Virus record (IMG/VR): IMGVR_UViG_3300045988_142192
Coordinates: 1-47,041 of that record
Source: a virus
Reading direction: 5' to 3' (one strand)
DNA length: 47,041 nucleotides
Part shown: in pieces, positions 1-47,041 of the stretch
How the letters are laid out: the number at the start of each line of letters is the position of its first letter
Position numbering within the stretch: position 1 is the first letter of the stretch
Position numbers and translations under genes: made by a program
The notes under the pieces: generated by a model
What the model was told of the DNA's origin: nothing
Seen by the model: only the letters and a program-made list of their open reading frames with translations
The model's database searches: none

Positions 1-55
1 GTCAAAACTGTGATGGGAGAAATATAAAGACATTTCCCTTAAAATAAAGTTTTTA
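1..55. repeat. Terminal overlap copy 1 (identical to 46987-47041)
   Basis: The exact 55-nt string GTCAAAACTGTGATGGGAGAAATATAAAGACATTTCCCTTAAAATAAAGTTTTTA occurs at both window ends. Confidence 0.95.
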
Positions 56-68
56 ATGGAATATTGCG

Positions 69-108
69 AAGCTATGGAATTAATTTTCTATAGCTTTTTA
101 TTTTTTTA
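69..108 (+). terminator. Intrinsic terminator
   Basis: AAGCTATGGAA / TTCTATAGCTT stem (one G-U pair), a 6-nt loop (tttaat), then a T-run. It follows the stop of ORF 46828-47013 across the circular junction. Confidence 0.6.
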
Positions 109-187
109 TAAACTTATGTATCATTTTCATAACTCATACATATAATAAAGTAACAAAACGTTATACAAGATATGAGGGGGATTAACT

Positions 188-409
188 ATGAAAATATATA
201 CTTTAGAAAATAAAAATGAAATATTAGCTATATTAACTCACAACGATAATATGAGCTATAGAGATTTTAGAAATATATGTTTAGAGGTTAATGAAGAAGC
301 ACAAAATGACTTTTACACTTTAAAAGATATATTAACTAGCGACTATGGTTTCCAAACTGTAGAAGCTTGTGGAGGATTTGAAGTAGCTAAAAGGAAAGGA
401 AGCTTCTAA
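188..409 (+). CDS. hypothetical protein (73 aa)
   Basis: ORF-track ORF with a GAGGGGG Shine-Dalgarno (SD) 7 nt upstream of the ATG. Confidence 0.6.
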   Translation: MKIYTLENKNEILAILTHNDNMSYRDFRNICLEVNEEAQNDFYTLKDILTSDYGFQTVEACGGFEVAKRKGSF

Positions 410-487
410 TGGGTATTATTACAGTTACTTATTTGAGATATATAGCTATTATAGTAGCTTTAATATGAAGAAATAGGAGGGCTTTAA

Positions 488-607
488 ATGGATTGGTCAA
501 AACAATGTTATCAATGTAACAAATTTACAATAATTGAAGAATATGAAGATAGATGGATATGTAAATGCGATATATGTGGAGAAATATTTACAAAATGGAA
601 AAGATAA
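488..607 (+). CDS. small Cys-rich zinc-ribbon-like protein (39 aa)
   Basis: ATG preceded by an AGGAGGG SD. The peptide MDWSKQCYQCNKF..WICKCDICGE has paired CxxC / CxC..C motifs. Confidence 0.4.
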   Translation: MDWSKQCYQCNKFTIIEEYEDRWICKCDICGEIFTKWKR

Positions 608-728
608 AAAATAAAGGTGGGGATAATTCCTCACCTACTACTATTACTACTAATATTTTTATCATTTTTATATAAATTCTTTATAATATATTTTTCTTAT
701 ATTGTAGCAGATTTTAAGGGGGTTGACT

Positions 729-1700
729 ATGTTTAAACCGTTAATAGATGCTTTATTTGATGCAGTTCCAGTTGCTTGGGATATGTATTCTAATTTTATA
801 TATAGATTAGTTACTGGGAGAAAATTTGAAGATACTATTGAAGTTTTGGAGGGGGATATAATGGAAGTTGAAAATATAGTTAAATATGAATATATACCAA
901 CAGAGGAAATTAAAGATATGTCAAAAGAAATGAATGTAATTAAGTTTATCTTTATTGAAGGTGAAAAGGAAGGAATAAAAGCCTGTATAGGATATGACAT
1001 AGAAGGCAATTTAAAAAGTTTTGATATGTTAGAAGGTCATACAATGGTTGGAGGTGCTTCTAGGTGGGGCAAATCTAGCTTTTTAAATGTATTTATAACT
1101 AATATAACTAAAACATATACGAGAAATGAAGTTTGTTTTTTAGGTTGTGATTATAAAAAAGCAGATGTTTATTATTTTAGAAATTATAATAATTTTTTAG
1201 GCATGAGTACAAATAAAAAAGAATTTATAGCTCAAATAAAATGGCTAGAAAAAGAAATGAATAAAAGGGCTGATATATTAGACGAAGCTAATTGTAGGAA
1301 TGTAATAAATTATAATAAAAAACATGATACTAAAATTAGTTATATAATAGTTGTTATAGATGAACTTATTCAAGTTGTAAGTGATAAAGATTGCAAAGAT
1401 ATTCTTCATAAAGTTATGAGTAAGTGTGCGAGTTATGGAATTTACTTTTTATTAGCTACACAAGATTGCACAAAAGAAACTATAGGTAGATGTAAAATGA
1501 ATTGTAGTCAGATAGTAGGATTTCATACATTCGACCAAACAGACAGTGATACTTTAATTGGCAAGGGTTATGATTTACAAGATATAAATGTAAAAGGTAG
1601 ATGCAAAATAAAAAATAGTGAAGGTGTAGTTGAAACTCAAATATTTTATTTGGAAGAAGATGAAATAGATAAATTATTAAAACCTTATTTAAGAGAATAG
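729..1700 (+). CDS. FtsK/SpoIIIE-family DNA translocase-like ATPase (motor domain only, 323 aa)
   Basis: Walker A GGASRWGKSS, Walker B YIIVVIDEL, and an FtsK-like GIYFLLATQ..GRCKMNCSQIVGF block. The AAGGGGG SD sits 6 nt before ATG 729; the ORF track uses TTG 723. Confidence 0.8.
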   Translation: MFKPLIDALFDAVPVAWDMYSNFIYRLVTGRKFEDTIEVLEGDIMEVENIVKYEYIPTEEIKDMSKEMNVIKFIFIEGEKEGIKACIGYDIEGNLKSFDMLEGHTMVGGASRWGKSSFLNVFITNITKTYTRNEVCFLGCDYKKADVYYFRNYNNFLGMSTNKKEFIAQIKWLEKEMNKRADILDEANCRNVINYNKKHDTKISYIIVVIDELIQVVSDKDCKDILHKVMSKCASYGIYFLLATQDCTKETIGRCKMNCSQIVGFHTFDQTDSDTLIGKGYDLQDINVKGRCKIKNSEGVVETQIFYLEEDEIDKLLKPYLRE

Positions 1701-1712
1701 GAGGTGTTTTGA

Positions 1713-2105
1713 ATGGCTTATACTTACAGATTTAAAGATAAGTATGATAACACAATTTATGTAGGCTATACGGGGCAGAAAATGGGCGAGAGAATGAATC
1801 AACATTTTACTAAAGGGCACTTGCCAAAAGAATGTTATTCTAGTGTGGTTAAAATAGAGTATATCAAGTGGAAAACTAAATCAGATGCTCAAGTTATGGA
1901 AGTTTATTTCATCAATAAGTATAAGCCAAAATTTAATAAACAAGACAAAAGAAGTGATACCCTTACAATACAACTAGATGAAAAGGAATGGAAAACTTAT
2001 CAAGTGTTTAAAAAACAAATTGAAAGCAGCACTCCTTACTGGGGATGTTTAACTTATATATTAATAATTGCTTTAATATATGCAATATTCCAGATGATAG
2101 CTTAG
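1713..2105 (+). CDS. GIY-YIG nuclease domain protein with a C-terminal transmembrane helix (130 aa)
   Basis: YTYRF..IYVGYTG..ERMNQH..MEVYFINKYKPKFN matches the GIY-YIG Tyr/Tyr/Arg/Glu/Asn pattern. The C-terminus LTYILIIALIYAIFQMI is hydrophobic. Confidence 0.7.
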   Translation: MAYTYRFKDKYDNTIYVGYTGQKMGERMNQHFTKGHLPKECYSSVVKIEYIKWKTKSDAQVMEVYFINKYKPKFNKQDKRSDTLTIQLDEKEWKTYQVFKKQIESSTPYWGCLTYILIIALIYAIFQMIA

Positions 2106-2115
2106 AGGTGCAAAC

Positions 2116-2286
2116 ATGAATGAGAAAATAAATGAAGCTATAAAGCGAAGTGGACTTAAAAAGAAGTGGATAGCTGAACAATTAGACATAACTTATAATA
2201 GCTTAAGAAGAAAACTAAAGGGTGAAATCCATTTTAGCAAATTGGAACTAGAAAAACTTAACTCTATATTAGAAAAATACCTATAA
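2116..2286 (+). CDS. small helix-turn-helix (HTH) protein (56 aa)
   Basis: ATG 10 nt after the previous stop with an AGAGGTG SD. SGLKKKWIAEQLDITYNSLRRKL is HTH-like. Confidence 0.5.
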   Translation: MNEKINEAIKRSGLKKKWIAEQLDITYNSLRRKLKGEIHFSKLELEKLNSILEKYL

Positions 2287-2488
2287 ATGTGTTATAATTA
2301 TATTACCAATGTATGTATCAAATAAAATTTAAATGGGGTATAACACTTTAAACTCTAAGATTTTGTAAAATTTTATTGACTTGAAAATGTACTTCCTAAA
2401 ATTGGAGGTATATTTTTTTACTTTATTGTTGTATAATATACACTCAATGAGTATAATATTTATATAATAAAAGTACGAGGTGTAAACT

Positions 2489-2686
2489 ATGAATATAGGA
2501 GAAATATTAAAAGAAGCTAGAATAAAAAAGGGATTATCTGTAATAGAAGTTGCTAGAGCATTAGGCATAGACAGAACAACTTATTTTAGGTATGAAAATA
2601 ACCAGGTTAAAAATATTCCAATACAAAATTTACTTAAATTAGCCGATATGTTAGATATAGACTTAAATGAAATGAAAATAAAATAA
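2489..2686 (+). CDS. XRE/Cro-type HTH transcriptional regulator (65 aa)
   Basis: IGEILKEARIKKGLSVIEVARALGIDRTTYFRYENN is a classic XRE HTH. A GAGGTG SD is present. Confidence 0.8.
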   Translation: MNIGEILKEARIKKGLSVIEVARALGIDRTTYFRYENNQVKNIPIQNLLKLADMLDIDLNEMKIK

Positions 2687-2703
2687 TTTTTTTTTATAAT
2701 AAA

Positions 2704-2735
2704 TGTTGCATAATATGCAACAAGTAGGATATAAT
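2704..2735 (+). promoter_or_regulatory. Promoter TTGCAT-18-TATAAT overlapped by a perfect 19-bp palindrome
   Basis: TGTTGCATA-A-TATGCAACA spans 2704-2722. The -35 is at 2706-2711 and the -10 at 2730-2735, directly downstream of the XRE gene. Confidence 0.5.
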
Positions 2736-2783
2736 ATAAATATAGAAACAAGGGAAAGAGAAAATAAAAAAGAGGTGTTGGAA

Positions 2784-3035
2784 ATGAAAATAAAAATAGA
2801 TGAAAGATTCAAAGAAGAAGTATACAACGAGTTACAAGAGAAAAGAAGAGAAGTTGATAAAATGAAAAATAAATTCATAGAAGGGAAATGCAGTGATTAT
2901 GCACTTAGTGGGAAAATTGATTTCTATGAAAAAGAAATTAGTTATCTAGAAGGTAGATTAACTACTTTAGAACTTATAGAAAGTGGATGTTTTTACACAA
3001 TAGTAAATAATGAAGGGGTTGAAGCTTATGTATAA
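2784..3035 (+). CDS. hypothetical coiled-coil protein (83 aa)
   Basis: An internal ATG with an AGAGGTG SD is preferred. The track start at 2703 lies inside the palindrome/promoter. Confidence 0.55.
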   Translation: MKIKIDERFKEEVYNELQEKRREVDKMKNKFIEGKCSDYALSGKIDFYEKEISYLEGRLTTLELIESGCFYTIVNNEGVEAYV

Positions 3036-3168
3036 GTTTGATAGTGAAGCTTTTATAAAAGAAATGGAAAGTCTTGAGGGAGTAGAGGAAACTCCCCTAG
3101 ACTATGAGGAATTTGAGCAAGAGGAATATGAGAGAATGAATGAAAGAGATTTAAAAGGAGGTTTATAA
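3028..3168 (+). CDS. small highly acidic protein (46 aa)
   Basis: The ATG overlaps the previous stop region. The peptide is EGVEETPLDYEEFEQEEYERMNERD. It is below the ORF-track size cut-off. Confidence 0.4.
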   Translation: MYKFDSEAFIKEMESLEGVEETPLDYEEFEQEEYERMNERDLKGGL

Positions 3169-3169
3169 A

Positions 3170-3316
3170 ATGTGTGAAGGGTATTGGGAAACTTGCAAGT
3201 GTGAAGATTGTAAAAAGGTTAAAGAATTATTTTCAGATTTAAGTTTTTATTGGGATAATGAAGAGGAAAGAGAAGAGATAGAAAGAACTATAGAAAGTAT
3301 GGGCTATTCAATATAA
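3170..3316 (+). CDS. small Cys-containing protein (48 aa)
   Basis: AAAGGAGG SD. The peptide is MCEGYWETCKCEDCKK... Confidence 0.4.
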   Translation: MCEGYWETCKCEDCKKVKELFSDLSFYWDNEEEREEIERTIESMGYSI

Positions 3317-3390
3317 ATTAATGAGGCTAGGTTGGGGACACTCAATACTAGCCCTTAAGAGGTGAAAAGACATTTAAAGGAGGGGATAAA

Positions 3391-3612
3391 ATGGAGGAAT
3401 TAGATTTTATAAAAAATGAAAGAGTAAAGCTTCAAAATATTTATTTAAAAGAAGCTAAAAACATATGGACTAATTTTGAAGGTATAGAAGCTGATAAGAA
3501 GCACAAAAAGTCTTACAATGAATATAGAAATAAAGATTACTTTTTAGAAGGATTACAGGCTAAAATAGAGGATATTTTGAAGGATTTAGAATATTACAAA
3601 GAGAATAAATAA
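3391..3612 (+). CDS. hypothetical protein (73 aa)
   Basis: ORF-track ORF with an AAGGAGGGG SD. Confidence 0.55.
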   Translation: MEELDFIKNERVKLQNIYLKEAKNIWTNFEGIEADKKHKKSYNEYRNKDYFLEGLQAKIEDILKDLEYYKENK

Positions 3613-3628
3613 GAGGGAGTACAATAAA

Positions 3629-3733
3629 ATGAGTATAGTTATATTACAAGAGTTTATAAAGGAATTTGGAGTAAAAGCAGATAAAAGGTTTTTTCATTTA
3701 AAACAATACAAAAAGATAAAAGAAGGTAGGTAA
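3629..3733 (+). CDS. small hypothetical protein (34 aa)
   Basis: ATG after a GAGGGAG SD. It fills the gap between two supported genes. Confidence 0.3.
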   Translation: MSIVILQEFIKEFGVKADKRFFHLKQYKKIKEGR

Positions 3734-3738
3734 AGGAA

Positions 3739-4434
3739 ATGGATATAAGATTACTAAAAGCTAATGAAATAGAGTGTAGAATAGGTACTTTTAAAGAAGG
3801 TAAGGGAATTAGTTTATTGCTTTACAAAGATGCTAGAGTTGACATGAGAATACTTGATGAAGTATTTGGGTTTGACGGTTGGGAAAGAGAACATCAACTT
3901 ATAGACGGTAAATTATTTTGCACAGTAAAAGTGTGGAGTGAAAAAAGGAATTGCTGGATAAGTAAGCAAGATGTAGGAACTGAAAGTAATACAGAAAAAG
4001 AAAAGGGGCAAGTATCAGACAGTTTTAAAAGAGCGTGTTTTAACTTGGGAATAGGTAGAGAATTATATACTTCGCCTTTTATATGGGTTCCAGCTTCAAT
4101 GGGGTATAGTAAATATGAAAAATTTGAAGTTAAAGAAATAGGCTATAATGATGATAGAGAAATAAATATGTTAGTTATAGTTGATAGTAAAGGTAAAGAA
4201 TGTTTTAGATTTGGAGATAAAACTAAGCAAGTAAAACAAGTAAAAAGAGAAGTTACAGAAACTATGGTAAAAGCACTTTACAAAATAGCTAATGATAAAG
4301 GTTATAGTGATGATATAGTTGAGAAAGCTTCTAAAAGAGATTATGGAAATAATGTAATAGATATATCAATGAAAAATTATATGACTTTAAAAGCTAAATT
4401 AGAAGGACTTGAAACTAAGAAAATAGGGGCTTGA
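3739..4434 (+). CDS. Rad52/Sak-like single-strand annealing protein (231 aa)
   Basis: KGQVSDSFKRACFNLGIGRELY resembles the conserved Rad52/DUF1071 annealing-protein motif. It sits in a recombination module with a nuclease and SSB. Confidence 0.6.
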   Translation: MDIRLLKANEIECRIGTFKEGKGISLLLYKDARVDMRILDEVFGFDGWEREHQLIDGKLFCTVKVWSEKRNCWISKQDVGTESNTEKEKGQVSDSFKRACFNLGIGRELYTSPFIWVPASMGYSKYEKFEVKEIGYNDDREINMLVIVDSKGKECFRFGDKTKQVKQVKREVTETMVKALYKIANDKGYSDDIVEKASKRDYGNNVIDISMKNYMTLKAKLEGLETKKIGA

Positions 4435-4538
4435 ACTTCATTTAATGAAGCATGGACAGATGAAAATGTTGAGAGTTACGGATTAACGATGTATGATTTA
4501 GATGATAATAATGGTTGGGGAAGTTGGTAAAGTTGGTA

Positions 4539-4562
4539 AATAAGGGTTAATTGCCCTTATTT
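4539..4562 (+). terminator. Hairpin (weak terminator)
   Basis: AATAAGGG-ttaattg-CCCTTATT is a perfect 8-bp stem, but the T-tract after it is short. Confidence 0.35.
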
Positions 4563-4584
4563 GCATTATGAGGGGAGAAATAAA

Positions 4585-4683
4585 ATGAATATATTTAATG
4601 ATTTAATTTTAATGGTAGCAGGATTTGATTTATTTGTGATGTATTTAATATATAAAGCTATAAGTTTTTACAGAAATAATTAA
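4585..4683 (+). CDS. small membrane peptide (32 aa)
   Basis: GAGGGGAG SD. The core LILMVAGFDLFVMYLIY is hydrophobic. Confidence 0.3.
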   Translation: MNIFNDLILMVAGFDLFVMYLIYKAISFYRNN

Positions 4684-4694
4684 GGGGGCATAAA

Positions 4695-5318
4695 ATGGGG
4701 GAGAAAAAAGGAATTGATATAAAAAAATGCAAGTATAAAATTGTAGTTGATAGCAGGGAGAAAGTTAATAAGCACATACTAAATAGTTTTGAAAAAGGTT
4801 TTGAATATAAAGTATCTCACCACGATATGTATAGAGGGAAGAAATCTACTTATTCAGGCCCTATACAATACTACATTCAAGAAAAAGGCCTTAAAGTTGG
4901 AGATTATACTATTGCAGTACAATTGCCCAACGGTGAAGTTATTAATTTTCAAGATAAAATAGTTATAGAAAGAAAAAAAGATTTGAATGAGTTAGCATCA
5001 AACTTATACGATTCAAAAAGTAAAGACGAAGAAGGTCTTACAAGATTTGAGAGAGAGCTTAAAAAAGGATATGAAAAAGGAATAAAAATGCACTTACTTA
5101 TAGAAACTGATAATATGATAGATAAGATATTATCGTCAAAGCATTTTAGATACGATAAAGCTTCTAAAGTATCACCTAAAAGCTTTCAAATGATGCTTTT
5201 AAGTTTATGTAATAGATATAATGTAACAGTTTGGTACACAGATAAGAAAAACTCGGCAAGATTAATACACGACCTACTTTATGTGTATAGCAGAGAATAT
5301 CTGAAAAATATTGATTAA
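4695..5318 (+). CDS. ERCC4/XPF-type nuclease domain protein (207 aa)
   Basis: IVVDSREK ... VGDYTI ... VIERKKDLNELASNL fits the ERCC4 GDxn-ERKxxxD signature. Confidence 0.6.
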   Translation: MGEKKGIDIKKCKYKIVVDSREKVNKHILNSFEKGFEYKVSHHDMYRGKKSTYSGPIQYYIQEKGLKVGDYTIAVQLPNGEVINFQDKIVIERKKDLNELASNLYDSKSKDEEGLTRFERELKKGYEKGIKMHLLIETDNMIDKILSSKHFRYDKASKVSPKSFQMMLLSLCNRYNVTVWYTDKKNSARLIHDLLYVYSREYLKNID

Positions 5319-5352
5319 ACAATTATTAAAATGAAGATTAAAACAAAACAAT

Positions 5353-5379
5353 AAGGACTATGTAATATAGTCTTTTTTG
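5353..5379 (+). terminator. Intrinsic terminator
   Basis: AAGGACTAT / ATAGTCTTT stem followed by a T-run. Confidence 0.6.
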
Positions 5380-5463
5380 TCGTAAAAAATAAAACGATTA
5401 TATATAACAAATATTTCAAAATGAAATACAATATTATTATACAAGAAGTAGGGGGGGTGGAAT

Positions 5464-5643
5464 ATGAAAATAAAAGAATATAGAATTTTAAAAGGTTATA
5501 CTCAATCAGAAATTGCTAATATTTTAAATATAAAACAAAGTAGTTATAGCAACAAGGAACTAGGAAGAAGGGATTTTACAATTGAGGAAATAAAATTATT
5601 AAAAGAATTGTTTGAAGTAACTTATGATGAATTACTAAATTAA
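5464..5643 (+). CDS. XRE-type HTH protein (59 aa)
   Basis: YRILKGYTQSEIANILNIKQSSYSNKELG is an XRE HTH. A GGGGGGTGG SD is present. Confidence 0.65.
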   Translation: MKIKEYRILKGYTQSEIANILNIKQSSYSNKELGRRDFTIEEIKLLKELFEVTYDELLN

Positions 5644-5658
5644 TACAAGGGGGAGTAA

Positions 5659-6378
5659 ATGAGTTATACAATTGTAGATAATGAAATAATTAGAGCAGAT
5701 TTAAAATTTACGCCGAAAATAGTCTTAATAGCTATATTAAGTTATCATAATAAAGAAAAGGGGTACTCTTATCCAAGCCATAGTGATTTGATGCGAGATT
5801 GCTGCATAAAAGATAAGAATACGCTTATAAAAGCTATAAAAGAACTAGAAAATTTAGGATATTTAAGAAAAGAAACTATTAAAGGGGTTGGAAATAGATA
5901 TTACATTAAGGATGTTGTGAAAAACAATACTACTGAAAAAATAAGTAGTGTGAAAAACCCAACTACACCAGTAGGAAAAACCCAACTGGAGGTGTATGAA
6001 AAACCCAACACAATAAATACTAAAACAAATACTAAAACAAATATTAATAATAAAAAGAAACAAATATACAAAGATTTATCTTTTATAGATTTAAGCTTAG
6101 TAAAAGTAACAGAAGAAGAGTATACCAAGTTAATCGAGTTAGCGAAAGGTGATACTGAATTGATACATGATAAAATGCTAAGTTTGGAAGTAGGGATAGC
6201 TAACAAGAAAAAAAAGTATTTAGGATATAAAAATCATTATTTAACATTAAGGCAGTGGATAAACAAAGATAACAAAAAAACACCTACTGCAATAGGTGCT
6301 GAAAATAAAAATATTAAAGTTAATCCTAGTATATGCAACAATAGAAGAAAATATACTCAAAGTTGCGATATTGGGTAG
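5659..6378 (+). CDS. Phage replication initiator / replisome organiser (winged-helix N-terminus, 239 aa)
   Basis: The N-terminus (PKIVLIAILSYHNKEKGYSYPSHSDLMRDCCIKDKNTLIKAIKELENLGYL) is winged-helix-like. Iterons lie inside the linker-coding region. A primase-helicase gene follows. Confidence 0.6.
   Translation: MSYTIVDNEIIRADLKFTPKIVLIAILSYHNKEKGYSYPSHSDLMRDCCIKDKNTLIKAIKELENLGYLRKETIKGVGNRYYIKDVVKNNTTEKISSVKNPTTPVGKTQLEVYEKPNTINTKTNTKTNINNKKKQIYKDLSFIDLSLVKVTEEEYTKLIELAKGDTELIHDKMLSLEVGIANKKKKYLGYKNHYLTLRQWINKDNKKTPTAIGAENKNIKVNPSICNNRRKYTQSCDIG
5917..6011. repeat. Iteron array inside the initiator gene
   Basis: GAAAAACCCAAC occurs at 5952, 5975 and 5998, with exact 23-bp phasing. A degenerate copy, GAAAAACAATAC, is at 5919. 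Confidence 0.8.
6015..6044. repeat. Tandem 12-bp repeat AAATACTAAAAC x2.5
   Basis: Read directly from the sequence. It encodes NTKTNTKTNI in the initiator linker. Confidence 0.8.
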
Positions 6379-6389
6379 GGGGAAGATAT

Positions 6390-8192
6390 ATGAATTTTAA
6401 AAATATAATTGATGATATAAAAAAATATATAGATGCTGAACAGGTTAAAAATAAAATAGCTACTGATTTAGGATTAAAATTTAAAAGCAATAAATGTTTA
6501 TGTTTTAATCATTCTGAAAAACATGAATCTATGAGTTATTATGCTAAAGGTAAATATTATAAATGTTTTAGTTGTGGTTTCCAGTACGACATATTTAATC
6601 ACTATCAACAATACTATAATTTATCATTCCTAGAGGCTGTAAAATCCATTGTAAGAGATTTTAATTTAAATATAAATATAACTATCAACGAGTCAGATAG
6701 AAAGCCTAAAAAACCTCCTACAAAGCACAATAGTTATAATGATGCAATATTAAATTATTGCAATAAAAGAAGCATATCGAAAGCTACATTAGATTATGTT
6801 AGAGTTAAGGGAAATTTTAACAATAAAGATGGAAATAGTGTATGTTTTGAATATAGAAATGAATTAGGAGAACATTTATGTAATAAGTATAGATTTACTT
6901 CCAAAAATGCTAATCCTAAAATGAAATTTGAAGAAGGGACTAATGTAAATACTTTATTCAATATGGATAAGGTAAATATATCAGAGCCTTTATTAATAAC
7001 AGAAGGTGAATTTGATTGTTTAAGTGCTATAGAGGCAGGCTTTAAAAATGCAGTATCAATACCAAGTGGAGTAAATTCAACAAATCAATGGATTACAAGT
7101 AACTGGACTTTTATTGAACAGTTTGAAGAAGTAATCATATGGTTTGATAATGATGAGCCTGGAATAAAAGGTGCTAGAGAAGTATTTAATAGACTTCCTA
7201 ACGCTAGTGTAAAAATAGTTAGATGCGAAGTAGCTAATGATATAAATGAATTATTGCACAAGTATGGGAAGTTAGCAGTATTAAAACAAATAGAAAAAGC
7301 TTCTACACCTGTACTGGAAGGCGTTGCAACGCTTGATATGATAGAGGACTTTGATGTACATGAAGCAGAAACTCTAAAAACTGGTATAGATTACATTGAT
7401 GATAAGCTTGTGGGAATGGTATTTGGAAGTCTTAATGTATTAAGTGGTAGAAATGGTAGTGGTAAATCAACTATATTAAATCAAATATATATTGCAGAAG
7501 CTATTGCTCAAGGTTATAAGACATTTCTATTTAGTGGTGAGTTGATAGGGGGGAATGTTAAGTATTGGCTACTTCAAACTTTAGCAAATGAGGAACAATT
7601 TGCCGAGTATACTGCTAAAGATGGTCATAAATATAAAAAAGTTACTATTCAAGCAAAAGAAAAAATAGTCAATGATATGAAGGATAGATTTTTCTTATAT
7701 GATAGTGATGATTATAGAATTGAAGCTATAATTGAAAAAATGACGGTATTAGCTAAAAGATATGGAGTGAGGGTGTTTGTTATAGACAACCTTATGACAG
7801 TCGAAAGTAGTTTAAAGGATAAATATGAAGCTGAAACTGATATAGTTAAGAAATTAAAGAATTTTGCTAAAAAGTATAATGCTTTAGTTCATTTAGTTGC
7901 ACATCCTAGAAAGTCTATGAATGATGAAATTGAAAAAGACGATGTAGCAGGAAGTGCTAATATAACTAACTTAGCTGATTATGTAACTACAATATCAAGA
8001 GCGAAAGATGATGTAGTTGAATATGATGCAATACTTAAAATACTGAAGAATAGACATACAGGAGTAAACGTAGGTAAAAAGTTAATGTTTAATATAGAGA
8101 GAAAAAGATTTTACAGTGGTGAAACTGGAAAAGAGTTAAACAAAAGATATTTAGATTTATGGGAGGAAGTTCAAGGGACATGGGAAGATTAG
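6390..8192 (+). CDS. Bifunctional primase-helicase (zinc finger + Toprim + DnaB/RecA-like ATPase, 600 aa)
   Basis: CLCFNH..H...CFSCG zinc finger, Toprim ITEGEFDCLS...WFDNDEPG, Walker A GRNGSGKST and Walker B VFVIDNLM. The GGGGGAAG SD precedes ATG 6390. Confidence 0.85.
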   Translation: MNFKNIIDDIKKYIDAEQVKNKIATDLGLKFKSNKCLCFNHSEKHESMSYYAKGKYYKCFSCGFQYDIFNHYQQYYNLSFLEAVKSIVRDFNLNINITINESDRKPKKPPTKHNSYNDAILNYCNKRSISKATLDYVRVKGNFNNKDGNSVCFEYRNELGEHLCNKYRFTSKNANPKMKFEEGTNVNTLFNMDKVNISEPLLITEGEFDCLSAIEAGFKNAVSIPSGVNSTNQWITSNWTFIEQFEEVIIWFDNDEPGIKGAREVFNRLPNASVKIVRCEVANDINELLHKYGKLAVLKQIEKASTPVLEGVATLDMIEDFDVHEAETLKTGIDYIDDKLVGMVFGSLNVLSGRNGSGKSTILNQIYIAEAIAQGYKTFLFSGELIGGNVKYWLLQTLANEEQFAEYTAKDGHKYKKVTIQAKEKIVNDMKDRFFLYDSDDYRIEAIIEKMTVLAKRYGVRVFVIDNLMTVESSLKDKYEAETDIVKKLKNFAKKYNALVHLVAHPRKSMNDEIEKDDVAGSANITNLADYVTTISRAKDDVVEYDAILKILKNRHTGVNVGKKLMFNIERKRFYSGETGKELNKRYLDLWEEVQGTWED

Positions 8193-8359
8193 AAATAAGC
8201 CAATGGGGACACGATATAAATAATGAACTTAAATATACATATGAAAAAGAATATAAAGAAGCAGAAGTAAAAAATATAAGTATGAGCAAGGAAGAATTTG
8301 ACAAATATATAAAAGAATTAGAAATAAAAAATAGATGGAAAAATAGGGGGATAAGATGA
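8180..8359 (+). CDS. hypothetical protein (59 aa)
   Basis: An in-frame ATG with a GGGAGGAAG SD. It overlaps the end of the primase-helicase gene. Confidence 0.4.
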   Translation: MGRLEISQWGHDINNELKYTYEKEYKEAEVKNISMSKEEFDKYIKELEIKNRWKNRGIR

Positions 8360-8556
8360 AAACTTATACAACTGATGAAATGATTATAGTATTAAGTAAA
8401 ATAGATTTTGATATAACTTTTTTATTAGAAGAAAATAGAGATATACATGTATTTAATGATATTTACAGAAATATATGTAAATGTGAATATGGAAACGGAG
8501 ATATAGTTAAATTTGACAAGAATGACTATATAAATAAAAAATGGGTGATTAAATAA
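8356..8556 (+). CDS. hypothetical protein (66 aa)
   Basis: ATGA start/stop overlap with the upstream ORF. Confidence 0.5.
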   Translation: MKTYTTDEMIIVLSKIDFDITFLLEENRDIHVFNDIYRNICKCEYGNGDIVKFDKNDYINKKWVIK

Positions 8557-8717
8557 TGAATGATAAATGTAATAATAAAACTTGCATATATTATAAAACT
8601 TGCTTAATAGATAATTTTAACAGGGATAAAAAGTGTACTGGAAATTTAAGTATTAAAAATCCACAACATCCAAGCTATCAAGCTATTACAAGGGGCAATG
8701 ATGAAAAAAAGGAGTAG
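8556..8717 (+). CDS. small Cys-containing protein (53 aa)
   Basis: The ATG overlaps the upstream TAA. The peptide is MNDKCNNKTCIYYKTC..KKCTG. Confidence 0.4.
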   Translation: MNDKCNNKTCIYYKTCLIDNFNRDKKCTGNLSIKNPQHPSYQAITRGNDEKKE

Positions 8718-8725
8718 ATACACAA

Positions 8726-8935
8726 ATGACAAGTAGTGTTGTTGAAGATAGAGATAAATTAATTAGTGAATATGAAAAACTGATAGACAGACTTTACAAG
8801 GCAGAAAAATGGGCAAGTGATAATAACTATTGTTGGGAATTTGTAAAGGCTCACAAGTACAAAATATGGCACGAGAGAGATAATATAATAAAAGAAATAG
8901 AGTTTGTCAGAGAGTTGTTAAATCTTAAATATTAG
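8726..8935 (+). CDS. hypothetical protein (69 aa)
   Basis: ORF-track ORF with an AAGGAG SD. Confidence 0.5.
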   Translation: MTSSVVEDRDKLISEYEKLIDRLYKAEKWASDNNYCWEFVKAHKYKIWHERDNIIKEIEFVRELLNLKY

Positions 8936-8944
8936 GAGGAATTC

Positions 8945-9214
8945 ATGTATAAATATGAACTTTACAAGGAAAATAAATTTAGATTATATATTCAGAAAAT
9001 AGAAGAAGAGTTTGAAAGAAAATATGAAAGCACAGGGAAAAAGCCAAATGCGATATTATTAAGTGAAAATATATTTAATTTTTTATATTATGCTTATAAA
9101 AATATGTTTGGAAATATTCCATTGACTGAAAATGGATACTATAAAGTAATGGGATTAGATGTGATAATTGTAGAAGAAGATTACAGAATTGAATGTATAA
9201 GACTACGTAGGTAG
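8945..9214 (+). CDS. hypothetical protein (89 aa)
   Basis: ORF-track ORF with an AGGAGGA SD. A terminator follows. Confidence 0.55.
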   Translation: MYKYELYKENKFRLYIQKIEEEFERKYESTGKKPNAILLSENIFNFLYYAYKNMFGNIPLTENGYYKVMGLDVIIVEEDYRIECIRLRR

Positions 9215-9228
9215 TCTTTTTTATTTTG
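9199..9228 (+). terminator. Intrinsic terminator
   Basis: AAGACTAC-gtag-GTAGTCTT stem followed by TTTTTATTTT. Confidence 0.7.
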
Positions 9229-9291
9229 TCAAAATAAGGCGAACGAAAGTTGGAATAAATTATGTATAAACAACATATAATTATAAATTTG

Positions 9292-9326
9292 TGTTATAAT
9301 ATTAATATAATATCAATATGATATTA
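9292..9326 (+). promoter_or_regulatory. Extended -10 promoter plus an inverted-repeat operator
   Basis: TGTTATAAT at 9292-9300. TAATATCA-ATA-TGATATTA (8-bp arms) at 9308-9326 covers the predicted transcription start. Confidence 0.5.
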
Positions 9327-9347
9327 AGACATCTAGGAGGTGTTTTA

Positions 9348-9590
9348 TTGAAGAAAAATTTTTTATTAAGAGTAGATGAAGAAATATTTGATAAAGTTAA
9401 AGATATTTCAGAAGTCGAAGATAGAAGCATTAATTACATGATGTGTAAATTAATTGATAAAGGTTTAAATTGTATTAATTTAGATGATAGTATTGAAAAA
9501 GAAATAGAAGAATATGCAAATAAATCTAGAATGAATAAAACTGAATTAATTGAAGCGATTTGGAAAGTGTATAAGAAAACTTATAGATAA
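9348..9590 (+). CDS. Ribbon-helix-helix (Arc/CopG-like) DNA-binding protein (80 aa)
   Basis: A TTG start 7 nt after an AGGAGGTG SD. NFLLRVDEEIFDKVKDISEVEDRSINYMMCKLI has a beta-strand-plus-helix RHH pattern. The track's ATG 9318 lies inside the operator and has no SD. Confidence 0.5.
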   Translation: MKKNFLLRVDEEIFDKVKDISEVEDRSINYMMCKLIDKGLNCINLDDSIEKEIEEYANKSRMNKTELIEAIWKVYKKTYR

Positions 9591-9604
9591 AAGGGGAGAA
9601 CAAC

Positions 9605-9790
9605 ATGAATATTTTAAATTTAAAAGTAGCTAGAGTTAAGAAAGGATTAACTCAAAAAGAATTAGGTGAGTTAGTAGGAGTATCTTCAAATACTTTGTGC
9701 AGAATAGAAACTGGTAAGCAAATTCCAAAAGTTGATATGTTATTGAAGCTGGCCGAAATATTAGAAGTATCAGCAGAAGAATTATTGTAA
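9605..9790 (+). CDS. XRE/Cro-type HTH regulator (61 aa)
   Basis: LKVARVKKGLTQKELGELVGVSSNTLCRIETGKQIP. Confidence 0.75.
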   Translation: MNILNLKVARVKKGLTQKELGELVGVSSNTLCRIETGKQIPKVDMLLKLAEILEVSAEELL

Positions 9791-9806
9791 ATAAAGGGGG
9801 ATTAAT

Positions 9807-9941
9807 ATGCTTGAAGAAGCTAGAGAACTAATGATTAAATTTATTGAAAGATATGGGTTTAATGACGAGATAACAATAGCATCTAGTGTATTAGTAGATA
9901 AAATATTAAATAAAGAAGGGGAGAAAAAATGTCAAGTGTAG
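9807..9941 (+). CDS. Spo0E-like aspartyl-phosphate phosphatase family candidate (44 aa)
   Basis: LEEARELMIKFIERYGFNDEITIASSVLVDKIL aligns by eye to the Spo0E pattern I..R..L....G......SQELDxLI (S-x-x-hydrophobic-D retained). An AAGGGGGA SD is present. Confidence 0.4.
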   Translation: MLEEARELMIKFIERYGFNDEITIASSVLVDKILNKEGEKKCQV

Positions 9942-10162
9942 CAGATGTTATATATAATCATATAGTTTGCAGCAAAGGTGATGAAGTTGTATCCGTAGAA
10001 GTTGATTATAATAAAAACTTAGTGCATATACTTACTCAATATATGTACAAAAGTGCTAATAAAACTTTTAAAAGTTTGATAGAAAAAGAAGAAGCAGAAA
10101 AGAAAGCTAAATTTAATAGTGTTATACTTATGCCACACTTCTTAAAAGAAAGTAAAAAGTAG
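9929..10162 (+). CDS. hypothetical protein (77 aa)
   Basis: ORF-track ORF with a GGGGAG SD. Confidence 0.5.
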   Translation: MSSVADVIYNHIVCSKGDEVVSVEVDYNKNLVHILTQYMYKSANKTFKSLIEKEEAEKKAKFNSVILMPHFLKESKK

Positions 10163-10257
10163 GAAAATAGAATAGGAATACCTTTGAAATATTGGTCAGA
10201 AGCTGAACATATAAAGTTTAAAGCCTACTTTATGAAAAAGTATGGTGATATGATTAA

Positions 10258-10335
10258 ATGAGATTAGTTATATTAATATTAACTTGTTATTTAATGCTTG
10301 AACTAGCAATAATATTAGCAGAAAGGGAAGAGTAA
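10258..10335 (+). CDS. tiny membrane peptide (25 aa)
   Basis: MRLVILILTCYLMLELAIILAEREE. It shares its 3' 19 nt with the end of the next gene. Confidence 0.25.
   Translation: MRLVILILTCYLMLELAIILAEREE
10312..10330. repeat. 19-bp direct repeat ATATTAGCAGAAAGGGAAG, copy 1
   Basis: Identical to 10630-10648. Both copies encode a C-terminal ILAERE. Confidence 0.85.
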
Positions 10336-10656
10336 ATGGAGCATTTAAAAAGTTATGTAGTTGCAAATAATCAAGAATATTATATAAGTACGAACAATAC
10401 TCCAGATGTAGGATTTGAAACAATGGTATTTGAAAGTAAAGATAAATATGTAACTAATTGGAGGGAAAAATTTTTCAAACATTATAATACGAGGGAAGAA
10501 GCAATTGAAGGACATAGTTATACAATTAATAATTTGGAAAAATGTTTAGAAGAAGGCAAAACTCAAGATTGGGTAAAAGAAACTAACGTTAGTCATTTTA
10601 ATTGGAAAAGTATAGAAAGATTATTTGAAATATTAGCAGAAAGGGAAGGGAAATAA
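10336..10656 (+). CDS. hypothetical protein (106 aa)
   Basis: ORF-track ORF bracketed by the 19-bp direct repeats. Confidence 0.55.
   Translation: MEHLKSYVVANNQEYYISTNNTPDVGFETMVFESKDKYVTNWREKFFKHYNTREEAIEGHSYTINNLEKCLEEGKTQDWVKETNVSHFNWKSIERLFEILAEREGK
10630..10648. repeat. 19-bp direct repeat ATATTAGCAGAAAGGGAAG, copy 2
   Basis: Identical to 10312-10330. Confidence 0.85.
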
Positions 10657-10658
10657 AT

Positions 10659-11060
10659 ATGAATAAAATAATAATCAGTGGTCGTTTAGTAAGAGATGCA
10701 GAGCTAAGTTATATAGCTTCTACTGCTACACCTAAAATGAATTTTTCTTTAGCAGTAGAAAGAAATTATCAAAAGGATAAAAATAATAAAAAAGTTGATT
10801 TTATAAATTGCGAACAACTTGGGAAGCACGTTGAAAACTTATGTCAGTATGTAACAAAAGGAAAACAAATATTAGTAGAAGGTGAGTTAAACATTGATAA
10901 TTATGAAAAAGACGGAGAGAAAAGAAGTTTCACAAAAGTAAAAGTTGATAGATTAGAGTTTTTAGGTGGAAATTCTAATACTAATACTGAAAACAAGCAA
11001 GGGAATGAGTATAAGGTAGAAGAATTCAACGATTTTGACGAAGATGAAATACCATTTTAG
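10659..11060 (+). CDS. ssb: Single-stranded DNA-binding protein
   Basis: The OB-fold N-terminus MNKIIISGRLVRDAEL and the acidic tail ending DEDEIPF are typical of bacterial and phage SSB. Confidence 0.9.
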   Translation: MNKIIISGRLVRDAELSYIASTATPKMNFSLAVERNYQKDKNNKKVDFINCEQLGKHVENLCQYVTKGKQILVEGELNIDNYEKDGEKRSFTKVKVDRLEFLGGNSNTNTENKQGNEYKVEEFNDFDEDEIPF

Positions 11061-11078
11061 GTAATAGGGGGGAGTATT

Positions 11079-11441
11079 ATGAATTATAAATGTAATTATT
11101 GTGTGTATGGCTACACTACAATACTTTCAGAAACTGGTATGGGATGTAATAATTTGAATTTATGTACAGATAATAGTTTATTTAAACCAACAGAGGAGTG
11201 GGTTGAAATGACTGGTAGAATCAAGAAGGAAAATAAAGAAATGGTTAATCACCCTTCTCATTATAATAAAGGGAAATATGAAGCTATTGAAGTTATCGAA
11301 GATTGGCAACTTAACTTTAATCTTGGAAATACAGTAAAGTACATTGCTAGAGCAGGTCATAAAGACGATACAATACAAGACTTGAAGAAAAGTCTTTGGT
11401 ATTTGCAAAGAGAGATTGATAGATTAGAAAGAGGGGAGTAA
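11079..11441 (+). CDS. DUF3310-family phage protein (120 aa)
   Basis: VNHPSHYNKGKYEAIEVIEDW...GNTVKYIARAGHKD..QDLKKSLWYL matches the DUF3310 signature as I recall it. Confidence 0.7.
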   Translation: MNYKCNYCVYGYTTILSETGMGCNNLNLCTDNSLFKPTEEWVEMTGRIKKENKEMVNHPSHYNKGKYEAIEVIEDWQLNFNLGNTVKYIARAGHKDDTIQDLKKSLWYLQREIDRLERGE

Positions 11442-11443
11442 TT

Positions 11444-12076
11444 ATGAAAATAACTAATACAGAAGTTTATGGCTTTGAAGCAGCTTTAAGAGGTATGAGA
11501 AATCCAATGAATAGTTGGCACTTACAAGATAGTGTCCCTTATTATTGTATGCCTGATATTTTATGGGATGCTACTTTGATAGGAGAAAGAGATTTAGATT
11601 TAGCTAAAAGACTTATAAAAGCCGGTAATGAGCATTGTAAATTTTTAAGACAAATACAAGTTTGGGCAGATTTTGAAATGCCTTTATATTGGTGGAGTGA
11701 ATTTGATACATATAAATTTAATACTAAAAATAGTTGTAGCACAATGCACAAATTATTTAATGCTAAAAAAGAAATTGAATTAGATGACTTTGTTTATTCC
11801 AAAGAAGATATAAATACATTAAATTTCGTAATAAGGGAATTAAATTCTTTAAGAAAAAGATATTTAGAAACTAAAGATTTTAATTATGTAATAAGAGGCA
11901 AAAGACTTTTACCAACTAGCTTTAAGCAAAAAAGAACAGTAAATACAAACTATGCAGAACTTATAAATATCTATAATCAACGTAAAAACCATAGATTAAA
12001 AGAGGAATGGCAAGATGTATTCTGTAAATGGTGTGAAGAATTGCCTTATTTTAAACAGTTTTTAGAAGCTAGATAA
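11444..12076 (+). CDS. ThyX-like fold protein (degenerate; catalytic RHR not seen)
   Basis: ALRGMRNPMNSW and EHCKFLRQIQVWADFEMPLYWWSEFDTYKF..NSCSTMH resemble the ThyX core blocks, but without the RHRxxS motif. Confidence 0.3.
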   Translation: MKITNTEVYGFEAALRGMRNPMNSWHLQDSVPYYCMPDILWDATLIGERDLDLAKRLIKAGNEHCKFLRQIQVWADFEMPLYWWSEFDTYKFNTKNSCSTMHKLFNAKKEIELDDFVYSKEDINTLNFVIRELNSLRKRYLETKDFNYVIRGKRLLPTSFKQKRTVNTNYAELINIYNQRKNHRLKEEWQDVFCKWCEELPYFKQFLEAR

Positions 12077-12103
12077 TAGCAATAAGGGGGGAGATAACTA
12101 AAG

Positions 12104-12544
12104 ATGAAATTATTTGTATTAAAGAAAAAATATGATTTACTTAATAAGGAATATCTTTTATTGAATGATAAACATGAGGAACTAAAAGACAATTATGAAG
12201 CAGTTAATATAAGTAATGAAATTAACTTAAATAATATCATAGGCTTAGAAAATCAAATATTATCATTAAATCAAGAAATAGACTTATATGATAATACAGT
12301 AAACGATTTAAAAGAAGAAAATGAAAAACTTAAAAAAGCTAATGAAGAGTTAGCGAAACTTTGGAATGATACTAATAGAAAGCTATGGTGTAATAATGAA
12401 AGTGCTAGACAATTAAGAAAGTTATCAAAAGATATATTAAATTCACAGAAGATAGATAAAAACCAAATAGCTACTTACATACATGATATATCGTTTTATG
12501 TAGGTGGTGGCGTAGGTGTTGAATTAAAATCAAAAGATAAATAA
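12104..12544 (+). CDS. hypothetical coiled-coil protein (146 aa)
   Basis: ORF-track ORF with a GGGGGGAG SD and heptad-rich sequence. Confidence 0.55.
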   Translation: MKLFVLKKKYDLLNKEYLLLNDKHEELKDNYEAVNISNEINLNNIIGLENQILSLNQEIDLYDNTVNDLKEENEKLKKANEELAKLWNDTNRKLWCNNESARQLRKLSKDILNSQKIDKNQIATYIHDISFYVGGGVGVELKSKDK

Positions 12545-12558
12545 AGGGGAATAAGGGA

Positions 12559-12726
12559 ATGAGAATAGTAAAAGGGGATAAAGTAAAATATTTAGATTCA
12601 GAAGGTGTTACAATAAGTAATCCATACATGTATATATCAGACATGGAAACTTATATAGATATTTATTGTAATGATATAAAAGAAATAATAACATTGAAAA
12701 TAAATGATTTAAAGAAGGTTGATTAA
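12559..12726 (+). CDS. hypothetical protein (55 aa)
   Basis: AAGGGGAATAAGGGA SD region. It abuts the next ATG. Confidence 0.45.
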   Translation: MRIVKGDKVKYLDSEGVTISNPYMYISDMETYIDIYCNDIKEIITLKINDLKKVD

Positions 12727-12975
12727 ATGAATAGAATACATAATTTAGAGATATATAAAAAACTTAGTGCAGTCAATATGTATAATAAACTTGATGAAGA
12801 AGTAAAAGAAGTTGCAAGTGCTATATTAATGAATGACAAAGAAAATCTAACAGAAGAATTACTTGATGTCATTCAATGTTGTTACGGTATAGCTTTTACC
12901 AAAGGGATAAATTTAGAAGAACATATAAAAGAACATAATGAGAAGTTGTTAAATAGAGGACATAAATTTATATGA
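12727..12975 (+). CDS. MazG-like nucleotide pyrophosphohydrolase candidate (82 aa)
   Basis: LDEEVKEVASAI...EELLDVIQCCYGIA resembles the MazG E-x-x-E...E-x-x-D helices. Confidence 0.45.
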   Translation: MNRIHNLEIYKKLSAVNMYNKLDEEVKEVASAILMNDKENLTEELLDVIQCCYGIAFTKGINLEEHIKEHNEKLLNRGHKFI

Positions 12976-13097
12976 TATTAATTATAAAAATGATTTCAAA
13001 TATAATAGGGTTTGTATTATTATTTACTGTAACTAAAAAAAATATGTCATTACATGAGTATATAACTTTATTAGTTGCAGTAGCATTGATTTGGTAA
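12972..13097 (+). CDS. small membrane peptide (41 aa)
   Basis: ATGA overlap with the upstream stop, and two hydrophobic stretches. Confidence 0.3.
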   Translation: MILIIKMISNIIGFVLLFTVTKKNMSLHEYITLLVAVALIW

Positions 13098-13122
13098 TAT
13101 GTGGAAGCTATTTAAATCAATT

Positions 13123-13157
13123 CTAAGGGGCTTTGAAATTAGTCCCTTAGTATTTTA
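13123..13157 (+). terminator. Intrinsic terminator
   Basis: CTAAGGG..CCCTTAG stem followed by TATTTTA. Confidence 0.5.
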
Positions 13158-13182
13158 TCATTAATAAAGAAATGGAGGAAAT

Positions 13183-13335
13183 ATGATTACTTTACTTAAG
13201 GTTTTGTATGTTGTGCTTATATTATTTAGTATATATTGTAATATTTGCTATGATAAAGAAATATTAAAAGCAGAATTAATTATGTGGCAAATAGCATCAT
13301 TGGTAAATGCAATATTATTTTTTTTTAATTGTTAA
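13183..13335 (+). CDS. small membrane protein (50 aa)
   Basis: ATGGAGGA SD. The N- and C-termini are hydrophobic. Confidence 0.35.
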   Translation: MITLLKVLYVVLILFSIYCNICYDKEILKAELIMWQIASLVNAILFFFNC

Positions 13336-13403
13336 AACATGAAAATTTATACAAATATTTTAATAATTAGTGTTAAATAAATATCAAGTAAAAAGTGGTG
13401 ATT

Positions 13404-13428
13404 TCTGAAAGTATTGAAATTGCTACAT
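13404..13428 (+). promoter_or_regulatory. Shared motif TCTGAAAGTATTGAAATTGCTACAT (compare 17228-17253)
   Basis: The 13-nt core AAGTATTGAAATT is identical at 13409-13421 and 17234-17246. Both copies lie at the head of a new gene block. Confidence 0.4.
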
Positions 13429-13513
13429 TTCGACAAAGTATACTGTAAATGTATATTTAACGGATAGTAACATAATGTTTTGTTATGTAAAACATATTTA
13501 ATTGGAGGAAGAT

Positions 13514-13855
13514 ATGAATTTTTATTGTGAAGAATGTGAAGTAATGTATGACGAAAAAGATTTAAATAAAAGACACTATCTAAATTTAGGTGAAGATTGT
13601 TATGAGTGTCCAGAATGTGAAAACATGGAACTTACAGCAATAATACAGAATACTGAGTTAGGTGTTTGCTGGGATGAAAGTGCAGAATCAATAACATCAA
13701 TAGAATATGACAGTGTAAGCTGCGAAATTATTAAAAGTGATAAGGTTTCATTGAAAAGTATAGCTAAAGTTATTCAACACTATATTAACTATTTTGAATT
13801 AGAGTCTGTAGAAATAGAAGGATTGAAAATACAGAAGGTAGTTGATGGAAATTAA
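13514..13855 (+). CDS. zinc-ribbon protein (113 aa)
   Basis: ATG after a TGGAGGAAG SD. FYCEECEV...CYECPECEN has paired CxxC motifs. Confidence 0.55.
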   Translation: MNFYCEECEVMYDEKDLNKRHYLNLGEDCYECPECENMELTAIIQNTELGVCWDESAESITSIEYDSVSCEIIKSDKVSLKSIAKVIQHYINYFELESVEIEGLKIQKVVDGN

Positions 13856-13881
13856 AAGAGGAGTTTTAGGAGGACGATATA
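13853..13881. repeat. 29-nt junction cassette TAAAAGAGGAGTTTTAGGAGGACGATATA, copy 1
   Basis: Identical to 14096-14124. A 19-nt core is repeated at 14541-14559. It contains a stop codon plus two SD sequences. Confidence 0.9.
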
Positions 13882-13882
13882 A

Positions 13883-14098
13883 ATGAAAAAGTATGAGTAT
13901 ATGGTTATATATTTATTCCCTAATGGAAATGGAAGAACATTTATAACTAGAAATAAAAAAATTAAAAGTATTAAAGATGTTGAAGAATTGGATGATTTTT
14001 TAAGGTCAGATGAATTTATAACAGATATGCCGAAACATTTTAAAGAAAAAGTATATGTAAGTGATTTTAAATTATTAAGAACTTACATAGGAGAGTAA
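13883..14098 (+). CDS. hypothetical protein (71 aa)
   Basis: ORF-track ORF preceded by the double-SD cassette. Confidence 0.55.
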   Translation: MKKYEYMVIYLFPNGNGRTFITRNKKIKSIKDVEELDDFLRSDEFITDMPKHFKEKVYVSDFKLLRTYIGE

Positions 14099-14124
14099 AA
14101 GAGGAGTTTTAGGAGGACGATATA
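14096..14124. repeat. 29-nt junction cassette, copy 2
   Basis: Identical to 13853-13881. Confidence 0.9.
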
Positions 14125-14357
14125 TGGAAAAACCTATATGGAAAATTAATGCGTTGAAATTAGTTAAATATACTCTAAGTAAAATTTCTAATGAATTACA
14201 TTCTAATTCTTTGGGAGAATTAGTAATCCTTATAGATAAAATTATATTAGAAGTAGAACATCAAAATGAGTATGTCTTGCATTTAGAGAATGAAAATAAA
14301 ATATTGCATACCCAACTTAATGAAATATATGAGGCTGTAATGAATTTAAGGAAGTAA
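14124..14357 (+). CDS. hypothetical protein (77 aa)
   Basis: ORF-track ORF preceded by the cassette. Confidence 0.55.
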   Translation: MEKPIWKINALKLVKYTLSKISNELHSNSLGELVILIDKIILEVEHQNEYVLHLENENKILHTQLNEIYEAVMNLRK

Positions 14358-14378
14358 ATAAAAGGGAGATTTAGTTTA

Positions 14379-14540
14379 ATGAAACATAAATTTTGGATTA
14401 GAGTTAGATTAGACAGTAAAACTGTTATTGATAGATTTTTCTTAGATTACCCAAAAATGAATCACTTTGTAACTAAACATAATATAAAAGATAAAGATAT
14501 TATTTTTATAAAAACTAGAAAAGAATTGATATTAAAATAG
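14379..14540 (+). CDS. hypothetical protein (53 aa)
   Basis: AAGGGAG SD. The peptide begins MKHKFWIRVRLDSK... Confidence 0.45.
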   Translation: MKHKFWIRVRLDSKTVIDRFFLDYPKMNHFVTKHNIKDKDIIFIKTRKELILK

Positions 14541-14559
14541 AAGAGGAGTTTTAGGAGGA
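14541..14559. repeat. Junction cassette core AAGAGGAGTTTTAGGAGGA, copy 3
   Basis: 19-nt identity with the two 29-nt cassettes. Confidence 0.85.
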
Positions 14560-14563
14560 AGTT

Positions 14564-14644
14564 ATGGAGATATTTGGATTAATAATTTTAGTAATAAGCG
14601 TAATATGGGCATATGGGAACTTCATAAGCGATAAAAAATTCTAA
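14564..14644 (+). CDS. tiny membrane peptide (26 aa)
   Basis: MEIFGLIILVISVIWAYGNF follows the cassette SD. Confidence 0.3.
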   Translation: MEIFGLIILVISVIWAYGNFISDKKF

Positions 14645-14666
14645 ATAAAATCAAAATTTTAAGGAG
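14642..14666. repeat. Gene-boundary motif TAAATAAAATCAAAATTTTAAGGAG
   Basis: 21 nt are identical to 46442-46462. Related copies lie at 14938-14960, 15405-15432 and 46785-46806. Confidence 0.8.
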
Positions 14667-14672
14667 AAAAAT

Positions 14673-14945
14673 ATGAAAAATGAAAAATTAATGTTATGGG
14701 AGAAAAACAAGAATGGAAGTGTATATAAAGAGCTTTCACTTGGTGATGCACATTATTTAATTATTAAGTACTATGAGAATAAGACAATAAGATATAAATG
14801 TAAAATTTGGATGCATAATAGATACAAGAGTTTATATTTATGCAATAATCCAAGACTTGCGTTAGATTATATTTACAATCACTTTAATGAGTATGGTGGA
14901 TTAGAATATGATTTGGTGGAGATAGAAGAATTTAATTCTAAATAA
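14673..14945 (+). CDS. hypothetical protein (90 aa)
   Basis: ORF-track ORF with an AAGGAG SD inside the boundary motif. Confidence 0.55.
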   Translation: MKNEKLMLWEKNKNGSVYKELSLGDAHYLIIKYYENKTIRYKCKIWMHNRYKSLYLCNNPRLALDYIYNHFNEYGGLEYDLVEIEEFNSK

Positions 14946-14960
14946 AATAAAACTTTTAAG
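14938..14960. repeat. Gene-boundary motif CTAAATAAAATAAAACTTTTAAG
   Basis: One mismatch to 46785-46806 over the first 21 nt. Confidence 0.75.
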
Positions 14961-14976
14961 ATGTTAGGATGAAGTT

Positions 14977-15336
14977 ATGAGAAATATAAAATTTAGAGCA
15001 TGGAATAAAGAAGAAAATATTATGTATGACCAAGATAATTTAATAGTATCATACTCGCATCTAGGGAATGATTGCTATGTAAACACCAAAGATGATGTAA
15101 GACCTTTATATTTATATACATTGATGCAATACACAGGTATTAAAGATAGTAACGGAACTGAGATATACGAAGGCGATATAGTTGAATTTTATTCAAATGT
15201 TGAAGATGAAATAATAACTGAAGAAGTAGAATATCACTTTGGGATATATAGGGCAGGAGATTATTTTGTAGGTAAAATATACAATAAGTGTAAAGTAATA
15301 GGAAATATATACGAAAATCCAGAATTGTTGGTTTAA
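14977..15336 (+). CDS. YopX-family protein (119 aa)
   Basis: IKFRAWNKEENIMY...LMQYTGIKDSNGTEIYEGDIV...VIGNIYENPELL is the characteristic YopX pattern. Confidence 0.8.
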   Translation: MRNIKFRAWNKEENIMYDQDNLIVSYSHLGNDCYVNTKDDVRPLYLYTLMQYTGIKDSNGTEIYEGDIVEFYSNVEDEIITEEVEYHFGIYRAGDYFVGKIYNKCKVIGNIYENPELLV

Positions 15337-15404
15337 AAGAGGGGTTTTATAATGTCCAAATAGATGTCCTTTGAGATAATTTTAGTACATTTATTCATTA
15401 ATAT

Positions 15405-15432
15405 TCTAAATAAAATAAAAATTTTAAGGAGG
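15405..15432. repeat. Gene-boundary motif TCTAAATAAAATAAAAATTTTAAGGAGG
   Basis: Read directly from the sequence. Same family as 14642 and 46442. Confidence 0.75.
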
Positions 15433-15440
15433 TAATAAAT

Positions 15441-15635
15441 ATGAAAAGAGAGCCTTTTAGTTGTAAAAAATGTGGTAAGAAAATGACTTGGTGTGAAAAT
15501 GGGTCATCTGAATATAATGAAGAATGGTTAGAATGCAGAGAATCAAGAGAATTAACAATAGAAGAAGTTGAGATATATTTTAAAACTATAAAGTACCCAT
15601 CAGGAGATGGATTATATATGTGGTTTGGAATCTAA
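15441..15635 (+). CDS. small zinc-ribbon-like protein (64 aa)
   Basis: FSCKKCGKKMTWCE...ECRE. Confidence 0.5.
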   Translation: MKREPFSCKKCGKKMTWCENGSSEYNEEWLECRESRELTIEEVEIYFKTIKYPSGDGLYMWFGI

Positions 15636-15657
15636 AAAATAAAATTAGGAGAAATAA

Positions 15658-15831
15658 ATGATAAAAGCAATAGAAAGTAACTTATATAAAATTTCAAAAA
15701 ATGAAAATTATGATGAAGATGTTTATTGTATAGAAATAAAGGAAACTGGATGTGGATGTCATATTAATATATTTAAAGAAGAATTAGATGAATTGATAGA
15801 ATTATTGGAAAAGGCTAAAGATATATTATAA
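15658..15831 (+). CDS. hypothetical protein (57 aa)
   Basis: TAGGAG SD. The peptide begins MIKAIESNLYKISK... Confidence 0.45.
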   Translation: MIKAIESNLYKISKNENYDEDVYCIEIKETGCGCHINIFKEELDELIELLEKAKDIL

Positions 15832-15861
15832 AATAATTCTTTTAAGTTATAGGAGCAATTT

Positions 15862-16077
15862 ATGGTTAAATATGTATTCAGTAAAAATAAATGGGATAGT
15901 GAACTAAGAAAGCTACACAATGGAGAAAATCCATTTGCAGAAAAGTGTAAATGGGTAGATATTTGTGATGGTTTAGAAGTAGAAAAGGTTGATTCAACTA
16001 TTGGAATTATAGACATAGGTAAAAAATATGAATATGTAACTGTCTCTTTGAAATGTTGCGAAGAAATATATATATAA
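15862..16077 (+). CDS. hypothetical protein (71 aa)
   Basis: ORF-track ORF with a TAGGAG SD. Confidence 0.5.
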   Translation: MVKYVFSKNKWDSELRKLHNGENPFAEKCKWVDICDGLEVEKVDSTIGIIDIGKKYEYVTVSLKCCEEIYI

Positions 16078-16107
16078 AATAAAAATATCAATTTATAGGA
16101 GGAAGTC

Positions 16108-16323
16108 ATGAAAGATAACTTAAACGAGAAATGGATAACATGTGCTATTGATATAGATACAGATTATGTTGAAAGGGTATTTAAAATAGATACGGATAAG
16201 ATAAATTCTTTAGAAGATGTAAAAGAAATATTGGGAGCATTGGATTTGGGAATAAAAGGAACATCAAAGATAATGAGTACAAATGGTCATGACGTTGGTA
16301 AATTGAGCAAGTATTTAAAATAG
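16108..16323 (+). CDS. hypothetical protein (71 aa)
   Basis: ORF-track ORF with a TAGGAGGAAG SD. Confidence 0.5.
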   Translation: MKDNLNEKWITCAIDIDTDYVERVFKIDTDKINSLEDVKEILGALDLGIKGTSKIMSTNGHDVGKLSKYLK

Positions 16324-16349
16324 AAGGAAGTTATGAAAGGAAGGAAGTT

Positions 16350-16514
16350 ATGAAAGAAAGAATTGATAATTATATACAATGTCCAAAGTGTTTAAAAAGA
16401 TTGATATTAAAAAAAGGGGGGTGGAATACAACTCCTTATTGTAAACATTGTGATGTTGAATATGATATAGTGTTTTATTCTGAAGAAATGAAATTTACAA
16501 TTACTGAAAAGTAA
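16350..16514 (+). CDS. small zinc-ribbon protein (54 aa)
   Basis: YIQCPKCLKR...PYCKHCDV. The start is the second copy of the tandem GGAAGTTATGAAAG duplication. Confidence 0.45.
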   Translation: MKERIDNYIQCPKCLKRLILKKGGWNTTPYCKHCDVEYDIVFYSEEMKFTITEK

Positions 16515-16584
16515 AGTATTGCTAAAATAAAGTCTTTAAGATGGTTTGGTACCGACATTAATGTCGGGAGCATAGGAGGAAGTT

Positions 16585-16770
16585 ATGAGTAATAAAAATA
16601 ATGTACTAACAGTAGAAGTAAAAGCTACTGAAATAGATGTAGTTAAAGATATAATAGGTTCTCTTATATTTATGTTAGAAGATAATAGAATAGATATAAG
16701 AATAAGAGAGCAATATTTAAACAGTTGCAAATATTTAAAAGATAATTTCTATGTAAATATAAATAGATAA
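16585..16770 (+). CDS. hypothetical protein (61 aa)
   Basis: ORF-track ORF with a TAGGAGGAAG SD. Confidence 0.5.
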   Translation: MSNKNNVLTVEVKATEIDVVKDIIGSLIFMLEDNRIDIRIREQYLNSCKYLKDNFYVNINR

Positions 16771-16795
16771 AACAATAATATCTAGGGGGGGTATT

Positions 16796-17194
16796 ATGAC
16801 TAAAGATAAATATAAATATATTGAAGGGTTATTAAGAAATTATAAAAAAAATAAATCAAGAATTAAAATATTAGAGTTGGGGCTAGTTACTGATGATGAT
16901 TATACACTTTCTGCGATAGATTACTCAAAAGATAAAATACAAACTTCTAATAAAAGTGATTTATCTGATGCAATAGTTAAAAGAGAAAGAGAATTAGATA
17001 AATTAAAGTATGAGGTAAGCCTAACAGATGCACTCTTAGAAAGTTTGAATAATAAAGATAAATATATTATAGAAGCTTTTTACATAGAAAATATTAGAAT
17101 GAATAAAATCGCAGTAAAATTAAATTACTACGAAACTAAAAGTATATGGAACAACAAAGATAGAATAATGAATAGCTTAGTAGAGTTAGTGTAG
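16796..17194 (+). CDS. ArpU/RinA-like (sigma-70 region-4-like) late transcription regulator (132 aa)
   Basis: YIEGLLRNYKKNKSRIKILE plus a C-terminal ..YIIEAFYIENIRMNKIAVKLNYYETKSIWNNKDR HTH. It is the last gene before the packaging module. Confidence 0.6.
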   Translation: MTKDKYKYIEGLLRNYKKNKSRIKILELGLVTDDDYTLSAIDYSKDKIQTSNKSDLSDAIVKRERELDKLKYEVSLTDALLESLNNKDKYIIEAFYIENIRMNKIAVKLNYYETKSIWNNKDRIMNSLVELV

Positions 17195-17215
17195 GTGTAA
17201 AAACCTACTTTTTTA
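17191..17215 (+). terminator. Intrinsic terminator
   Basis: GTAGGT-gtaaaa-ACCTAC followed by TTTTTT. Confidence 0.7.
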
Positions 17216-17227
17216 TTACCCAAAAAA

Positions 17228-17253
17228 TCTCGGAAGTATTGAAATTACTATAT
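17228..17253 (+). promoter_or_regulatory. Shared motif / candidate late promoter (TTGAAA-17-TAAATT)
   Basis: TCTCGGAAGTATTGAAATTACTATAT shares its 13-nt core with 13409-13421. It sits immediately after the regulator's terminator. Confidence 0.4.
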
Positions 17254-17392
17254 TCTTACTTTAAATTTGCATTTTATTTACAAATTATATGTAGTATTAT
17301 ATTAACATAGATATTTTATGATAATTTCATAATTATTTTTAATCTCCTTATTACTTATATTATTTTTAATATTTTTATTTTGAATTTTTATC

Positions 17393-17422
17393 CTAGCATA
17401 TCAGTTTAAATTGATGTGCTAG
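17393..17422. repeat. 11-bp-arm inverted repeat in the AT-rich tract upstream of the packaging genes
   Basis: CTAGCATATCA-gtttaaat-TGATGTGCTAG, with one mismatch. Confidence 0.6.
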
Positions 17423-17446
17423 TATTAAAACTCAAAGGTGGTAGAG

Positions 17447-17596
17447 TTGAAGGAGAGAAAAACTAAGGTTAAAACGAAGGTATGGAAAGATGTAGATGAA
17501 GTTGTAAAAGCTACTATTGAAGTACCTAAGAGGGCACAATGGCTAGTTGAAGTCATGGAAGAAGTACCAAAGGGGAATAGAAGTCTAAGAGATTAG
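17447..17596 (+). CDS. small basic protein (49 aa, TTG start)
   Basis: AAAGGTGG SD 5 nt before the TTG. A strong terminator follows. It is below the ORF-track cut-off. Confidence 0.3.
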   Translation: MKERKTKVKTKVWKDVDEVVKATIEVPKRAQWLVEVMEEVPKGNRSLRD

Positions 17597-17615
17597 GCTT
17601 CTTTTTATTTTATTT
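17579..17615 (+). terminator. Intrinsic terminator
   Basis: AGAAGTCTAA-gaga-TTAGGCTTCT (one G-U pair) followed by TTTTTATTTTATTT. Confidence 0.7.
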
Positions 17616-17621
17616 AAGGAG
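17597..17621. repeat. Direct repeat GCTTCTTTTTATTTTATTTAAGGAG (left flank of the methyltransferase gene)
   Basis: Matches 18344-18369 apart from one extra T. Confidence 0.85.
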
Positions 17622-17627
17622 ATAAAA

Positions 17628-18344
17628 ATGTATAAGTTATATAATGGGGATTGTCTTGAAATAATGGATAAATTAATAGAAGAAGGTGTAAAAGTTGATA
17701 TGATTTTAACTGATATACCTTATGGGACAACTAATAATAAGTGGGATAGTGTTATTCCTTTTGACAAGATGTGGGAAAGAATAAATAAGATAATAAACAG
17801 TAATACTGCGGTATTATTATTTGCACAAACTCCATTCGATAAAGCTTTAGGATTTAGCAATATAAAGAAGTTAAAATATGAGTGGATATGGGAGAAAAGC
17901 CAGTCTACTGGTTTTTTAAATGCTAAAAAGATGCCGTTAAAATCATCCGAGAATATACTTGTATTTTATGACAAATTACCCACTTATAACCCTCAAATGC
18001 GAAAAGGGTTTAAACCTTATAAATGTGTACAAGGAAGACACTCTAGTAATTATGGCACATATAATGAAGGACATATAAGTATAAGCAATGGAGAAAGATA
18101 CCCTATTAATATAATAAAATTTGATAAAGAGAGTGGACATCATCCCACACAAAAACCAGTTGCATTATTAGAATACTTAATAAAAACATATACAAATGAA
18201 AACGAAACAGTGTTAGATTTTACTATGGGTAGTGGCTCGACAGGTGTAGCTTGTATGAATACAAATAGAAAATTCATAGGTATCGAATTGGATGAAAATT
18301 ATTTTAATATAGCAAAACAAAGAATTGAGGAAGCTTGTAAGTAG
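17628..18344 (+). CDS. Orphan DNA methyltransferase (N6-A/N4-C, beta-class order)
   Basis: Motif IV is DIPYGT. The SAM-binding motif TVLDFTMGSGSTGVAC lies near the C-terminus, and HPTQKP is present. No nuclease partner is adjacent. Confidence 0.85.
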   Translation: MYKLYNGDCLEIMDKLIEEGVKVDMILTDIPYGTTNNKWDSVIPFDKMWERINKIINSNTAVLLFAQTPFDKALGFSNIKKLKYEWIWEKSQSTGFLNAKKMPLKSSENILVFYDKLPTYNPQMRKGFKPYKCVQGRHSSNYGTYNEGHISISNGERYPINIIKFDKESGHHPTQKPVALLEYLIKTYTNENETVLDFTMGSGSTGVACMNTNRKFIGIELDENYFNIAKQRIEEACK

Positions 18345-18360
18345 CTTCTTTTTTATTTTA
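18330..18360 (+). terminator. Intrinsic terminator
   Basis: GAAGCT-tgtaagt-AGCTTC followed by TTTTTTATTTT. Confidence 0.6.
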
Positions 18361-18369
18361 TTTAAGGAG
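18344..18369. repeat. Direct repeat GCTTCTTTTTTATTTTATTTAAGGAG (right flank of the methyltransferase gene)
   Basis: Matches 17597-17621. Confidence 0.85.
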
Positions 18370-18377
18370 GTGAAACT

Positions 18378-18824
18378 TTGAGTTTAACCATAAAACAAGA
18401 AATATTCGTGCAGAGATTGATTGAAGGCTATTCTCAAAGAGAAGCCTATAAATTCGCATATAATTGCGAGAAAATGAAAGATGAAAGCATAGATATAGAA
18501 GCTTCTAAATTATTTAATAACCCTAAGATTTCCCTAAGGTATCAAGAGTTATTAGATGAATATAAGGAAAAAGCTAAATGGAACAGAAGTAAAGCAGAAG
18601 AAAAGCTTATGTGGTTATTAGATAAATCACAAGAAGATATAGAATATAGGGGGTTGAAACAAGCTAACTCGAATTCAATGCTAAATACAATAAAAGAACT
18701 AAATACTCTCACTGATTTATACCCTAAGAAAAATAAAGAAGAAGATATTAATTTAGAAGATAGAGAAGCTGAAAAGATAGCTAATGCAATACTTGAATTG
18801 AGGAAAAGAAATGGAATTAGATAA
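18378..18824 (+). CDS. terS: Terminase small subunit
   Basis: LTIKQEIFVQRLIEGYSQREAYKFAY is a typical terS N-terminal HTH. TTG start after an AAGGAGGTG SD. It overlaps terL. Confidence 0.75.
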   Translation: MSLTIKQEIFVQRLIEGYSQREAYKFAYNCEKMKDESIDIEASKLFNNPKISLRYQELLDEYKEKAKWNRSKAEEKLMWLLDKSQEDIEYRGLKQANSNSMLNTIKELNTLTDLYPKKNKEEDINLEDREAEKIANAILELRKRNGIR

Positions 18825-20037
18825 TTATACACCTAAACAAATTGAAGTATTAGAAAGTTTTGCAATAGATAATCCTAAAATTCTTATTTGTAGTGGGGCA
18901 AAAAGAGCAGGAAAAACATTTATACTTATAAAAATATTCTTAGCCCATGTATCTTTATTTAGAAACAAAGGAGTTAGCTTTATAATTGGTGGGACTACTC
19001 AATCGTCTATTAGAAGGAATATATTAAATGACATGGAATTGATTTTAGGTAGGGAAATAACTTTAGGTAAGGATAGTTCTTTTAAATTGTATGGGAATAA
19101 AATCTATTGCTTTCATGGGGCTAATGCAGATAGTTACAAAGCTATGAGAGGGTTTACAAGTGCAGGGGCTTTACTTAATGAAGCTACTACTTTACATGAT
19201 ACTTTTGTAAAAGAAGCTATTTCAAGATGTTCTTACGAAGGTGCTAGGATATTTATGGACACGAATCCAGAGAATCCTACCCATACAGTAAAAGTTGATT
19301 ACATAGACAAAGACGGTCAATTACTTAGCAATGGACAATTAAACATAAAAGCTTTTAATTTCACTTTATACGATAATACATTTTTAAATAAAGAGTATAT
19401 AGAAAGTATTGAAGCTTCTACTCCAAGTGGAATGTTTTTTCAACGAGATGTGATGGGGACATGGGTAGCCTCAGAAGGTGTTGTGTATCAAGACTTTGAT
19501 AAAGATAAACATTACATAAAAGAAGTTGATATAAAAGATATTCAGTTTAAAAAATACTTTTGTGGCGTTGACTTTGGTTGGGAACATTATGGTTCAATAG
19601 TAGTAATTGGAAAAGATTTAGAAGATAATTATTATTTAATAAAAGAGTATGCTTTTCAACACAAAGATATAGAAGATTGGATTAATATTGCAAAAGAAAT
19701 TAAATCTAAATACGGGAACATTAATTTCTATTGCGACCATGCTAGACCTGATTATATAGATAAGCTTAAAAGAAGCGGTATAAGAGCAATAAATGCTAAT
19801 AAAGAAGTATTAGAAGGTATTTCAATGATAGCTAAGTTATTTAAAACAGATAAGCTTTTTATACTTGAAGATAATGTAACTAGATTTAAAGATGAAATAT
19901 ATAACTATGTTTGGCAAAAAGGTAAAGATGACCCAGTTAAACAATTTGATGATGTTTTAGATAGTTTAAGATATGCTATTTATTCAGAATCAAAGAGAAC
20001 TGGAAAAATGTTTGATAGAAACAAATATAACGTATAG
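18811..20037 (+). CDS. terL: Terminase large subunit
   Basis: Walker A CSGAKRAGKT, a C-terminal nuclease-type region, and the expected size and position. Confidence 0.9.
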   Translation: MELDNYTPKQIEVLESFAIDNPKILICSGAKRAGKTFILIKIFLAHVSLFRNKGVSFIIGGTTQSSIRRNILNDMELILGREITLGKDSSFKLYGNKIYCFHGANADSYKAMRGFTSAGALLNEATTLHDTFVKEAISRCSYEGARIFMDTNPENPTHTVKVDYIDKDGQLLSNGQLNIKAFNFTLYDNTFLNKEYIESIEASTPSGMFFQRDVMGTWVASEGVVYQDFDKDKHYIKEVDIKDIQFKKYFCGVDFGWEHYGSIVVIGKDLEDNYYLIKEYAFQHKDIEDWINIAKEIKSKYGNINFYCDHARPDYIDKLKRSGIRAINANKEVLEGISMIAKLFKTDKLFILEDNVTRFKDEIYNYVWQKGKDDPVKQFDDVLDSLRYAIYSESKRTGKMFDRNKYNV

Positions 20038-20047
20038 GAGGTGTATT

Positions 20048-21415
20048 ATGAGGAAAATAAAAATAGATAAAGATTATACTTTAACTAACGATTTAATACT
20101 TGATTTAATAGATAAACATTCAGAAGAAAAATCAAGATTAGAAAAGCTTCTAAAATATTACAATAATAAAAATGACAAGATAAGCAATAGAGTATATAAA
20201 AATAAAAATAAGCCTAAAAATAGATTATCGCACCCTTACGCACAATATATAACAGATACTGCGGTTGGCTATTTATTAGGTAAACCTATAGCTTATACTA
20301 CAGAAGACAAAAAGCTTTTAGAAGAAATAACTGATATATTTAAGTATAATGATGAAGCTGACAACAATACAACTTTAGCAAAGATGGCTTCTATATATGG
20401 TTATGCTTATGAAATAATGTACATAGATAAATTTGCTAAGCCTAGGTTTAAAGCGATAGACCCTTCACAGTTAATAGTTTGTTATGATAACACTTTAGAA
20501 GAAAATATAATATTAGCTATTAGATATTATGATGAAATAGTTAGAGTTAATGATAGAGATGAAACTGTAACTAGGTTAGAAATATACACTAAACCTACTC
20601 AAAATGACAAAGGGCAAATAGTTAGCAATGGTAAAATTATAAGAGGAACTATAGAAAATAACTATATAACTTTATCAGATGAAGAAGATTGTTATTTTGA
20701 TGATATACCAGTAAATGTATATATCAATAATGACGAGTTGTATGGGGACTTTGAAAAAGTAATTAGTTTGATAGACGCTTATGACCAAAGCCAATCTGAT
20801 ACTGCTAATGATTTTGAACTGTTTACTAATTGCATGTTAGTAGTTAATGGGGAGTTAATAGACGACGAACAAGCTAAAGATTTAAATGACATAAATTTAA
20901 TACAATTTTTAAATTCAGATAGTGATGCTAAATACCTTATAAAAGATATACAAGATACTGCTTTAGAGAATTATAAAAATAGGTTAAATGAAGATATACA
21001 CCGTTTTAGCTTCGTTCCTAATATGACTGATGAAAATTTCAGCAATAACGCTTCAGGTATCGCGATGAAATTTAAGCTTATGGGGCTTGAAAATTTAATA
21101 GGAGTTAAGGAAAGCAAATTTAGAAAAGGTTTAATGAGAAGAATAGAATTATTATGTGCTTATGCTAAGATGAAAAATAATAGTGATTATTCTTATTTAG
21201 CTATTGAGCCAGTCTTTACTAGAAATACTCCTAACAATGAATTAGAGTTATCTCAAATAATGCAAAACTTAGATGGAATTTTAAGTGAAGAAACTATAAT
21301 TGGGATGTCGCCTAGAGTTAGTGATATTCAAGCAGAAATAGAGAAAAAAGAAAAAGAAGCTAATAAGCTTTATGAGGATAATTATTCTGAATTAGGTGTT
21401 GCAGATGAAGAATAA
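20048..21415 (+). CDS. Portal protein (SPP1 gp6-like)
   Basis: 455 aa directly after terL. ATG 20048 follows an AGGAGGTG SD; the track start at 19973 overlaps terL and has no SD. Confidence 0.8.
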   Translation: MRKIKIDKDYTLTNDLILDLIDKHSEEKSRLEKLLKYYNNKNDKISNRVYKNKNKPKNRLSHPYAQYITDTAVGYLLGKPIAYTTEDKKLLEEITDIFKYNDEADNNTTLAKMASIYGYAYEIMYIDKFAKPRFKAIDPSQLIVCYDNTLEENIILAIRYYDEIVRVNDRDETVTRLEIYTKPTQNDKGQIVSNGKIIRGTIENNYITLSDEEDCYFDDIPVNVYINNDELYGDFEKVISLIDAYDQSQSDTANDFELFTNCMLVVNGELIDDEQAKDLNDINLIQFLNSDSDAKYLIKDIQDTALENYKNRLNEDIHRFSFVPNMTDENFSNNASGIAMKFKLMGLENLIGVKESKFRKGLMRRIELLCAYAKMKNNSDYSYLAIEPVFTRNTPNNELELSQIMQNLDGILSEETIIGMSPRVSDIQAEIEKKEKEANKLYEDNYSELGVADEE

Positions 21416-22298
21416 TTTATCTAGTGAAGAGTATTGGCAAAAAAGGGAAGCCTATAAACTCAAAAAAGGCTTAAAAGATTTAAAGAAAATAGAAAAAAAA
21501 TTAGTTGATGAATATAAAAAAGCTATGAATGAGATAGGCAAAGAAATTAGTAATTTATTTTATAAATATGCTAAAGATAATAACCTATCCTATTCTGATG
21601 CAAAAAAATATTTAAACAGTAGCGAATTTAGAGAATTTAAGCATGATTTAAAAACTTATATGAAGCTTATAGAAGAATATGCAGATGATGAACTTTTACT
21701 TGAATTAAATACTTTAGCTATGAAAAGCCGTATAAGCCGTTTAGAGGAAATGTTTTATCAGTGTGGTAAATACATTAATGAAGTATATGAAAGCACTAAT
21801 AAAAGGCTTCAAATAGCTTACAGTAGCACTATAAAAGATAATTATTACCAAACTATATATGATATGCACAAAGCAATAGGTGTTGGTGCGAGTTTTTCAT
21901 ATATTGATAATGATATGATAAAAGAAATATTAGCTTTTCCCTGGAGTGGCAGACATTATAGTCAAAGGTTATGGAGTAACAGAACTAAATTAAAAAATGC
22001 TATGATTGAAGAACTTACTCAAATGCTTATACAAGGGAAAGGTGTAAAAGAAACTTCTAAAGCATTATCTAAAAGATTAGATGCAGATTTAAAGAATTGT
22101 ATTAGGCTTATACAAACTGAACACGCTTATTTTATGGAAATCGCATCACAAAAGGCTTATGAGGAATGTGATGTAACTAAATATAAAATACTTGCGACAT
22201 TAGATAAACGTACAAGTGAAATATGTCAAAGGTTAGATGGGGAGGTGTTTAATGTTAAGGATGCAATAGTTGGTGTAAATATGCCTCCTTTTCATTGA
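21405..22298 (+). CDS. Head morphogenesis protein (SPP1 gp7 / Mu F-like), truncated by an in-frame TGA
   Basis: LDKRTSEICQRLDGEVF..NMPPFH ends at TGA 22296-22298. The rest of the conserved motif continues in frame downstream. Confidence 0.7.
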   Translation: MKNNLSSEEYWQKREAYKLKKGLKDLKKIEKKLVDEYKKAMNEIGKEISNLFYKYAKDNNLSYSDAKKYLNSSEFREFKHDLKTYMKLIEEYADDELLLELNTLAMKSRISRLEEMFYQCGKYINEVYESTNKRLQIAYSSTIKDNYYQTIYDMHKAIGVGASFSYIDNDMIKEILAFPWSGRHYSQRLWSNRTKLKNAMIEELTQMLIQGKGVKETSKALSKRLDADLKNCIRLIQTEHAYFMEIASQKAYEECDVTKYKILATLDKRTSEICQRLDGEVFNVKDAIVGVNMPPFH

Positions 22299-22442
22299 CA
22301 TCCTTATTGCAGAACGACAACTATACCATATATGCAAGAGGATTACTCAACTAGATTTGCAAGAGATAGCAAAGGTAAAAGAATGGAAATAGATTCAAAT
22401 ATGACTTACAAAGAATGGGCTAAGATTTACAAAGTAGATTAA
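22299..22442 (+). pseudogene. In-frame 3' remainder of the gp7/MuF-like gene (47 codons after the TGA)
   Basis: HPYCRTTTIPY... completes the PPxHPxCRC-type motif. It is in the same frame as 21405-22298 and has no start or SD of its own. Confidence 0.6.
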
Positions 22443-22462
22443 CAATAGTTAGTCTTTTTTTA
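22436..22462 (+). terminator. Intrinsic terminator
   Basis: AGATTAAC / GTTAGTCT stem (one G-U pair) followed by a T-run. Confidence 0.55.
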
Positions 22463-22556
22463 TGCTTAAATTTATTAATGCTTATACAGAGTAAAAGCTA
22501 AAGAAAATAACTATATATATTTAGTAATTATATTAGTAATTGTTATAGTATTTGTT

Positions 22557-22657
22557 GTGTGTGAAAAACCCAACTGGTGTAGTATGAAAAAACCATACTA
22601 CCCGTGTGTGAAAAAACCAACTGGTACGATTTAACCAGTATGAAAAAACCATACTAC
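22557..22657. repeat. Second iteron array (four TGAAAAA(A)CC(C)A-type repeats) in a non-coding island
   Basis: Cores lie at 22563, 22586, 22610 and 22642, spaced 23/24/32 bp. GTGTGAAAAACCCAACT at 22559-22575 is identical over 17 nt to 5948-5964 in the initiator gene. GTAGTATG-aaaaaac-CATACTAC is a palindrome. Confidence 0.8.
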
Positions 22658-22676
22658 TAAAACCATACTGCTTAAC

Positions 22677-22700
22677 GAAGCTATCAAGCTTCTTTTTTTA
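22677..22700 (+). terminator. Intrinsic terminator
   Basis: GAAGCT-atca-AGCTTC followed by TTTTTTT. Confidence 0.6.
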
Positions 22701-22815
22701 TTGTCTTTTACTTATTAGACGTTAAAGAAATAAGGTTTATTAATTATATTTAAAGTTGACGAACTTAAAACGGATATTATAGCTTACTATAGCTTTAAAA
22801 TAGGAGGATTAAAAA

Positions 22816-23421
22816 ATGGAAAATTTAGAAAATAACGTTGTTAATAATGAAGTACAAGAAAATACAGAGGTAGAAGCTAAAGGTGTTAAGACTTTTACAC
22901 AAGATGAACTTAATAAAATAGTTGCAGAAAGAATAGCTAAAGAAAAAAAGAAATTAGAAGCTGAAAGATTAAAGCAACAAGAGATGCAAGAAAAGCTTAT
23001 AGAAGAAGAATCTGAAAAACTTGCTAAAATGACAGAAGCTGAAAAGATAAAGGCAAAAGCCGAAAGAGAACGTAAAAAGTTTGAAGAAAAAGTTGCTAGA
23101 TATGAAACAGAAAAGAAAGCTTTCGAGCAAGAGAAAATTAAAAATGAAACTATGAAACTTTTAAGTGAAAAAGGACTACCAATTGAATTATGTCAATTCA
23201 TAAAATCAGATACTGCTGATGAAATAATGGGAAATGTAGAAGTGTTTGAAAAATGTTGGTCAGAAGCTATAGAAAAATCAGTAAACGCTAGATTAAGAAC
23301 AAGTGGTGAATTAAAAACTTCAACTACTACTAAAGCTACTTACACAGTAGACCAATTAAGAAATATGTCAGCAGAAGAAATAAACAAAAACTGGGATAAG
23401 ATAAAAAATAATTTTAGATAA
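22816..23421 (+). CDS. Head scaffolding protein
   Basis: Lys/Glu-rich coiled coil of 201 aa immediately before the capsid gene. Confidence 0.7.
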   Translation: MENLENNVVNNEVQENTEVEAKGVKTFTQDELNKIVAERIAKEKKKLEAERLKQQEMQEKLIEEESEKLAKMTEAEKIKAKAERERKKFEEKVARYETEKKAFEQEKIKNETMKLLSEKGLPIELCQFIKSDTADEIMGNVEVFEKCWSEAIEKSVNARLRTSGELKTSTTTKATYTVDQLRNMSAEEINKNWDKIKNNFR

Positions 23422-23459
23422 GAAAGGATAGCTTATAAAAGCTATTATGGTGAATTAAT

Positions 23460-24236
23460 ATGGCAGTAACTAACTTTATACCCTCAATTTGGGAAGCAAG
23501 ATTATTAGCAAAATTCCATGAAAGAAGTATAACAGACTTAATAACTACAGCACCTACAAAAGTAGAAGGAAACAAAGTAATATTCAATAAGGTATCAGAT
23601 GTAGCTATAAACAAATACACTGGAACTGTAGATTTTGAAGATTTAACAACTTCAAAAGTTGAATTAGCTTTAGATAATAAAAATTATTGGGCATTTAAAG
23701 TTGATGATGTAGATGCAGTTCAATCAGCAGGAGAATTAATAGACCCACACGTTGAAGAAGCAGGATATGGATTACAAGAAGCTACTGATAAGTTTGTATT
23801 AACAGAAGCTTTAAGAACTACTAATGAAGTAACTAAAGAAGATTCTGACAAAGCATATGATTTAATAGTAAAAGCTAATACTGCTTTAAATAAAAATAAA
23901 GTGCCTAAGGCTCAAAGATATGCAGTTATAAATGCAGAAGTTTTACAAGATTTACAACTAGATTCAAGATTTACATTACAATATACAATATTAGAAAACG
24001 GAATAATAGAAGGTGCTAACATAAACGGTACTCAATTAGTATTCTCTGAAGAATTAAATGGTGGAAAATTTGCTATAGTAGTATTACATAAATCAGCTAT
24101 AGGATATGCTAAGCAATTAGAAGAAACTGAAGCTATGAGATTACAAAACTCTTTTGCTGATGGTATAAGAGGACTACAAGTTGATGGTGTTAAAACTTTA
24201 AGAGAAGAAGCTATAGTAAAATACGTTCAAGAGTAA
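23460..24236 (+). CDS. Major capsid protein
   Basis: Its position after the scaffold gene and the N-terminus FIPSIWEARLLAKF are typical of a capsid family. A terminator hairpin follows. Confidence 0.7.
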   Translation: MAVTNFIPSIWEARLLAKFHERSITDLITTAPTKVEGNKVIFNKVSDVAINKYTGTVDFEDLTTSKVELALDNKNYWAFKVDDVDAVQSAGELIDPHVEEAGYGLQEATDKFVLTEALRTTNEVTKEDSDKAYDLIVKANTALNKNKVPKAQRYAVINAEVLQDLQLDSRFTLQYTILENGIIEGANINGTQLVFSEELNGGKFAIVVLHKSAIGYAKQLEETEAMRLQNSFADGIRGLQVDGVKTLREEAIVKYVQE

Positions 24237-24310
24237 CTGCGAAGTGCTTCAGTTGTCGAAGAAGTGGAAGTCCCACAAAAGAAAACTAGAAAGAAAAGAA
24301 CTACTAAGAA

Positions 24311-24338
24311 GATAGGGGAATAATCCTCTATCTTTTTC
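24311..24338 (+). terminator. Intrinsic terminator after the capsid gene
   Basis: GATAGGGG-aataat-CCTCTATC (one G-U pair) followed by TTTTT. Confidence 0.55.
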
Positions 24339-24353
24339 ATATAGGTGATAATT

Positions 24354-24698
24354 ATGTTAGAAAACATAAAATTAATATTAAATCTTACTGATTATGAGCA
24401 TGACAACTTAATATTATTGTATTTGGCTAAAGTAGAAACTATGGTTGTAGACTATTGCAATGTAAATGAACTTACAGAAGGGCTAGAAAGTTTCATAGAA
24501 GATAAAGTTGTGTCTATTATGAAACCTTTAGTAACTGGTGGAGCTCAAAATACTGGTGAAATTAAGTCTATAAGTAGAGGGGACACTAAAATAGAATATA
24601 ACGTTGGTGAAGCAGTTGTATCTACTTCAAATGGTGCAACATTAACTTCATCTGATAAAGAATTCTTAAAGCAGTATAGAAGGGCTAGGTGCTATTAA
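24354..24698 (+). CDS. Head-tail connector (gp6-like) protein
   Basis: LENIKLILNLTDYEHDNLILLYLAKVETMVVDYCN resembles the gp6-like connector N-terminus, and the position fits. Confidence 0.55.
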   Translation: MLENIKLILNLTDYEHDNLILLYLAKVETMVVDYCNVNELTEGLESFIEDKVVSIMKPLVTGGAQNTGEIKSISRGDTKIEYNVGEAVVSTSNGATLTSSDKEFLKQYRRARCY

Positions 24699-25045
24699 TG
24701 ACTGATATTGAAATATTAGAAAGCACTTACTTTGATAGATGTACTATCAAGAGAAAGGTTAAAACTAAAAACCCTAATACTGGTGTAACTGAAACTGTAG
24801 AAAAAATAATAGCTGAAAATGTTAAATGTGCTTTGTCTAAAAAAGATGTTCAAACTATGTCTAGTGATGGTGTAGGTAAATTAGCTTTTTCACACTTGTT
24901 ATTTTTAAATCCTAATATTGATTTGCAAGAAGGTGATACAGTAGAAGTATCTAGTATGGGTAAAATATCTATTTATTTAGCTTCTAAGCCTTTTTATTAT
25001 TCTTCTCATAGTGAAACTTTATTAAGCTATAAAGAGAGGGTTTAA
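24698..25045 (+). CDS. Head closure / head-tail adaptor candidate
   Basis: Assigned by synteny. 115 aa with an ATG overlapping the upstream stop. Confidence 0.4.
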   Translation: MTDIEILESTYFDRCTIKRKVKTKNPNTGVTETVEKIIAENVKCALSKKDVQTMSSDGVGKLAFSHLLFLNPNIDLQEGDTVEVSSMGKISIYLASKPFYYSSHSETLLSYKERV

Positions 25046-25046
25046 A

Positions 25047-25406
25047 ATGGAAGTTCAAGGATTAAATGAATTTACTAAAACTCTAAATAATGCTAGTAAT
25101 AATTTTGAAAAAGAAGCTAGTAAGAAGCTAGATGTTATTACTAATAAATTAATAGCTAAAGTTAAACTAAAAACTCCAGTCGATAGTGGATTACTTAGGA
25201 GAAGTTGGCAACCTAAAAAGATTAATAATCTTGAAAGGTTAGTATTTAATAATGTTAAATATGCGTCCCATGTAAACTATGGCCACAGAACAAGAGGTGG
25301 AAAATCCTTTATAGATGGAGTTTATATGCTTGAAAAATCAGTAAAAGAAATTGAATCAGAACTTGATAAAGAATTTTCTATAATGATAGATAATCTTTTT
25401 AAGTAG
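25047..25406 (+). CDS. HK97 gp10-family tail-component protein
   Basis: The TPVDSGLLRRSW motif. Confidence 0.7.
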   Translation: MEVQGLNEFTKTLNNASNNFEKEASKKLDVITNKLIAKVKLKTPVDSGLLRRSWQPKKINNLERLVFNNVKYASHVNYGHRTRGGKSFIDGVYMLEKSVKEIESELDKEFSIMIDNLFK

Positions 25407-25419
25407 AAAGTAGGTTAAT

Positions 25420-25851
25420 ATGATAACTTACAAAGATATTTTATTTTCTACTACTAAAATATTATCTGATAATTTTGAGTGTGATGTTATAGTTGATGAT
25501 AGCGAGGGGACTTTTGAGAATGAATGTTTTTATGTAACAGTAGTTCCTATAAATTCAATAGCCTCTACAAGATTAACTAATGAAAAAAGCTTAATGTTAT
25601 CTATAAAATATTTTGGTGGAGATAAATTGAAAAATTATGAAATTGCAGATATTCTTGAAAGTTTGTTTGTTAGAAATTTAAAAGTTAAAGATAGATTTGT
25701 AAATATATCCAATGTTGAGCCTAACTTTTTAAAAGATGAAGTAGGTGATATGTTGGATTTTTTAGTTTATCTAAAATACTTTGATGATATTAAACAATCT
25801 GTAGAGGAATTTGACAATATGGAATATGTAAATATGAATATGAAAGGGTGA
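25420..25851 (+). CDS. Tail completion / XkdJ-position protein
   Basis: Assigned by synteny only (the gene before the sheath). Confidence 0.35.
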   Translation: MITYKDILFSTTKILSDNFECDVIVDDSEGTFENECFYVTVVPINSIASTRLTNEKSLMLSIKYFGGDKLKNYEIADILESLFVRNLKVKDRFVNISNVEPNFLKDEVGDMLDFLVYLKYFDDIKQSVEEFDNMEYVNMNMKG

Positions 25852-25855
25852 TTAA

Positions 25856-26905
25856 ATGGGATTACCAATAATTGATATATCATTTAAGCAACTGGCGAAA
25901 ACTTCGGTAATAAGAAGTCAAAGAGGTATAGTAGCTTTAATATTAAAAGATACTGCTAAAACTTCTTTAACGGTATTTGATGAAGGAGATATACCATCTA
26001 GCTTAACAGAAGAAAATCAAGGATTAATAAAAGATGTATTAAAAGGTTCACCTAACAAAATAGAACTTTATGTATTAGGTACAGAAGGGCAAATATCAGA
26101 AGCATTAACTTATTTTGAAGGTGTAGAGTTTAACTTAATGTGTATGCCTTCGGCTGAAACTTCTGATGCAACTGCTATAAAAACATTTATAAAGAAAATG
26201 AATGATGTTGTTAAATATAAATGTGATGCAATAATTGCAAATGACAAAGCAGATAGTGAAGCTATGATAAACTATACTGCTAAAAATATAGTTGTAAATG
26301 GTGAAAGTGTAACTACTGCTAATCATACTGCAAGAATAGCAGGACTTATAGAAGGAACTCCTTTAAATCAATCTATTACTTTTGCAACTTTATCAGATGT
26401 TGATGCTATAGAAAATCTTACTAAAGAACAAGCTGATACTCGTATAGATAATGGTGAGTTAATCCTAGTGAGAGAAATGGGAAAAGTAAGAGTTGCAAGA
26501 GGTGTAAATTCACTTACAACTTTAACTGATATAAAAGGCAAGGCTTTCCAAAAGATAAAGTTAAGAAAAACTTTAAACCTAATACATAATGATTTAAGAA
26601 GAGTTATAGTTGAAAAGTATATAGGGAAAGTTCCTAACAACTATGATAACAAGTGCATCTTAATAACTGAAATAAAGAACTATTTAGATGAATTATCTAG
26701 TGAACAATTAATAGAAAAAGTAAATACAGTTGGTATAGACTTAACAGCACAAAAGAAATGGCTTAAAGATAATACTAATTTAGATGTAAATACTATGTCA
26801 GAACAAGAAATAAAAGAAGCTAATACACAAAGCAACGTATTTATTGCAATATCACTAAAAGTAGTTGATGCAATGGAAGATATAGTTGTATCTGTGGAAA
26901 TATAG
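25856..26905 (+). CDS. Tail sheath protein (XkdK-like)
   Basis: 349 aa immediately upstream of the tube and chaperone genes. Its N-terminus is GLPIIDISF. Confidence 0.7.
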   Translation: MGLPIIDISFKQLAKTSVIRSQRGIVALILKDTAKTSLTVFDEGDIPSSLTEENQGLIKDVLKGSPNKIELYVLGTEGQISEALTYFEGVEFNLMCMPSAETSDATAIKTFIKKMNDVVKYKCDAIIANDKADSEAMINYTAKNIVVNGESVTTANHTARIAGLIEGTPLNQSITFATLSDVDAIENLTKEQADTRIDNGELILVREMGKVRVARGVNSLTTLTDIKGKAFQKIKLRKTLNLIHNDLRRVIVEKYIGKVPNNYDNKCILITEIKNYLDELSSEQLIEKVNTVGIDLTAQKKWLKDNTNLDVNTMSEQEIKEANTQSNVFIAISLKVVDAMEDIVVSVEI

Positions 26906-26915
26906 GAGGTGTATT

Positions 26916-27341
26916 ATGGCTATAGATGAAAGAAAAATAATTAACGGTACTCATGGGACTGTATTCTTTGACGGTGAAGAAATAGCAGAAATAAAAGCAT
27001 TTCAAGCTAAGCTTGAATTCCAAAAAGAAGAAGTAAAAATTGCTGGCAAAATGGCAACAGGAACTAAGTATATGGGTTATAGTGGCAAAGGCTCACTAAC
27101 TCTACATAAAGTAAATTCAAGAATGATAAAAGCTATAGGTGAACAAATAAAACAAGGTAAAGAGCCACGTTTTACTCTTATAGGTAAATTAGCAGACCCT
27201 GACTCTGACGGAGTTGAAAGAATAGCTATAAATAACGTATCATTTGACGACTTAACTTTATTTGATTTTGAAGTTGGAGCTTTAGGTCAAACTGAATGTC
27301 CTTTTACATTTGATGAATGGAATGTTCTCGACTCTATATAA
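26916..27341 (+). CDS. Tail tube protein (XkdM-like)
   Basis: INGTHGTVFFDGEEIAEIKAFQAKLEF..GKGSLTLHKVNS. ATG 26916 follows an AGGAGGTG SD. Confidence 0.7.
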   Translation: MAIDERKIINGTHGTVFFDGEEIAEIKAFQAKLEFQKEEVKIAGKMATGTKYMGYSGKGSLTLHKVNSRMIKAIGEQIKQGKEPRFTLIGKLADPDSDGVERIAINNVSFDDLTLFDFEVGALGQTECPFTFDEWNVLDSI

Positions 27342-27367
27342 TTGACATAATTAAATAAAAACTTAAC

Positions 27368-27402
27368 AAGGCTAGGACATTACTCCTAGTCTTTATTTTT
27401 AT
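27368..27402 (+). terminator. Intrinsic terminator after the tube gene
   Basis: AAGGCTAGGA-cattac-TCCTAGTCTT followed by TATTTTT. Confidence 0.6.
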
Positions 27403-27423
27403 ATATAAGGAGGAATTTAGACT

Positions 27424-27843
27424 ATGAGTAATGTAATAGATTTACTTTTAAACGCAGATTTAGAACAAATACAAAGACCTTCAAAAGAGGTTGAAATAAA
27501 AAGATTATCCAATGTATTTGGAGAAAAATTTACAGTTTTATGTAAGGCTTTAACTTATGACAAGTATAGCGAGATACAAGAAAATTGTATTGATATAACT
27601 ACTAAAGAGCCTACTTTTGATTTACAAAAACTTCAAATAGAGTTAGTTTTCAACGGTGTATTTAATGCACAAGATGGAACTAGATTTTTCTCTAACAAAG
27701 AACTACATAAAAAATTCAAAGTTCCGCATGGAAAAGAGTTAATTAAAAAGCTTTTATTAAGTGGAGAAATATCTGCATTAGCTGACACTATAACTGAACT
27801 AACTGGATATAAAGGTGATTTAATAGAAGAAGTAAAAAACTAA
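27424..27843 (+). CDS. Tail assembly chaperone (XkdN-like), short form
   Basis: It lies between the tube and tape-measure genes. 139 aa. Confidence 0.7.
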   Translation: MSNVIDLLLNADLEQIQRPSKEVEIKRLSNVFGEKFTVLCKALTYDKYSEIQENCIDITTKEPTFDLQKLQIELVFNGVFNAQDGTRFFSNKELHKKFKVPHGKELIKKLLLSGEISALADTITELTGYKGDLIEEVKN

Positions 27844-28025
27844 TAAAGACTGATGATAATACTTTCTTAATGTTTTATTTATTTCATAAGAAAAATATCA
27901 TTAGTCCAAAAGAAAGCTATAATCTATTAAATTCTATGGATAAAGGCGAAAAAGAAATACTTTTAGCTTTTATAAAGCAAGAAATGGAAATAGAGCAGAA
28001 GAAAAACTCCTTAGAGGAGGTGTAA
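27424..28025 (+). CDS. Tail assembly chaperone long form via a -1 frameshift at A_AAA_AAC
   Basis: The slippery heptamer at 27834-27840 is 1 nt before the zero-frame TAA. The -1 frame stays open for 62 more codons, to TAA 28023-28025, just before the tape-measure ATG. Confidence 0.6.
27834..27840 (+). promoter_or_regulatory. -1 programmed ribosomal frameshift slippery site A AAA AAC
   Basis: X_XXY_YYZ heptamer in the correct phase (GTA AAA AAC TAA). Confidence 0.6.
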
Positions 28026-28028
28026 CAA

Positions 28029-29687
28029 ATGAGTAGTACAGAAAAAGTATTAAAAGCCAAAATTCAAGCAGTCGATAATTTTACTAAGCCTATGCAAAAA
28101 GTTATATCTCAAACTAAAACATTTCAAACTACTGCAAAAGCAGTAAAACCTTTAGTATTGAAAGCTAAAGATATGGCTAGTAAAGTTATATCTAAGGTAA
28201 AAGCACAAGTAGATAAATTTAAGGTTACTAAATTTGGTCAGTTTGTGCTTAAAGCTAAAGATATGGCTTCTAAAGTATTGACTAAAGTAAATGGTATGTT
28301 ACGGTCATTTGCAAGTAAGGCTTGGAGTGCTACTGTATCAGTAAAAGATAAAGCTTCTAGTGTATTGTCAAGTATTCAAGCTAAACTTAGTGCATTAGCT
28401 TTAGGTGCTACTGTTATGGTAGGTGCTAAAACTGGGTTTAATGAACTAGCAAACGAACAAACTGAAAAATTAACTATAAATAGAGTAATTAAAAATAGTG
28501 GAAAGTCTAAAGAAGAAGCTAAAAAGTCAACTGATGAATTCTATAAATATCTAGAAGAATATGCAAATAAAACTCCTTTTGAAACAAGTGCAGTAACTCA
28601 ATTTGGTACTAAGGCTATGATGATGTCAAAAGGTAATGTTGATAATGCTAAACAACTTACAGATATGATGGGAAATGTAAAAGCCTTTGTTGGAAATCTT
28701 AGAACTGAAACAGAGGTTGCAGAAGCTTTCTTTAGTGCTAATAATGGCAATATGGAAATGCTTAATAATATGTTAGGTACTCAATATAAAACATTTGAAG
28801 AAGCTAAAAAAGGTATTGCTAAAAATCAAGGTGGCTTAGTTGAAGAAATGTCTACTACTCTTGGTGGTTTATTATCTACTATAAGTGGGAAGATGAAGAA
28901 TAGTTTAAAAGGTGTTACTAAAGTATTTACTGATATGTTAAGTGGTAGTATGAGTGGCATTATAGGTTTTATAGATAGTATTTCACCTAAAATGGTTGCT
29001 ATGGCTGAAAGTGTAAAAGCAGGTTTTGAAGCTTTCTCTAAGTCCGAACAAGCTAGTCAATATATGCAAATATTTAAAACTGTATTTGAAGTTGCTTGGA
29101 ATTTAGTAAAAGCTACTATAGAAGCAGTAAGACCAGTTATAGAAGCTATATTTAACTTTATAGCACAACATTCTACTGAAATATCAACTATAGTTAAGAC
29201 ATTTGGTACAGTGTGGCAGTCAGTATGGAAAACAGTCGGTGTACTTTTACAAGGTGCTTGGAGTATATGTGAGCCTATACTAAGCACATTAGTAAAAGCT
29301 TTAGCTAAGGTAAGTGGTGCAGTAGAGCAAATATGTAGTTGGTGGAATAAAATGGTTGAACTTCTTAAAACTCCTATAAATGCGGTTGTGAATGTGGCTA
29401 AAAAAGGTGCTAGTTGGGTAGGAGATAAATTAGGATTATCAGAAGGAAGAAATGCTTTTGGTAGTGGTAGAATTGCAAGGGATGGAACTGTTAGAACGCT
29501 TCACGAAGGAGAAAAAATTCTTACAAAACAAGAAGTAAACAGATACGACAAAGGTCAAAATACTAACAGCATAAATGTAGTTGTAAATGGTTTAACAGTA
29601 AGAGAAGAAAGCGACATTAATAAAATAGCTTCTCAATTACTTAAGAAAATAAACGAAAGTAAAATAGTTTATGGAGGTGCTTATTAA
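28029..29687 (+). CDS. Tail tape measure protein
   Basis: 552 aa, helical and Ala/Lys-rich, with internal repeats (KAKDMASKV twice). The position fits. Confidence 0.8.
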   Translation: MSSTEKVLKAKIQAVDNFTKPMQKVISQTKTFQTTAKAVKPLVLKAKDMASKVISKVKAQVDKFKVTKFGQFVLKAKDMASKVLTKVNGMLRSFASKAWSATVSVKDKASSVLSSIQAKLSALALGATVMVGAKTGFNELANEQTEKLTINRVIKNSGKSKEEAKKSTDEFYKYLEEYANKTPFETSAVTQFGTKAMMMSKGNVDNAKQLTDMMGNVKAFVGNLRTETEVAEAFFSANNGNMEMLNNMLGTQYKTFEEAKKGIAKNQGGLVEEMSTTLGGLLSTISGKMKNSLKGVTKVFTDMLSGSMSGIIGFIDSISPKMVAMAESVKAGFEAFSKSEQASQYMQIFKTVFEVAWNLVKATIEAVRPVIEAIFNFIAQHSTEISTIVKTFGTVWQSVWKTVGVLLQGAWSICEPILSTLVKALAKVSGAVEQICSWWNKMVELLKTPINAVVNVAKKGASWVGDKLGLSEGRNAFGSGRIARDGTVRTLHEGEKILTKQEVNRYDKGQNTNSINVVVNGLTVREESDINKIASQLLKKINESKIVYGGAY

Positions 29688-30346
29688 TGGAAATATATCT
29701 AGGAACAGATAATGATAAAATAAGATTTCCAGTAGTGCCTTCATCTATTGGAGTAAATAGAAGTAATAATATAGATACTCAAGCAGTTATAAAACTTGGA
29801 GAAGTGCCTATATTTAATGGCACATCACTTAAAACTATTGAATTTACTAGCTTTTTCCCTAATCAAGAATATAGCTTTTGTGATTATACTGGATTTATGA
29901 AACCTTATGAATTTAGTGAAAAAATACAAAAGTGGATGTATGAGGGTAAGCCTTTAAGAGTTATAGTTACTGACAGTCCGACAAATATGCAATGTTTGAT
30001 TCAACAATTTGATACGGTAGAACAAGATGGTACAAGAGATTTGTATTTTACTTTGAATTTATTAGAATATAGACCTATTGAGGTGCCTAATTTAAGTGGT
30101 AGCAATACAAGTAATAATTCAAATAATACTCAAAATACAAGTAGACCAAGTGAAACTAATACTAATTCAAATAATCAACAGAAAACTCATAAAGTTGTAA
30201 GAGGTGATACTCTTTACGATATAGCTAAAAAATATTATGGTAAAGGCAGTTTATATCCTAAAATCAAAGAAGCTAATAAAACTAAATATCCATCACTTGC
30301 TAAAAACGATATAATTTATGTAGGTATGGAGTTGATTATTCCTTAA
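29687..30346 (+). CDS. LysM-domain tail protein (XkdP-like)
   Basis: C-terminal LysM: HKVVRGDTLYDIAKKYYG...IYVGMELIIP. Confidence 0.8.
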   Translation: MEIYLGTDNDKIRFPVVPSSIGVNRSNNIDTQAVIKLGEVPIFNGTSLKTIEFTSFFPNQEYSFCDYTGFMKPYEFSEKIQKWMYEGKPLRVIVTDSPTNMQCLIQQFDTVEQDGTRDLYFTLNLLEYRPIEVPNLSGSNTSNNSNNTQNTSRPSETNTNSNNQQKTHKVVRGDTLYDIAKKYYGKGSLYPKIKEANKTKYPSLAKNDIIYVGMELIIP

Positions 30347-30392
30347 AGAAGATATATAATTAATATATATATTTTTTTAAAAGGAGGTTTAT

Positions 30393-31109
30393 ATGACATA
30401 TACTAAATATCTTATAGGGGAAAGATTTAAAAATAATAAAGGTTTTGAATATGAAATAATAGGATATTGCTTTGATTTGAAGAATTCTCATAAAAAAAGA
30501 AGAATACGATTTGATTCTGGATATGAATGTGTTATAAGTACTCCTAATATAAAGCACGGAACTATAATCGATTATGGTAATCCTACAGTATTAAATATTG
30601 GATATGGCGAAAAGCATATTGATAATAAACTTCTGTATTCTAGATGGTACAAAATGCTTTCGAGATGCTATGATGTAAATTCTCATAATTATAAATGGTA
30701 TGGAGCAAATGGAGTTTATGTTTGCGAAAGATGGTTGCATTACAAAAACTATGAAAAAGATGTTTCGTCTATGGATAATTATAAAGAGATGGTTAAAAAT
30801 CCAAACCTATGGAATATAGATAAAGATATTGTTGAAAAAGGTAATAAATGTTATTGCCCTGATAAATGTAAGATAGTTTCAAAATATGAAAACATATCAG
30901 AGGCTATTGATAGAAATAAATCCACGACTTCTGTATCAAGAAGCCCAGTAATCCAAATGGATAAAAATTTTAAAATTTTAAATGAATATCCTAGCATAAA
31001 AAATGCTTCTATTGCTACTGGTGTAAATTCTCAAGGTATTTCTCTTTGTTGCAATGGGAAATTAAAGACCTCCGGAGGATTTATTTGGAAACATAAAAGA
31101 GACCTATAA
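30393..31109 (+). CDS. Homing-endonuclease-like protein (degenerate HNH-like core plus a NUMOD/IENR-type DNA-binding tail)
   Basis: The C-terminus VIQMDKNFKILNEYPSIKNASIATGVNSQGISLCCNGKLKTSGGFIWKHK is the typical homing-endonuclease DNA-binding module. YSRWYKMLSRCY..YKWYGANGVYVCERW block. Confidence 0.45.
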   Translation: MTYTKYLIGERFKNNKGFEYEIIGYCFDLKNSHKKRRIRFDSGYECVISTPNIKHGTIIDYGNPTVLNIGYGEKHIDNKLLYSRWYKMLSRCYDVNSHNYKWYGANGVYVCERWLHYKNYEKDVSSMDNYKEMVKNPNLWNIDKDIVEKGNKCYCPDKCKIVSKYENISEAIDRNKSTTSVSRSPVIQMDKNFKILNEYPSIKNASIATGVNSQGISLCCNGKLKTSGGFIWKHKRDL

Positions 31110-31121
31110 TGGTCTTTTTTT
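31095..31121 (+). terminator. Intrinsic terminator
   Basis: AAAGAGACC-tataat-GGTCTTTTT stem followed by a T-run. Confidence 0.55.
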
Positions 31122-31138
31122 ATTAAGGAGGTGAAGTA

Positions 31139-32866
31139 ATGGCTATTAAGTTGATATGCCAAAAGGTTGATGGAGAAAAAATAGATATAACTAATTTATT
31201 GATTAATATTACTTGGAGTGGAGATTATAAAAGTTGTGCTAGAAAGCTCGAGTTTTCATTAATCAGTAGCCCTATGGATAAAAATATTCCTAAAGTTGAT
31301 ATACCTATTATGAGCATAATATCTTTTTATGAAGATGATAATGAATTATTTAGGGGCTTTGTATATGAAAGAGAAAAATCTAGTGATAATGCTATGAGCT
31401 TTCTATGTTACGACTATTGTGCAAAGCTTAATGATATAAAAGTATCTAAGAATATAAAAAATCAAACTGCATCTACTATCTATAATAATTTTCTTACTGA
31501 ATATGGACTTAATAAAGGTGATATAATTCAAGCCAATACTGGTGTAACTAAAGTTTTTTTAGGTGTTACTGCTTATGATATGATAATGACTGCATATACA
31601 GAAGAAGCTAAAAATACTGGCAAAAAATATATGTTATACAGTAGAGGTAATAAATTTTATGCTAGTGAAAAAGGTATTGTAAAACTTAAATTATCTTTTG
31701 AAGAAGGTAAGAATATATTATCAAGTAGCTTTAAAGAATCTGTGTCAAATATGGTTAATAAAGTATTAATCGTAGATGAAAACGGAAATAAAGTATCAGA
31801 AGTAAAAAATGAAGAATGGCACAAAGCTTATGGATTATTTCAAGATGTTTATAAACAACAAGAAGGTAAAGACAGTAATGCAGAAGCTAAAGCAATGCTA
31901 AAAGATATTGAACAAACTTGTAGCTTAACTGGTTTTGGTGATACAACTTGTATAACTGGCTATGGAGTTCAAGTTAAAGATACTCATACTGGTCTGGTAG
32001 GTTTATTTTATATAGATAGTGATATACATACTTGGGAAGGTGGAAATTATACTATAGACTTAGAGTTGAACTTTAAAAACATAATGAATGAAGTATCTGT
32101 AGGGGAAGATGAAAAAACTGAAACAAATGTTAATTTAGATGGTAGTGCAACTGTAACTGGTGGAAAAGAAGTTAATGCTGAATTTACTGCTTATTATCCA
32201 GCTAACAATTCTATGCAAGGTGGTTTTCTTGATGCTATGGGTAATAAACTAGATCCAAATAAATTAACTTGTGCAGCGCCTAAATCTGTACAATTTAAAA
32301 CTAAAATTCAAGTTAAAGGAACTGGAACTGATAGAGATAATTTAGTTTATACTTGTACCGACAGAGGTGGGGCAATTGTAATAGACTCTAACGGTGTTTA
32401 TCATATAGATTTACTTATGAAAGATAAGAAAAGTGCTTTAGCTTTTGGAAGAAGAAAAGGAAAAGCTTTAATAGGTATTGAAGTTTCAGAAACTCCTAAC
32501 ACTAGCAATGGTGTAAATAGCAAAGCTAGTAAAGCCTTTGAATTTTGCAAAAGTAAACTTGGTACTCCTTATCTATGGGGAGGAACTGGACCAAGATATG
32601 ACTGTAGTGGTTTAATGATGAAAGCTTATGCTTCTGTTGGTATATCTATACCTAGAACAAGTAAACAACAATCTACTTTTGGAAAATCAGTAAGTAAAAG
32701 TAATTTACAAATAGGTGATTTAGTATTCTTTGGAAGTCCAGTCCATCACGTTGGTATGTATTGTGGAAATAATCAATATATACACGCACCTAAAACTAGT
32801 GATGTAGTTAAAATAAGTAGTTTGAGTGGTAGAAAAGATTATACTTGTGCAAGGAGGGTTATATAA
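31139..32866 (+). CDS. XkdQ-position baseplate/tail protein with a 3D-like domain and a C-terminal NlpC/P60 peptidase
   Basis: NlpC/P60: YLWGGTGPRYDCSGLMM...GDLVFFGSPVHHVGMY..YIHAP. 3D-like: FTAYYPANNSMQGGF...CTDRGGAI. Confidence 0.8.
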   Translation: MAIKLICQKVDGEKIDITNLLINITWSGDYKSCARKLEFSLISSPMDKNIPKVDIPIMSIISFYEDDNELFRGFVYEREKSSDNAMSFLCYDYCAKLNDIKVSKNIKNQTASTIYNNFLTEYGLNKGDIIQANTGVTKVFLGVTAYDMIMTAYTEEAKNTGKKYMLYSRGNKFYASEKGIVKLKLSFEEGKNILSSSFKESVSNMVNKVLIVDENGNKVSEVKNEEWHKAYGLFQDVYKQQEGKDSNAEAKAMLKDIEQTCSLTGFGDTTCITGYGVQVKDTHTGLVGLFYIDSDIHTWEGGNYTIDLELNFKNIMNEVSVGEDEKTETNVNLDGSATVTGGKEVNAEFTAYYPANNSMQGGFLDAMGNKLDPNKLTCAAPKSVQFKTKIQVKGTGTDRDNLVYTCTDRGGAIVIDSNGVYHIDLLMKDKKSALAFGRRKGKALIGIEVSETPNTSNGVNSKASKAFEFCKSKLGTPYLWGGTGPRYDCSGLMMKAYASVGISIPRTSKQQSTFGKSVSKSNLQIGDLVFFGSPVHHVGMYCGNNQYIHAPKTSDVVKISSLSGRKDYTCARRVI

Positions 32867-33216
32867 TGAATAATCCTTTTTTAGGTTTATATGAAGTAAT
32901 GGGAGAAGCAACGAAGGTCGAGCCTTCTTTTTTTATTGCAAAAATTAAAACTCCTTTGCCTAATTTAGAGGTCCAATTAAATGACATTGTACTTGATAAA
33001 GATAGTTTACTTATTGATAAATGGCTAAAAGATAGAAATGAAGATTTATTTACTGAATATCAAGGGCATACACATGGTGGAGATACTACTGGGGACGGTA
33101 ACCACAGACACCAAATAAAATATAATGTTCAAGATAAATTAGAAGTAAATGATAAAGTTATTTTATTGAAAATAAATGATAAATTTATAATCATAAGTAA
33201 GGTGGTGAGTATATGA
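32866..33216 (+). CDS. XkdR-position baseplate protein (DUF2577-like)
   Basis: Assigned by synteny. ATG 32866 overlaps the upstream TAA. Confidence 0.45.
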   Translation: MNNPFLGLYEVMGEATKVEPSFFIAKIKTPLPNLEVQLNDIVLDKDSLLIDKWLKDRNEDLFTEYQGHTHGGDTTGDGNHRHQIKYNVQDKLEVNDKVILLKINDKFIIISKVVSI

Positions 33217-33599
33217 GTTTATTCCCTTTTGTAAGTTATAAAGAGGATATAGTAAAAGACGAAGCTTTGCCACTTTATAGGGAAGTCGGAAAAGGACTTA
33301 AAATAGTTGAAGGAAATGAAGCTATAAAAATATGGATATATAAAGCACTTCAAACGCCTAGATACCAGTATGAGATATACACTTGGGACTATGGAAGCGA
33401 ATTGTTAAGTCTTATAGGTAAAGCATATACAAAAGGATTAACACAATCAGAAGCTTCTAGATATATAAAAGAAGCACTTCTTATTAATCCTTATATACTT
33501 GATGTAAATGTAATATCTACAAGCTTTGACGGTGATGTTTTAAGTGCTAATGTAAGAGTAAAGACAATTTACGATGGTGAGGTGATAGTAAATGTCTAA
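33213..33599 (+). CDS. Baseplate wedge gp25/XkdS-like protein
   Basis: Assigned by synteny and size (128 aa). ATGA overlap with the upstream gene. Confidence 0.55.
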   Translation: MSLFPFVSYKEDIVKDEALPLYREVGKGLKIVEGNEAIKIWIYKALQTPRYQYEIYTWDYGSELLSLIGKAYTKGLTQSEASRYIKEALLINPYILDVNVISTSFDGDVLSANVRVKTIYDGEVIVNV

Positions 33600-34644
33600 A
33601 ACATATGAAGAAATAAAACAAAGAGTATTAAATAATACTGATATAAATGTAGATAAGAGGGAAGGATCATTTTTAAATAATATGGCTTCTCCTTTATCTT
33701 ATGAACTAGCTAAATTCTACATAGAACAACAAGATTTAGTAAACATGGCTTTTGTAAAAAATGGATATTTTAATTACTTAGACATTAAGTGCGAAGAGTA
33801 TGGAATATCTAGGAAACAAGGAACTAAATCAGTAGGGGAAGTTATATTTACTGGTGAAAATGGAACTTTAATATCTAATGGCACTATATTAGTTGCTGAT
33901 GATTTATATTTTGTTGTTTTAAATGATGCTACTATAGCTGAAAATCAAGCAGAATTAGTTGTAGAAGCTTTAGAAGTAGGAAAGCAATATAATTTATCAG
34001 CTAATACAAGATTAATTGCTACAGAGCCTATAAATGGCGTAAATGACATATATGTTAAATCTAATTTTGAAAATGGAACAGATGTAGAAAGTGATGAAGA
34101 TTTAAGAGAGAGATTTTTTACAACTATAAAGAAATCTTATACAAGTGGAAATGTTGCACACTATGAATTATGGACTTTAGAAGTTGATGGAGTAGGTGCT
34201 TGTAAAGTATATCCTTTAAAAAATGGAAATGGCACAGTTGAAGTTGTGATAACTAATGCTGATATGCTAGGAGCATCTAGTGAACTAATAGAAAAAGTAA
34301 AAGCTAATATTGAAGAAAAAAGACCAATAGGTGCTAATGTAACTGTTGTAAGTGCTACTGAAAAAACTATAAATGTAAGTGCTACTGTAAGACTTTTAGG
34401 GGGATATTCTCAAGACGAAGTTGAAACATTATTTAAAAATAAATTAATTCAATATCTAAAAGAAATAGCTTTTAAAGATACTTATGTATCTACTGCTAGA
34501 CTAGGGAATTTACTTCTTGATACTGCTGGGGTGTTTGATTATTCAGATTTTAAAGTTAATGGTGCTATGAATAATGTTAATCTGCTAGATACAGACATTC
34601 CTAAAGTTGGTACAATATCTTTTTCTTATGAAGAGGTGGTATAA
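33592..34644 (+). CDS. Baseplate J-like protein (XkdT-like)
   Basis: 350 aa, with a typical N-terminus YEEIKQRVLNN...DKREGSFLNN. Confidence 0.8.
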   Translation: MSKTYEEIKQRVLNNTDINVDKREGSFLNNMASPLSYELAKFYIEQQDLVNMAFVKNGYFNYLDIKCEEYGISRKQGTKSVGEVIFTGENGTLISNGTILVADDLYFVVLNDATIAENQAELVVEALEVGKQYNLSANTRLIATEPINGVNDIYVKSNFENGTDVESDEDLRERFFTTIKKSYTSGNVAHYELWTLEVDGVGACKVYPLKNGNGTVEVVITNADMLGASSELIEKVKANIEEKRPIGANVTVVSATEKTINVSATVRLLGGYSQDEVETLFKNKLIQYLKEIAFKDTYVSTARLGNLLLDTAGVFDYSDFKVNGAMNNVNLLDTDIPKVGTISFSYEEVV

Positions 34645-34645
34645 T

Positions 34646-35179
34646 ATGAATTTAATAGATATGTTGCCATCTTTTTATCATAATAGCGATTTTGTAAAAT
34701 CATATATGTCTAGTCAAAGTGTAGAATATAATTTTATAAAAGAAAGTATAGATGATTTAGTTAATAATTTATACGTTGACACTGCGACTTGGGGACTTGA
34801 TTATTTTGAAGAAGAGTTAGGGCTTAAAACTGATAAATCTAAGACTTATGAAGAAAGAAGAGAACGTATAAAAGCTAAAAAAATAGGTAATGGAACAACT
34901 ACTATAAAAATGATAAAAGATACTGCTTTAGCTTTTGACTGTGGAGAAGTTGAAATAACTGAAATGTATAATGATTATGCTTTTAAACTTAAGTTTGTAA
35001 GTGAAAAAGGTAGACCTAAGAATTTAGATGATTTTAAAAATGCTATAGATGAAATTAAACCAGCGCACTTAGCTTATATTCTAGAATTTATATTTAATAC
35101 TCATCAACAACTTAAACCTAAAACGCATCAAGAATTAAGCCAATTTACACATCAAGAAATTAGAGAGGTGGTTGAATAA
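34646..35179 (+). CDS. XkdU-like tail protein (DUF2313-like)
   Basis: MNLIDMLPSFYHNSDF.. plus synteny. The GAGGTGG SD precedes ATG 34646. Confidence 0.55.
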   Translation: MNLIDMLPSFYHNSDFVKSYMSSQSVEYNFIKESIDDLVNNLYVDTATWGLDYFEEELGLKTDKSKTYEERRERIKAKKIGNGTTTIKMIKDTALAFDCGEVEITEMYNDYAFKLKFVSEKGRPKNLDDFKNAIDEIKPAHLAYILEFIFNTHQQLKPKTHQELSQFTHQEIREVVE

Positions 35180-35487
35180 TGCCTAACTATACAAATAATT
35201 TACAACTTGAAAAACCTTTACTAAATGAAAATTATGATATAGAAGTTTATAACAGAAACATGGATAAAATAGACACTGCTATACAAGAAGTAAAAGGTAA
35301 AGTAGATGGATTAGAATTAACTGCTGAAAGAGTAAGCATTGCAGATTCTACTAATAAGTTCGTAGCTACTAATGTAGAAGATGCTCTTTTAGAGAATAAA
35401 ACAATTATTTTAAATTTACAATCAGAACTAGGAACAAATAAAGCTACGCTTCAAAATAATATAAATGCAATAAGAGAGGTGTTATAA
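35179..35487 (+). CDS. Tail-fibre-associated protein (102 aa)
   Basis: The N-terminus PNYTNNLQLEKPLLNENYDIEVYNRNMDKID is a motif recurrent at Bacillus/Clostridium prophage fibre N-termini. Confidence 0.45.
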   Translation: MPNYTNNLQLEKPLLNENYDIEVYNRNMDKIDTAIQEVKGKVDGLELTAERVSIADSTNKFVATNVEDALLENKTIILNLQSELGTNKATLQNNINAIREVL

Positions 35488-35981
35488 TGTCTACTCTTAA
35501 ACAATTAGTTGATGAAACTACTAATATAAAAAATGAATTAAAAACTTGTTATGCTAATTTAAAAAATAATTTAGTTAATAAAAAAATTCAAGTTAATAAT
35601 AACGATAAAATACTAGACTTGATTAATAAAATACCTGACATTAAAGGTGAATTAAAATATGCGATAGGTTCAGAAACTTTTGGACAAGGTAATGCTGTAG
35701 TAGTTACTGTTAATAACTTAGATTTCAAACCACACCTTATTATAATAACAAGAGGGACTTTTGAAGATCAGACTTATTTTATACAGAATACAAGTTTTTA
35801 TTTTGGAGATATAGCCGTTCCTCATTTCCCTAAAAATCATATGTTTTCAAATCACTATGCTTTAGCATCAAATACTATAGATGGAACTATGTACTATATG
35901 AGAGATGGGAGTTTTAATTTGCCTTATCACACTGGTATGGGTGCTGCAAAGGACTGTACATGGTTAGCCGTTGGACTTTAA
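35487..35981 (+). CDS. hypothetical tail protein (164 aa)
   Basis: ORF-track ORF, translationally coupled to the upstream gene (ATAATG overlap). Confidence 0.45.
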   Translation: MSTLKQLVDETTNIKNELKTCYANLKNNLVNKKIQVNNNDKILDLINKIPDIKGELKYAIGSETFGQGNAVVVTVNNLDFKPHLIIITRGTFEDQTYFIQNTSFYFGDIAVPHFPKNHMFSNHYALASNTIDGTMYYMRDGSFNLPYHTGMGAAKDCTWLAVGL

Positions 35982-35996
35982 AATAGGAGGGGTAAA

Positions 35997-36407
35997 ATGA
36001 TAAAACAACTAGGGACTAAAATATATTATTGCTTGTTAAGTGGAAATGTAATAAAGATAATAGGTGATATACAAGGTTATGTTAAGGAAACAACTTTTGA
36101 TGAAGATTATGAAATATATTCAGAATTAAAAGAAAGAGAAAAATCTAGCATAGGATTATTACAATTTGAACATGGTGAATATCCTAAATTGTCAAAGGAT
36201 AGTACGGGAGTTATGGTTAATCTTGAAACTAAAGAATTAATATTTAGTTATGAAGAATTACCTGTAGAACCTATAGAGCCTACTTGGGAAGAAAAAATGG
36301 AGAATAAAATATCCATTTTAGAAGCTGAAAATGAAACTTTAAAACAAGAATTATCAATAACACAAGATGCAGTAAATGAATTAATTTTTAATTCTTTAAA
36401 TATGTAA
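35997..36407 (+). CDS. hypothetical tail protein (136 aa)
   Basis: ORF-track ORF with a TAGGAGGGG SD. Confidence 0.45.
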   Translation: MIKQLGTKIYYCLLSGNVIKIIGDIQGYVKETTFDEDYEIYSELKEREKSSIGLLQFEHGEYPKLSKDSTGVMVNLETKELIFSYEELPVEPIEPTWEEKMENKISILEAENETLKQELSITQDAVNELIFNSLNM

Positions 36408-36431
36408 AAATATGTAAAGGTGGTGTTTTTA

Positions 36432-36566
36432 ATGGTAGCTTATTTAGCTATGCAAATATTAAAGGGGAAAATATCTTATACTCAAACGATAGAGAAATTC
36501 CCACAATACAAAGAAGATATAGACTTAATATTAATAACAGAAGGAAGAGAGGACTTAATAAAATAA
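36432..36566 (+). CDS. XkdX-like small protein (44 aa)
   Basis: AAAGGTGGTG SD. The position and size match XkdX of PBSX-like elements. Confidence 0.4.
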   Translation: MVAYLAMQILKGKISYTQTIEKFPQYKEDIDLILITEGREDLIK

Positions 36567-36577
36567 GTTCTTTTTAT

Positions 36578-36607
36578 GGCTAGATTAATTTCTAGCCTTT
36601 TTATTTT
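36578..36607 (+). terminator. Intrinsic terminator
   Basis: GGCTAGA-ttaatt-TCTAGCC followed by TTTTTATTTT. Confidence 0.7.
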
Positions 36608-36625
36608 CCAAAAGGTGGTGACTTT

Positions 36626-39600
36626 ATGAATAAAGAGTATAAAATAAAGCTAGACTTAAATAAAAAACTTTATAATAAAAAAATGGCATTTAATCAGTTT
36701 GATGAAAATGTTAATGATTTTTATATTGAAGTAACTAAAAATAACGAAGTAGTAAAAGATTTAGATAAATCAATAATTACTTTAGTTGCAATTAAACCTA
36801 ATAATGCAGTTGATGCTCAATTCATAGAAGTTAAAGAAGGGCAAATATATGCCGATTTAAAGCCTTCTATGTGTGATTTAGTAGGAAATTATCAAGCTAA
36901 AGCTATGATAGTTTTAGAAGGGGAAATAGTAACTACAGACACTATAAATTATTCAGTAAATGAAGATAAAATAATATCTAGGCTTAATGATGATGTTGTA
37001 AGTGATGAAAGATTTCCTCTTTTTACAGATGCTTTATCAAGATTATCTACTATAGAAATATCAGAAGAGCAAAGAGTGATAAATGAAGCTGAAAGAATAC
37101 TATCAGAAGAAAATAGAAAAATAGAAGAAGCCAAAAGAGTAGAAGCTGAACTTATTAGACAACACGAGGAAGCAGACAGAACTAAATACGATGCAATAAG
37201 GGAAAGTAATGAGAATATAAGAAAACAAAATGAAAGCATAAGATTAGCTAATGAAACTAATAGAATAGATGAAGAAGCTAAGAGAGTTGAAGAAGAGAAT
37301 AAAAGAAAATTAGCAGAAGAAGAAAGAAATGCTAATTATAACTTTATGACAGAGGATGAAGATAGAAGAAGGTCCGAAGCTAATGCACATAAAGAAGCAG
37401 AAAAATTAAGAGCTCAAGCTGAAATTACTAGAGTTAATGAAGAAGCAAAAAGAAGAACTACAGAACAAGCTAGAGTATCAGCAGAAAATACTAGAGTTAA
37501 CAATGAAAATACTAGAGAATCTAATGAAGTAGCTAGGCAAAATAATGAAAATCAAAGGATAGAAGCGGAAACTCAAAGAAAAAATAGATATAATTCTTTT
37601 ATATCAGATGCAGAAGCTAATGCTAATAATTTTGAAAATTATACTAATACTGCAAAAGCTAAAGAAGAAGAAAGAAAAGCTAATGAATTAGATAGAAAAT
37701 CGCAAGAAAATAGAAGAGTATCTAATGAAGTTGAAAGAATATCTAACGAAAATACTAGAAAAGCTAATGAAGTAGTTAGAGAAAAAAATGAAGCTTCTAG
37801 GCAAGATGTATTTGAAAATAAAGTAGATGAGTTTGATGAAAAGATAGTTGAATTAAATACTACTAAAGATAACTTTGTATCTAGTATAAATACTAAGGTC
37901 GATAATAAAATATCTGAAATAGAAGTTGCTAAGTCTGATATGACTAATACTGTAACAAACAAGATAGATGAAGTAGAAAATAGATTTAATGCTTTAACTT
38001 CTAAACAACAACAAGATGCAGAGGTTGTAGATGCAAGGGATGGAGAAACTTCACTTAAAGCTAGACTTGATAGAGATATAGAAAAAGCTAATAAAGAGTT
38101 AGATAAAATTAAGAAGTTAGAAGAAAGTACAGTATCTACTGTTGAAACAGGAAGTGATTTTACTACTGTTGAAGCAACGAGTAATGGGTATTTTGAGGAT
38201 GTGAAGTTAGAAGGTAGGACGTTAGTTAATTTATGTGCTGAAAGTGGTACAAAGTCGAATTATTATATCAATTCTTTCAAACTTAATAATATAGATGAAA
38301 ACAAAGAATATACATTGATTTACACTCTTACCAATGTTGTAAAAGGTGATTATACTGGTGTATTCTCGGTTGAAGTTACAGATAAAGCAAATAACGGTTA
38401 TATATATGCTCCATTTGAAAATGGTACATTTATATATAAAATAAAGCCTAGAGTAGGTAAAGATGTGTACTGTGTTTACTTTTGGACATCATCTCTAAAT
38501 CAAGGTCAGTCTTATGAGATAAAAGATGTTATGCTACTAGAAGGCGACCACACTCAAAACCCACCAAGTTACTTTGAAGGGCTTAAATCTGCAGGTCAGT
38601 CGGCTTCAGAGGATGGAGCAGATGAAATAGTAGTTTCAAGTATTAATGAGAATTTATTTGATGTTAATCAACATATCCCTTACGGATGGTCAAATGGAAA
38701 TATGCTTTCAAGTAGCAATTATAGGTCGTATTGGATTAAATGTAAACCAAACACAACGTATTTTATAGAGAGTGATAGAAGTGGAAATAGGTTTGGTGTT
38801 TGTTGTAGTAATATAATTAAATTTGGAGGAGAGGAGTTCTCTGTAACAAAAGGAACAGTATTTGGTAGTAGTGATGATACAGACAAAATTGTAAGCACAT
38901 TATTTACAACTGACAATACAGCAAAATACTTATTTGTATATACTATAAATAATGGAGTTTTTCCTACGCCTAAAATAATGATAAGTAAATCAGATATTCA
39001 AATAAATTATATTGAACCTAATAGAGATAAAAAACGTCTTTTATACTACAACGAAGAAACTCAAGAGTGGGAAAAACCTGTATTAAGAGAAGGGGATAGT
39101 ATAGAGAAACACGCAGACGGTAAGTATTACTATCACCAACGTAGTGCAGAAGTTGTGCTAAATGGTAGTGAGAATTGGAATAATGATAAAAATTCATCAA
39201 CGATATCACCAGCGACATATAGACAATCTATCCAATTTAACGCTATTGATATACCTAGTGCTTCATTTGATACGAAAACATTACCTAATATAATATCAGA
39301 TTTGTTACCAACTGTAATATTTGGCGATGTGTATAGCTATAACCATATTGGGATAAGTATATCGGGTACGGGTAGTATAGGTACTCATATAATAATAAAT
39401 AATAACTTTACAGATGTAACCGAATTAAAACAATGGTTGCAAACTAACAACTTGACATTAGTGTATCAACTAGCAGAAGAAAAAGTGTATGAATGTACTA
39501 ACATAGATTTAATAACATATACAAATGAAACTAATTTCATAGTAAATAGTGGTGCAATAGTTCCTAAAACTACACTTAAAGTTCATTCAAATATATCTAA

Positions 39601-39958
39601 TGTAGTTAGCTTATTACAAAAGAAAGTTAGCTTATTAGAAAGTAATGTAAAAGCTAGTCAAGAAGTACAAGACATGATGATATTAGAAACTGATATGAGA
39701 ATGTTAGATATAGAATTAGCTTTAATGGAATTTGCACCAATGAAATTAAATTTAGGGGGTAGTAATATGTTAAGAAGTGCAACGTATTTTAATTTTTTAA
39801 AAAATCATATAATCAATGAAACTTATGAAAAAGGATATTTAGAAAATGTAATGAATAAATATCTTGCAACTGGAAGAATAAATCAAGATGAATATAATGA
39901 ACTATACAAGATGTTATATCCTCCAGTTTATGATATAGAGTTACCAATAGAATATTAA
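36626..39958 (+). CDS. Large tail fibre / receptor-binding protein (BppU-like N-terminus, long NExxRxx heptad coiled coil, globular C-terminal half)
   Basis: 1110 aa. The N-terminus is KIKLDLNKKLYNKKMAFNQFDENVNDFYIEV. It has ~270 aa of heptad repeats and its own SD after a terminator. Confidence 0.7.
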   Translation: MNKEYKIKLDLNKKLYNKKMAFNQFDENVNDFYIEVTKNNEVVKDLDKSIITLVAIKPNNAVDAQFIEVKEGQIYADLKPSMCDLVGNYQAKAMIVLEGEIVTTDTINYSVNEDKIISRLNDDVVSDERFPLFTDALSRLSTIEISEEQRVINEAERILSEENRKIEEAKRVEAELIRQHEEADRTKYDAIRESNENIRKQNESIRLANETNRIDEEAKRVEEENKRKLAEEERNANYNFMTEDEDRRRSEANAHKEAEKLRAQAEITRVNEEAKRRTTEQARVSAENTRVNNENTRESNEVARQNNENQRIEAETQRKNRYNSFISDAEANANNFENYTNTAKAKEEERKANELDRKSQENRRVSNEVERISNENTRKANEVVREKNEASRQDVFENKVDEFDEKIVELNTTKDNFVSSINTKVDNKISEIEVAKSDMTNTVTNKIDEVENRFNALTSKQQQDAEVVDARDGETSLKARLDRDIEKANKELDKIKKLEESTVSTVETGSDFTTVEATSNGYFEDVKLEGRTLVNLCAESGTKSNYYINSFKLNNIDENKEYTLIYTLTNVVKGDYTGVFSVEVTDKANNGYIYAPFENGTFIYKIKPRVGKDVYCVYFWTSSLNQGQSYEIKDVMLLEGDHTQNPPSYFEGLKSAGQSASEDGADEIVVSSINENLFDVNQHIPYGWSNGNMLSSSNYRSYWIKCKPNTTYFIESDRSGNRFGVCCSNIIKFGGEEFSVTKGTVFGSSDDTDKIVSTLFTTDNTAKYLFVYTINNGVFPTPKIMISKSDIQINYIEPNRDKKRLLYYNEETQEWEKPVLREGDSIEKHADGKYYYHQRSAEVVLNGSENWNNDKNSSTISPATYRQSIQFNAIDIPSASFDTKTLPNIISDLLPTVIFGDVYSYNHIGISISGTGSIGTHIIINNNFTDVTELKQWLQTNNLTLVYQLAEEKVYECTNIDLITYTNETNFIVNSGAIVPKTTLKVHSNISNVVSLLQKKVSLLESNVKASQEVQDMMILETDMRMLDIELALMEFAPMKLNLGGSNMLRSATYFNFLKNHIINETYEKGYLENVMNKYLATGRINQDEYNELYKMLYPPVYDIELPIEY

Positions 39959-39965
39959 TAATGTA

Positions 39966-40000
39966 AAGGCTAGAGTTTTTTCTCTAGTCTTTTATTTTTA
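39966..40000 (+). terminator. Intrinsic terminator
   Basis: AAGGCTAGAG-tttttt-CTCTAGTCTT followed by TTATTTTT. Confidence 0.7.
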
Positions 40001-40017
40001 AAAGGGTGGTGGAATAA

Positions 40018-40296
40018 GTGGAACAAATGATAAATAACTTAGGCTTTCCTGTAGCTTGTGTAGTAGGCTTAGCTTATTACTTTGTACAGAAAGATAAATC
40101 ATCAAGAGAAGATATAAATAAAATCATAGACAATTTAAGAGAAGATAATAAGCTAGATAGAGAACTATATAGAGATACAATAGATAAATTTGATAGTAAA
40201 CTAGATAAGTTTGCTATAGCTTTAGAAAATAACAATAATGAGTTAGGGGCAATAAAAGAAGATATAAGAAATATAAAAGAAAAGGTGGGTGTTTAA
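40018..40296 (+). CDS. BhlA/UviB-like holin
   Basis: A single N-terminal TM (LGFPVACVVGLAYYFV), then a KDKSSRED..coiled-coil tail. It lies immediately upstream of the endolysin. Confidence 0.6.
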   Translation: MEQMINNLGFPVACVVGLAYYFVQKDKSSREDINKIIDNLREDNKLDRELYRDTIDKFDSKLDKFAIALENNNNELGAIKEDIRNIKEKVGV

Positions 40297-40298
40297 TT

Positions 40299-41057
40299 AT
40301 GAAAAATAACAGATTAGATGAAGTTAAAATAGGAAATGCTACTGTAATAGTAGATATAGTACCAAAAGGACATTGTATTCCAAATGTTAAAATAACACCG
40401 ACTACAATAACTATACATAATACAGGAAACAATAATGCTAGTGCTAAAAATAATCACAACTACATGAAAAATATAAATAAAAGCGGAGAACGTAAAGCCA
40501 GTTGGCACTTTACTGTAGATGATATAGAGATATATCAAACACAAAGCACTAATTTTAAGTGTTATCATGCAGGTACTACATCTGGGAATAATACATCTAT
40601 AGGAATAGAGATATGTCAATTTACAGATGCTAATAAACAATTAAAAGCATATAAAAATGCTATTGAATTAGTAAAAATATTATTAAAGTATCATAACTTC
40701 ACTATAGATAAAGTAGTACAACATAATAAATGGTCTGGTAAAGATTGCCCTCAGCTTTTAAGAGCAAATAAATTCGGTTATAATTGGAACTGGTTCATTA
40801 ATCAATGCAAAGAAACTACTGTTCAATCAATAACAGAATTAAAAAATGGTGATTATGCAGGCAGAAAAGCAAAAGTAATGGCTGATGTATTAAATATTAG
40901 ATATGATAGAGGAACTCAATATAATGTAATAGGAAAACTTAATAAAGGAGATATCGTTAAACTTAACTATTGCCTAAATGGTTGGGTATCTATTGAAGGA
41001 TATAAAGGTAATAAAGGACTTGGATATGTAAGTACTGATTACTTAGAACTAACATAA
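40299..41057 (+). CDS. Endolysin: N-acetylmuramoyl-L-alanine amidase (Amidase_2/PGRP) plus a C-terminal SH3 domain
   Basis: ITIHNTGN..SWHFTVDD..YHAG..IGIEIC..QHNKWSGKDCP, then an SH3-like GRKAKVMADVLNIRYDRG...GWVSIEGYKG..GYVSTDYL. Confidence 0.9.
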   Translation: MKNNRLDEVKIGNATVIVDIVPKGHCIPNVKITPTTITIHNTGNNNASAKNNHNYMKNINKSGERKASWHFTVDDIEIYQTQSTNFKCYHAGTTSGNNTSIGIEICQFTDANKQLKAYKNAIELVKILLKYHNFTIDKVVQHNKWSGKDCPQLLRANKFGYNWNWFINQCKETTVQSITELKNGDYAGRKAKVMADVLNIRYDRGTQYNVIGKLNKGDIVKLNYCLNGWVSIEGYKGNKGLGYVSTDYLELT

Positions 41058-41115
41058 AACAAATATAAAGATACATATTTAATCCCTAGATAATGTTTAT
41101 TTTATTGGTAAAATA

Positions 41116-41124
41116 TGGTATAAT
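41116..41124 (+). promoter_or_regulatory. Extended -10 promoter TGGTATAAT with no ORF downstream
   Basis: Read directly from the sequence. It is preceded by the TTGGTAAAATAT 12-mer, which recurs at 41599-41610. Confidence 0.4.
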
Positions 41125-41130
41125 ATAATA

Positions 41131-41291
41131 AAAACTAATGATAGTTTTAAAAAATAACATTACACAAAGTAAGAATATATTATCTTTATTTTAATCTTGT
41201 ATTTTTTTATGTTTTTATATTTTTAAAGTTTTGTAATTGTTTTGTGATTTAGTTAGAAAAAAGCTATTGTCTTGTTGCGATAGCTTTTTTT
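41131..41291 (+). ncRNA. Candidate non-coding transcript 1 (~160 nt)
   Basis: Bounded by the extended -10 promoter at 41116-41124 and the terminator at 41257-41291. It contains no SD-preceded ORF. Confidence 0.25.
41257..41291 (+). terminator. Intrinsic terminator
   Basis: AAAAAAGCTAT-12 nt-ATAGCTTTTTT. Confidence 0.65.
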
Positions 41292-41324
41292 ACTTGCTAC
41301 AATATAAGTATATCCAACTTTAAT

Positions 41325-41352
41325 TTGCAACACTCGAGTTGTAGAGTATAAA
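41325..41352 (+). promoter_or_regulatory. Promoter TTGCAA-16-TATAAA
   Basis: Read directly from the sequence. No ORF lies downstream before the terminator at 41418-41448. Confidence 0.4.
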
Positions 41353-41358
41353 TTCAAC

Positions 41359-41448
41359 AGTTGATTGGCTAAAGATTACAATATCAACAAACAACCATAT
41401 AAGTTCAGTAAAAAGGGGAAGCTTTAAGGGGATGAAGCTTCTTTTTTT
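41359..41448 (+). ncRNA. Candidate non-coding transcript 2 (~90 nt)
   Basis: A promoter-to-terminator unit with no ATG. It has an internal GTTGAT...ATCAAC stem. Confidence 0.25.
41418..41448 (+). terminator. Intrinsic terminator
   Basis: GAAGCTT-10 nt-AAGCTTC followed by TTTTTTT. Confidence 0.65.
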
Positions 41449-41461
41449 ATGCTTGAAGTTA

Positions 41462-41493
41462 GACAAATAAAAAAGACTGCTAAAAGCAATCTT
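41462..41493 (-). terminator. Minus-strand intrinsic terminator
   Basis: On the minus strand, AAGATTGC-tttta-GCAGTCTT (one G-U pair) followed by TTTTTATTTG. Confidence 0.45.
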
Positions 41494-41609
41494 CTTTATT
41501 GACGATATAATTAATAACAAAAGAAAGGGGACACTAAAACATAGCTAAATTTTAGTACATATATATAATTCTATAAAAGCAGTTAAAATCCTTTTTATTT
41601 GGTAAAATA

Positions 41610-41638
41610 TTGACAAAATTTATTATGAAAAATATAAT
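41610..41638 (+). promoter_or_regulatory. Perfect consensus sigma-A promoter TTGACA-17-TATAAT
   Basis: -35 at 41610-41615 and -10 at 41633-41638, with an exact 17-bp spacer. No ORF lies downstream, and it faces the 3' end of the minus-strand island. Confidence 0.6.
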
Positions 41639-41644
41639 TAAGTT

Positions 41645-41763
41645 AGTACAATAAGTTTATAACTATTGTCTAGATTTTGAAATTCCGCAAGATATCATTA
41701 CATCCAAATTAAATTCTAATTTTTTAATGGCTTATACTTAATCTGTATAGGCTATTTTAATTT
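41645..41763 (+). ncRNA. Candidate non-coding transcript 3 (~118 nt), convergent with the minus-strand island
   Basis: It runs from the consensus promoter to the hairpin GGCTTATAC-ttaatct-GTATAGGCT plus ATTTTAATTT. It overlaps the stop codon of the minus-strand gene 41757-41930. Confidence 0.35.
41729..41763 (+). terminator. Intrinsic terminator (possibly bidirectional)
   Basis: A 9-bp stem with two G-U pairs and a 7-nt loop, followed by a T-rich tail. Confidence 0.5.
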
Positions 41764-41930
41764 GACTTACACACACAACATCTATCATATTCAAATCTTT
41801 GATATTTACCACATAATCTACAATATTGAAAATTATTATTATAACTACTATCGCTATAAAAATTATCTTGATGATTTCTTTCCTCGTAACAGCCTCTATT
41901 ATCCTTATCTTGATTAAATATATTAAACAT
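41757..41930 (-). CDS. small Cys-containing zinc-ribbon-like protein (57 aa)
   Basis: Hand-translated: MFNIFNQDKDNRGCYEE...YCRLCGKYQRFEYDRCCVCKSN. The SD (AAAGGG) is weak. Confidence 0.4.
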   Translation of the reverse strand: MFNIFNQDKDNRGCYEERNHQDNFYSDSSYNNNFQYCRLCGKYQRFEYDRCCVCKSN

Positions 41931-42022
41931 ATCTTACACGCCCTTTAAAATCTAATTTAAAAGGTATTATAGACACATCTGAATATATTTATGCATTAAA
42001 ATGTTTAAATAAAATGATATTT

Positions 42023-42193
42023 TTATTCAATAATTTCTGATATTTGATTATATATATCAATTAATAATTTATCAATTTCTTCTCTTTTATTGTTTAATTC
42101 TCCCAAGAATCCATTATATTCTTCCATTGAAAAATACAATAAGAATTGTTTTAATAACTTTGATTCTTCATCTGTTAGAACTATCCTAACCAT
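42023..42193 (-). CDS. hypothetical protein (56 aa)
   Basis: Hand-translated: MVRIVLTDEESKLLKQFLLYF... A TGGAGG SD lies 6 nt upstream. Confidence 0.45.
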   Translation of the reverse strand: MVRIVLTDEESKLLKQFLLYFSMEEYNGFLGELNNKREEIDKLLIDIYNQISEIIE

Positions 42194-42224
42194 AACCAAC
42201 CTCCATTTAATTAAAAGAATTATT

Positions 42225-42518
42225 TTATCTAATGCTATTTAAAATATCTGTTATTTTCCAAACTCCATTTTCCCAAGTTATAAAATCATACTTACCTAAT
42301 TTAACTTTATCATATAAACTATGGTCTTTTATCGGATAACTACCTATAACCCAAGTATCATAACCACTTGTAGTTATGCCATTAGTTTCCTTATCTCTTA
42401 TTGGTAATTCTTTGAATAACTCTACTGTTCCTTTTTCGTGTCTTGCGATGTATTTAAACCCTAAATAATAGGCGTATTTTAATTCAACATATTCTTTATC
42501 TGTCAATTTGATATTCAT
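42225..42518 (-). CDS. hypothetical protein (97 aa)
   Basis: ORF-track ORF with a GAAAGGA SD. Confidence 0.6.
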   Translation of the reverse strand: MNIKLTDKEYVELKYAYYLGFKYIARHEKGTVELFKELPIRDKETNGITTSGYDTWVIGSYPIKDHSLYDKVKLGKYDFITWENGVWKITDILNSIR

Positions 42519-42552
42519 AATTTAAATCCTTTCTAATAAAAATTATATTTCA

Positions 42553-42696
42553 CTAAAAACACATATCTTTGCATTCACAGTTATAACAATTATGACCTTC
42601 TTGATTATCACAATGACATTCTTTTTCTTTATCCGCATCCATACCACATTGTACATAACAACACTTACCACATTCTGTATTTAATATCTCACACAT
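42553..42696 (-). CDS. Cys-rich peptide (47 aa, 11 Cys)
   Basis: Hand-translated: MCEILNTECGKCCYVQCGMDADKEKECHCDNQEGHNCYNCECKDMCF. A GGTGA SD is present. Confidence 0.45.
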   Translation of the reverse strand: MCEILNTECGKCCYVQCGMDADKEKECHCDNQEGHNCYNCECKDMCF

Positions 42697-42714
42697 TACA
42701 TTCACCACATTAAA

Positions 42715-42891
42715 TTATATTTTATCTTTCTCAATAACTATCTTTCCTTCTGATTCAGTTATTTTTATTTGTCTATCTTCTATGCTAATACCTAACGTTT
42801 CAATAACCCAACTTGGTAATGATAATTTATAAATGTAAGAGTTGGGTCTATCTTTAACCTTTTGTATACTTATATTTCTAATTGCTTCCAT
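42715..42891 (-). CDS. AbrB/MazE/SpoVT-type looped-hinge-helix DNA-binding protein (58 aa)
   Basis: Hand-translated: ..YIYKLSLPSWVIETLGISIEDRQIKITESEGKIVIEK. A strong TAGGAGGG SD is present. Confidence 0.55.
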   Translation of the reverse strand: MEAIRNISIQKVKDRPNSYIYKLSLPSWVIETLGISIEDRQIKITESEGKIVIEKDKI

Positions 42892-42945
42892 AGTCCCTCC
42901 TAATTAATTGGTAAGGGCTTTTTATAGTGAGCCACCAATTTTGTA

Positions 42946-43107
42946 TTAAACTCTTTCTATTCTTGTTATAGTCCATTCTTTATTTTGATTATCCCATTGT
43001 TCAAAATTTTCTCTAGCTTCTTCTTTAGTGTTACAAGTTACTGTGCAGTTGAATTCTTCCCCAACTTTATTTCCTCTTTTTCTGTAATAAACATTATATT
43101 CTCTCAT
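42946..43107 (-). CDS. hypothetical protein (53 aa)
   Basis: Hand-translated: MREYNVYYRKRGNKVGEEFNC... An AAGGAAGG SD is present, and the consensus promoter at 43152-43180 lies upstream. Confidence 0.45.
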   Translation of the reverse strand: MREYNVYYRKRGNKVGEEFNCTVTCNTKEEARENFEQWDNQNKEWTITRIERV

Positions 43108-43151
43108 TCTTAATACCTTCCTTTTCTCTTTTATTTAACTTTCTTAATTAT

Positions 43152-43180
43152 ATTATATCTTGTTAGTAACTAACAGTCAA
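43152..43180 (-). promoter_or_regulatory. Minus-strand promoter TTGACT-17-TATAAT with the operator TGTTAG-TAA-CTAACA
   Basis: -35 at 43175-43180 and -10 at 43152-43157 (as complement). The palindrome at 43161-43175 fills the spacer. Confidence 0.65.
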
Positions 43181-43203
43181 TACTTATATTATTGTTTTTA
43201 TTT

Positions 43204-43683
43204 CTATATTGCATTTATATCGTTTAAATGTTGCTCAAAGCTTAAGTGATTAGCATAAACTTCTTTTATAGCTTCTATTCTTCTGTTAAGTCTTTTAAGT
43301 TCTTTTCCTTCTTCTTTTTTGAATATAGCTTGTAATTCACTATTTGTTTCTACTCTTGCATCTCTAGTTGCTCCAAGTTTTTTATTTGCATTTCTGTCAG
43401 CTATGTATATATATCCATCTATTAAAAAGCAATTATTTGAATGTCTGTTATCAACTAATATTTCTTTTCCGTTCATTATTAAAGTTTTTACTGTTCTTCC
43501 TTCTCCCATTTCAACTTTAACATCTGTTCCTCTACTTGTTCTATATTCTATCATTTTATTTTCTCCTTTTCTTATTAGAGAATGTGCTAATGATAATGCT
43601 AATCTGAAAGTTGCTTTATAGCTATCACCTTTTCTTATTATTTTTTTAGTTATTTCATGTGCTTTCTTCATAACATTTCTCAT
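43204..43683 (-). CDS. hypothetical protein (159 aa)
   Basis: ORF-track ORF with an AAGGAGG SD. It has a helical N-terminus, MKKAHEITKKIIRKGDSYKATFRLALSLAH. Confidence 0.6.
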   Translation of the reverse strand: MRNVMKKAHEITKKIIRKGDSYKATFRLALSLAHSLIRKGENKMIEYRTSRGTDVKVEMGEGRTVKTLIMNGKEILVDNRHSNNCFLIDGYIYIADRNANKKLGATRDARVETNSELQAIFKKEEGKELKRLNRRIEAIKEVYANHLSFEQHLNDINAI

Positions 43684-43720
43684 TTTTACATCCTCCTTAT
43701 TTATTAATTATTATACTTTA

Positions 43721-43749
43721 ATTATATGTTAGTACCTAACAAAAGTCAA
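43721..43749 (-). promoter_or_regulatory. Minus-strand promoter TTGACT-17-TATAAT with the operator TGTTAG-TAC-CTAACA
   Basis: -35 at 43744-43749 and -10 at 43721-43726 (as complement). The palindrome at 43727-43741 lies inside the spacer. Confidence 0.65.
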
Positions 43750-43771
43750 CTATATTTATAAACTTTTTTAA

Positions 43772-43903
43772 TTATTTTTCTACAACTAAAGCAATTATTT
43801 TTTTATTTTGGTCAATTATAACTTTCTTGCCTTCTACTAAATGCCATTTCCAATAATTTGGCACTTCGATTATTTTATCATTTTCAAGTAATTTTATTTT
43901 CAT
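43772..43903 (-). CDS. hypothetical protein (43 aa)
   Basis: Hand-translated: MKIKLLENDKIIEVPNYWKWHLVEGKK... A strong AAAGGAGGA SD is present. Confidence 0.45.
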   Translation of the reverse strand: MKIKLLENDKIIEVPNYWKWHLVEGKKVIIDQNKKIIALVVEK

Positions 43904-43960
43904 ATTTCCTCCTTTGGTATGAGTTGCTTAACTCTACTAGGTGCTTGTAAAATTTTAACA

Positions 43961-43988
43961 ATTATATTGTATATGAGTTTATCCACAA
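43961..43988 (-). promoter_or_regulatory. Leftward promoter TTGTGG-16-TATAAT overlapping the DnaA boxes
   Basis: -10 complement at 43961-43966. The -35 complement at 43983-43988 lies within the first two DnaA boxes. Confidence 0.45.
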
Positions 43989-44005
43989 TATCCACATAAT
44001 CCACA
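43979..44005. promoter_or_regulatory. Three abutting DnaA boxes
   Basis: TTATCCACA (perfect consensus), ATATCCACA and TAATCCACA sit head to tail. Confidence 0.7.
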
Positions 44006-44043
44006 AATATTGTTTATAGCTTAAACCGTTGAAAATACTGCAC

Positions 44044-44152
44044 ACGTTCCGTGGAATTGACGGTATAAGTAAAAATATAATACCCACACATTCCGTGGAA
44101 TTGACGGGGTACATTCCGTGGAATTGACGGGGTTAATTCGATGGAATTGAAC
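44044..44152. repeat. Iteron array TTCCGTGGAATTGACGG x3 exact plus one degenerate copy
   Basis: Cores lie at 44047, 44091 and 44114. The 23-mer ACATTCCGTGGAATTGACGGGGT is exactly tandem at 44088-44133. A degenerate copy is at 44137-44152. Confidence 0.85.
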
Positions 44153-44162
44153 AAAGATAGAT

Positions 44163-44188
44163 AAGTTATTATAGGGAAGTTATTATAG
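44163..44188. repeat. Direct repeat AAGTTATTATAG x2 in the AT-rich tract
   Basis: Copies at 44163-44174 and 44177-44188. Confidence 0.7.
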
Positions 44189-44227
44189 ATATATATATAA
44201 TAAAAAAATAGCTTTTAATAAAAAACA

Positions 44228-44256
44228 TTTACATATTTTATTTGATAGTGTATAAT
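44228..44256 (+). promoter_or_regulatory. Rightward promoter TTTACA-17-TATAAT
   Basis: -35 at 44228-44233 and -10 at 44251-44256. It reads into gene 44287. Confidence 0.55.
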
Positions 44257-44286
44257 AATATTAACAAACAAATAAGGAGGTTAAAA

Positions 44287-44622
44287 ATGAATATCAATTT
44301 TGAAATGGCTATAAGTAATAACATTGATGTAAAAGATATAACTCTTATAAGTTACTTATCTTTAATATCAGAAAAAGAAAAATTAGGTGAAGAGTTTGAA
44401 TTGCCATATAACAGAATAATAAATGATTTGCCTATTATATTTAATAGTAAAAGTTATGAAGCTAATTCCGTTAAGCTTAGAAGAATGTTAGATAAAGAAG
44501 GTATGAAAAAATTTATAACAAGGGAAATTTTAAAAAAGGGTAGAGAATTTGGAACTGTTGTTTTATTTAAGCTTAATAAATCAAATATAGAGAAACTTAA
44601 TGTAAAAGGAATAGTTAAATAA
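44287..44622 (+). CDS. Origin-adjacent small protein (111 aa), possible winged-helix DNA binder
   Basis: ATG 44287 follows an AAGGAGG SD. The track's TTG 44242 lies inside the promoter. It is the first gene after the iterons. Confidence 0.45.
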   Translation: MNINFEMAISNNIDVKDITLISYLSLISEKEKLGEEFELPYNRIINDLPIIFNSKSYEANSVKLRRMLDKEGMKKFITREILKKGREFGTVVLFKLNKSNIEKLNVKGIVK

Positions 44623-44638
44623 TAAGGGGGCTGACTAA

Positions 44639-45517
44639 ATGAAATATATACACGGCTTTTTAAGTAGTAGATTGAAAGAGGAAAAAATAAGCCATGATGA
44701 AAGCTTAGTTATAAGATATTTATTAAATTTTATAAATAGTAACAAAATGGAAAAAATACTTGTAAACGGTGAATTTTATTATTGGGTAAAATATGAAAAA
44801 GTTGCAACAGATTTAGATATATTAGGAATTAAAAAGCAGGCTATAAGTGATATGTTAATTTATGATTTAGGAGAAAAGCCAAGTGATTGGGAGGAAAGGC
44901 TTAACTCAATGAAAGAAAGTAGTAGAAAGAAAAAAATGAAATCTAAATTTATAGGAGTATTTAAAAGATATACTAAAAAAGATGCAGAAGGTACTAAGTC
45001 TTATTTTGCACCTACTGAAAAATTATATTCTTTATTGCCAAACATAACAGAAGATGATGAAGATATGAAAAATAAAAAAGCTTCTACTGTGCCACCAGTA
45101 AAAGCAGATAATAAAAACAATGATTTTAATAATAGTATACCACAAAACGAAGAAAAAAATGCAGATAAAAATGAAAAAAATAAAGAAAGTGAAGTTGTGG
45201 AAATTATAAACAATAGTTGTGTAAATATCAGAAAGCAAGACTTGAAAAAATGTGAAGAAGAATTTACTGATATAGATAAATTGAAAGAAGCTTTAGAAAT
45301 ATGCGAGGTCAATAATTCTCATGGTATAAAAGCTTTAAGAATGGCTTATAAATATGGAAATGTTAATATCAATAATGCGAACAAGAAACAAAGTACAATA
45401 TTTATGGCAGATAGTAAGGTTATTGTAGATGGAAAATTAAAAAGCGTAGCTGATATGACTGAAAAAGAATTTGAGCAAAAGCTTCGAGAAAAATGGGGAA
45501 GAAACTTTATAGGTTAA
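44639..45517 (+). CDS. Candidate plasmid-type replication initiator (292 aa)
   Basis: Its position follows the DnaA boxes, iterons and AT-rich tract. The N-terminus (HDESLVIRYLLNFINSNKMEKILVNGEFYYWVKYEKVATDL) is winged-helix-like, followed by a low-complexity linker and a C-terminal domain. I recognised no family signature. Confidence 0.4.
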   Translation: MKYIHGFLSSRLKEEKISHDESLVIRYLLNFINSNKMEKILVNGEFYYWVKYEKVATDLDILGIKKQAISDMLIYDLGEKPSDWEERLNSMKESSRKKKMKSKFIGVFKRYTKKDAEGTKSYFAPTEKLYSLLPNITEDDEDMKNKKASTVPPVKADNKNNDFNNSIPQNEEKNADKNEKNKESEVVEIINNSCVNIRKQDLKKCEEEFTDIDKLKEALEICEVNNSHGIKALRMAYKYGNVNINNANKKQSTIFMADSKVIVDGKLKSVADMTEKEFEQKLREKWGRNFIG

Positions 45518-45602
45518 AACGAATTTAAAAGGCATTGAGAGAGGTTTTAAACTTCCCTTAATGTAAATCAAAGGATAAAATATTGAAATAAGAGGGGATA
45601 AA

Positions 45603-46169
45603 ATGGGGAAGCGTTGGAGTAATGAAGAGATAAAATATTTAGAAGATAATTGGTATCATGTAACTACTAAATATATAGCTAATAAGCTAAAAAGAACAGA
45701 GTCGAGCGTATCTACTAAAGCTTATAAAATAGGTTTATCAACTAAGATGTTGTATTATTCAGTTTATGAAGTTTCTTTGATGTTGGGAGTAAGTAAAGCA
45801 AAGATAACTAGAAATATAAATAATGGTAAGCTAAGAGCGTATAAAGATAGAACGCTTCATAAAAGATTTTCAATAAAAGAAGAAGATTTAAAAGAGTGGA
45901 TGATAAACAATCAAGATGCTTGGGATAGTAGGAAGCTTACAGTAAATTTTTTCAGTATGAAGGATGAATGGTTTAAGGCTAAAGTAGAAAAAGATAAGAA
46001 AAAATCTATAAAAAAAGGTGAAGCTTATACAGTTGAGGAAGATAAAGCAATAGTTTATATGTATAGGCATAACTATTCAGCTAGTGAAATAGGAAAGCAT
46101 ATTGGAAGAGATAAAAAAAGTATTATAAATAGACTAGAAAAAATAAACTATGGAATAGGGGTATATTAA
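45603..46169 (+). CDS. DNA-binding protein with two Myb/SANT-like repeats flanking an excisionase/MerR-type HTH (188 aa)
   Basis: KRWSNEEIKYLEDNW and AYTVEEDKAIVYMY..ASEIGKHIGRDKKSIINR are the Myb/SANT-like repeats. The central HTH is YSVYEVSLMLGVSKAKITRNINNGKLRAY. Confidence 0.5.
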   Translation: MGKRWSNEEIKYLEDNWYHVTTKYIANKLKRTESSVSTKAYKIGLSTKMLYYSVYEVSLMLGVSKAKITRNINNGKLRAYKDRTLHKRFSIKEEDLKEWMINNQDAWDSRKLTVNFFSMKDEWFKAKVEKDKKKSIKKGEAYTVEEDKAIVYMYRHNYSASEIGKHIGRDKKSIINRLEKINYGIGVY

Positions 46170-46188
46170 ACAAGGGGGATAACTAAAG

Positions 46189-46278
46189 ATGAAGATTATA
46201 TTAGGGGTATCAATTTATATTATCGCAGCAATATTTTTCTATTCACTTCTTACAGTAGGGGGAAGATATGATGATTAG
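46189..46278 (+). CDS. tiny membrane peptide (29 aa)
   Basis: MKIILGVSIYIIAAIFFYSLLTVGG follows an AAGGGGGA SD. Confidence 0.3.
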   Translation: MKIILGVSIYIIAAIFFYSLLTVGGRYDD

Positions 46279-46438
46279 AATATTTGATGATAATAAACAT
46301 ATCTGCGAATGTTGTGATAATGACAGTATTATACTTATAGATTTTACAGAAGATACGAAGCCACAAGATTTAGGAAATAGAGTGTATCTTTGTAATGAGC
46401 ATAAAGAAAAGTTAATAGATTTATTATTACCGTTTTAA
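46268..46438 (+). CDS. small Cys-containing protein (56 aa)
   Basis: ..HICECCDN...YLCNEH. It overlaps the previous ORF's end, and a GGGGGAAG SD is present. Confidence 0.4.
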   Translation: MMIRIFDDNKHICECCDNDSIILIDFTEDTKPQDLGNRVYLCNEHKEKLIDLLLPF

Positions 46439-46441
46439 ATT

Positions 46442-46468
46442 TAAATAAAATCAAAATTTTAAAGGAAG
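46442..46468. repeat. Gene-boundary motif TAAATAAAATCAAAATTTTAAAGGAAG
   Basis: The first 21 nt are identical to 14642-14662. Confidence 0.8.
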
Positions 46469-46788
46469 TGATAGATGTGGCAAGAAAAGAAAAATATTAT
46501 GGAACTTTAGTTATGATTACAGGAAATCAATATGAAAAACTTGTAGAGTTAGGATATAAAGGTTATCATAATCAATTTAGGGTAGTGTGTAAGGCTAAAA
46601 GTATGGCAGAAGCAAATAGAATAGCAGAAAGCTATAATTTGGGGAGTAATGTATTTCATAGAGATTATACTTGTGAAACAGGTAATGCTTTAGAAATAGA
46701 ATTAGCAGATAAATATGGTTTTATAATAAAGATAAGTGGAACTCTTGGAGATAAATATACTGATATTAAAAATATAAATAATTTCTAA
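46468..46788 (+). CDS. hypothetical protein (106 aa; GTG start, alternative GTG at 46477)
   Basis: ORF-track ORF with an AAAGGAAG SD adjacent. Confidence 0.5.
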   Translation: MIDVARKEKYYGTLVMITGNQYEKLVELGYKGYHNQFRVVCKAKSMAEANRIAESYNLGSNVFHRDYTCETGNALEIELADKYGFIIKISGTLGDKYTDIKNINNF

Positions 46789-46806
46789 GTAAAATAAAAC
46801 TTTTAT
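46785..46806. repeat. Gene-boundary motif CTAAGTAAAATAAAACTTTTAT
   Basis: One mismatch to 14938-14958. Confidence 0.75.
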
Positions 46807-46827
46807 TTAAATATACAGGAGGATATT

Positions 46828-47013
46828 ATGGAGAAAGAAATATTAGAACTTGCTAAAAATATAGCACCATCTACACAGTTATCAGTAGAACAAGTAGCTG
46901 GTGTTATTTATAAAATTATTGATAGTCAAAAGAAGTCAAGAATTAAATTTGAAATAGATGAAGAATATATTCAAAAAGCTATTTGGGTCAAAACTGTGAT
47001 GGGAGAAATATAA
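46828..47013 (+). CDS. hypothetical protein (61 aa)
   Basis: ORF-track ORF with a CAGGAGGA SD. Its 3' end lies in the 55-bp overlap, so it also appears at 1-27. Confidence 0.5.
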   Translation: MEKEILELAKNIAPSTQLSVEQVAGVIYKIIDSQKKSRIKFEIDEEYIQKAIWVKTVMGEI

Positions 47014-47041
47014 AGACATTTCCCTTAAAATAAAGTTTTTA
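46987..47041. repeat. Terminal overlap copy 2 (identical to 1-55)
   Basis: Exact 55-nt match to the window start. It includes the last 27 nt of ORF 46828-47013. Confidence 0.95.

What the first reader, a model, noticed from the sequence alone, without database searches (positions are those of the whole stretch)
22443..22815. A second iteron array, sharing 17 nt with the initiator-gene iterons, sits in a terminator-bounded non-coding island inside the head-gene module
A 370-bp ORF-free gap lies between the gp7/MuF-like gene and the scaffold gene. Hairpin terminators bracket it at 22436-22462 and 22677-22700.

The gap holds four repeats of the type TGAAAAA(A)CC(C)A(A/T)AC. Their cores are at 22563, 22586, 22610 and 22642, spaced 23/24/32 bp.

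GTGTGAAAAACCCAACT at 22559-22575 is identical to 5948-5964 inside the initiator gene, where the same 12-mer is repeated three times at exact 23-bp phase. The 9 nt that follow (CTGGTGTAG) are the reverse complement of the 9 nt that follow the gene-internal copy (CTACACCAG).

Two of the repeats are embedded in palindromes (GTAGTATG-7 nt-CATACTAC).

An origin-like element 16 kb away from its initiator, in the middle of the late operon, is unusual. It could be the true lytic origin, a handcuffing or copy-control locus, or a centromere-like site.
Basis: partly seen in the sequence, partly recalled or inferred. Interest (0 to 1): 0.65.

Follow-up and report, generated by a model that had tools for sequence, protein, structure and literature searches.

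The report
Second origin copy in head genes
The gap between the head-morphogenesis gene and the scaffold gene holds a rearranged second copy of the replication origin found inside the phage's initiator gene, the same two-origin layout already described for Bacillus phage SPP1 (oriL/oriR), so it is real but not a new kind of element.

Summary
The 373-bp gap (22443-22815) has no credible ORF and is bracketed by two hairpin/T-run terminators. It carries four TGAAAAA(A)CC-type repeats, 23/24/32 bp apart, next to an 83% A+T block.

Both blocks come from the origin inside the initiator gene. The repeat block aligns with 5948-6009. The A+T block, reverse-complemented, aligns with 6007-6047.

Four long contigs carry a different origin type (CTAACAACAAT) inside their initiator gene. 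Each has an island of that same type, three of them at this slot (the upstream gene is not read for the fourth), collinear over 80-170 nt. One of them has an unrelated portal, scaffold and capsid. So island and initiator origin co-vary.

The island is better conserved than its flanks (96% against 85-91% for the MuF gene and 59% for the leader).

This matches SPP1, where gp38 binds oriL inside gene 38 and oriR in the non-coding stretch after gene 7 (MuF), upstream of scaffold gene 11.

Best reading: a second binding region for the phage's own initiator. It would act as a second origin or, as proposed for SPP1, as a fork barrier that triggers the switch to concatemer synthesis. Binding and function are inferred, not shown.

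It is a new member of a known kind, of modest interest.

The parts
5659..6378 (+). Replication initiator gene. N-terminal winged-helix DNA-binding domain, a low-complexity linker that carries the primary origin, and a C-terminal domain.
   Evidence: Pfam HTH_36, E 2e-11; PHROG phrog_270/428 'replication initiation protein'. It directly precedes the primase-helicase gene.
5918..6009 (+). Repeat array of the primary (in-gene) origin. It holds four TGAAAAA cores (5918, 5934, 5951, 5997) plus the one-mismatch copy GGAAAAACCCAAC at 5974. The three (T/G)GAAAAACCCAAC copies (5951, 5974, 5997) are in exact 23-bp phase.
   Evidence: The three copies fall in three different reading frames, so the repeat is kept at DNA level, not peptide level. 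The stretch 5916-6060 is 145/145 identical to L047, while the flanking coding parts are 93-94%.
6010..6060 (+). A+T-rich block of the in-gene origin, with the 12-bp repeat AAATACTAAAAC x2.8 (6015-6047). Presumed DNA-unwinding element.
   Evidence: TRF. Same layout as SPP1 oriL, which has repeats followed by an AT-rich DUE (PMC5737612).
6363..8192 (+). Primase-helicase (zinc-ribbon/Toprim/DnaB_C fusion), the enzyme the initiator presumably recruits.
   Evidence: It is 84% identical to the L053 homologue, although the initiator DNA-binding domain and origin type differ there.
22436..22462 (+). Hairpin plus T7 terminator ending the MuF-like gene. Left boundary of the island.
   Evidence: Fold dG -6.8, matched by 4/200 shuffles. 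The same hairpin is kept in L005 and L007/L009.
22464..22556 (.). A+T-rich block of the island (83% A+T against 72% for the window), with the 12-bp repeat TAGTAATTGTTA x2.9 (22522-22556). It is an inverted homologue of the in-gene A+T block.
   Evidence: The reverse complement aligns with 6007-6047, score 45 against a null maximum of 42. 96.5% identical to L001.
22557..22669 (.). Repeat block of the island: A1 22557-22578, B1 22579-22601 (8-bp palindrome arms), A2 22604-22625, palindrome ACTGGT-8-ACCAGT 22620-22639, B2 22637-22657, partial B 22659-22669.
   Evidence: It aligns collinearly with in-gene 5948-6009, score 54. The B unit TGAAAAAACCATACTAC resembles in-gene TGAAAAACAATACTAC at 5918. 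95.8% identical to L001.
22677..22700 (+). Hairpin plus T7 terminator at the right boundary of the island. TCTTTTTTTAT is a direct repeat of 22453-22463.
22701..22815 (+). Leader and ribosome-binding region of the scaffold gene. Not part of the origin copy.
   Evidence: The same leader follows the other-type islands in L004/L005, and is replaced in L001 (59% identity).
3739..4434 (+). Rad52/Erf-type single-strand annealing protein. A candidate partner if the island works as a fork barrier (inferred).
4695..5318 (+). ERCC4-type structure-specific nuclease. A candidate processor of stalled forks (inferred).
10659..11060 (+). Single-stranded DNA-binding protein.
   Evidence: phrog_44, E 3e-42.

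Best explanation
The island is a second, detached and partly rearranged copy of the replication origin that lies inside the initiator gene (5918-6060). It serves as a second binding region for that initiator, the equivalent of oriR in Bacillus phage SPP1.

Proposed mechanism: the winged-helix domain of the 5659-6378 protein binds the TGAAAAA(C/A)CC(A/C)A-type sites. At the in-gene copy, next to the primase-helicase gene, this starts theta replication. At the island, 16.6 kb downstream, the same protein assembles on four sites beside an A+T-rich block. There it either fires a second origin or, as proposed for SPP1, forms a tight complex that stalls the fork coming from the first origin. The phage's annealing protein, ERCC4 nuclease and SSB would then convert the stalled fork into recombination-dependent concatemer synthesis for headful packaging.

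Shown: sequence homology of the two sites, co-variation across relatives, conservation, and position.
Inferred: binding, and which of the two activities is used.
For: 1. Shared motif family: 7 hits against 1.28 expected, reached by 0/100 shuffles, five of them in the two arrays.
2. Both components of the in-gene origin recur in the island. The repeat block scores 54 on the + strand and the A+T block 45 on the - strand, against a null maximum of 42. TRF finds a 23/24-bp array next to a 12-bp array at both sites.
3. The in-gene repeats fall in all three reading frames, and the segment is 145/145 conserved against 93-94% for its flanks. This shows DNA-level selection, as expected of an origin.
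4. Co-variation. Four long contigs (138726, 151297, 150405, 3300029820_000108) have the CTAACAACAAT type inside the initiator gene. Each has a matching island: three between the MuF and scaffold genes, and in 151297 directly upstream of the scaffold gene, after a small ORF, with the upstream gene not read. For three of them the alignment scores 104-144 over 80-170 collinear nt. For 151297 it scores only 57, but the island carries the same Y repeats. Cross-type scores are 23-38. The window and the L001 contig have the TGAAAAACCCAAC type at both sites.
5. Contig 150405 has a different portal, MuF, scaffold family (PF06810) and HK97-type capsid, yet holds the island at the same slot.
6. The island is 96% identical between the window and L001, against 85-91% for the MuF gene and 59% for the leader.
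7. Precedent: SPP1 gp38 binds oriL (inside gene 38) and oriR with nanomolar affinity. Both consist of direct repeats plus an AT-rich DUE. oriR lies after gene 7, in a segment bracketed by transcription signals (PMC6316719, PMC5737612, PMC3485210). With the same scoring, the SPP1 gene 7-8 gap against gene 38 gives 78 over 71 nt.
8. The window encodes the SSAP, nuclease and SSB needed for the SPP1-type switch.
Against: - There are no binding or replication data.
- In the window the homology is short: 63 nt with about 70% matches, plus 40 nt inverted. The 17-mer alone is reached by 3% of shuffles.
- The A+T block lies on the opposite side of the repeats, and is inverted, relative to the in-gene origin. 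The island may therefore not open like the primary origin.
- The window's initiator shows no detectable similarity to SPP1 gp38.
- The co-variation rests on six genomes, two origin types and about three lineages, and five of the six contigs come from one metagenome data set.
- More distant relatives with homologous scaffold genes lack any island (L007-L009 and most of L010-L045), so the element is dispensable for this head module.
Confidence: 0.7

Rival explanations
1. The island is a small transcription unit (moron-like) that makes a structured non-coding RNA of about 145 nt, running from a weak promoter (TTAGTA-17-TATAGT, about 22523-22551) to the 22677-22700 terminator. The resemblance to the origin is incidental, or serves RNA-level mimicry.
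For: The 22556-22700 + strand folds into three hairpins plus a terminator, dG -34, z -5.4. A terminator follows directly. The island sits between two terminators, like a moron.
Against: - The opposite strand folds equally well (z -5.7), so the structure reflects DNA palindromes rather than a strand-specific RNA.
- The promoter scan found no site reading into the repeats; the -35 matches only 3 of 6.
- There is no Rfam family hit.
- The sequence is identical in sense, not antisense, to the initiator mRNA.
- The other-type islands at the same slot share the repeats/A+T architecture but not the hairpins.
- The L095/L099 variant has ACTGGTACCAGT with no loop.
Confidence: 0.07
2. The island is a non-functional leftover of a recombination event that copied part of an initiator gene into a recombination-prone junction of the head module.
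For: - In relatives the island can still carry a 92-aa ORF that is a paralogue of the initiator's N-terminal domain (36-40% identity, E 2e-13 to 6e-17). This shows the islands derive from initiator-gene fragments.
- The slot is a mosaic junction: the leader is 59% and the MuF tail 85% identical between the window and L001.
- Homing-endonuclease genes sit next to the island in L095/L099.
- Distant relatives lack the island.
Against: - The non-coding island is better conserved than the adjacent coding DNA (96% against 85-91%).
- Island type matches the resident initiator type in all six genomes where both are visible, including one with an unrelated head module.
- In SPP1 the equivalent site is bound by the initiator with nanomolar affinity (PMC6316719).
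Confidence: 0.12
3. The island is an origin decoy or incompatibility determinant. It would titrate the initiator of co-infecting phages that use the same origin type, or control the phage's own initiation by handcuffing the two arrays.
For: Extra iteron arrays control copy number by handcuffing in iteron plasmids (own knowledge). Cloned phage origins protect lactococci against phage, the 'Per' phenotype (own knowledge). Some relatives add a DNA-binding-domain-only paralogue with its own interleaved repeats.
Against: A decoy aimed at rivals would not need to match the resident initiator. The in-gene origin already supplies the same sites. No integrase, repressor or partition genes were recognised among the ORFs scanned, so a resident prophage or plasmid state that would benefit from such control is not established.
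Confidence: 0.07
4. The island is a centromere-like partition site, or a regulatory site through which the initiator modulates read-through into the scaffold-capsid genes.
For: It has repeats with palindromes and lies between two terminators, directly upstream of the most highly expressed late genes.
Against: No ParA/ParB-type genes were found in the ORFs scanned. The scaffold leader (22701-22815) is exchanged independently of island type.
Confidence: 0.03

Closest known systems
Bacillus subtilis phage SPP1 oriL / oriR, bound by the origin-binding protein gp38 (G38P)
   Same: - The primary origin lies inside the linker-coding part of the initiator gene. A second copy lies in a non-coding stretch of the late region.
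- Both consist of direct repeats plus an A+T-rich block.
- The second copy lies after the gene 7 (MuF-like) terminator and upstream of the scaffold gene, bracketed by transcription signals.
- The two sites lie 13 kb (SPP1) and 16.6 kb (here) apart, in the same gene order: origin, early genes, terminase, portal, MuF, second origin.
- The portal is SPP1-type, and the MuF protein is 23% identical to gp7, E 9e-14.

   Different: - The initiator here has an HTH_36 N-terminal domain and no detectable similarity to gp38. It lacks gp38's Phg_2220_C domain, although initiators of close relatives (L063, L068) have it.
- The helicase is a primase-helicase fusion, not gp39 plus gp40.
- SPP1 oriR is collinear with oriL, and three moron genes (8-10) follow it. 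Here the A+T block is inverted relative to the repeats and no genes follow.
- The repeat sequences are unrelated.
Satellite phage P4 ori / crr (own knowledge, not checked here)
   Same: Two separated clusters of the same initiator-binding repeats on one small genome. Both are bound by the initiator (alpha protein), and the second is needed in cis.
   Different: P4 alpha is a primase-helicase-origin-binding fusion. crr is 4.5 kb from ori and is not in a head-gene module. There is no sequence or protein relation.
Iteron-plasmid control loci (P1 incA, F incC, R6K multiple origins) (own knowledge; review PMC4980987 listed)
   Same: Extra arrays of the origin's iterons bind the same initiator away from the firing origin.
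   Different: Those arrays are plasmid copy-number devices that act by handcuffing. Here the context is a tailed-phage genome with recombination-dependent late replication, and no evidence of copy control.
Lambda ori inside gene O, and other phage origins inside initiator genes (own knowledge)
   Same: The origin repeats are embedded in the linker-coding region of the initiator gene and followed by an A+T-rich region.
   Different: Lambda has no second detached copy.

Membership tests
SPP1-type dual origin (oriL in the initiator gene plus oriR in the late region) | The second site repeats the sequence motifs of the origin inside the initiator gene | tested here: met
   Motif count 7 against 1.28 expected. 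A 63-nt collinear alignment scores 54, against a null maximum of 42. With the same scoring SPP1 gives 78.
SPP1-type dual origin (oriL in the initiator gene plus oriR in the late region) | Direct repeats adjoin an A+T-rich unwinding element at both sites | tested here: met
   The island's 22464-22556 block is 83% A+T with 12-bp repeats, homologous to in-gene 6007-6047. Caveat: it is inverted and lies on the other side of the repeats.
SPP1-type dual origin (oriL in the initiator gene plus oriR in the late region) | The second site lies in a non-coding segment between the gene 7 (MuF) homologue and the scaffold gene, bracketed by transcription signals | tested here: met
   For SPP1.
SPP1-type dual origin (oriL in the initiator gene plus oriR in the late region) | The initiator binds both sites specifically | not testable with these tools
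   Indirect support only: island type co-varies with the initiator's in-gene origin type in 6 of 6 genomes.
SPP1-type dual origin (oriL in the initiator gene plus oriR in the late region) | The initiator is a homologue of gp38 (Phg_2220_C C-terminal domain) | tested here: not met
   BLASTP finds no similarity. gp38 hits Phg_2220_C, while the window protein hits only HTH_36. Initiators of relatives L063/L068 do carry Phg_2220_C. Membership is therefore by architecture and function, not by protein homology.
SPP1-type dual origin (oriL in the initiator gene plus oriR in the late region) | The second site stalls the fork and triggers the theta-to-sigma switch (a model even for SPP1) | not testable with these tools
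   Only the gene set is compatible: SSAP, ERCC4 nuclease and SSB.
Structured small RNA gene | Strand-specific structure, a promoter, and a match to a described family | tested here: not met
   Both strands fold equally well (z -5.4 and -5.7). No promoter call. No Rfam hit.
DnaA-dependent origin | DnaA boxes (TTATCCACA) in or next to the repeats | tested here: not met
   No box with up to 1 mismatch in 22443-22815 or 5880-6100. DnaA-type boxes do occur elsewhere, at 43980-44006.
Plasmid-type partition site | ParA/ParB-type genes that could act on the site | tested here: inconclusive
   None among the roughly 39 ORFs scanned against at least one of Pfam, PHROGs or NCBIfam. Not every ORF was scanned.

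The most novel reading that the evidence does not exclude
The island is a portable 'second-origin cassette' under selection to match whichever initiator module the phage carries. It would be placed after the MuF gene in unrelated head modules because an initiator-bound barrier there sets where replication forks break and concatemer synthesis (and module exchange) begins.

In relatives the cassette has gained a DNA-binding-domain-only paralogue of the initiator. That paralogue's own repeats are interleaved with the initiator's sites, which would give a regulated barrier or a device against competing phages.

If so, comparative genomics would provide the first evidence outside SPP1 that oriR-type sites are functional and positionally constrained. 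It would also reveal a new accessory protein class.
Probability: 0.2. Interest if true: 0.6.

Novelty: new member of a known kind. Interest (0 to 1): 0.35.

Why it matters
The role of SPP1 oriR is still a model: gp38 bound there is proposed to stall the fork and trigger concatemer synthesis.

Here the same two-site layout appears in uncultured, 27% G+C Clostridium-associated phages. The second site co-varies with the initiator's own origin and keeps its place after the MuF gene, even in an unrelated head module. That is independent comparative evidence that such second sites are selected, not accidental.

It also gives annotators a simple rule. A repeat-bearing gap between the MuF and scaffold genes should be compared with the linker-coding region of the initiator gene.

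It does not reveal a new kind of system.

Tried and rejected
- Rfam, gathering thresholds, whole window: no hit. ARAGORN: no tRNA or tmRNA.
- blastn of 22300-22900 against 50,697 GenBank phage records: no match, so no annotated relative could be used.
- Small-RNA reading: rejected, because both strands fold equally well and no promoter is called.
- Homology of the window initiator to SPP1 gp38: none by BLASTP or Pfam. Search of PDB sequences: nothing below E 0.04. NCBIfam: nothing.
- DnaA boxes in either array: none.
- A third origin type (GTAACTAATGCGTATGTTATAGGTAAC, inside the initiator gene of contig 157494): only the two in-gene copies were found, so no island could be tested there.
- The second repeat type of the relatives' islands (TTATGTGATAT): no counterpart inside any initiator gene; the other hits were unrelated.
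- Genome-collection scan with a two-repeat pattern: apart from chance hits in unrelated genomes, it returned only the L001 contig (NZ_CAAGHK010000093.1, 'uncultured Clostridium sp.').
- Metagenome scan: three short relevant contigs (L095, L099, L102). The rest were chance hits.
- Contigs 110673 and 022982 (L002, L006) do not reach the replication module, so they could not be used for the co-variation test.

Full report
**1. What the window is.** The window is a 27% G+C tailed-phage genome.
- Early replication and recombination block: Rad52/Erf-type annealing protein 3739-4434, ERCC4 nuclease 4695-5318, initiator 5659-6378 (HTH_36; PHROG 'replication initiation protein'), primase-helicase 6363-8192, and SSB 10659-11060.
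- SPP1-type head block: small terminase 18378-18824, large terminase 18811-20037, SPP1-type portal 19973-21415, MuF-like gene 21396-22442, DUF4355 scaffold 22816-23421, and capsid 23460-24236.
- A near-identical contig (L001, IMG/VR 3300045988_153650) is also in the genome collection as NZ_CAAGHK010000093.1, 'uncultured Clostridium sp.'.

**2. The observation.** The 373-bp gap has no credible ORF.
- It holds two 22-nt A units (GTGTGTGAAAAA(C/A)CCAACTGGT) and two 21-nt B units (AGTATGAAAAAACCATACTAC), with a partial third B.
- The TGAAAAA cores are at 22562, 22585, 22609 and 22641.
- The 17-mer shared with 5948-5964 is real, and so is the 23-bp phasing of three copies inside the initiator gene.
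- The right terminator is clear. The left one is a weaker 8-pair hairpin with a T7 run.
- The second palindrome has 6-bp arms, not 8.
- The 17-mer alone is only mildly unusual: 10 of 300 shuffles reach it. The motif family is not chance: 7 hits against 1.28 expected, reached by 0 of 100 shuffles.

**3. The island is a copy of the in-gene origin.**
- The island's repeat block aligns collinearly with 5948-6009 (score 54).
- The reverse complement of its A+T block (83% A+T, 12-bp repeats) aligns with 6007-6047, the A+T-rich 12-bp repeats that follow the in-gene array (score 45).
- The best score against 62 other 720-nt windows is 42. Both components of the origin are therefore present, but in a different relative orientation.
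- The in-gene array has the marks of a DNA-level element. Its three copies fall in three reading frames, and the 145-nt segment is identical between the window and L047 while the flanking coding parts are 93-94%.

**4. Relatives.**
- Phages with 92-98% identical scaffold proteins (L002-L006) carry a different island in the same position, upstream of the scaffold gene. It is built of CTAACAACAAT repeats, a spacer, more repeats, an A+T-rich run and a terminator.
- The same sequence, in the same order, lies inside the initiator genes of L049/L053 and of the resident initiators of contigs 138726 and 151297.
- A pattern for the in-gene spacer found it on exactly the four long contigs that have this island type: 138726, 151297, 150405 and 3300029820_000108.
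- Island against resident in-gene origin scores 104-144 over 80-170 collinear nt for three of them. Contig 151297 scores only 57, but its island carries the same repeats. Cross-type comparisons score 23-38.
- Contig 150405 shares the large terminase with the window but has a different portal, MuF, PF06810 scaffold and HK97-type capsid. Its island is still between the MuF and scaffold genes.
- Island type therefore follows the initiator's origin type in all six genomes where both can be seen.
- Between the window and L001 the island is 96% identical, the MuF gene 85-91%, and the scaffold leader 59%.
- More distant relatives (L007-L045) mostly have 50-200-nt gaps without repeats.

**5. Comparison with what is known.**
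- SPP1 has oriL inside gene 38 and oriR in a non-coding stretch of the late region. Both are direct repeats plus an AT-rich unwinding element, and both are bound by gp38 with nanomolar affinity.
- oriR and three moron genes form a segment 'bracketed between transcriptional signals' that interrupts the head genes (PMC6316719; PMC5737612).
- In the SPP1 record the repeats lie in the 335-bp gap after gene 7, whose product is 23% identical to the window's MuF protein (E 9e-14). Scaffold gene 11 follows downstream.
- With my scoring, that gap aligns with gene 38 at 78 over 71 nt.
- The proposed role is that gp38 bound at oriR stalls the fork from oriL. Recombination proteins then restart synthesis in the sigma mode (PMC3485210).
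- The window reproduces this layout and encodes an annealing protein, a structure-specific nuclease and an SSB.
- It differs in the initiator: no similarity to gp38 and no Phg_2220_C domain, although relatives L063 and L068 have that domain. It also differs in having a primase-helicase fusion, and in the inverted A+T block.

**6. Rivals.**
- Small RNA: weak. Both strands fold equally well, no promoter is called, and no Rfam family matches.
- Neutral remnant: it fits the evident origin of the islands from initiator-gene fragments, since some relatives keep a 92-aa paralogue of the initiator's DNA-binding domain. It does not explain the conservation or the co-variation.
- Decoy, handcuffing and centromere readings cannot be excluded, but have no specific support.

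**7. Verdict.** The arrangement is the SPP1 oriL/oriR design in a new, uncultured phage group. It is a new member of a known kind. Binding and function remain inferred.

Noticed in passing
window 22296-22298 (within MuF-like gene 21396-22442): An in-frame TGA sits inside the conserved MuF motif (PPFH-TGA-HPYCRTT). The next 47 codons stay in frame and conserved down to the TAA at 22440-22442. The same TGA is kept in L001, L002 and L004 despite diverged flanks; L005 and L006 have a Val codon there. TGA is a minority stop here (4 of 47 ORFs of at least 100 aa), and the context TGA-C is leaky. This is a candidate programmed read-through or recoding site. By eye, no SECIS-like hairpin is conserved.
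   Followed up: partly
window 43980-44260: A third origin-like or operator-like region. It has three tandem DnaA-box-like 9-mers (TTATCCACA ATATCCACA TAATCCACA), then four ~23-bp repeats CAC(G/A)TTCCGTGGAATTGACGG, an A+T-rich run, and a strong promoter-like site (TTTACA-17-TGTATAAT). That promoter reads into ORFs 44242-44622 and 44639-45517, which have no family hits. It could be the early promoter/operator region or a DnaA-dependent origin.
   Followed up: partly
L002/L003/L006/L058 and L004 (islands upstream of the scaffold gene in relatives): Some islands carry a 92-aa ORF that is a paralogue of the initiator's N-terminal DNA-binding domain only (36-40% identity; E 2e-13 and 6e-17). They also carry a second repeat type (TTATGTGATAT or AGACAGTTGAT; TAGACAAT in L060) interleaved with the resident initiator's repeats in both halves of the island. 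No counterpart of the TTATGTGATAT repeat inside any initiator gene was found.
   Followed up: partly
L059/L061 and L052: The same CTAACAACAAT-type origin cassette also occurs at other positions: directly upstream of a small-terminase-like gene (L059/L061) and upstream of an HNH-type gene (L052). The cassette therefore moves between slots. The contigs are too short to show the initiator.
   Followed up: no
L095 and L099 (metagenome contigs Ga0079226): A variant of the window-type island (ACTGGTACCAGT without a loop; CCACACTAC) follows homing-endonuclease-like genes. L095 keeps only the last ~13 codons of the MuF gene between two terminators.
   Followed up: no
window 22453-22463 and 22691-22701: An 11-nt direct repeat, TCTTTTTTTAT, flanks the island. 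Relatives without an island (L007/L009) have a single copy, AGTCTTTTTTTTATTGTC, at the junction. This fits insertion or exchange of the cassette by recombination at the terminator T-runs.
   Followed up: partly
window 22745-22775, and L004, L005, L007-L009: TTGACGAACTTAAAACGGA, upstream of the scaffold ribosome-binding site, is conserved even in 55%-identity relatives, where it abuts the Shine-Dalgarno sequence directly. It is therefore unlikely to be a -35 element. Its function is unknown.
   Followed up: no
window 723-1700: An FtsK/SpoIIIE-family ATPase gene lies in the early region; a 312-aa ORF with a similar Walker-A (P-loop) motif, noted by eye and not scanned against any family library, lies in L053. 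No integrase was found among the ORFs scanned, so the lifestyle is unresolved.
   Followed up: no

What the first reader, a model, noticed from the sequence alone, without database searches (positions are those of the whole stretch)
43961..44256. A plasmid-style oriV (three tandem DnaA boxes, 23-bp-phased iterons, an AT-rich tract and a rep promoter) inside a tailed-phage genome
Directly visible in the sequence:
- Three head-to-tail 9-mers, TTATCCACA / ATATCCACA / TAATCCACA, at 43979-44005. The first is the perfect DnaA-box consensus.
- Three exact copies of TTCCGTGGAATTGACGG at 44047, 44091 and 44114. The last two are part of an exactly tandem 23-mer.
- A degenerate fourth copy at 44137.
- An AT-rich tract containing AAGTTATTATAG twice.
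- A TTTACA-17-TATAAT promoter reading into two genes (111 aa and 292 aa).
- A leftward promoter (TTGTGG-16-TATAAT) that overlaps the DnaA boxes.

Established knowledge: DnaA boxes plus iterons plus an AT-rich tract plus an adjacent rep gene is the canonical layout of theta-type iteron plasmids (pSC101, F oriS, P1 oriR).

Inference: this phage is maintained as a low-copy plasmid prophage. The host DnaA and a phage Rep would jointly control both replication and the divergent promoters.
Basis: partly seen in the sequence, partly recalled or inferred. Interest (0 to 1): 0.75.

Follow-up and report, generated by a model that had tools for sequence, protein, structure and literature searches.

The report
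Phage replication origin with DnaA boxes
A 300-base gap between genes in a common human-gut phage is very probably a replication origin of the plasmid type served by the two genes next to it, but nothing shows that the phage lives as a plasmid, and a near-identical relative sits integrated in a host chromosome.

Summary

The origin reading is well supported:
- The 210-bp block from the DnaA boxes to the AT-rich repeats is the most conserved stretch of the locus. It is always 210 bp and 97-99% identical, while the flanking genes and promoters are 81-98% identical.
- Sister phages carry four different iteron sequences in the same number, phase and place.
- The motif "last iteron + AACAAAGAT + AT-rich short repeats" recurs inside the initiator genes of two Clostridial plasmids and of a temperate phage. 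Those initiators share the 292-aa protein's N-terminal domain.
- That domain otherwise occurs in phage replisome organizers. The C-terminal domain occurs behind RepA_N and DnaD_N domains.

The plasmid-prophage inference is not supported:
- No partition, repressor or integrase gene was found.
- A 99%-identical relative is joined to a Peptostreptococcaceae chromosome at a 19-bp sequence inside the "AT-rich tract", and empty sites exist.
- How integration happens without an integrase is unexplained.

The genome also holds a second organizer gene with its own internal iterons, next to the primase-helicase.

Verdict: a new variant of a known kind, of moderate interest.

The parts
43772..43903 (-). 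43-aa gene, the first gene of the leftward operon of small, highly variable genes
   Evidence: ORF. Conserved in relatives. No Pfam or PHROG match.
43961..43988 (-). Leftward promoter: -10 TATAAT (43961-43966), 16-nt spacer, -35 TTGTGG (43983-43988) inside DnaA box 1
   Evidence: Read from the sequence. The -35 is weak, so the consensus scan listed only a neighbouring 9-of-12 match.
43979..44005 (+). Three head-to-tail DnaA-box 9-mers (one perfect, two with one mismatch)
   Evidence: 0 of 100 shuffles. At least two tandem boxes, one of them perfect, are kept in 21 of 21 relatives, with either iteron type.
44006..44046 (.). Spacer between the boxes and iteron 1; all but the last base invariant
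   Evidence: All but the last column is invariant in 13 phage variants.
44047..44153 (+). Four iterons: a 17-bp core at 44047, 44091 and 44114 (exact) and at 44137 (degenerate), in 23-bp register (44 = 2 x 22 between the first two)
   Evidence: Sister phages have other sequences in the same number, phase and place.
44150..44158 (+). AACAAAGAT, the junction motif that follows the last iteron
   Evidence: The same motif follows the last iteron in the origins inside the initiator genes of pCd18_3, p6CSt (with one extra A) and phage L017, and in cassette B.
44163..44188 (+). Two AT-rich direct repeats AAGTTATTATAG (14-bp period); candidate DNA-unwinding element
   Evidence: Equivalent 14-17-bp AT-rich repeats follow the iterons in all compared origins.
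44196..44214 (.). TATAATAAAAAAATAGCTT, matching 18 of 19 bases of the sequence at which a sister phage is joined to the host chromosome (attP-like core). It is preceded by a variable (TA)n run.
   Evidence: This segment is the least conserved part of the intergenic region.
44228..44256 (+). Rightward early promoter TTTACA-17-TATAAT
   Evidence: 11 of 12. Retained in the integrated form.
44287..44622 (+). 111-aa winged-helix protein, the first rightward gene
   Evidence: AlphaFold2 pLDDT 82. Best folds are PadR/LmrR and RTP, with weak scores. Homologues occur only in this phage group. The gene in the same position in cassette B is an HTH_36/DnaD_N/RepL-type winged helix.
44639..45517 (+). 292-aa initiator-family protein: N-domain 1-135 (replisome-organizer type), linker, C-domain about 185-290
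5659..6378 (+). Second organizer-like gene (HTH_36) with internal iterons: 3 x GAAAAACCCAAC at 23-bp spacing (5952-6009) and 12-mer repeats (6015-6047). It lies next to the primase-helicase gene at 6363-8192.

Best explanation
The segment 43979-44190 is a replication origin of the iteron type belonging to a 47-kb myovirus of a human-gut Peptostreptococcaceae host. It sits at the point where the leftward and rightward early operons diverge. The first two rightward genes encode its proteins.

Proposed mechanism (inferred, not shown):
1. The 292-aa protein binds the four 23-bp-phased repeats through its N-terminal winged-helix domain. This is the same domain that recognises the internal origins of related replisome organizers. 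The 111-aa winged-helix protein may assist or modulate it.
2. Host DnaA occupies the three tandem boxes 42 bp to the left.
3. Together they bend and load the DNA so that the adjoining AT-rich repeats (AACAAAGAT + 2 x AAGTTATTATAG, 15% G+C) melt.
4. The C-terminal domain, which elsewhere follows RepA_N or DnaD_N domains, recruits the helicase-loading machinery.
5. DnaA on box 1 would at the same time cover the -35 of the leftward promoter.

The origin most likely serves theta replication of the circularised genome. It stands beside a second, internal origin in the HTH_36 organizer gene next to the primase-helicase. The data do not settle whether the DnaA-box origin is used early in lytic growth or for episomal carriage. 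A 19-bp sequence in the AT-rich tract just right of the origin is where a sister phage is found recombined into the host chromosome.
For: 1. The elements are real and non-random.
2. Purifying selection acts on the non-coding block. It is exactly 210 bp and 96.7-99.0% identical to the window in seven variants. The comparison values are 82-94% for the AT tract plus promoter, 83-92% for the left flank, 89-98% for gene 111 and 81-87% for gene 292.
3. Sister phages with the same gene order carry four iteron types: A, TTCCGTGGAATTGACGG; B, CATCAtATGATAAGACGGG; C, type A inverted; D, GGCTGAACGTACCCCAACCATTC. All are phased at 22-23 bp, and the complete arrays have about four copies (the C and D contigs begin inside the array). 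All are followed by an AAAGAT-type junction (ATAGAT in type D) and 2-3 AT-rich direct repeats.
4. The same cis signature lies inside the initiator genes of plasmids pCd18_3 and p6CSt and of a temperate phage whose organizer directly precedes DnaB. Their proteins share the 292-aa N-domain at 37-41% identity.
5. N-domain homologues (E 1e-20 to 1e-27) carry Phg_2220_C at their C-terminus. Foldseek against viral models finds a Phg_2220_C protein at E 7e-6, plus weak matches to replisome organizers. C-domain homologues carry RepA_N or HTH_36/DnaD_N at their N-terminus.
6. The cassette-B protein in the position of the 111-aa protein matches HTH_36 (1e-9) and RepL (above cut-off), and DnaD_N just below cut-off.
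7. At least two tandem DnaA boxes are kept in 21 of 21 relatives.
8. The layout matches established iteron origins: phased iterons, DnaA sites and an AT-rich unwinding element with short repeats, as in RK2 (PMC5043065).
Against: - No binding, unwinding or replication has been shown.
- The 292-aa and 111-aa proteins match no Pfam or PHROG family themselves.
- Foldseek against PDB gave only generic winged-helix matches. The RepA N-terminal domain 4pql ranked third at E 0.55.
- The internal origins of the related plasmids and phage have no DnaA boxes next to them, so DnaA may not be needed for firing. The boxes belong to the conserved left segment that also holds the leftward promoter, so they could be purely regulatory.
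- Iteron type does not track the small protein. The 111-aa and 113-aa proteins are 56% identical yet their iterons are unrelated. The unrelated 78-aa protein goes with iterons of type A.
- The cumulative GC-skew minimum at 43.95-44.05 kb coincides with the switch in gene orientation and is not independent evidence.
- The phage already has a conventional organizer plus primase-helicase module.
Confidence: 0.6

Rival explanations
1. One reading: the same element is the maintenance origin (oriV) of a low-copy plasmid prophage. It would be analogous to P1 oriR, with the second, internal origin serving lytic growth.
For: - No integrase or recombinase was found in any ORF long enough to encode one.
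- There are two origin-initiator pairs, as in P1.
- N-domain homologues serve in Clostridial phage-plasmids. pCd18_3 also has a DnaA-box-like + iteron + AT-repeat locus near parA.
- All long contigs read for two phage variants (8 of 8 for the window's own 43-aa protein, and the 23 read for P0125; none longer than 50 kb among 113 blocks) are free 42-49-kb phage-length contigs, never embedded in host DNA.
- One copy is binned in a Clostridium MAG as a separate 48.9-kb contig.
Against: - No partition, addiction or repressor gene was recognised.
- A 99.4-99.9% identical phage is joined to the host chromosome at a 19-bp identity in the AT tract.
- Free circular contigs are what virion or replicating DNA of any phage gives in metagenomes.
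Confidence: 0.15
2. The repeats are not an origin but the arm of an attachment site. They would bind recombination proteins (a directionality factor or an unrecognised recombinase), and the AT-rich tract would hold the crossover core.
For: - attL-type contigs (L005, L008) and seven empty sites share TATAATAAAAAAATAACTT with the phage, 30-40 bp right of the repeats.
- The 12-mer AAGTTATTATAG resembles the reverse complement of the core (by reading).
- An HTH_17 (excisionase-type) protein is encoded 1 kb downstream.
- The iterons, the AT tract and the two genes are exchanged together as a cassette.
Against: - No integrase was found.
- The same iteron + AACAAAGAT + AT-repeat signature lies inside initiator genes of plasmids and of a phage that has its own serine recombinase elsewhere.
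- The 19-mer is the least conserved part of the region. It matches the host site perfectly only in one phage lineage.
- The cassette-B homologue of the 292-aa protein lacks the C-domain, so no shared catalytic domain exists.
Confidence: 0.1
3. The repeats and the DnaA boxes are transcriptional operators of a genetic switch. A phage winged-helix repressor (the 111-aa protein) and host DnaA would set the balance between the divergent promoters, with no role in replication.
For: - The region lies between divergent promoters.
- 17-bp sites at a 23-bp period recall the lambda operators (established knowledge).
- The iteron core TTCC-GT-GGAA is partly palindromic, which suits a dimeric winged helix.
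- DnaA box 1 overlaps the leftward -35.
Against: - The iterons overlap neither promoter. They lie 59 bp from the leftward -35 and 75 bp from the rightward -35.
- They are direct repeats.
- The spacers are invariant too.
- The homologous arrays inside coding sequences of initiator genes cannot be promoter operators.
Confidence: 0.12

Closest known systems
RK2 oriV, P1 oriR, F oriS and pSC101 (iteron-type theta origins of Gram-negative plasmids and of the P1 plasmid prophage)
   Same: The parts and their order are the same: DnaA boxes at one edge, 3-5 directly repeated 17-22-bp iterons phased with the DNA helix, an AT-rich unwinding region with short repeats (13-mers in RK2), and the rep gene alongside (PMC5043065).
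   Different: - The neighbouring protein is not a Rep_3/TrfA/RepA-type initiator. It belongs to the Firmicute phage replisome-organizer and RepA_N/DnaD_N circle.
- The iterons do not overlap the rep promoter, so iteron-mediated autorepression is not evident.
- Three boxes abut with no spacer.
- No partition locus or copy-control iteron array exists elsewhere.
Internal origins of phage replisome organizers (lambda O/ori-lambda, SPP1 G38P/oriL, Phg_2220_C proteins); nearest examples pCd18_3, p6CSt and the temperate phage of locus L017
   Same: - The N-terminal domain is homologous (37-41% identity).
- The cis signature is the same: 3-5 iterons of 22-23 bp, then AACAAAGAT (AACAAAAGAT in p6CSt), then AT-rich 14-17-bp direct repeats.
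   Different: - Here the origin lies upstream of the genes rather than inside the linker of the organizer gene.
- It has a DnaA-box trio that the others lack.
- The C-terminal domain is not Phg_2220_C.
- A separate small winged-helix gene precedes the 292-aa gene.
- No helicase or loader gene follows.
RepA_N-family initiators of Firmicute plasmids (pSK41/pTZ2162 RepA)
   Same: The 292-aa C-domain is homologous to the C-terminal parts of proteins whose N-terminus is RepA_N. The logic of two domains, one for binding the origin and one for recruiting host factors, is the same (from my own knowledge of Schumacher et al. 2014, not re-read here).
   Different: The N-domain is not RepA_N (no Pfam hit; 4pql only E 0.55 in Foldseek). 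RepA_N iterons lie inside the rep gene.
attP sites of integrase-type temperate phages
   Same: A 19-bp identity between phage and chromosome at the exact point where a phage-host contig switches from one to the other. Empty sites exist in other samples.
   Different: - No integrase gene was found.
- Only one junction was recovered.
- The core is poorly conserved among phage variants.
- The core is a low-complexity AT-rich 19-mer that also seeds assembly chimeras.

Membership tests
Iteron-type theta origin with DnaA boxes (P1 oriR, F oriS, pSC101, RK2 oriV) | Three or more direct repeats of 17-22 bp phased with the helical repeat | tested here: met
   Three exact copies and one degenerate copy, spaced 44, 23 and 23 bp. 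None elsewhere with up to 3 mismatches; 0 expected.
Iteron-type theta origin with DnaA boxes (P1 oriR, F oriS, pSC101, RK2 oriV) | DnaA box or boxes at the edge of the origin | tested here: met
   Trio at 43979-44005 with one perfect consensus box, unique in the window. Conserved in 21 of 21 relatives. DnaA binding itself was not tested.
Iteron-type theta origin with DnaA boxes (P1 oriR, F oriS, pSC101, RK2 oriV) | AT-rich unwinding element next to the iterons | tested here: inconclusive
   15% G+C tract with two 12-mer repeats directly after iteron 4. Equivalent repeats occur in related origins. Unwinding is not testable here.
Iteron-type theta origin with DnaA boxes (P1 oriR, F oriS, pSC101, RK2 oriV) | Adjacent gene for an initiator of the plasmid Rep (Rep_3/TrfA/RepA WH1-WH2) families that binds the iterons | tested here: not met
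   No Pfam hit for the 111-aa or 292-aa protein. Homology leads to phage organizers and to RepA_N/DnaD_N partners instead.
Iteron-type theta origin with DnaA boxes (P1 oriR, F oriS, pSC101, RK2 oriV) | Autonomous replication of origin plus rep | not testable with these tools
   Needs cloning in a suicide vector and transformation of a permissive host.
Plasmid prophage / phage-plasmid (P1, N15, c-st, pCd18_3) | Partition or addiction system (ParAB, ParMR, TubZR, toxin-antitoxin) | tested here: not met
   None among about 75 ORFs scanned against Pfam. Only an FtsK/SpoIIIE-like ATPase of unknown role was found.
Plasmid prophage / phage-plasmid (P1, N15, c-st, pCd18_3) | Extrachromosomal in the lysogen; no chromosomal junctions | tested here: not met
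   Host-phage junction contigs L005 and L008 for a 99.4-99.9% identical phage, plus empty sites. No junction was seen for the window's exact variant.
Plasmid prophage / phage-plasmid (P1, N15, c-st, pCd18_3) | No integrase | tested here: met
   No tyrosine, serine or DDE recombinase domain in any ORF. The only unassigned ORFs of 165 aa or more are the 292-aa protein, a 210-aa ThyX-like protein and the tape-measure and fibre-position proteins.
Phage replisome organizer with cognate origin (lambda O, SPP1 G38P, Phg_2220_C proteins) | N-terminal origin-binding domain homologous to that of organizers | tested here: met
   phmmer E 3e-27 to P0146 and 6e-22 to P0154, both with Phg_2220_C at the C-terminus. 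Foldseek against BFVD gives E 7e-6 to a Phg_2220_C protein.
Phage replisome organizer with cognate origin (lambda O, SPP1 G38P, Phg_2220_C proteins) | Iteron array plus AT-rich repeats of the family type | tested here: met
   The junction motif AACAAAGAT and the AT-rich direct repeats are shared with pCd18_3, p6CSt (one extra A) and L017.
Phage replisome organizer with cognate origin (lambda O, SPP1 G38P, Phg_2220_C proteins) | Origin embedded in the organizer gene; DnaD-like or Phg_2220_C C-domain; helicase or loader gene next door | tested here: not met
   - The origin is extragenic.
- The C-domain is different.
- The next genes are an HTH_17 protein and small ORFs.
- The primase-helicase lies beside the other organizer, at 6363-8192.
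attP of a temperate phage | Common core shared with a chromosomal attB; both junctions; phage-encoded integrase | tested here: inconclusive
   - A 19-bp core is shared in the L009-type phage and matches 18 of 19 bases in the window.
- attL was found. attR was not found.
- No integrase was found.

The most novel reading that the evidence does not exclude
A widespread gut myovirus with no recognisable recombinase nevertheless enters the host chromosome at a defined 19-bp sequence that lies in the unwinding tract of its own DnaA-box/iteron origin. Integration would then separate the origin (left at one prophage end) from its promoter and initiator genes (at the other end). This would switch the origin off in the lysogen, and excision would rebuild it. 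The recombination would be carried out by a host enzyme, by the phage's Erf/Rad52 and ERCC4 proteins acting on short homology, or by an unknown activity of the origin-binding proteins.
Probability: 0.12. Interest if true: 0.8.

Novelty: new variant of a known kind. Interest (0 to 1): 0.45.

Why it matters
- This phage group is common in human-gut metagenomes. One variant of its 111-aa protein is indexed in 113 blocks of the collection. None of its early proteins has a name.
- The analysis assigns a function to two unannotated proteins.
- It defines a recognisable origin signature (22-23-bp iterons, AACAAAGAT, AT-rich short repeats). The signature links Clostridial phage-plasmids, temperate phages and this group.
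- It shows a version of that origin that has moved out of the initiator gene and acquired host DnaA boxes. This offers a concrete case for how a Firmicute phage may couple its replication, or its leftward transcription, to the host initiator.
- A practical use is a compact origin-plus-rep cassette for hard-to-transform gut Peptostreptococcaceae.
- The integrated relative without any integrase is an open problem worth a targeted experiment.

Tried and rejected
- Megablast of 42.0-47.0 kb and tblastn of both proteins against 50,697 phage records: no match.
- Pfam and PHROGs on the 111-aa and 292-aa proteins: nothing.
- Profile search of PDB sequences with the 292-aa family: only weak PadR/Lrp winged-helix matches.
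- Foldseek against PDB with both models: nothing below E 0.03.
- GC skew as origin evidence: rejected, because the minimum coincides with the switch in gene orientation and the maximum is only 2.4 kb away.
- The 12-mer AAGTTATTATAG as a significant motif on its own: rejected.
- Search for the second junction (attR) in JGI metagenomes and IMG/VR: no hits.
- The bare 19-mer is too low in complexity to search with: more than 120 unrelated hits.
- I first took L077 for a second element inserted at the same site. It proved to be an assembly chimera between a Bacteroides SusD locus and the Clostridial locus, joined at a shared 21-mer.
- Single exact iteron matches in five unrelated viral contigs are chance.
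- The STAND-like ATPase beside L005 was first read as a defence gene. It is the chromosomal PRK06851 family.
- Xer/dif-type integration was considered by eye and not supported, because there is no dif-like 28-mer at the site. This is not a formal test.
- Rfam scan of 40.9-44.4 kb: no RNA family.
- Literature searches for integrase-less tailed prophages and for DnaA-box/iteron phage-plasmids gave no directly relevant paper.
Full report
**What the window is.** The 47,041-base window carries a 55-bp direct repeat at its two ends, so it is a circular assembly of 46,986 bp with 27.7% G+C. It encodes a contractile-tailed phage: large terminase, SPP1-type portal, Mu-F-like protein, tail sheath, baseplate J and an amidase endolysin. 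It also encodes a conventional replication and recombination set. This comprises an HTH_36 organizer-like protein (5659-6378), a fused primase-helicase (6363-8192), SSB, an Erf/Rad52 annealing protein and an ERCC4 nuclease, together with an FtsK/SpoIIIE-like ATPase. All genes read rightward except a block of eight small genes at 41.76-43.90 kb. The finding sits in the 383-bp gap where the two directions diverge. No phage in the INPHARED collection resembles the region. Close relatives abound in human-gut metagenomes, always as contigs of 40-49 kb.

**Check of the observation.**
- The DnaA-box trio is unique. No shuffle of the window gives one, although isolated near-consensus 9-mers occur at the chance rate.
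- The 17-mer occurs three times exactly and nowhere else, even with three mismatches, against an expectation of zero. With the degenerate fourth copy it forms a 23-bp register.
- The rightward promoter scores 11 of 12.
- The leftward promoter has a perfect -10 and a weak -35 that lies inside DnaA box 1.

**The neighbouring proteins.** Neither protein matches Pfam or PHROGs. An exhaustive phmmer search of 1.8 billion representatives found 227 relatives of the 292-aa protein and showed that it has two modules.
- Residues 1-135 form a winged-helix domain with paired beta hairpins, modelled by AlphaFold2 at pLDDT about 97. This domain recurs in proteins whose C-terminus is the Phg_2220_C domain of phage replisome organizers. 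One of these (P0146, E 3e-27) lies directly upstream of a DnaB helicase gene in a temperate phage that has its own serine recombinase and cI/cro pair. Foldseek against viral models confirms the link: a Phg_2220_C protein at E 7e-6, and weaker matches named replisome organizer or replication initiator.
- Residues 140-292 recur in proteins whose N-terminus is RepA_N or HTH_36/DnaD_N.

Both halves therefore occur in initiator architectures.

The 111-aa protein has relatives only inside this phage group. Its model (pLDDT 82) is a winged helix with a C-terminal helix, closest to PadR/LmrR and the replication terminator protein, at weak scores. Residues 6-51 faintly resemble the start of the 292-aa N-domain. 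In a sister phage the gene in the same position encodes an 88-aa protein. That protein matches HTH_36 and RepL above their cut-offs and DnaD_N just below its cut-off.

**Comparative evidence that the DNA is an origin.** There are three lines.
1. Constraint. In seven variants compared with the window, the block from the first DnaA box to the second AT-rich repeat is always exactly 210 bp and 96.7-99.0% identical. The segment to its right (AT tract, promoter, leader) is 82-94% identical, the left flank 83-92%, gene 111 89-98% and gene 292 81-87%. The spacers are as conserved as the repeats, as expected for a structure in which geometry matters.
2. Cassette variation. Phages with the same gene order carry four different iteron sequences, one of them the window's repeat in inverted orientation. 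All keep a 22-23-bp phase, the complete arrays have about four copies, and all are followed by an AAAGAT-type junction (ATAGAT in the fourth type) and two or three AT-rich direct repeats of 14-17 bp. All 21 relatives that show the region keep at least two tandem DnaA boxes, one of them perfect, whichever iteron type they have.
3. The same signature elsewhere. It lies inside the initiator genes of two Clostridial plasmids in PLSDB and of the temperate phage above.
   - pCd18_3 of C. difficile, which has parA.
   - p6CSt of C. botulinum.
   - In each, three to five 22-23-bp repeats lie between the N-domain and the Phg_2220_C domain.
   - The repeats are followed by AACAAAGAT (AACAAAAGAT in p6CSt) and AT-rich repeats such as GATTATTCTATTAAT.
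   - This is the classical arrangement of lambda O and other organizers, whose origin lies within the gene (PMC5043065).

In the window's group the same origin type lies outside the genes and has acquired DnaA boxes.

**What remains inferred.**
- Which protein binds the repeats is not shown. By analogy with the internal origins, the N-domain of the 292-aa protein is the best candidate.
- Iteron type does not follow the small protein. The 111-aa and 113-aa proteins are 56% identical yet their repeats are unrelated, and an unrelated 78-aa protein goes with the window's repeat type.
- The role of DnaA is also inferred. The related internal origins have no boxes. The boxes belong to the conserved segment that holds the leftward promoter, so they may regulate that promoter, help open the origin, or do both.
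- The GC-skew minimum at the locus is not independent evidence.

**The plasmid-prophage inference.** I found no partition, addiction, repressor or recombinase gene in any ORF scanned. No unassigned ORF is long enough for a canonical integrase, apart from the 292-aa protein, a 210-aa ThyX-like protein and the proteins in the tape-measure and tail-fibre positions.

Two contigs from different assemblies (L005, L008) carry the promoter, gene 111 and the exact 294-aa protein of a sister phage, but lack the boxes and iterons. Their left halves are 99.2-99.8% identical to a 65-kb chromosomal contig. That contig reads tig-clpP-clpX-lon ... acetyltransferase | PRK06851 ATPase-DUF881. The PRK06851 family is chromosomal in Romboutsia, Terrisporobacter and C. 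difficile. Phage and chromosome share TATAATAAAAAAATAACTT exactly at the switch point. Seven contigs show the empty site. In the window the corresponding sequence is at 44196-44214, with one mismatch.

Several cautions apply.
- Only one junction was found.
- The 19-mer is of low complexity, and I found one contig that is plainly an assembly chimera formed at a 21-base extension of it.
- The phage and host sequences share only 19 bases, the two junction contigs come from different assemblies, and both carry a private host SNP six bases from the core. I therefore regard the junction as real, possibly from a single lysogen lineage.
- The 19-mer is the least conserved part of the intergenic region, and it matches the host perfectly only in the lineage found integrated.
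- All long contigs read for the window's own variant and for another, widely sampled variant are free phage-length molecules.

How a phage without an integrase integrates is unexplained.

**A second origin.** Inside the HTH_36 organizer gene there are three copies of GAAAAACCCAAC at 23-bp spacing (5952-6009), followed by repeats of AAATACTAAAAC (6015-6047). They lie immediately upstream of the primase-helicase gene. The phage thus has two origin-initiator pairs, the arrangement known from P1 (oriR and oriL). pCd18_3 likewise has a second locus with DnaA-box-like repeats, 22-bp iterons and AT-rich repeats near parA. This keeps the episomal reading alive as a minority view.

**Verdict.** The origin interpretation is the best supported one (about 0.6). 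It is a new variant of a known kind: an organizer-type iteron origin moved out of its gene, combined with tandem DnaA boxes, and served by a two-gene module whose domains are not yet in the family databases. The plasmid-prophage lifestyle is not supported. The most interesting open point is integration without an integrase at a site inside the origin's AT-rich tract.

Noticed in passing
window 5952-6047 (inside gene 5659-6378): A second iteron array: 3 x GAAAAACCCAAC at 23-bp spacing, then 2.8 x AAATACTAAAAC. It lies inside the HTH_36 organizer-like gene, next to the primase-helicase, and is probably the phage's conventional internal origin.
   Followed up: partly
L005 3146-3172, L008 1191-1217, L024 9878-9900; window 44196-44214: A sister phage (99.4-99.9% identical) is joined to a Peptostreptococcaceae chromosome between an acetyltransferase gene and a PRK06851 ATPase gene, at a shared 19-bp sequence. 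Seven empty sites were recovered. No integrase exists in the phage, and the second junction was not found.
   Followed up: partly
L077 1-210, with L031 and L096: A public contig that looked like a second insertion at the same site is an assembly chimera. It joins a Bacteroides SusD locus to the Clostridial locus at a shared AT-rich 21-mer. This is a warning for any junction inferred at this sequence.
   Followed up: yes
L020 3137-3362 (plasmid pCd18_3): A separate origin-like locus in a C. difficile phage-plasmid near parA. It has 2-3 DnaA-box-like TTATCAACA repeats at 21-bp spacing, 3.7 x 22-bp GTGCAAAAAGTGGTGCTTTGGTA, and then AT-rich TATAGAGAA repeats. The order of parts is the same as in the window.
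   Followed up: partly
window 41058-41756: A 700-bp stretch with no ORF over 66 aa lies between the endolysin gene and the leftward genes. It holds a perfect TTGACA-17-TATAAT promoter (41610-41638, + strand) and a terminator-like hairpin (41726-41756). No Rfam family matches it.
   Followed up: partly
window 723-2105: An FtsK/SpoIIIE-like ATPase (325 aa) is followed by a small GIY-YIG protein whose C-terminal stretch looks hydrophobic (by eye). The pair is conserved in every relative for which the region was seen. Its role is unknown.
   Followed up: no
window 41757-43903; L001, L006, L157-L170: The leftward operon is hypervariable. Relatives carry from 2 to 10 small genes there, while the 43-aa and 57-aa genes at its two ends are usually kept. 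None has a family match.
   Followed up: no
L003 1-30, L014-L016, L018 1-90: Many metagenomic contigs of relatives begin inside the iteron array, so the repeats break short-read assemblies. The origins of this phage group will therefore be under-represented in contig collections.
   Followed up: no
window 44302-44439 and 44666-44824: Residues 6-51 of the 111-aa protein weakly resemble residues 10-62 of the 292-aa N-domain, with a shared DLPI[IL] motif (hhalign probability 27%). This hints that the small gene is a diverged partial duplicate.
   Followed up: partly
window 1-55 and 46987-47041: An exact 55-bp terminal overlap shows that the window is a circularly closed assembly (46,986 bp), with its start and end placed arbitrarily inside a 61-aa gene.
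   Followed up: yes
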